DNA of 64,000 nt. Source: Eledone cirrhosa. Taxonomy: Eukaryota. The stretch is taken from the NCBI GenBank assembly GCA_964016885.1, contig OZ024741.1:99882001-99946000 (forward strand), written 5' to 3'. Positions 1 through 64,000 of the stretch are shown piece after piece. Made by a program: the position numbers and the translations under genes. How positions within the stretch are numbered: position 1 is the first letter of the stretch; each line of letters opens with the position of its first letter. A model generated the notes under the pieces. The model saw only the letters and a list, made by a program, of their open reading frames with translations, was not told the DNA's origin and made no database searches.

Positions 1-2198
<2,198 letters not shown>

Positions 2199-2333
2199 TT
2201 GTTAAACAATATTCAATGATTATGTCAAAGAATGAGTTTTACAGTAGATTGGAAGCACTCAACGGTACAATAATTTTCTGGAGTTATTAATATCAAAATA
2301 TAAGTATTAATAAAAGAGATGTTATTTTTATCA

Positions 2334-2396
2334 ATTACATTTTATTACACATAATTCGGATGTACAACAGTACATCCTCATCAGACAAAATATAAT
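2334..2396 (-). ncRNA. Minimal type I hammerhead ribozyme motif (A15.1 mutated)
   Basis: AUUAUAUUUUGU-CUGAUGA-GGAUGUAC(UGUU)GUACAUCC-GAAU-UAUGUG-UA-AUAAAAUGUAAU. Confidence 0.8.
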
Positions 2397-4071
2397 GATA
2401 CATGACATACCTTGAGATGTTAAATGGTTAAGATTTAATCAAGGTAGTGATTAATCCGATAGAAAATTTTACTTATATCCTATCTATGTGAAAGTGCGAA
2501 AAGGTAATACATTCATTAGAGAATGTGTGAGTAAAAAAACGTTGCATACTGTAAGTGTTCTAAAATTTTAAAGTGTATGATACTACAATATATCTAGGAA
2601 AACGTCTCATGAATCATAACAGCCAGTGATAGCCACTGGAAAAAGATTTATAAGGAGGGAAAATAAAGTGTGTGTGTGTGTGTGTGGGGGGGGTCAACAG
2701 TTAAACGGTTAGATTTGAAAATATTTAATTTATAATATTAGGTGAAGACTCCAGATTTCAGGATTATTTGCTAGTTATTTATATATTATTTATATGAATT
2801 CGATAAGTGTGTTATCGTTTCTAAACTTCTGAATTGTGAGAATAACATTTAAAGGATTAAGCTGGCACATAAAGAATGAAATATTATAGTGTTGATCATT
2901 TACCCAAATATAAACTTTAACAAATATACCAACATATTAGGTATGTAAAGCTTTTGAAGTACTTATTGTTATACATATTTAAATAACTATTATGTATATA
3001 GGTATATATTAATGAGCCAGTATGTTTAAGGTAAATAATACCGACGAAGATAAAAATAAAATAATATGTTAAGGATAAATATATACATATGTATAACTGG
3101 GTGTAAATGTACTAATTATTCCTCAACCAAGATATCGACATATTATTAGATATAGTGATGTATATATATAGATATATATTAGGTATTATTAGTGTAGTAT
3201 ACTTTAGGTAAATGATAACAGTTATACTCTTATCAACGTGTTACATTTAAATATATATATACATATAAGAAAAACAAACAATGAGTGCATGTATAATATA
3301 GAGTTCAAAATAATGTCTATAATATTTTTTAGTTTGGATAGTTTCTCTATATTTGAATCATATATATAGAAATGTGGTAGGTATATTTAAAAATATTTAA
3401 AATATATAAAATACAATATATAACTACATATATATTATAATACATTATATTATAAATAAATAAATAAGAGATCGAAAGTACAGCGAAAAATTCACATTTA
3501 TATATAAGTTTGAATCCGTCTCAAAATTTAGATTTTATAGTGCAGTAAGTATATTTAAAAGAAATATATGCTATATTATACTATAAATAATAGATCAAAA
3601 ACTCATTAAACTTTGGAGTTATAGATAAGTTTCATAAAAACTTTTGGATTGGGTATTAAACTAAAATTTAAAAAAGATCACAAATGTATTAAAATTTCAC
3701 AGTTAAATAAATTCCATAAATATGTAAGGATTAGGTATTGTACTAAATTATAGATAGAAATAATGAGTTAAAGAAATGATGGTGTTGATCAAAGTTAACA
3801 AATAATGTTGTGAGTATCAATGTTTAGGCATGTTAATTGAAATATTGTCATTCATTCTAACGTTGTTTTTTCTATAGATAGTTATAAAATAAAGCAATGT
3901 TAAAGGCCATTGATGTTTTTTTACTGTTGATTATATATTCCTGGTAACCCAGTTGTTATTGCTTCTTTCTTTCTCGTTTATGTGAGGCTAAAAAAGTGGA
4001 CGTAGCTTTGTGGGGGCAATTAGAGAATAGTTCACTTTTTTTGTTAATTAGGGTCTCATAATTATTAATAA

Positions 4072-4398
4072 TCAACAGGGTCTTAAAGACCATATGAGCT
4101 GTGATAAAGACGTGGATGATTTCTTCTTAGAGTTCGAGAATGAGCATTTATGGTTCGCGAAACGAAGTTTGAATGTGGACGCGGTTGATCCAATGTAATT
4201 GTATGTTTTATGGTCAGTTTGTTCGGTGCATTTATAAACCAAATTACTATCTAAACAATTATTTTGGAAAGGGCAATTATTTTTATTTCTACAATTACAT
4301 TTTGGTTTAGTATCATTAATGTTAACTCTATTATTATGATCATTATGTTGGTTTTGTTTCAGGATTTTGGCGTTTAATTTGGCGATGTTTTGGGCCAT
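4072..4398 (-). pseudogene. PLE zinc-finger linker + GIY-YIG endonuclease fragment
   Basis: ORF track: CNCRNKNNCPFQNNCLDSNLVYKC...YIGSTASTFKLRFANH; deletion/frameshift afterwards. Confidence 0.9.
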
Positions 4399-4653
4399 GT
4401 TACTGGTTGTAGAATTTGCGAATTTAATGGTCTATTAAAAATGGAATGGTATTTATGTTGAGTAGGGAAAGAGGTGTCAAGAGCTTTAAAGAATAGTTTT
4501 GCAATTGATGTTTTAACTGCGACCGAAGCAGGGGGTGCGAACCATATGACTGGTTTGGATCTAGTTCGTATTCTCGATTTATTTAGCGTATGTGTGTTTG
4601 AGTTATAATTATTAGAGTTACTCTTATATATGTTATTATTATTTCTATTATTA

Positions 4654-4747
4654 AAGGTTAACTTTGCCTTTCATCCTTCCGGGTCGATAGAATAAAGTAC
4701 CAGTAATGCATTGGGTAATTGCTGGCGTTGTGCCAAAAGAAGAAACA
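4654..4747 (+). mobile_element. 5'-truncated SINE inserted in the PLE ORF, with a 19-bp target-site duplication
   Basis: Matches the SINE 3' half; ATTATTATTTCTATTATTA at 4635-4653 and 4748-4766. Confidence 0.85.
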
Positions 4748-4981
4748 ATTATTATTTCTATTATTATCATTAGGAATAATACTTAGATTGTTATTATCTA
4801 CATATTCTATATTATTCATATATCCTGTTCTTTTTAACACGTTGTTGTAGTATTCACCATTTTTATCAAATATATCTTTATTAGCTGATATTTTATTAAT
4901 ACGTTTTTGCACACTATTTGTACATCCGAAATATGTATAATAAAATGTAATTGATAAAAAGAACATCTATTTTATTAATAC

Positions 4982-5035
<54 letters not shown>

Positions 5036-5108
5036 CACCCTTAACTCGCAGTTGGGTGCGGATGCATTCATGTATATATGTGTGTGTCCGCATGTATCTG
5101 TGTGTTTC

Positions 5109-5212
<104 letters not shown>

Positions 5213-5334
5213 AGTATATATATATATATGTTGTTGCAAAGACGTAGACAAACGTGGTGTGTCAGGGAGAAAAAGGAAAAGCCCGCCCGCCATAACAGCC
5301 CCCCTCCCCCAATAAAATCCAAACATATAACTAC

Positions 5335-5900
5335 AAATATTCCCCTTCGATATAATCCCTCTCGACTCTGACGCACATTCCCTTCTTTCTCCACACCGCT
5401 TCCATTCACTCCTGGGGGATTCCCCTCGGATTTTTCGCAGTTCGGTCATTACAGTCTTCTTGATGGCTTCCACGACCGGAAAACGGGTCACCATGTCTCA
5501 TCACCGCTGATGACTCTGACAAGCAAGTCTGGTTCATCATTCAGCAGCTTCAGGATCATCTTCGCGCAAATATGTCGCATGCTTCTGTAATAATCCTACC
5601 AAGCGCTGATGCGTTTCTTTCCCGGCTCACTTTTTTTGTGTCAAAAAGCCAGTCAATGATCGCCACCTACCATGGGCATCCCGGACTCAACATTGGTCTC
5701 AATCCTGCTTATTGAAGGACGTCCACTCATGGGGTCGACTTCCACGAACGCACGCCCCTATTTGAGCATTTTGAGACACAACACAAGGAAATCATGAATC
5801 TGACATCACCCCTTCCCTGTACGCTTGTTGCAGTATTCGGAATGCTTTTGTCGGAGTTTTCCTCATCCGAGCTACAAACTACAGGCTAAATTGACTAGCT
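5335..5900 (-). pseudogene. Internally deleted mariner (DD34D-type) transposase remnant
   Basis: Manual translation: RKTPTKAFRILQQAY, MRHICAKMILKLLNDE, VISGDETW, RFPVVEAIKKTVMTEL..CVRVERDYIEG. Confidence 0.8.
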
Positions 5901-6380
5901 GTTCACAAAAGCACGTGAAAAACAAAATGGCTTCAGAGAGCTGAGATCGCAGTTATATATTTCCCTGATATTACATCACACGGAGCAACCCACTAGCCCA
6001 TACGTCACTCATGTTTCACAAAGTCCTTTTACAAAAACACACTAAAAATCACAATTACATACATAAGTAACCGTACTCACACACAGATGCACTCAGCCCC
6101 CCACCCCCTATATAATCACATATATATATTATTATATATATATATATATTTAAGGGCTATAAGTTACTGTGTTGTCTCGTCTCTTACTCAACTAGACAGC
6201 AGCAAGTCTCGTGACAAGCGCGAGGTTCGCGTTCGTGCATGCGCGTATATATATATATGCTTTTATATATATATATATATATATATGGCTATGTGTATGT
6301 GTATTCACACAATAAAAATCTAACTGCATGTAAACGAAACCTCGTGTTTGTTCATGAATATATATATATATATATATATA

Positions 6381-6978
6381 TATAATAAAATATGGAGAAA
6401 AATACTGCAGGTAGCGCATGGATAACATGTAATAAAATGAGTCCCTCATCAGTGATTTGCCGACGATCATAGAAATTTCATTGCATTAAAAATCATATAC
6501 CTCACGTCGGTGCAATATAACTAAAATAAGTTATTAGGACAATTAAAACGCGTAAAGCGAGTGAGACAGGAGAACAACAAAGAGTATAGCTAACCGTAGG
6601 GGAATGAAACCAGCTTCATAATTTTTCTGTTTAGCATAAGCTAGGTGAATATATGAGCGCTTTAGAAAAAAGACCTTACACGAACGAGGGCCATGTGAGA
6701 AGAGAGAAAAAATATAGCTTTCGTCGTGGACAGGATGAAGTGAAGAGAGGAGAAACAGTGAGTGAGTGAAAGTGTGAGGAAGAGTTAACTGACATGACAG
6801 AGGGGGCGAAAGAAAGTAGGAGAAACAGAGAGAATGGGGGAACAGTAAGAGAGAGAGAGAAAAACACAGAATCGCAGTTTGGGTAAATATATGTAATAAA
6901 ATATGGAGAAAAATACTGCAGGTAGCGCATGGATAACATGTAATAAAATGAGTCCCTCATCAGTGATTTGCCGACGAT
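6381..6978 (-). mobile_element. Non-coding partial-tandem element (family P, ~513-bp unit + ~85-bp repeat) between TA tracts
   Basis: 6381-6467 repeated at 6893-6978; homologous to 11507-12597 and 57542-58345. Confidence 0.85.
6441..6540 (-). ncRNA. Candidate permuted/pseudoknotted hammerhead-like RNA (family P copy A)
   Basis: GUCC-[AUAACU/AGUUAU hairpin]-AUUGCA-CCGACG-uga-GGUAUA-UGAUUU-uuaa-UGCAAU-GAA-AUUUCU-augau-CGUCGG-c-AAAUCA-CUGAUGA-G-GGAC. Confidence 0.6.
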
Positions 6979-6985
6979 ATATATA

Positions 6986-7163
6986 TAACGAAGGAAATGT
7001 GGTAAGTAACCAGGTGGACCATAACGCACCAAAGTACTCAATACTTAGGGTAGTAGAGTGGGTAATAGGAACGAGTAGGACTCCGACGGCTGAGCTCAAG
7101 CCGTTTCGACGGCTAATTCTGGACTAAAATGGTTCAGAATTAGCCGTCGGCGTCCTGCTCGTT

Positions 7164-7166
<3 letters not shown>
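6986..7166. mobile_element. Short fold-back TA-inserted element (other copies 33430-33630, 47793-47955)
   Basis: Shared head TAACGAAGGA..GTACTCAATACTTAGGG; terminal inverted repeat ATAGGAACGAG..CCGACGGCT / AGCCGTCGG..CTCGTTCCTAT. Confidence 0.75.
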
Positions 7167-8022
<856 letters not shown>

Positions 8023-8579
8023 ATTGTTACAATCGCTTTCCTCTAGCCATGGGGCTTGGAGACATGAACCGAATGCTACCATTCTATTTTATATCAATGT
8101 GAACTGCTATTTCTAATACACATCTTTTCACCCCTGACAATTTGTGTGTGCCCACGTAAAATTTATAGATCAGTGGCTAGTTGAGAGATAGAGTCCTATC
8201 GGTTGCCAGTTAATCGCTTTACCGGATCGGTTGTCACAAACAGTCATGACCGGTGCGGGCCGGTGTTTGGATTATGTCGATCGATTGGTTATTGATTAGG
8301 CGATACCCGTTGATGAAGCCGCATAAGCCGATTGTGCATTGTTGCATAATATATGCAGACAGATGGTGCAGTGCCCCCTACTGCTGCAATAATACTGCAG
8401 AAACTCGAGTCCGGGAACCTTATAGGCACCCGTTTTACGTGTGTTGTGTTGAGGCAAATAACTATGTGTATACTCTGGTAATGTATCTTACATTACCCAT
8501 TGAGTGCGCTGAGATACAACCGGGACTGGCATTGATAAATATGGTGGGTCCGTCAACCCTTATTATATATATATATATA

Positions 8580-8746
8580 TATAATCCATGTGAATTTAAA
8601 ATGTCTTGGGATAATTTCACGAACAGGACAGTTGGAGGGCGTCTCTGATGAATCAGACACCACGATTGCCCCTGGTAGAAGAAGAAGAAGAAGAAGAAGA
8701 AGAAGAAGAAGAAGAAGAAGAAGAAGAAGAAGAAGAAGAAGAAGAA

Positions 8747-8782
<36 letters not shown>
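8580..8782 (+). repeat. (GAA)n(GAT)n tract, possibly the tail of a short RTE-type LINE 3' fragment
   Basis: Trinucleotide repeats visible; LINE origin is inferred. Confidence 0.6.
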
Positions 8783-8783
<1 letters not shown>

Positions 8784-9330
8784 TTTGCGTATGTATGTAT
8801 ATGTATATATTTATATATATATATGAGTGTGTCCGCGTATTTCTTTTCAGATTAGGAAGGACACAGATGAGTAGAGAACAGCTGCAAAGATGTATGACTC
8901 AAAATGACGCCCCTTAAAATATTTGTTCATATTACGATCAACAACAATACTAACAACGCATTGGTAAATCAACTTACGAAGTAAAACAGATCCATGCGCA
9001 TACACACACTCGAAGATATATGAATATGAACATACACATACTTTCATCAGTTCAGGCACATGTTCATATTTTGAATGGGCATATCTGAGAATGTATATGT
9101 AGTTGTTGTTCTCACTCTCTCTCTCTCTCTCTCCCCTCTCTCTCCCCCTCTCTCTCCCCCTCTCTGACTTTCCTATTGCGTGTCTCTCCCCTCTAGTTTT
9201 GTGCTTGAGTGCTTTATGTTGTAGAATTGATATATAATCAGGTGATCTCTTTTCTGTCGCGCCTCTAATTTACGAGGGCACATAAACAGTGATATACACG
9301 TAAACAGGTATATACACAGACACACACATG

Positions 9331-9361
<31 letters not shown>

Positions 9362-9375
9362 ACACACACACACAT

Positions 9376-9437
<62 letters not shown>

Positions 9438-11429
9438 GTATATGTGTGTGTTTTTATGCAAAACACACACACACATACAGACCGAGGTGTTCATCATCAT
9501 GAATACGTATCAAAAGGAGAAAGGGTTAGAAAGGAGTACGATTAGAATTATTGCAGGTATATTTTTTATGCAGTTCGGCGCAAGATTTTGAATTTCTGGA
9601 CCTCGGAACGTTTGACAGCTACATTGTGACAATGCCCTTGTTTATTCCTCACAGCTGTTCCAATGTTCCTTAAAGAAATATATTTCGCTTATTCTCCTGG
9701 CTTTATACATGTTACGCATATCTCCTCTCTTCTGGTTGATCTTCGGATATCTGCACTGTTTCAGCAATTGAGATTCATTGATTAGCCAATAACATTTCAT
9801 GATTTTTATAAGCAATTTCAAAAGCTGAAACCGTTGATGGCCTCTAATATTGAGCTGTATTGTCGTTCTCCAAAAGCTCATGCTGAAAATATGCACTACC
9901 ATTTCCCCGGTTGAGCATTTTACGTGTAATACACAGGAAAATCATAGATCTCCTCTGAATATTTCGCCTATGAACACTGGAACAACATTACAAGTCTACC
10001 ATTTAAATTTATGTTGAAGTTTGTTTAAAGCTCTGAGTAGAATTACTGCATATTGTCACATTGCTCTCTAAAAGAAAGCCATTTCAAGATACAGTGAAAA
10101 AAACAGAATTAAATTTATGGAAAAGTTTTAAGCTGAGAACCTTTCATCACCACCTCATAACTAACTACCATTACGACAAAGAGAAAAAATATATACTATG
10201 TTGTCCTGCTAGATTTAAGAAAACTTAGTTGATAATTTATCGAAGGTCAGTCGAAGTGTAAATAATATGATCATTTCTGCTGGACAGCTATTATGGTTCT
10301 ACAAGTGTTTTTCTCGCATGCATATACTAGCCTATACACGAGAACACGTGCGTCATGCTTTCTATACATAAATCCTCGAGGGAGTGAGATATGCCAAACA
10401 GAATATGGGCATGTAAATAGGAAAAAGAGTGAACGAGATAAATGAGTGGGGCGAGAAAGAGATGGAGGGAGGGGGGAGAAAGAGAGAGAGAGAAAAAATG
10501 AAGGAGAAAAACAAAGTGAATAATATATACCCATATAGAAATGTTCTCAATAAAAACTATATTTAATAAAACGAAAGATAACTGTTTCTCACCTGCCGCC
10601 GGCTTCCAACAAGTACATACATTAAAAGAAGAAGTCATGCAGATCAACTGATAACTCAACAAAGAAAACAAACTTCGGTTTTATCTCCTCAAACAAGTCC
10701 TAATTTTAAATCACATTTCCCATATTTTAGATAAAAGATATCTGGAATATTGTTTTAAAGTCATTATCGCAGCATCAGCAACTGCTATAAAACGCAGCTA
10801 AAATGTAAAATATGATTTTGGTCCTTGGAGAGAACATTTACAGCCGCTGTTATATTTTTAATTAAGAATTTTGACAGGTGTGTATATAAGACGTATAAGC
10901 GCGAATCTAATGCTATATAAAGATGTAGGATTGCTTCTTCTACACACTTACACGTAATGTACACACACATACAAACACACACACTCACATACACACACAA
11001 AAACACACGCCCACAGACACCTACACCCAATATGAATATGTATTGATAAAGAAATCGGTTGAATGGAATGGAATATATATCTTCTGGAATTCTTATATAC
11101 CCTATTTGTTTATTTATTTCTCGAACTACGTGTTCCCCAAAGTCCTTTGAAAGGAATTCTATATACCATCAACATTGTTGATATAAATAAATCAGTTATA
11201 TTTCCTTGAAACCAATGTTGAATGCTGAGCAACAATAAGGAATATTTATGTATATGATCGAGATTTATATTTATTCTTTTTTTGCCAGTAGCAATGATAA
11301 GTGTGAAATATTATGCTTTAATATATACATGGAAACATAATTCCAGAGCTATATAAACACACTGAAACCGAAACATATATACAAGTATAGAAACACACAT
11401 ACATACATATTTAAATACATGGATATATA

Positions 11430-11512
<83 letters not shown>

Positions 11513-11566
11513 ATATGGGTGAGTAGAATACTGCTGGTTGCACATGGATAACATGTTATAAAATGA

Positions 11567-11668
11567 GTCCCTCATCAGTGATTTACCAAACGATCATGGG
11601 TATTTCATCGCATTAAAAATCATATACCTCACGTTGGAGCGATAATAACTAAAATAAGTTATTAGGAC
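11567..11668 (-). ncRNA. Candidate permuted hammerhead-like RNA (family P copy A2-1)
   Basis: GUCC-UAAUAACU(uauuuu)AGUUAUUA-UCGC-u-CCAACG-uga-GGUAUA^UGAUUU-uuaau-GCGAU-GAA-AUACC-caugau-CGUUUGG-u-AAAUCA-CUGAUGA-G-GGAC. Confidence 0.65.
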
Positions 11669-12098
11669 AAAAGAAACGCGTAAAGCGAGTGAGACAAGTA
11701 AACAACACAGGGGGAAGCTAACCGAAGATGGAAATAAACATAAGCAACATAGTTATTCTTTCAGCATAAGCTGTGTGAATATATGAGCGAGTCAAGAAAA
11801 CAGACCTTTCGCTAGTGAATCCGGTGTTAGAAAGAATGAAAACCGTTTTCCCAGCGAACGGGAGGAAGAAAGAAGGGAGAAACAGGGACTGAGTGAGTGG
11901 GAGTGCGAGGAAGAGGTCAGTAGAGAGAAAGAGTTAACTGACGTGGCAGAGGGGACGAAAGAAAGTAAGAGAGTAAGAGAGAACGAGGGAGCAGTAAGAG
12001 TGTAAGAGAGAAACACAGAATTGCAGTTGGGTAAATATATGAAAATATGGGTGAGTAGAATACTGCTGGTTGCACATGGATAACATGTTATAAAATGA

Positions 12099-12200
12099 GT
12101 CCCTCATCAGTGATTTACCAAACGATCATGGGTATTTCATCGCATTAAAAATCATATACCTCACGTTGGAGCGATAATAACTAAAATAAGTTATTAGGAC
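12099..12200 (-). ncRNA. Candidate permuted hammerhead-like RNA (family P copy A2-2)
   Basis: Identical to 11567-11668, one unit (532 bp) away. Confidence 0.65.
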
Positions 12201-12819
12201 AAAAGAAACGCGTAAAGCGAGTGAGACAAGTAAACAACACAGGGGGAAGCTAACCGAAGATGGAAATAAACACAAGCAACATAGTTATTCTTTCAGCATA
12301 AGCTGTGTGAATATATGAGCGAGTCAAGAAAACAGACCTTTCGCTAGTGAATCCGGTGTTAGAAAGAATGAAAACCGTTTTCCCAGCGAACGGGAGGAAG
12401 AAAGAAGGGAGAAACAGGGACTGAGTGAGTGGGAGTGCGAGGAAGAGGTCAGTAGAGAGAAAGAGTTAACTGACGTGGCAGAGGGGACGAAAGAAAGTAA
12501 GAGAGTAAGAGAGAACGAGGGAGCAGTAAGAGTGTAAGAGAGAAACACAGAATTGCAGTTTGGGTAAATATATGAAAATATGGGTGAGTAGAATACTATA
12601 TATATATATATATTATATATATATGTTTCTATGTACATAAATATACGCATAAGCACATACAAACACACGCCAACATCACGCACACACACACACATACACA
12701 TATATATGCATATATGTATATATGTTTGTATATATGCATACATAAATATGTGTGTATATGTATATATATAAGTGCATATATATATATATATGTGTGTGTG
12801 TAGATAAATTTGATGATCT

Positions 12820-13400
12820 CATAAAATAACATGAGACATGTCCCATCACGCAAATCCTTTACCTTGCCCTAAGCTATACACAGATGTTGTAGACAGCGTA
12901 ATCAAATTCAATATATTACGTACTGTTGAAATATTTTCTGGACAGTAAATACTGACGAAACTATCTCGTTCAGCAAAATGTAAAGTTAATTGGTCATTCA
13001 GCATTACCTTCATAGTCATATTAACCCGCAGAAATGATAACCTTACCATAATTTCAAGGTCTTTCCTGTTTTTGTCATGCGGATATAAGTAATGTAATCC
13101 TCAAATGTCTAATATAGGGGTCTCCGTAACTGAGAATCAAAGAATATTCAAGAATATTACATGCATTCAGGTTATCTTGATTAAAACATCTGTCAAATGT
13201 TCAGGTACCACCACACACTGAGACAAGAATGTTCGTTTGATTAAAACCGGAATTACGTGGCAGAAGCTCTTACATTCGATGCTGGCATGACAAAATAGTT
13301 GTAGAAATTGGTATACATATCAAACACTATATTGATTTCTTCCGATAGGATATGATCAAATACTACAGAGATCACCATTCCCATTCATCCAGTAAATTTA
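12820..13400 (-). pseudogene. Highly decayed non-LTR reverse transcriptase remnant (RTE-like)
   Basis: Weak traces of the QCGFR, AFDSV and GVKQGCV motifs in the expected order. Confidence 0.35.
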
Positions 13401-15283
13401 AAATAATTGCAAATTAATTTTTAGCAATATCTCAGCTATATGACTAGATTAATAATCATGCCCCTCTATGATCAAGCAGACATTTGATTAAGTTTATATT
13501 TAACCATGCATATGTGTTATGAAATGTTTCCCAACCATAACCCTATAGTAATTTCCCCAGGCAGTTTTTGCTTGTGTACATAATTTTATTATACTGTGTA
13601 ATCTTCCTTGATTGTATGATGCGACTTGGAGGCAATATGACTAATCAAACAGAAGATCGCGTGTTAAATATAATATTAACAGCCTTTGTATTTCTTACCT
13701 CGTATATATTTTAGAAATATTTGGTCTACAGGCTATATTTGAAAGCCAGTATCAGAATGAACGCTAAATATGTGATATACCGTACAGAAAATATAACTAA
13801 AGCTTCCGAAATTTGTCTCAGATAAATACATACATATTTGCTTCACTTTTCCTGAACAAGAGAGTCGCAACAATAATATACGAAAAATCCCATTCCGATT
13901 GTAACAAAATACTTAGAGAAATTATAACAATAAAGAAATAACAACACGAATGAGGAAGGTTGGGGGCTGAATCCGAATTGTAAGGCCCACTAGAAACACA
14001 GAAAAAAATGTTTCGCTCTGCCCAAGCAATTTGCTTGAAAATTCAGTTCATTTTTCTCCCCACGGCATACGGAGTCATCCAAATTTTTGAACTTCAAGAA
14101 TGATAAGAGTTACTATGGTGATATTGAAATTCCGTGTTGTGGGAGCGATGGCAATGGTCAAAGAAATGTGTTTTATATTTATCAATCATCTAAGGAGAAG
14201 AAGGTTATACAGACGTATCTGAGATTAAAAAATATCTATCATTGATGCTGTTTAATCTAAACTAAGGACAGTGCATCCGACGGGAAATTTCGCTATTTGG
14301 TCGGAATGAAAAGTGGGTGCCTGAGCTTCTTTTATGAAGTTAAGTTTGGTGGCCATAAATTCTGATCCACTGAATTGCAAAGCACACACACGCACACACA
14401 CACAACCATATGTATTTATATATAAAGATTCCTTTCCTACTATATCAAGAGTTAAACTCATATATTTCTGTGTTGTTTGCTTTGATTTTTCGTTTACTCT
14501 TTTCATATATATGTATACATATATGCATAGATATATGCATACATATACATGCATACATATATGCATACATATACATGCATACATATATGCATCTCATATA
14601 TATGTATACATATGTGCATACATATATGCATACATATACATGCATACATATATGTATACATATACATGCATACATAGATACATACATTATTTCTTCTAAT
14701 TTTGTAATTTGATATATAGCTTTGATTATCGAGATATTTTAAATATTTTGATTATTTTAGCTCTTTCGATCATCGAACAACACTGGTTAAAGTTGACACC
14801 ACACACACACGCACACATGGGAAAAAAAAAACATATATATGTATATGTGTGTATCTCATTATTATATTGTCTCAAACTCCCCTATGGTCGAGTTAACCCG
14901 AAAGTGTACTAACTGCTATCTCTAGCAAATACGATATTAACATTCTGTCTACCTTACTACCCGCCTGTGACCTCTGTATCATGTATTAATTTCTCCTTCC
15001 ACCTCTTGAGGTATTTTCACTTGCTACAATGGAAACAGTCCTTTTTCTTGAACGATGCATCACGTGTTAATTCCTCCTTGCGCCTATAGACATTTTCTCA
15101 CTTGTTACAAAGGCGTCTGGGGAAGTCCTTTTCTCTGAGGTGTTCCTTGACAAGCTGATAGGCCTCCCAACGATGGTGCATTACTATAATGTACAAATGT
15201 TGCATATTGGTCAGCGAAACTGCGCAGTAGGGACTTTGAAGAAAAAATAGGTATATTTTTGTCTATTATTTCCTCTTATTTTG

Positions 15284-15343
<60 letters not shown>

Positions 15344-15375
15344 CAAAATAAGAGGAAATAATAGACAAAAATATA

Positions 15376-15448
<73 letters not shown>

Positions 15449-15460
15449 GTTTGTGTGTGT

Positions 15461-15522
<62 letters not shown>

Positions 15523-15528
15523 CATATA

Positions 15529-15980
15529 TATAAGTTTGAAGAATAACCAGAAAAAATATACCTAATTTTTCTTCGTAGTCTGGAGAAATTTAACTAAATA
15601 AATAATGAATTAAACGGATCTAAATTTAAAATGTAAGTTTGAAGAAATAATAAATAAATGCTTACCAATATTCGTCTAGCCTCGAATGTCGGCAATTTCA
15701 TTTGTACTATGTGGAAATATATAATCGTTGCATTATCCATGAGGCTTTAAGTTTATCAAAAGTCTCCTTCAGTTAGGACCGATTTTTTTCCAAAGTGATC
15801 ACTGCCAGTAACTAATTCGAAAGGGATGAAAAAAATGAATTTACTGGCCACCAGTCTACCCTTCACAACACTTCTATCTTGACCGCTAGCCACGTGATCA
15901 TTTTCACCCCTCTAAAATTTTTTTCAGGACTAACAAGAAAAATTAGGTAAACTTTATCTGCCTGTTCTTGAAACTTATAA
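15529..15980. mobile_element. MITE-like element with ~50-bp imperfect TIRs at a TA site
   Basis: TATAAGTTTGAAGAATAACCAGAAAAAATATACCTAATTTTTCTTCGTAGTC vs GACTAACAAGAAAAATTAGGTAAACTTTATCTGCCTGTTCTTGAAACTTATA. Confidence 0.65.
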
Positions 15981-16183
15981 TTATATATAGCTCAGATTAA
16001 TGATTATTTATTTAATTCATCCATTGAGCCACATCGTTGAAGATCGACTACACTCATATAAGAATCTATGCTTATGTTTAAATATATATGTGTCCCTTAT
16101 GACTTTATATATATATATATATTTATTAAAATAACAGATTAAAGTTTAAGCCAAGAATCGCTGCTTTCACCCTTAACGGAATC

Positions 16184-16261
<78 letters not shown>

Positions 16262-16263
<2 letters not shown>

Positions 16264-16894
16264 CATTAGTGTCTGCCGTTCTGTTTATATGCCAACACAA
16301 GAGAAAGAATTACGGGGGCATTCTACTGATATGGCTTAAAGTGGCTGTTTGAATAGTTGCAAACGAATCGAATATTATTATGAATATATTCGAAAAACTA
16401 AGATTACATTTATTGTAGTCAGCCATGTAGAGTGAGAAAACTATTTCTTAGTTATTTGAATATGACAAAACCGGTCATTAATCGCTGGGATACATCAAGC
16501 TGATTGGCCTATCGATTGATATATTGATATGCAAATCTGGCCTATCAGTGGGTATGCTAATATGCAGATCTGACTGATCAGTCAGTCTGCTAATATGCAA
16601 ATCAGACCGATCAGTTACTATATATTTCAGAAAATATATATTTTCATTAGTTCTGACAGTTGGCAGGTAAGCAATATATGGTACTGATGAAGGGTAATCA
16701 CCCAGAAACATTAGTGTAGTGTCTGTCGTTCTGTTTATATGCAAACACAAGAGCAAGAATGACGGCTACATTCTACTGACATGGCTTAAAGAGGCTGTTT
16801 GCATAATTGCAAACGAATCGAATATTATTATCAATATTCGAAAAACTCAGATTACATTTATTGTATTCAGCCATGTAGAGCGATAAAATTATTT

Positions 16895-16895
<1 letters not shown>
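16262..16895 (+). mobile_element. Non-coding partial-tandem element (445-bp unit) with HHR; related inverted-structure copy at 60440-60860
   Basis: 16262-16445 repeated at 16707-16895; flanked by (TA)n and (CT)n(TA)n. Confidence 0.8.
16678..16729 (+). ncRNA. Type I hammerhead ribozyme motif
   Basis: AUGGUA-CUGAUGA-A-GGGU(AAUC)ACCC-A-GAAA-CA..UG-UC-UGUCGU. Confidence 0.75.
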
Positions 16896-16990
<95 letters not shown>

Positions 16991-18431
16991 TGGCTGTCTC
17001 GTGTTCGAAGCACGAAGGCCAAAACATTTTACTTTACTTTTACTTCACATTTTAGTGTCTGTGTCTTCTGTGAACAACTAAACCTGCCCTGGTTTTGCAA
17101 ATCAGATATTATCCTTCCCATAAATCCTTTCATCTTGCGTTAGATCACATGGTTCTTGATGCACTTTTGAGAGGATATTTTTCTACCTATTACTGTCAGC
17201 ACTAACTTCCTCAAATTCTAATGTTTGTATTCCAATATGCTTGATATTAGTCTCCAATTTTCTTTGTATCGAAGAAGGGGTCTTAATCCGTTTCGCATTC
17301 CCGCTTGAAGATGGTTATATGTGAGTATTTATGGCTTATTTATGGTATTTTACAATGAGGTGCTACAAATAAAAATGTTCGTGATAGATTTAAAAAGATG
17401 GCATAAGTTCATATATAATGGCATAATAAAGCAGAAAGCTCATAATGTTGAGAAATTCGATATTAACACAATTTATAAATGATAATTGAAAACGTATCTA
17501 ACAGAATATTTCAAGACTTGCTGTAATATGGGCCGAACGAATACTTTAGTAATTACGAACATCGGATAATATATATTAATATACGTTAGTTACACCGGAA
17601 TGAAATGGAATGTGAACACAATGGTCAGTGACAACATTTTCTGGACCTCCAGACCAATCCAATAAAACATATATTTAATGTTCTAATTGTACCTACATGT
17701 GTTCATGTTTGTAGCGACCTTAACTATGGAAGGATATTCAAAATATAATCTAATATTTATGTTATTGAAACACATTCGGATGTTATGTTTCTCACGACCT
17801 TTAGTCCCTGAACGAAATTAAAGATATAATCGAAATATTTCATGCATGGAAACAAGCTCGACTGGTCCGCTTTCATCAACCTTAAGACAAAATGATACAC
17901 TAAATGTAATCAAATAATGTGATGAAGAATTATAAATTTATACATCAAAATAGAAAGAGCATTTCCAAAATGTGGAATTACAACGTCTTAAGAGACTTTT
18001 AGTTGTGTTTTTTTCTTCAATATCCGTTAACTAGTTATATAAGTTGGCATTATATGTGCCGCTGAAAACTGCCAAATATTTTCTTTGAGACTGTTTTTTT
18101 TTTCACGTGTATGTTAATAATTAAATTCTATTATTTTTTTATGAAATCGAGAAACAATGGAAGTGTCATAATGAAATTAGAGTAAATTTAATTACAAAAC
18201 TAGGTGTTTATATGGTGAACTGTAGACATATTTATTATACACAGACATATAAACATACACGCATACACACACACACATTTATATATATCAATTCGTGCAC
18301 TTTTATGCTGACACATAAATACTGAGACACAAGCACACCTCCCCGATGCAAACGCACACATACATGTATGTATATATATGAATGTAAGTGTATGCATATA
18401 ATAATCACACGATAAGTATTTTCATATTAAA

Positions 18432-18570
18432 TAATTGTTTCTACTTTAGGCACAAGGCCAGCAATTACCCAGTGCATTACTGGTACTTTATTTTATCGAC
18501 CCCGTAAGGATGAAAGGCAAAGTCAACCTCGGCGGGATTTGAACTCAGATCGTAAAGGGACGTAACTAAT
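18432..18570 (-). mobile_element. tRNA-derived SINE (octopod-like)
   Basis: B-box GAGTTCAAATCC, shared core CTTTGCCTTTCATCCTTACGGGGTCGATAAAATAAAGTACCAGT, ATT tail; multiple copies in window. Confidence 0.85.
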
Positions 18571-18844
18571 CAAATAATGTTAATATATGTAATATGAGTT
18601 AGCATCTATGGGGAAGAGTGTTATGAATGTGCTACACAAAATATATTATTATGTAGTTATTGTTCTTATTTTCTCCAAATTAGTTACTAATCATTTTACA
18701 TTTACTAAGTTGGCACACGGATCATTGATGTCTTCTTCTTCTTCTTCTTCTTCTTCTTCTTCTTCTTCTTCTTCTTCTTCTTCTTCTTCTTCTTCTTCTT
18801 CTTCTCCTCCCTCCTCCTCTTTCTTCTTATTCTTCTTCTTCTTT

Positions 18845-19025
18845 AGGGCATCGAACACCATGCTTTGCAGTATAAAGTTACGGCTCTTTTCATTCTGAGT
18901 TCAAATCCCGCCGAGGTTAACTTTGCCTTTCATTCTTACGGGGTCGATAAAATAAAGTACCAGTAATGTATTGGTTAATTGCTGGCCTTGTGCCTAAACT
19001 AGAAACAATTATTATTATTATTATT
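18845..19025 (+). mobile_element. tRNA-derived SINE
   Basis: Same family; preceded by (TTC)n, ends in (ATT)n. Confidence 0.85.
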
Positions 19026-21165
19026 ACAGTTGCATTTATCTTGCTTTATGTTCATACGAGTTATCACCAAGTCACAACCAGTGACCTCAAGAGACAACAA
19101 GGTCCGCCTTGTTCAAGAAAGAACATACATACACACACATGCATCTTTAGGTGTTTAGATTTGTGATGTACTTATATTTACAGAATCTCCCTTAGTATAT
19201 GGGAAGTTCCCATTAGTACTATCTTTTGTATTTCTCCTATACGCGGGTTTCCTGGGATTTGCGATAAATAATCATTAGACCCCTTAGGTATCATTCCTAG
19301 AGCGCCTACAACCACTGGTATTGTTTTAGTTCTCAATTTCCACATTTTTCCAATTTCTATCTCCAGGTCCTTATACTTGCTCAATTTTTCAAATGTTTTT
19401 ATAGATACATTCTTGTCTATTGGAACAGACATATCAATTAGCAGGCATACCCTCTTTTTCAAGTCCTTCACTATTATATCAGGTCTATTTGCATCTATTT
19501 TTCGGTCTCTTTGGATGCCAAAGTTCCACAAGATTGAGATGTGGTCTTTTTCATGTATGGGGGTGGTTGATGCTCCCACCAATTCTTTAGATGGGGCTGG
19601 TTAAAATGCTTACACATTACCCAATGTATGTATTGTGCAGCTTTCTCATGCCTGTTTAGGTATTCGGTTGGAGCTATAGGACTGCACATTGAAATTATAT
19701 GATCAATGGTCTCTGGTTGTTTTTTTACATACACGGTATAATGGGTTGCATCCATTTTTTTTATTATGTTGGCTTGGTAATCTTTTGTTGGCAGACACTG
19801 ATCGTGTGCTGATATAATCAGTCCTTCAGTCTCCGATTTCAGTCCAGAGGATGCACACCACTGATGGGTTAAAGTTTTGTCAACATCAGGATTGTTAGCT
19901 CTTTCTGGGTATTTTCCATACAGAGGCTTTTCTTGCTATTTCTTAGCCTGTTTCTGTAGCAGTTCTTTCTTTGCAGTTAATTTTACCTGCTTTTCTTTAT
20001 CTGTGGTTTTCATTTCAGCAGTAAATGGAACTTCTGAGATTTGTAGTCAATTACTGTATCTTTGTGCATCTTTTGTAATGGAGTATGATCTTTTGATGCT
20101 TTCGTGTTTTAAAACGAGTTTGATCATCTAAGGGAATCATGTGATTCCCTTAGATATGTAGATAATCCAATTGTTGCAGTTTTCAACGCAATATCTAACT
20201 GGATTAACCCACGTCCTCCTTCTTTCCTAGGGAGATATATTCTATCTTTATCTGCCTTAGGGTGATGCATTCTGTGCATGGTTAAGAATTTTCTAATTTT
20301 TGTATTGAGCCTACGGATCTCTGTGCTTGACTAGTTGATGACATTGTAACTGTAGGTTACTACTGGTATGGCGAGCATGTTTATGGCATTGATCCTATTC
20401 CTTGCATTCAATTCCGTTTTTAAGATTGCTCTTACTCTGCGGTAACATTCCTTCCTTATCCTTTCCCTCATTGTCGAGTGCTTGATTCAGTCTCCTTCAC
20501 AAACACCTAGATATTTGTAAGTTTCATCTTGATCAAGTTCTCCCCCGATCAAGATTAATGTCTGAACTTCTCAGCAGCTTTTCTCTGGTGAACGTGGCTT
20601 TTTGCGCATTTGCTTAGTCCAAACTCTATTTTAATGTCATCACTGAACTGCTTCACAGTGGATAATAGCCCTTGCAATTGTTCATCATTTTTTGCAAATA
20701 GTTTCAAGTCATCCATGTAGAACAAGTGATTAATGGTTTTGTCATAGACTTTATATCCATGTTTTGTTTCATTGAGCATTTTACTTAATGGTATAAGTGT
20801 GATGCAGAATAAAAGCGGTGACAAAGAGTCACTCTGAAAAATTCCACAATTAATATTAACTTCTCCAGCTTCCAGTGATTTCTTTTCACTATCCAAAAGG
20901 AGTGTCGTTTTCCATGTCTTCACACTGAATAACAGGAACCTCCTGACAACGGGAGATATTTTGAAAATCTCTAAACATTTTTCAATCCAACTGTGTGGCA
21001 AACTATCGAATGCTTTTTTATAATCTATGCAAGCAATTGATAGATTTTTGTGTCTATTATGACAATCTTCCAGTATCATTTTGTTAACCAAAAGCTGATA
21101 TTTACAGTCATATGAGCCTCGTTTACACCCTTTCTGCTCATTGGGAAATAGAGCATTTGTTATCA
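19026..21165 (-). mobile_element. 5'-truncated, decayed R4/Dong-type non-LTR retrotransposon (RT + CCHC + restriction-like endonuclease)
   Basis: IDYKKAFDSLPH, GIFQSDSLSPLLF, HLFYMDDLKL, ETIDHIISMC, RPDIIV..LIDMSVP..EKLSKYKDL..IPVVVGALG; 3' end runs into (TAA)n. Confidence 0.88.
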
Positions 21166-21304
21166 GTATTAATATTATTATTATTGGTCTAAGCGTACGT
21201 ATCTTGCTCGCTCAGAGTAAGTCGCTTTATTTGCCTGTTACCCCCCCCCCCCCCCCCCACACACACCCCACCCCACCACCACCACACACACACACCCCAG
21301 CGAT

Positions 21305-23230
21305 ATGTCGGCTGTCGTGCGACAATGACGTAGAAGTTGAGAGGAGCGCTACTACAGCGAAATTAACACACATTGATAACACAAACACCACCACAAACAA
21401 TGTAAACAAAGACACCAATGATACCAATAAGAACTCTAATTTTGAAAAAAATTGCAATAACAGCGACAACGAAAATACAGATAACAACGAAAATGCAGAT
21501 AACAAAAATAAAATTAAAAATACAACAATATCAACACCACTAACATGAAAACAAATAGCGACAACATCAACTGCACCGAGAACAACGGTGGCTACAAATA
21601 CAACAATGATAACAGCGACAGTGCTACCAACAACACCAACAAGAACAAGGACAACAACACCCCCAACGAAAACAAGAAGAACACTTTCGCTGCGGCAGCA
21701 GCAAAAAAGAGGCCATGCTTCAACATGGACTTCTCAAACAAAGATGAAAAGTTGGCCCAGGCATGGAAGCTCATCAAGCAAGAGCAAACCTAGCCCAACT
21801 TAACTGTCCCGGTAGAAGCTATTGAGGCAGTGGAGCGCAGAACGGTGCATTATCGATGCATCTCAGCACAAACCAAAAGGGCAGCTTTAATCCCACAATC
21901 AGATGTCGAAGTCGCGCTGAGGTGCATCAGAGAAGACACCCAATACATAGAGAGGGGCAGACAGTACGGCACCATTTCGGTGTTGTTCAAGTCAGAAGCC
22001 CTCGCTATGAAACACGCTATGAGTCCTTGCAAAACCAGCAAGGTCATAATGTACCCCTCCCACATGGGAAAAAGAACGGCCCGTCTCCGCATTCCCAGAA
22101 TCCCACCAGGACTTGACATGTGGTGGCTTCTGGGATGTGTAATTGAGGAGGGGACGGATACCGTCCCTATAGAAGTGACCTGAACGGCCAGAGAGGACTG
22201 GTCCTGAGTTGACCTGGAGAACATTCTCCAGATCAGGCCCGAGAATGTGAAGACAATCCCGGACTACACCCGCCTTCAGAATGGGACGGTCATTCACATT
22301 ATGACCGAAGGCAAAAAGCCGCAGTGTTTTGTTTGTGGGGAAAAAACCTATTTGCGAGCCTTCTGCCGTCAACTGCTGAAAGAGGCAAGGGTTCGAAAGG
22401 CTCCACTGCTGCCGACGCCGGGGCGAGGACCACAACCTACACCAGCACCGCCAAAACCACCAACAACAACACCAATAGAAAGACCACCACCAACATTGAA
22501 CACACAGGGGGGAAACGAGGAAAGCTGTCAAATTCCCCCCCCCACCCACCCCCCTCCAAAAATACACGCACCAATAAAACCATTTAACATACATACAGAA
22601 ACGCTTACAGACACAGACCCCTCATCTACCAGTAGTGTAAATGAGGGAAAACCAAAATCCCCCAAAATACAAAAAAGGAAACATAAAAAGAAAAAAAAAA
22701 TCTCAAAAAAGCACAAAACCACCCACAATAAAATACGCAGACACCACCCACGCAAACATCTCTCCAATAACACCAACACCAGAATCCCCCAAACGCAAAC
22801 AACCGAAACAGACGCAAGAACAAATATACACACAAACATCTGAAACCACAGACACCGCACTCACAACAAACACAGATACAACCGAAACAACACTACCAAA
22901 ACCATCACCACCACAGCCACTCAAACAAATAAAATCACACCAATAAAACATACAAAACTTCGTGCTCGTCAGGAGTGCCAACAAGGAACTGATGGCCCTC
23001 GTAGCACGAAGTGAAAATATACAAAAAGAGGGGCAGATTTTTAACTCGAGCACATTTCGGGTGCCGGAAGATTTAGTCCTGGTGCGAATGTCGCTCGACA
23101 TATTCAAAGAAATAGGAGACAGCTTTCCTCGAGACGTGGGAACACCGAACGTAAAACCCACTTCAAGACTTTTAAAGGGGTTCCCAAAATAAAACCCCAC
23201 TAACGATGGAGGTCGAACAACTCGACCTTC
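21305..23230 (+). pseudogene. LINE ORF1 (Asn/Thr-rich, gag-like zinc knuckle CFVCGEKTYLRAFC)
   Basis: ORF fragments 21545-21793, 21830-22183, 22247-22843, 22962-23192. Confidence 0.75.
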
Positions 23231-23284
23231 ACAAGAGCACGGAAGGTAAGTAAACCTTTCTCTCTCTCTGATTAACCTGCCAAC

Positions 23285-26200
23285 ATGGCCGTATTAATAG
23301 TAGGATGTTTAAATGTTCGAGGCCTGGGATCGTCCTGGAAGCAGGGTCACCTGCTCAACGACCTCAGGTCTGAAGACATAGATGTAATTACAGTCATCGA
23401 GACCAGGATTTACGACACGCGCGCACTAGCCCCCATTTTCGACGACTATCAGATCTTTGCATCTGTTAGCCGGCTGGGAATGGGAGGCGGGGTAGCAGTG
23501 CTGTTTAGGAAAAGCCTGGATCGCGAGGTAGGTCGATCTTCCGGGACCCGGACGGGAAGTTGGTGGTCCTGGACGTGAACAATAACGAAGGTGGTGCCTT
23601 TAGACTGGTGGCCGTCTATGCTCCTACTGGGGCAGGACGGCCGGACTTTTTAGACGCCTGGAAGCCTTTCTGGGTACGTCTCGCCCTTTACTGTTAGCGG
23701 GGGACTGGAACGGCATCTTAGACGCACAGTGAGACTGTGTGGGAGTATCCAATAGGAGCGGGGGGTGCAAAAGCCTCAAGAACCTGATCAGCCAGTTCCA
23801 ACTGTCTGACAGATACCGACTAGATTTCCCTAATGCGCCAGTGTGGACCTGGGCTAACCGCATAGGGTCATCTAGATCGTATATAGACTGGATATTCATT
23901 AGGAAAATAGACAGAAATAGTGTAAGCTGTCCACGTTTTGAAACGGTCGCCTATTCAGATCACACGTTTGTAATCTGTATGGTCGACCTAGATAAGATGC
24001 GTAGGTTAGGACCTGGTTACTGGAAGCTAAACATGTCATTTCCGGCACGTAAGGCTTATAGGAACCAGGTCAACAATTTAGTTAAGAAAAAGTTGACAGG
24101 GGGAGTCGTCAACAGTAGATGGTGAGGGGGCTCTCAAAAGAGAGATTAGAGTAATGTCGATAGAGTTTAGCAAAGAAGTAGCGTTAGAGAAAAATAGAAA
24201 GGAGGGGGAGTTGGTAGATAAGTTAGACGAAGCTATTGGTAGTGGCATTGCAACTGACGTGCTAGCGGCGAGAATGGCATTAGACCATTTCTTCAATGCG
24301 AAACACGAAGGTTACATTGTCAGAGCTAAGGCGCGTGCTCTGAGAAACGAGGGAACCAAAGCTGTTCGATGGGCCCGCGTGGCAGAGGCGCAGCGTGGTA
24401 ATAAAACCACGATTCGGTCTTTGACGGATCGAGACGGGCACGATCTGAACGATTCCATGATGATGTGTGAGGCCTTTCCCCAACATTTTGCTCGGTTGTT
24501 CGGGGAAGTGGCGGGTCAGAGATGGTGGCGGACTTCAGTCCCTACCTCAATGGCTTGCCGCAACTCTCGACGGCTGACGCTGGGCGCTGCGAAAGGTCAA
24601 TTACTTCAGCCGAGATTCAGGAAGCCCTTGTCGGCTGCATGAGGCGCAAGTCACCCGGTTTGGATGGTCTGCCCTACGAGCTTTACGTAAATATGCCAGA
24701 CTTGTTCTCCAATCTCCTCGAATACCTCTACTGCAACTGACAGCAAAACGGGAGTATTCCCAGTTCTGTGAGTAGGGGCGGAGTGACGCTGATAAGGAAA
24801 GACAAGAACAAGAGGGACACATTAGACAATTTCAGGCCCATAACTCTGCTCAACACAGAGTTTAAGATTTTGGCCAGGGTCTTAGTGAAGAGGTTGGCGC
24901 TTGTCGTCGGATATTTGGTTGGGGAGGCGCAAACTTGCGCAATCCCATCCAAGTCCATACACGACAACCTTCACCTAATGCGATACATCATAGAGAGGGT
25001 ATGGTGTAAACCTGGCTTCGGTGGGGGCTCTCATCAATTTAGATCAATCGAAAGCATTCGATAGGGTCGACCATCGGTACCTGGAGGCTGTCCTCAAGGC
25101 GGCTGGCTTCGGCCCCGACATGAGAAGCTGGATCGCCGCAATGCACAGCGGCATCTGCTCGATGGTCAACATTAATAGCCACCTCTCGGAACCGTTTCAG
25201 GTCTCCCGATCGGTCCGACAAGGGTGCCCTCTCTCCCCCCTTCTGTACGTATTGACTCTCGAGCCTTTACTGCGGAAGCTGGAACTGTTGCAGGGCATCC
25301 CACTCGAGTCGGGACGCGGAAAGGCTGTGTCGGCTTATGCGGACGACATCACCGTGATGGTGTCGGACACCTCAGAAATCGAGGTGGTCGGCAACTTATT
25401 GGAGGAAAATGAAATGTTGACGGGAGCAAAACTTAACCCGGAAACGTCAGTGGACTTGCAACTCGGCACCTGGAGAGGCAATTCCATGCCGTCCGAGGCG
25501 TCGTTAGGCGCTGGACGGACGGACCGGTAAAGTTGCTAGGGGTTCGGTTCTGGCCAGTCCTCCAGGTGGATAAGAATTGGGACGAGGTGACGGGCAGGGT
25601 AGCCAGTCTCACCCAGAAATGGGCTGGGATGAAGTTATCACTGAAAGGTCGGGCGGAGGTGGCGAACGCGTACATCGCGTCCGTCATCTACTACCGTCTG
25701 ACTGTCGTCCCTTTCCCCCGTTCGCGCCTCGCCATCTTGGAGCGGCTCCTCTTCAAATTCTTGTGGAGGGTTCAGGTTCCCTGGTGAGGCCCTCCATCTG
25801 CTGCCAGCACCCTCTACGTGGAGGGCTAGGCATGCCGTGGCTAATGATGCGCAGGCACGCGCTGAGGCTGCGGTATCTCCAGATATTCTGCCTAAACGGT
25901 GAACAGATGTGGTGGCCGTTTGTCAGACGGGCCTTTACGCAGCTCGTTACTTTGACTGAGCTGCAGTCCTGGGTCAAGAAGAGACCGAGACTGGGTGACT
26001 GGCATCTGGAATGTTGTCAGGAACTCACTGCCCTCTACCAGGCGGGCAATGTGGTCAGTGGAACTTCCACTCTCGAGTTCTATAGAGGATTAGTGGTTTG
26101 CAAGTGCGACGACGCACTCGGAGAGGCTCTGGGAGTCAACGAAGTCGAAAAAACCAGTCTGTACCGGAGGACTTTCGAGCCGGGGACGATGGATAATTTC

Positions 26201-26689
26201 CCAAAATCCCTCGTTTGGAAGTGCTACTGGGGGTACTGCCGGATCGAGATAAACTCTACGGGCACGAAAGTGCTGTCAGACGGACTTGACCGAGATGCGT
26301 CAGAGCGACGAAACCGTTCTGCAGGCACTTGTCGAGTGTCCGTACATCACTGACTTGTGGAGTTATGTTGAACAGCTGTTGTCGCGTGTAGAACGGATCC
26401 GGCTATCGGCCGAGTTCATAGTGAAGATCGCCCCGTCACGTTCTTTTGGCCAGGAAGGGCAGGCAATTTTCCTCTGTCTGGTGGCAGTAGCGAAAGAGGT
26501 TTTATGGTGGACGAGGTTGAAAGGACTGAAGACAGACACTTTTCTCTTCGGCCAATCCCTCATCAACTTTTTTCATGTTTCACTTGGAAAGGAAGGTGCC
26601 CCCCCCCCCCCAGTACATTTGGTGAAATGTGGGTGAATGTGGCGAGAATGGCCCGTGTGAGTGGGCCTACTCTGGTCATACGGCTGTAG
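23285..26689 (+). pseudogene. LINE ORF2: APE endonuclease + reverse transcriptase + C-terminal Cys motif
   Basis: LNVRGL, SDH, GPGYWKLN, KSPGLDGLP, NFRPITLLN, DQSKAFDRVDH, VRQGCPLSPLL, AYADDI, GGLGMP, DETVLQALVEC. Confidence 0.92.
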
Positions 26690-27269
26690 GTAGGTAAATT
26701 TGAAGAGGAGAGGGTTTCCCTTCCAGGGTGCTCTCGAAGCGTCGGGTCGTTCAGGACTGGTGGGGTACGTGAGCGAACCCTAGGTGGTCATCCCTCCTAT
26801 TGGGGAATTTTTTCTTGTTGTAAATTTATTGTTACTTTATTGTTACTCTGTTATTGTTACTTTGTTATTGTTATTCATATTGTTTACTCGATTTTTCTGT
26901 AAAACCCCAGTGTTCCAGTCTTTTGTATTGTCCCCTATATGTCGGCCCTTGTGGCCAATAAATGAAATCATTATTATCATAAGTAGTAGTAGTAGTAGTA
27001 GTAGTAATAGTAGTAGTAGTAATAGTAGTAGTAGTAGTTGTTGTTGTATTTGTTATGTTTTCCTTGCGTGCTGTCATTATATTTCCAAGCAGAACTCTGT
27101 GTCCCATGGGTGTATACAGTGTTGTGTTTGGCGTTGTTATTTCTAATTTTTATTCTATTATAATAAATCTTCGCAATTTTTGTTAATTGCCTATTAGTCC
27201 TAATTTCAGAATGTGGTATATAATTTTAAGTCTTTGTCTTTTAGGGTAAGTTTCACTGTCGCTCATTAT

Positions 27270-27445
27270 CAGTAGAGGGTTGAACGCCATGCTTTGGAGC
27301 ATAACGTTACGCCTCTTTATAGTCTGAGTTCAAATCCCGCCGAGGTTAACTTTGCCATTCATCCTTACGGGGTCGATAAAATAAAGTACCAGTAATGCAC
27401 CGGGATAATTGTTGGCCTTGTTGCCAAAAATAAAAACAATTATAT
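27270..27445 (+). mobile_element. tRNA-derived SINE
   Basis: Same core as other copies. Confidence 0.85.
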
Positions 27446-28524
27446 CCTATTACATTAGCAACACTCCATATTGCTTCAGTGTGGAGTGCGAAGTTGAATA
27501 GTTGTCTTACTTTACTCAGCTATTAGCAACTAATGTCCCTTTTTCTTTCGTTCCTTCTACCCCCCCTCTCCCTCTACACACACACACAGACATATATATA
27601 TATAATAACTTTAATCTTTTATTTTAATAAATATTTGCTCTTCGGTATTTATATATATTCATATATATATATATTATCCTTATCGAGCCCTCTTCAGATT
27701 TTAGTCATCACATTTATTATTATTACTATTTATATATATATATGTGCGTTTGTTACTCTATTTACCATCTATAAGATCATAAACAACAACAACAACAACA
27801 ACAATACAATAATAATATTAATATTAACAATTATTATTACTCTTGTTAACCTGTTGATTATTATCCTACTCATTATGATTGCGTTTGAACGGTGAGGCTG
27901 CAACTATTTTTTATATTGATTCTGCCAGTAAATGTTGATGAAATCATCATTTGTTATTAATTTCGGTCCTGTAGCTTTTGTTTCCTTCTATTTGATGCTT
28001 ATTCTTTGTTTTTATTGTTGTTGTATATTTTGCTATTGTTTATTATCTTATTTAGCAGATGATGACATCAGCAATTTATTTTCTGATGTATGAAGAACTC
28101 TTTTGTATCATTTTTTTTTATGTTGACGACGTTGATATTATTGTTCTTTGCTAATTGACCAAGTCGACCTGTCAATAGAGGCAAAGCTGATATGACGTTA
28201 AAGGCATGAACTGGAACCATTGTGTTGTTGCTAGTGTTATATAATTATGATGTGGGAAAGATAGTGGACGTGCTCACATAATGATCAAAATATTTTAACT
28301 TTGAACATTTAATCATTTTTTTGTAACTAAAATCACACTATCCAGTATCTTCCTCGTGTGGAGTTTGAGAGAATTAAGGCTACTACATCTAGTAGGGTGT
28401 CTGACAACACAAATAGTTATTCTTACTCTCGAGTTCTATTATTGTCTAATAGTTAGTTGAAGGTAAGAGATATGTACAATGGTTGAAATATTAAATATCG
28501 TCAGAAACTTAATTATCATTATTA

Positions 28525-29000
28525 TCTTCTTCTTAGCCGATTGCAAACCGGGCCGCAGCGACATAGTCCCTCCTCCTCACGTTTTGGTCCAACATACCCG
28601 CCCTGACGTCCTGCACGCATTCCAAGCCAGTGTCGTTGTTCGGATTTTGGATCTAAGTGTGTCGGAGTTGTACTCTCCTTACAACTCAAGGAAATATATT
28701 CTAAACGACTAATTTGGGCCCTTTGAATTCAGGGTCAAACACTCAATAACTAGATTAGCAGACCGGTCTTTGTCTGATATTTTCGCTGACCTTTGGTAAG
28801 TCCCCATAAATGAATTAAATTCCTGTCTCTTTTACGCTCTATAACTTCGTATCTGTTATTATTTCGTACGCTCAGAACGGCCATATAGAAGCTAAGTCCT
28901 TGGCTACACCACGTAGTATCTCCCTCATTTGTTCATAACAGTTTCCTGAAGTGATTCCATATGTCCCGAAGGTACATTTTTCAAATTTGAAACATTGGCA
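28525..29000 (-). mobile_element. Decayed RTE-type LINE 3' fragment
   Basis: LLYG.SE-like motif and GAA/TAA-type tail. Confidence 0.45.
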
Positions 29001-62827: not shown

Positions 62828-64000
62828 GTAATCCTGGTATGTGTATATGCATTTTTTCTTCTAACTTTAATTTTATACCTAATTGTGTATGGTTGACGAT
62901 ATATTTAATCGATTTCCATGTGCTATTGAAATGCTGGGTAAATATTCTATAGCTGTTGATCGCGAATAGATGGCTGTCGTTTATTTATCTATTATTTCTT
63001 CATAGGTGCCTTTTAATCTTATAGCCTGGTTTAATTGTTTGTTTTTTTGCAATATATGCTTTGACCACTCCTTTTCTTTATTAATCGACCTTAAATATAA
63101 GTAAAGAATCTATTTAATGTATTGGTAGTTAAGATGCAATGTATCCGACAGCTGTATGTAGGGATCCTACGAGGTCGCTTTTCATTTTTTCTATTCCAGG
63201 GGCTTTTATATCTAACTTCTTAGATTATTTATCTTAGTCAAATGTTCATAGGCAATGTTCATAAATCGTTCAACGGTTCTAATATTATAATGTTTATTTA
63301 CCATTGTCGTCAATTGATACAGCTTAAAAAGAGGAAAGGAGAAGTAAGCCTCATTTTGGGGAAATTATACAAACTGTACAGGAGGTGTGAATTCGCGTCT
63401 TATCGCTGACGCTGCCCATTTTTGTCAGTTTCAAGAGGTTTATGCCCACCTTATCAGATTATTTTTCCTATTCAAAAACGTGTATTAAATCTGTTAAATC
63501 CAAGTTACCGGGATATTATCTCTCTCTCACAATCTCCCACTCTCCCTCTCCTCTCTCTTTCATTCTCTCTCATTGCTCTCTCTCTCTCTACACACACACA
63601 AATACATTGTATGTATATACTTGAATCGTGTGCAACCCAATTCAAATCGTCAGTAAGAATATCAAACATTAGAAATAAAATCTAATATTTGAGAAAATTC
63701 GAGTAAAGTATAGCTTAACTCCGAAAGGGATACTGATATGTGTGTATTGATTGCTGTTTAATAGGGAAAATTCGGTAGCACTTAAATCAAAGGGCTGCAA
63801 AAAGAGTAAGGCCTCGTTAAAGCAGTCAGTTCATTACATGATTGATCGCACGTACATCGGTACACCGCACGTTAAATTAGGCTTGGGAGATAGATAGATC
63901 TGTATGTTTTTTGTGTGTTTCTGCGATTATTTCTCTATGTGTCCGCGCGTATCTGTGTCAGGGCGTTTCCGTATGCTATCGACAACATATAAATATGTAG

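What the first reader, a model, noticed from the sequence alone, without database searches (positions are those of the whole stretch)
11567..11668. Hammerhead core strands in reversed order: candidate new pseudoknotted (permuted) hammerhead topology, supported by covariation
Seen: five copies in three subfamilies (6441-6540 -, 11567-11668 -, 12099-12200 -, 57599-57700 +, 58232-58333 +) keep GGUAUA, UGAAAU and UCACUGAUGA invariant. The 5'->3' order is [III'-UH-I], [GAAA-III], [I'-CUGAUGA], whereas canonical types I/II/III all follow the cyclic order CUGAnGA -> GAAA -> UH. Six helices fit: P1 GUCC/GGAC; P2 hairpin UAAUAACU/AGUUAUUA vs CAACGACU/AGCCGUUG (3 compensatory pairs); P3 AUCGC/GCGAU vs AUUGC/GCAAU; P4 CCGACG/CGUCGG vs CCAACC/GGUUGG; stem III GGUAU/AUACC; stem I UGAUUU/AAAUCA vs UGGUCUU/AAGAUCA. 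Stem II shrinks to one R-U pair opening into a P1/P2/P3 junction. P3, stem III/P4 and stem I cross each other (a triple pseudoknot or cage). Copies A and B1 carry single mismatches. Inference: this is a self-cleaving RNA of a topology that standard type I-III descriptors would miss, acting either as a monomer or between tandem units. Predicted cut is AUA^U (between 11623/11622 on -, 58278/58279 on +). I know of no description of this arrangement but cannot search.
Basis: partly seen in the sequence, partly recalled or inferred. Interest (0 to 1): 0.95.

Follow-up and report, generated by a model that had tools for sequence, protein, structure and literature searches.

The report
Scrambled-order hammerhead ribozyme in animal retrozyme
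A self-cutting RNA motif whose three catalytic pieces come in a scrambled order, until now reported only from virus-like environmental RNAs, sits in thousands of copies of a jumping repeat in an animal genome and appears to be the ribozyme that a large group of animal retrotransposons was thought to lack; cutting has not yet been shown.

Summary
In detail: five copies in the window and at least 12,867 in the 3.0-Gb genome (control 0). The order (cut site, G block, C block) is not new: it is the type-SGC hammerhead validated by Eckert et al. 2023, who found it only in metatranscriptomes.

New here:
(1) It is the ribozyme of a high-copy, 445-647-bp, non-coding tandem repeat with Penelope-type insertion marks, whereas described animal retrozymes carry type I.
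(2) The wiring differs: stem II opens after one pair into a four-way junction that holds the chain ends, and a probable kink-turn joins stem III to the interaction helix. 0 of 216 copies fit the published descriptor.
(3) Read by eye, published Naiad retrotransposon consensuses, said to lack hammerheads, end in the same fold (two octopus, one squid in part) or in type CSG (four nematode): 7 of 14 ends seen.

Subfamily-level changes keep pairing (23 of 30) while private mutations do not (31 of 121). The core is constant in 14 subfamilies. Cleavage, circles and the mobilising partner are inferred, not shown.

Verdict: new variant of a known kind.

The parts
11504..12597 (-). Element B: two head-to-tail 532-bp units plus about 29 nt; begins after and ends in (TA)n
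11567..11668 (-). Ribozyme copy B (3' unit). P1 11668-11665 with 11570-11567; P2 hairpin 11664-11643; P3 11642-11639 with 11611-11608; P4 11637-11632 with 11592-11586 (1-nt bulge); stem III 11628-11624 with 11603-11599; H17 11623; stem I 11622-11617 with 11584-11579; 11.1 = 11607; G12-A15.1 11606-11603; C3-A9 11578-11572; 10.1 = 11571
   Evidence: sequence, alignment and pair counts
11593..11631 (-). Probable kink-turn between stem III and P4: non-bulged strand 11631-11629, bulged strand 11598-11593
   Evidence: against the definition in PMC8191799; inference
12099..12200 (-). Ribozyme copy B (5' unit), identical to 11567-11668; predicted cut 12155/12154
6381..6978 (-). Element A: about 1.2 units, starts inside the ribozyme (partial copy 6978-6945), ends in (TA)n
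6441..6540 (-). Ribozyme copy A, with a private stem III mismatch and a 1-nt loss in P2; predicted cut 6496/6495
57542..58345 (+). Element C: about 1.3 units of 633 bp, ends in (TA)n; internal 127-bp duplication
57599..57700 (+). Ribozyme copy C (5'), private mismatches in P1 and stem I; predicted cut 57645/57646
58232..58333 (+). Ribozyme copy C (3'), all helices intact but G at kink-turn position 2b; predicted cut 58278/58279
57194..57541 (.). Inverted duplication of host flank directly 5' of element C

Best explanation
A hammerhead ribozyme of the non-circular (SGC/CSG/GCS) class serves as the processing ribozyme of a non-autonomous Penelope-type retrozyme. SHOWN: core nucleotides 3-9, 12-15.1, 16.1 and H17; stems I and III; a 10.1-11.1 pair; P2, P3 and P4 by covariation; tandem 445-647-bp units; (TA)n 3' ends; inverted 5'-truncated partners. 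INFERRED fold: 10.1-11.1 plus P3 make the 5-bp stem II of known SGC ribozymes. P4 is their helix that ties stems I and II together. A kink-turn bends stem III onto P4 and closes the cage. P1 and P2 are inserted after 10.1, so the chain ends leave through P1. INFERRED cycle: read-through transcripts of tandem units cut after H17. The unit-length RNA is circularised, helped by about 19 bp (P1, P3, P4, stem III) that hold its two ends in one active site. A Penelope-like reverse transcriptase primes from nicked (TA)n at AU-rich spots 10-70 nt 3' of the core and copies round the circle, giving permuted copies of 1 to 2+ units. The ribozyme probably descends from the 3' end of Naiad elements, which carry the same fold.
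For: Covariation on 16 subfamily representatives: 95.7% of cells paired, 16 of 29 pairs with two-sided change (P2 4 of 7, P3 1 of 4, P4 5 of 6, stem I 5 of 6, 10.1-11.1 in four pair types); slid controls 26-50%. Alternative pair states of the 14 subfamily consensuses keep pairing in 23 of 30 cases (17 two-sided); private mutations do so in 31 of 121 (p = 6e-7). Core: 0 of 11 columns vary among 14 subfamilies, against 50 of 81 other columns; only N7 (U/C) and H17 (A/C) vary. With core positions left free in the search, 91 of the first 100 C blocks and 94 of the first 100 S+G blocks are intact, and H17 is never G (counted by eye). Twice the loss of one base after A9 goes with a G10.1-C11.1 pair. 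An older family M (43 matches, about 80% alike) has other letters in every helix, P1 and stem III included, with the same junction lengths. Geometry matches HRIMA-1. Kink-turn: 1b G 14 of 14, 1n A 14 of 14, 2n G 13 of 14, 2b A 12 of 14, -1b:-1n C:G 14 of 14. Insertions: 168 of 174 terminal copies end in (TA)n within 100 nt of A9 (30% by chance); 63 tandem, 29 head-to-head and 4 tail-to-tail neighbours. 12,867 copies run intact through the cut site, while 514 begin there, so the template was a circle or an uncut multimer. Naiad consensus ends fit in 7 of 14 seen (by eye).
Against: No cleavage or RNA data. Independent events are few (1-3 changes per pair on a tree of the flanks), and the shuffle control ignores kinship; R-scape was not run. 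Among young subfamilies stem III shows no two-sided change, and P1 is constant apart from a mismatch in one old type. About 10 of 100 copies have A at 11.1, facing U in some subfamilies but A or C in others. One small subfamily has a G-A mismatch in stem III. In family M only 1 of 8 copies picked by DNA likeness has U4 intact. The kink-turn is complete in only 11 of 14 subfamilies and 152 of 216 copies, and in family N it looks like a plain 3-nt bulge. No Naiad was found in this genome (0 hits), and none of 50 Penelope-like loci carries the ribozyme within about 1.5 kb. Copies that pass through the cut site also fit an RNA that never cleaves. In Xenopus only 1 of 9 predicted retrozyme dimers cleaved.
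Confidence: 0.76

Rival explanations
1. The core is a working hammerhead, but it forms only by strand exchange between tandem units or two molecules, or only when a kink-turn-binding protein folds it; the monomer cage is not the active form.
For: 63 of 96 close neighbour pairs are tandem. Newt and ASBVd type I hammerheads cleave best as dimers (PMC6155905). Some kink-turns fold only with protein. Nested folding gives no stability signal (z about -1).
Against: SGC-1 and HRIMA-1, with 0-1 nt between stem III and the interaction helix, cleave in constructs holding one ribozyme. Linker lengths are fixed across very divergent families. Naiad_Ovul has one copy and no pLTR.
Confidence: 0.13
2. A conserved but non-cleaving RNA structure: a hammerhead relic kept as a recognition or priming signal for the Penelope reverse transcriptase, or as a C/D-box-like protein-binding module.
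For: Always within about 100 nt of the element's 3' end. Most copies run through the cut site. Weak Rfam hits to C/D snoRNA snR66 (E 0.7-3.5). U4 is changed in most family M copies. No clear excess of 5' ends at the cut site.
Against: Only the positions that hammerheads tolerate (N7, H17 not G) vary in young subfamilies. The would-be D box lies outside the terminal stem and the would-be C box varies with P3, so the snoRNA reading fails; the kink-turn explains the hit.
Confidence: 0.09
3. A DNA satellite or SINE-like repeat whose likeness to a hammerhead is chance.
For: Stems are short and AU-rich, and the copies are related.
Against: Pair-preserving subfamily changes against pair-breaking private ones; the same architecture with other letters in families M and O and in octopus Naiads.
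Confidence: 0.02

Closest known systems
Type-SGC hammerhead ribozymes (HRIMA-1 and SGC variant; Eckert et al. 2023, PMC10085705)
   Same: Block order S-G-C; crossing stems I, II and III; short linker from stem I to stem II; about 5-bp stem II; 1 nt; then an interaction helix abutting stem I.
   Different: Known ones come only from metatranscriptomes, none from genomes of known organisms. Here stem II is split after 10.1 by P1/P2 (four-way junction), the interaction strand lies 5' of block S and is joined to it by 3 nt (kink-turn), 11.1 is mostly U, and 0 of 216 copies fit their descriptors.
Metazoan non-LTR retrozymes (Cervera and de la Pena 2020, PMC7229834; Li et al. 2026, 10.64898/2026.07.22.740005)
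   Same: Short non-coding tandem units of low GC (38-44%), monomers to multimers, one hammerhead per unit, link to Penelope-like elements.
   Different: Described ones carry type I hammerheads; this one carries a non-circular permutation. Circular RNA is not shown here.
Naiad Penelope-like elements (Craig et al. 2021, PMC8557442)
   Same: (TA)n targets and inverted 5'-truncated partners. Two octopus consensus ends show the same four-way SGC fold with the same kink-turn linkers, and one squid end fits in part (by eye).
   Different: Naiads encode EN and RT; this repeat encodes nothing and shares only the ribozyme architecture, not its letters. The authors reported no canonical hammerhead, only 'core' and 'half-core' motifs.
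Standard kink-turn (Huang et al. 2021, PMC8191799)
   Same: 3-nt bulge followed by tandem G:A and A:G pairs, with -1b:-1n = C:G.
   Different: Predicted from sequence only; I saw no report of one closing a hammerhead.

Membership tests
Hammerhead ribozyme (class) | Conserved core C3 U4 G5 A6 G8 A9, G12 A13 A14, A15.1-U16.1, H17 not G | tested here: met
   0 of 11 core columns vary in 14 subfamilies; unbiased 91 of 100 and 94 of 100 intact; exception: U4 in old family M
Hammerhead ribozyme (class) | Stems I and III flanking the core | tested here: met
   97.9% and 97.5% of cells paired; stem I 5 of 6 pairs with two-sided change; stem III changes two-sidedly only between young and old families
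Hammerhead ribozyme (class) | Stem II starting with a 10.1-11.1 pair | tested here: inconclusive
   Paired in 14 of 16 rows in four pair types, A-A in 2, A-C in further copies; the rest of stem II is supplied by P3
Hammerhead ribozyme (class) | Site-specific self-cleavage after H17 | not testable with these tools
   no assay; no RNA run listed
Type-SGC hammerhead (Eckert 2023) | Block order S, G, C with crossing stems | tested here: met
   159 of 216 copies pass with stem II ignored
Type-SGC hammerhead (Eckert 2023) | Helix joining the distal ends of stems I and II | tested here: met
   P4: 5 of 6 pairs with two-sided change
Type-SGC hammerhead (Eckert 2023) | Uninterrupted block C with a 2-6-bp stem II next to it (published descriptor) | tested here: not met
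   0 of 216 strict; 9 of 216 under a relaxed version with an extra base after A9
Non-LTR retrozyme | Short non-coding tandem repeats with one hammerhead per unit, low GC | tested here: met
   445-647-bp spacing in 60 of 63 tandem pairs; 38-44% GC; the one 164-aa frame over element B has no Pfam hit
Non-LTR retrozyme | Hammerhead of type I | tested here: not met
   order is S-G-C
Non-LTR retrozyme | Expression as unit-length linear and circular RNA | not testable with these tools
   no RNA holder listed
Penelope-type mobilisation | (TA)n target bias, partial tandems, inverted 5'-truncated partner | tested here: met
   168 of 174; 63 tandem, 29 head-to-head, 4 tail-to-tail against the description
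Penelope-type mobilisation | Autonomous partner sharing the terminus in the same genome | tested here: inconclusive
   none in 50 loci; only a short low-complexity likeness to one Neptune-like end; Naiad motifs 0 hits
Kink-turn | 3-nt bulge plus tandem G:A and A:G | tested here: met
   all four bases in 11 of 14 subfamilies and 152 of 216 copies
Kink-turn | Folding into the kinked form; L7Ae-family binding | not testable with these tools
   needs FRET, gel shift or a structure

The most novel reading that the evidence does not exclude
Non-circularly permuted hammerheads are not rarities of viroid-like RNAs but the normal ribozyme of the Naiad clade of Penelope-like elements and of the retrozymes derived from them, across animal phyla (CSG in nematodes, a kink-turn-closed four-way SGC in cephalopods). 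Tens of thousands of active genomic copies have then been missed by all standard descriptors, and the cephalopod form is a hammerhead whose folding can be switched by a 15.5K/L7Ae-family protein.
Probability: 0.45. Interest if true: 0.88.

Novelty: new variant of a known kind. Interest (0 to 1): 0.76.

Why it matters
It moves non-circular RNA permutations from unknown environmental replicons into animal chromosomes at very high copy number. It offers a direct, testable answer to why Naiads seemed to lack the hammerhead found in other Penelope-like elements, which removes an argument that these ribozymes are dispensable passengers. It suggests how the distal ends of stem III and the interaction helix meet, a puzzle that Eckert et al. 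left open. It gives many natural, covarying variants for structure work, and a closed ribozyme module whose two ends leave through one helix, which may suit RNA circularisation. It also means genome-wide ribozyme counts are underestimates.

Tried and rejected
Rfam: no hammerhead hit; only microsatellite-driven miRNA hits and weak C/D snoRNA hits. The snoRNA reading was rejected because the D box lies outside the terminal stem.

Five-pair P3 was rejected (bases used twice). An insertion between A9 and 10.1 was rejected because 11.1 covaries with the base right after A9.

Nested folding of the ribozyme: z -0.8 to -1.2, uninformative for pseudoknots. Predicted monomers: z -1.05 and -2.35, so they are not strongly self-paired rods.

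Expression: no RNA holder listed. The three runs of unknown kind from one sample only show the repeat and tandem junctions again and are not independent.

Excess of 5' ends at the cut site: 514 against 368 and 386 in control windows of unequal width, confounded by (TA)n microhomology and by another subfamily in one control; inconclusive.

Metagenomes: 0 hits with the strict pattern. With the loose one, 6 hits; the 5 that my script re-found lack the stems. Viral contigs: 0.

Partner search: none in 50 Penelope-like loci; protein fragments near copies show no fixed side or distance; no coding frame shared upstream of 20 old-family hits; Naiad motifs 0 hits.

Earlier scan notes: nothing by place, by sequence or by words for a permuted form; one search listed unrelated retrozyme notes.

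Whether this genome also holds type-CSG hammerheads was left untested. Weinberg et al. 2015 (hammerhead variants with additional helices) was not held and may bear on the four-way junction.

Full report
OBSERVATION. The window lies in a 3.0-Gb animal genome; that it is a cephalopod is my inference from the likeness described below. Exact patterns find 8,474 (control 0), 1,008 (8), 1,169 (0), 9,255 (1) and 12,867 (0) sites. The patterns overlap, so 12,867 is a lower bound. No Rfam hammerhead family hits the copies.

THE ORDER IS KNOWN. Eckert et al. 2023 (PMC10085705) split the hammerhead into blocks S, G and C and validated type SGC in vitro. I read the abstract, parts 1-5 of 8 of the text including most of the Discussion, and supplement parts 1, 8 and 18 plus one search. 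[quoted passage not shown] Our RNA has their geometry: stem I, a short linker, about 5 bp of stem II (10.1-11.1 plus P3), 1 nt, and a 6-bp interaction helix next to stem I. But 0 of 216 full-length copies fit their descriptors, while 159 of 216 fit when stem II is ignored. The stem II strand is broken after 10.1 by P1 and the P2 hairpin, and the interaction strand is moved 5' of block S and tied to it by 3 nt. It is the SGC fold joined at its ends and reopened in a new helix.

IS THE FOLD SELECTED? From 170 fetched loci and the window I took 216 distinct full-length copies: 166 in 14 subfamilies of 3 or more, and 50 in 46 small clusters. On 16 real representatives (14 subfamilies and 2 older types), with P1 left out because two rows are misaligned there, 95.7% of cells pair and 16 of 29 pairs show two-sided change; slid controls give 26-50%. 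That test ignores kinship, and a tree of the flanks gives only 1-3 changes per pair. A sharper contrast: alternative pair states of subfamily consensuses keep pairing in 23 of 30 cases, private mutations of single copies in 31 of 121 (p = 6e-7). None of 11 core columns varies among subfamilies, against 50 of 81 others. Because the copies were partly retrieved by their core, I repeated the search with core positions free: 91 of the first 100 C blocks and 94 of the first 100 S+G blocks are intact, N7 is U or C, and H17 is A or C (counted by eye). A pattern built on the constant linker gave 71 hits (control 0), including older families. Family M has other letters in all helices, P1 and stem III included, with the same junctions and G10.1-C11.1. 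Against: stem III has no two-sided change among young subfamilies; P1 is constant there; 11.1 is A in about 10 of 100 copies and faces U, A or C; and 7 of 8 family M copies picked by likeness have lost U4.

KINK-TURN. The 3x6 loop between stem III and P4 fits the standard kink-turn (PMC8191799, passages): 1b G 14 of 14, 1n A 14 of 14, 2n G 13 of 14, 2b A 12 of 14, -1b:-1n C:G 14 of 14; all four bases in 11 of 14 subfamilies and 152 of 216 copies. Families M and O keep it; family N appears to have a plain bulge. A bend of about 50 degrees there would fold P4 back to the tips of stems I and II (inference). It also explains the weak hit to a C/D snoRNA.

THE ELEMENT. In 146 merged regions there are 236 ribozyme sites in 137 regions. 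Neighbours within 1.6 kb are tandem in 63 cases (60 of them 445-647 bp apart), head-to-head in 29 and tail-to-tail in 4. Of 174 terminal copies, 168 end in (TA)n within 100 nt of A9 (30% by chance), mostly at +10-19 and +50-69 (one search was the same count before duplicates were removed and is not used). 5' ends vary. These are the marks described for Penelope-like insertions (PMC8557442, passages), and the unit fits non-LTR retrozymes in all but hammerhead type (PMC7229834, passages; bioRxiv 10.64898/2026.07.22.740005, parts 1-3 of 5, supplements closed). The 3' ends lie shortly after the cut site, yet 12,867 copies run back through it and only 514 begin there. So the template was a circle or an uncut multimer, not the cut linear monomer.

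THE NAIAD LINK. Craig et al. 2021 report that Naiads lack canonical hammerheads, and they mark 9 'core' and 8 'half-core' Naiads. I read 14 Naiad 3' ends of their File S1 by eye (parts 14, 24 and 25 and excerpts; for five records only the last 600 letters or so); nothing here was computed. Naiad_Ovul and the record before it (header not seen, probably Naiad_Obim) end in the same four-way SGC fold: different letters in stems I and III, P3 and P4, the same P2 loop as subfamily B, and the same kink-turn linkers. Naiad_Esco shows S-G-C order with stems I and III and P4, but stem II is unclear. Naiad-2_Nbra, Naiad-3_Nbra, the record before Naiad-2_Nbra and the record before Naiad_Hpol (probably Naiad_Hcon) end in clean type-CSG hammerheads with 8-12-bp interaction helices. 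Seven ends gave no fit (Omin, Adux, Skow-1, and the records before Chem-4, Dst-2, Dst-3 and Dst-4). In this genome I found no Naiad and no ribozyme in 50 Penelope-like loci, although such elements are abundant and also end in (TA)n. Naiad ancestry of the ribozyme is therefore likely; which element moves the young subfamilies is open.

NOVELTY. Paper searches (listings only unless stated) showed type SGC only in Eckert et al., and no report of a non-circular hammerhead in an animal genome, a retrozyme or a Naiad. The library lacks most subscription journals. Weinberg et al. 2015, cited for hammerheads with additional helices (PMC13725137, passages), was not held. PMC10162972 and PMC6155905 were seen as passages. 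Hammerhead numbering, the tolerance of N7 and H17, and the clade labels for the local Penelope-like families are from my own knowledge.

VERDICT. A real, selected RNA structure: a member of the hammerhead class by sequence and stems, working like type SGC but outside its published definition, carried by a retrozyme-like repeat. Activity is untested. New variant of a known kind; interest 0.76.

Noticed in passing
window 53205-54690 (+): 5'-truncated Penelope-like element (end of RT, GIY-YIG, about 700-nt 3' UTR ending in (TA)n) of a very abundant family.
   Followed up: partly
window 54400-54437 (+): In that 3' UTR, a hammerhead-like half (4-bp hairpin, G block, palindromic stem III, possible stem I) without a recognisable C block, conserved in the majority sequence of 19 loci. 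Unexplained.
   Followed up: no
window 50063-50125 (-), 50278-50340 (+), 33968-34020 (-), about 54890-54965 (-): Canonical-order minimal type I hammerheads of other repeats, the first two as an inverted head-to-head pair. The genome holds both classes.
   Followed up: no
window 20555-21211 (-) and 24994-25530 (+): Reverse-transcriptase fragments (Pfam RVT_1), probably LINE remnants.
   Followed up: no
window 6990-7165 (-): Another (TA)n-flanked repeat with a GC-rich inverted arm abuts element A and recurs beside other copies (L006, L053, L058).
   Followed up: no
window 41640-43450: About 1.5-kb low-complexity AT-rich microsatellite block that gives spurious long frames and inverted repeats.
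   Followed up: no
L087:1496-1609 (+): Subfamily H can form an alternative continuous 3-bp stem II with one extra base after A9, and has U at kink-turn position 2n: a possible structural switch.
   Followed up: no
L171, L172, L182, L190 3' ends: A Neptune-like family ends in pyrimidine-rich termini resembling the retrozyme's preferred 3' ends (best E 6e-4, low complexity): a weak partner candidate.
   Followed up: partly
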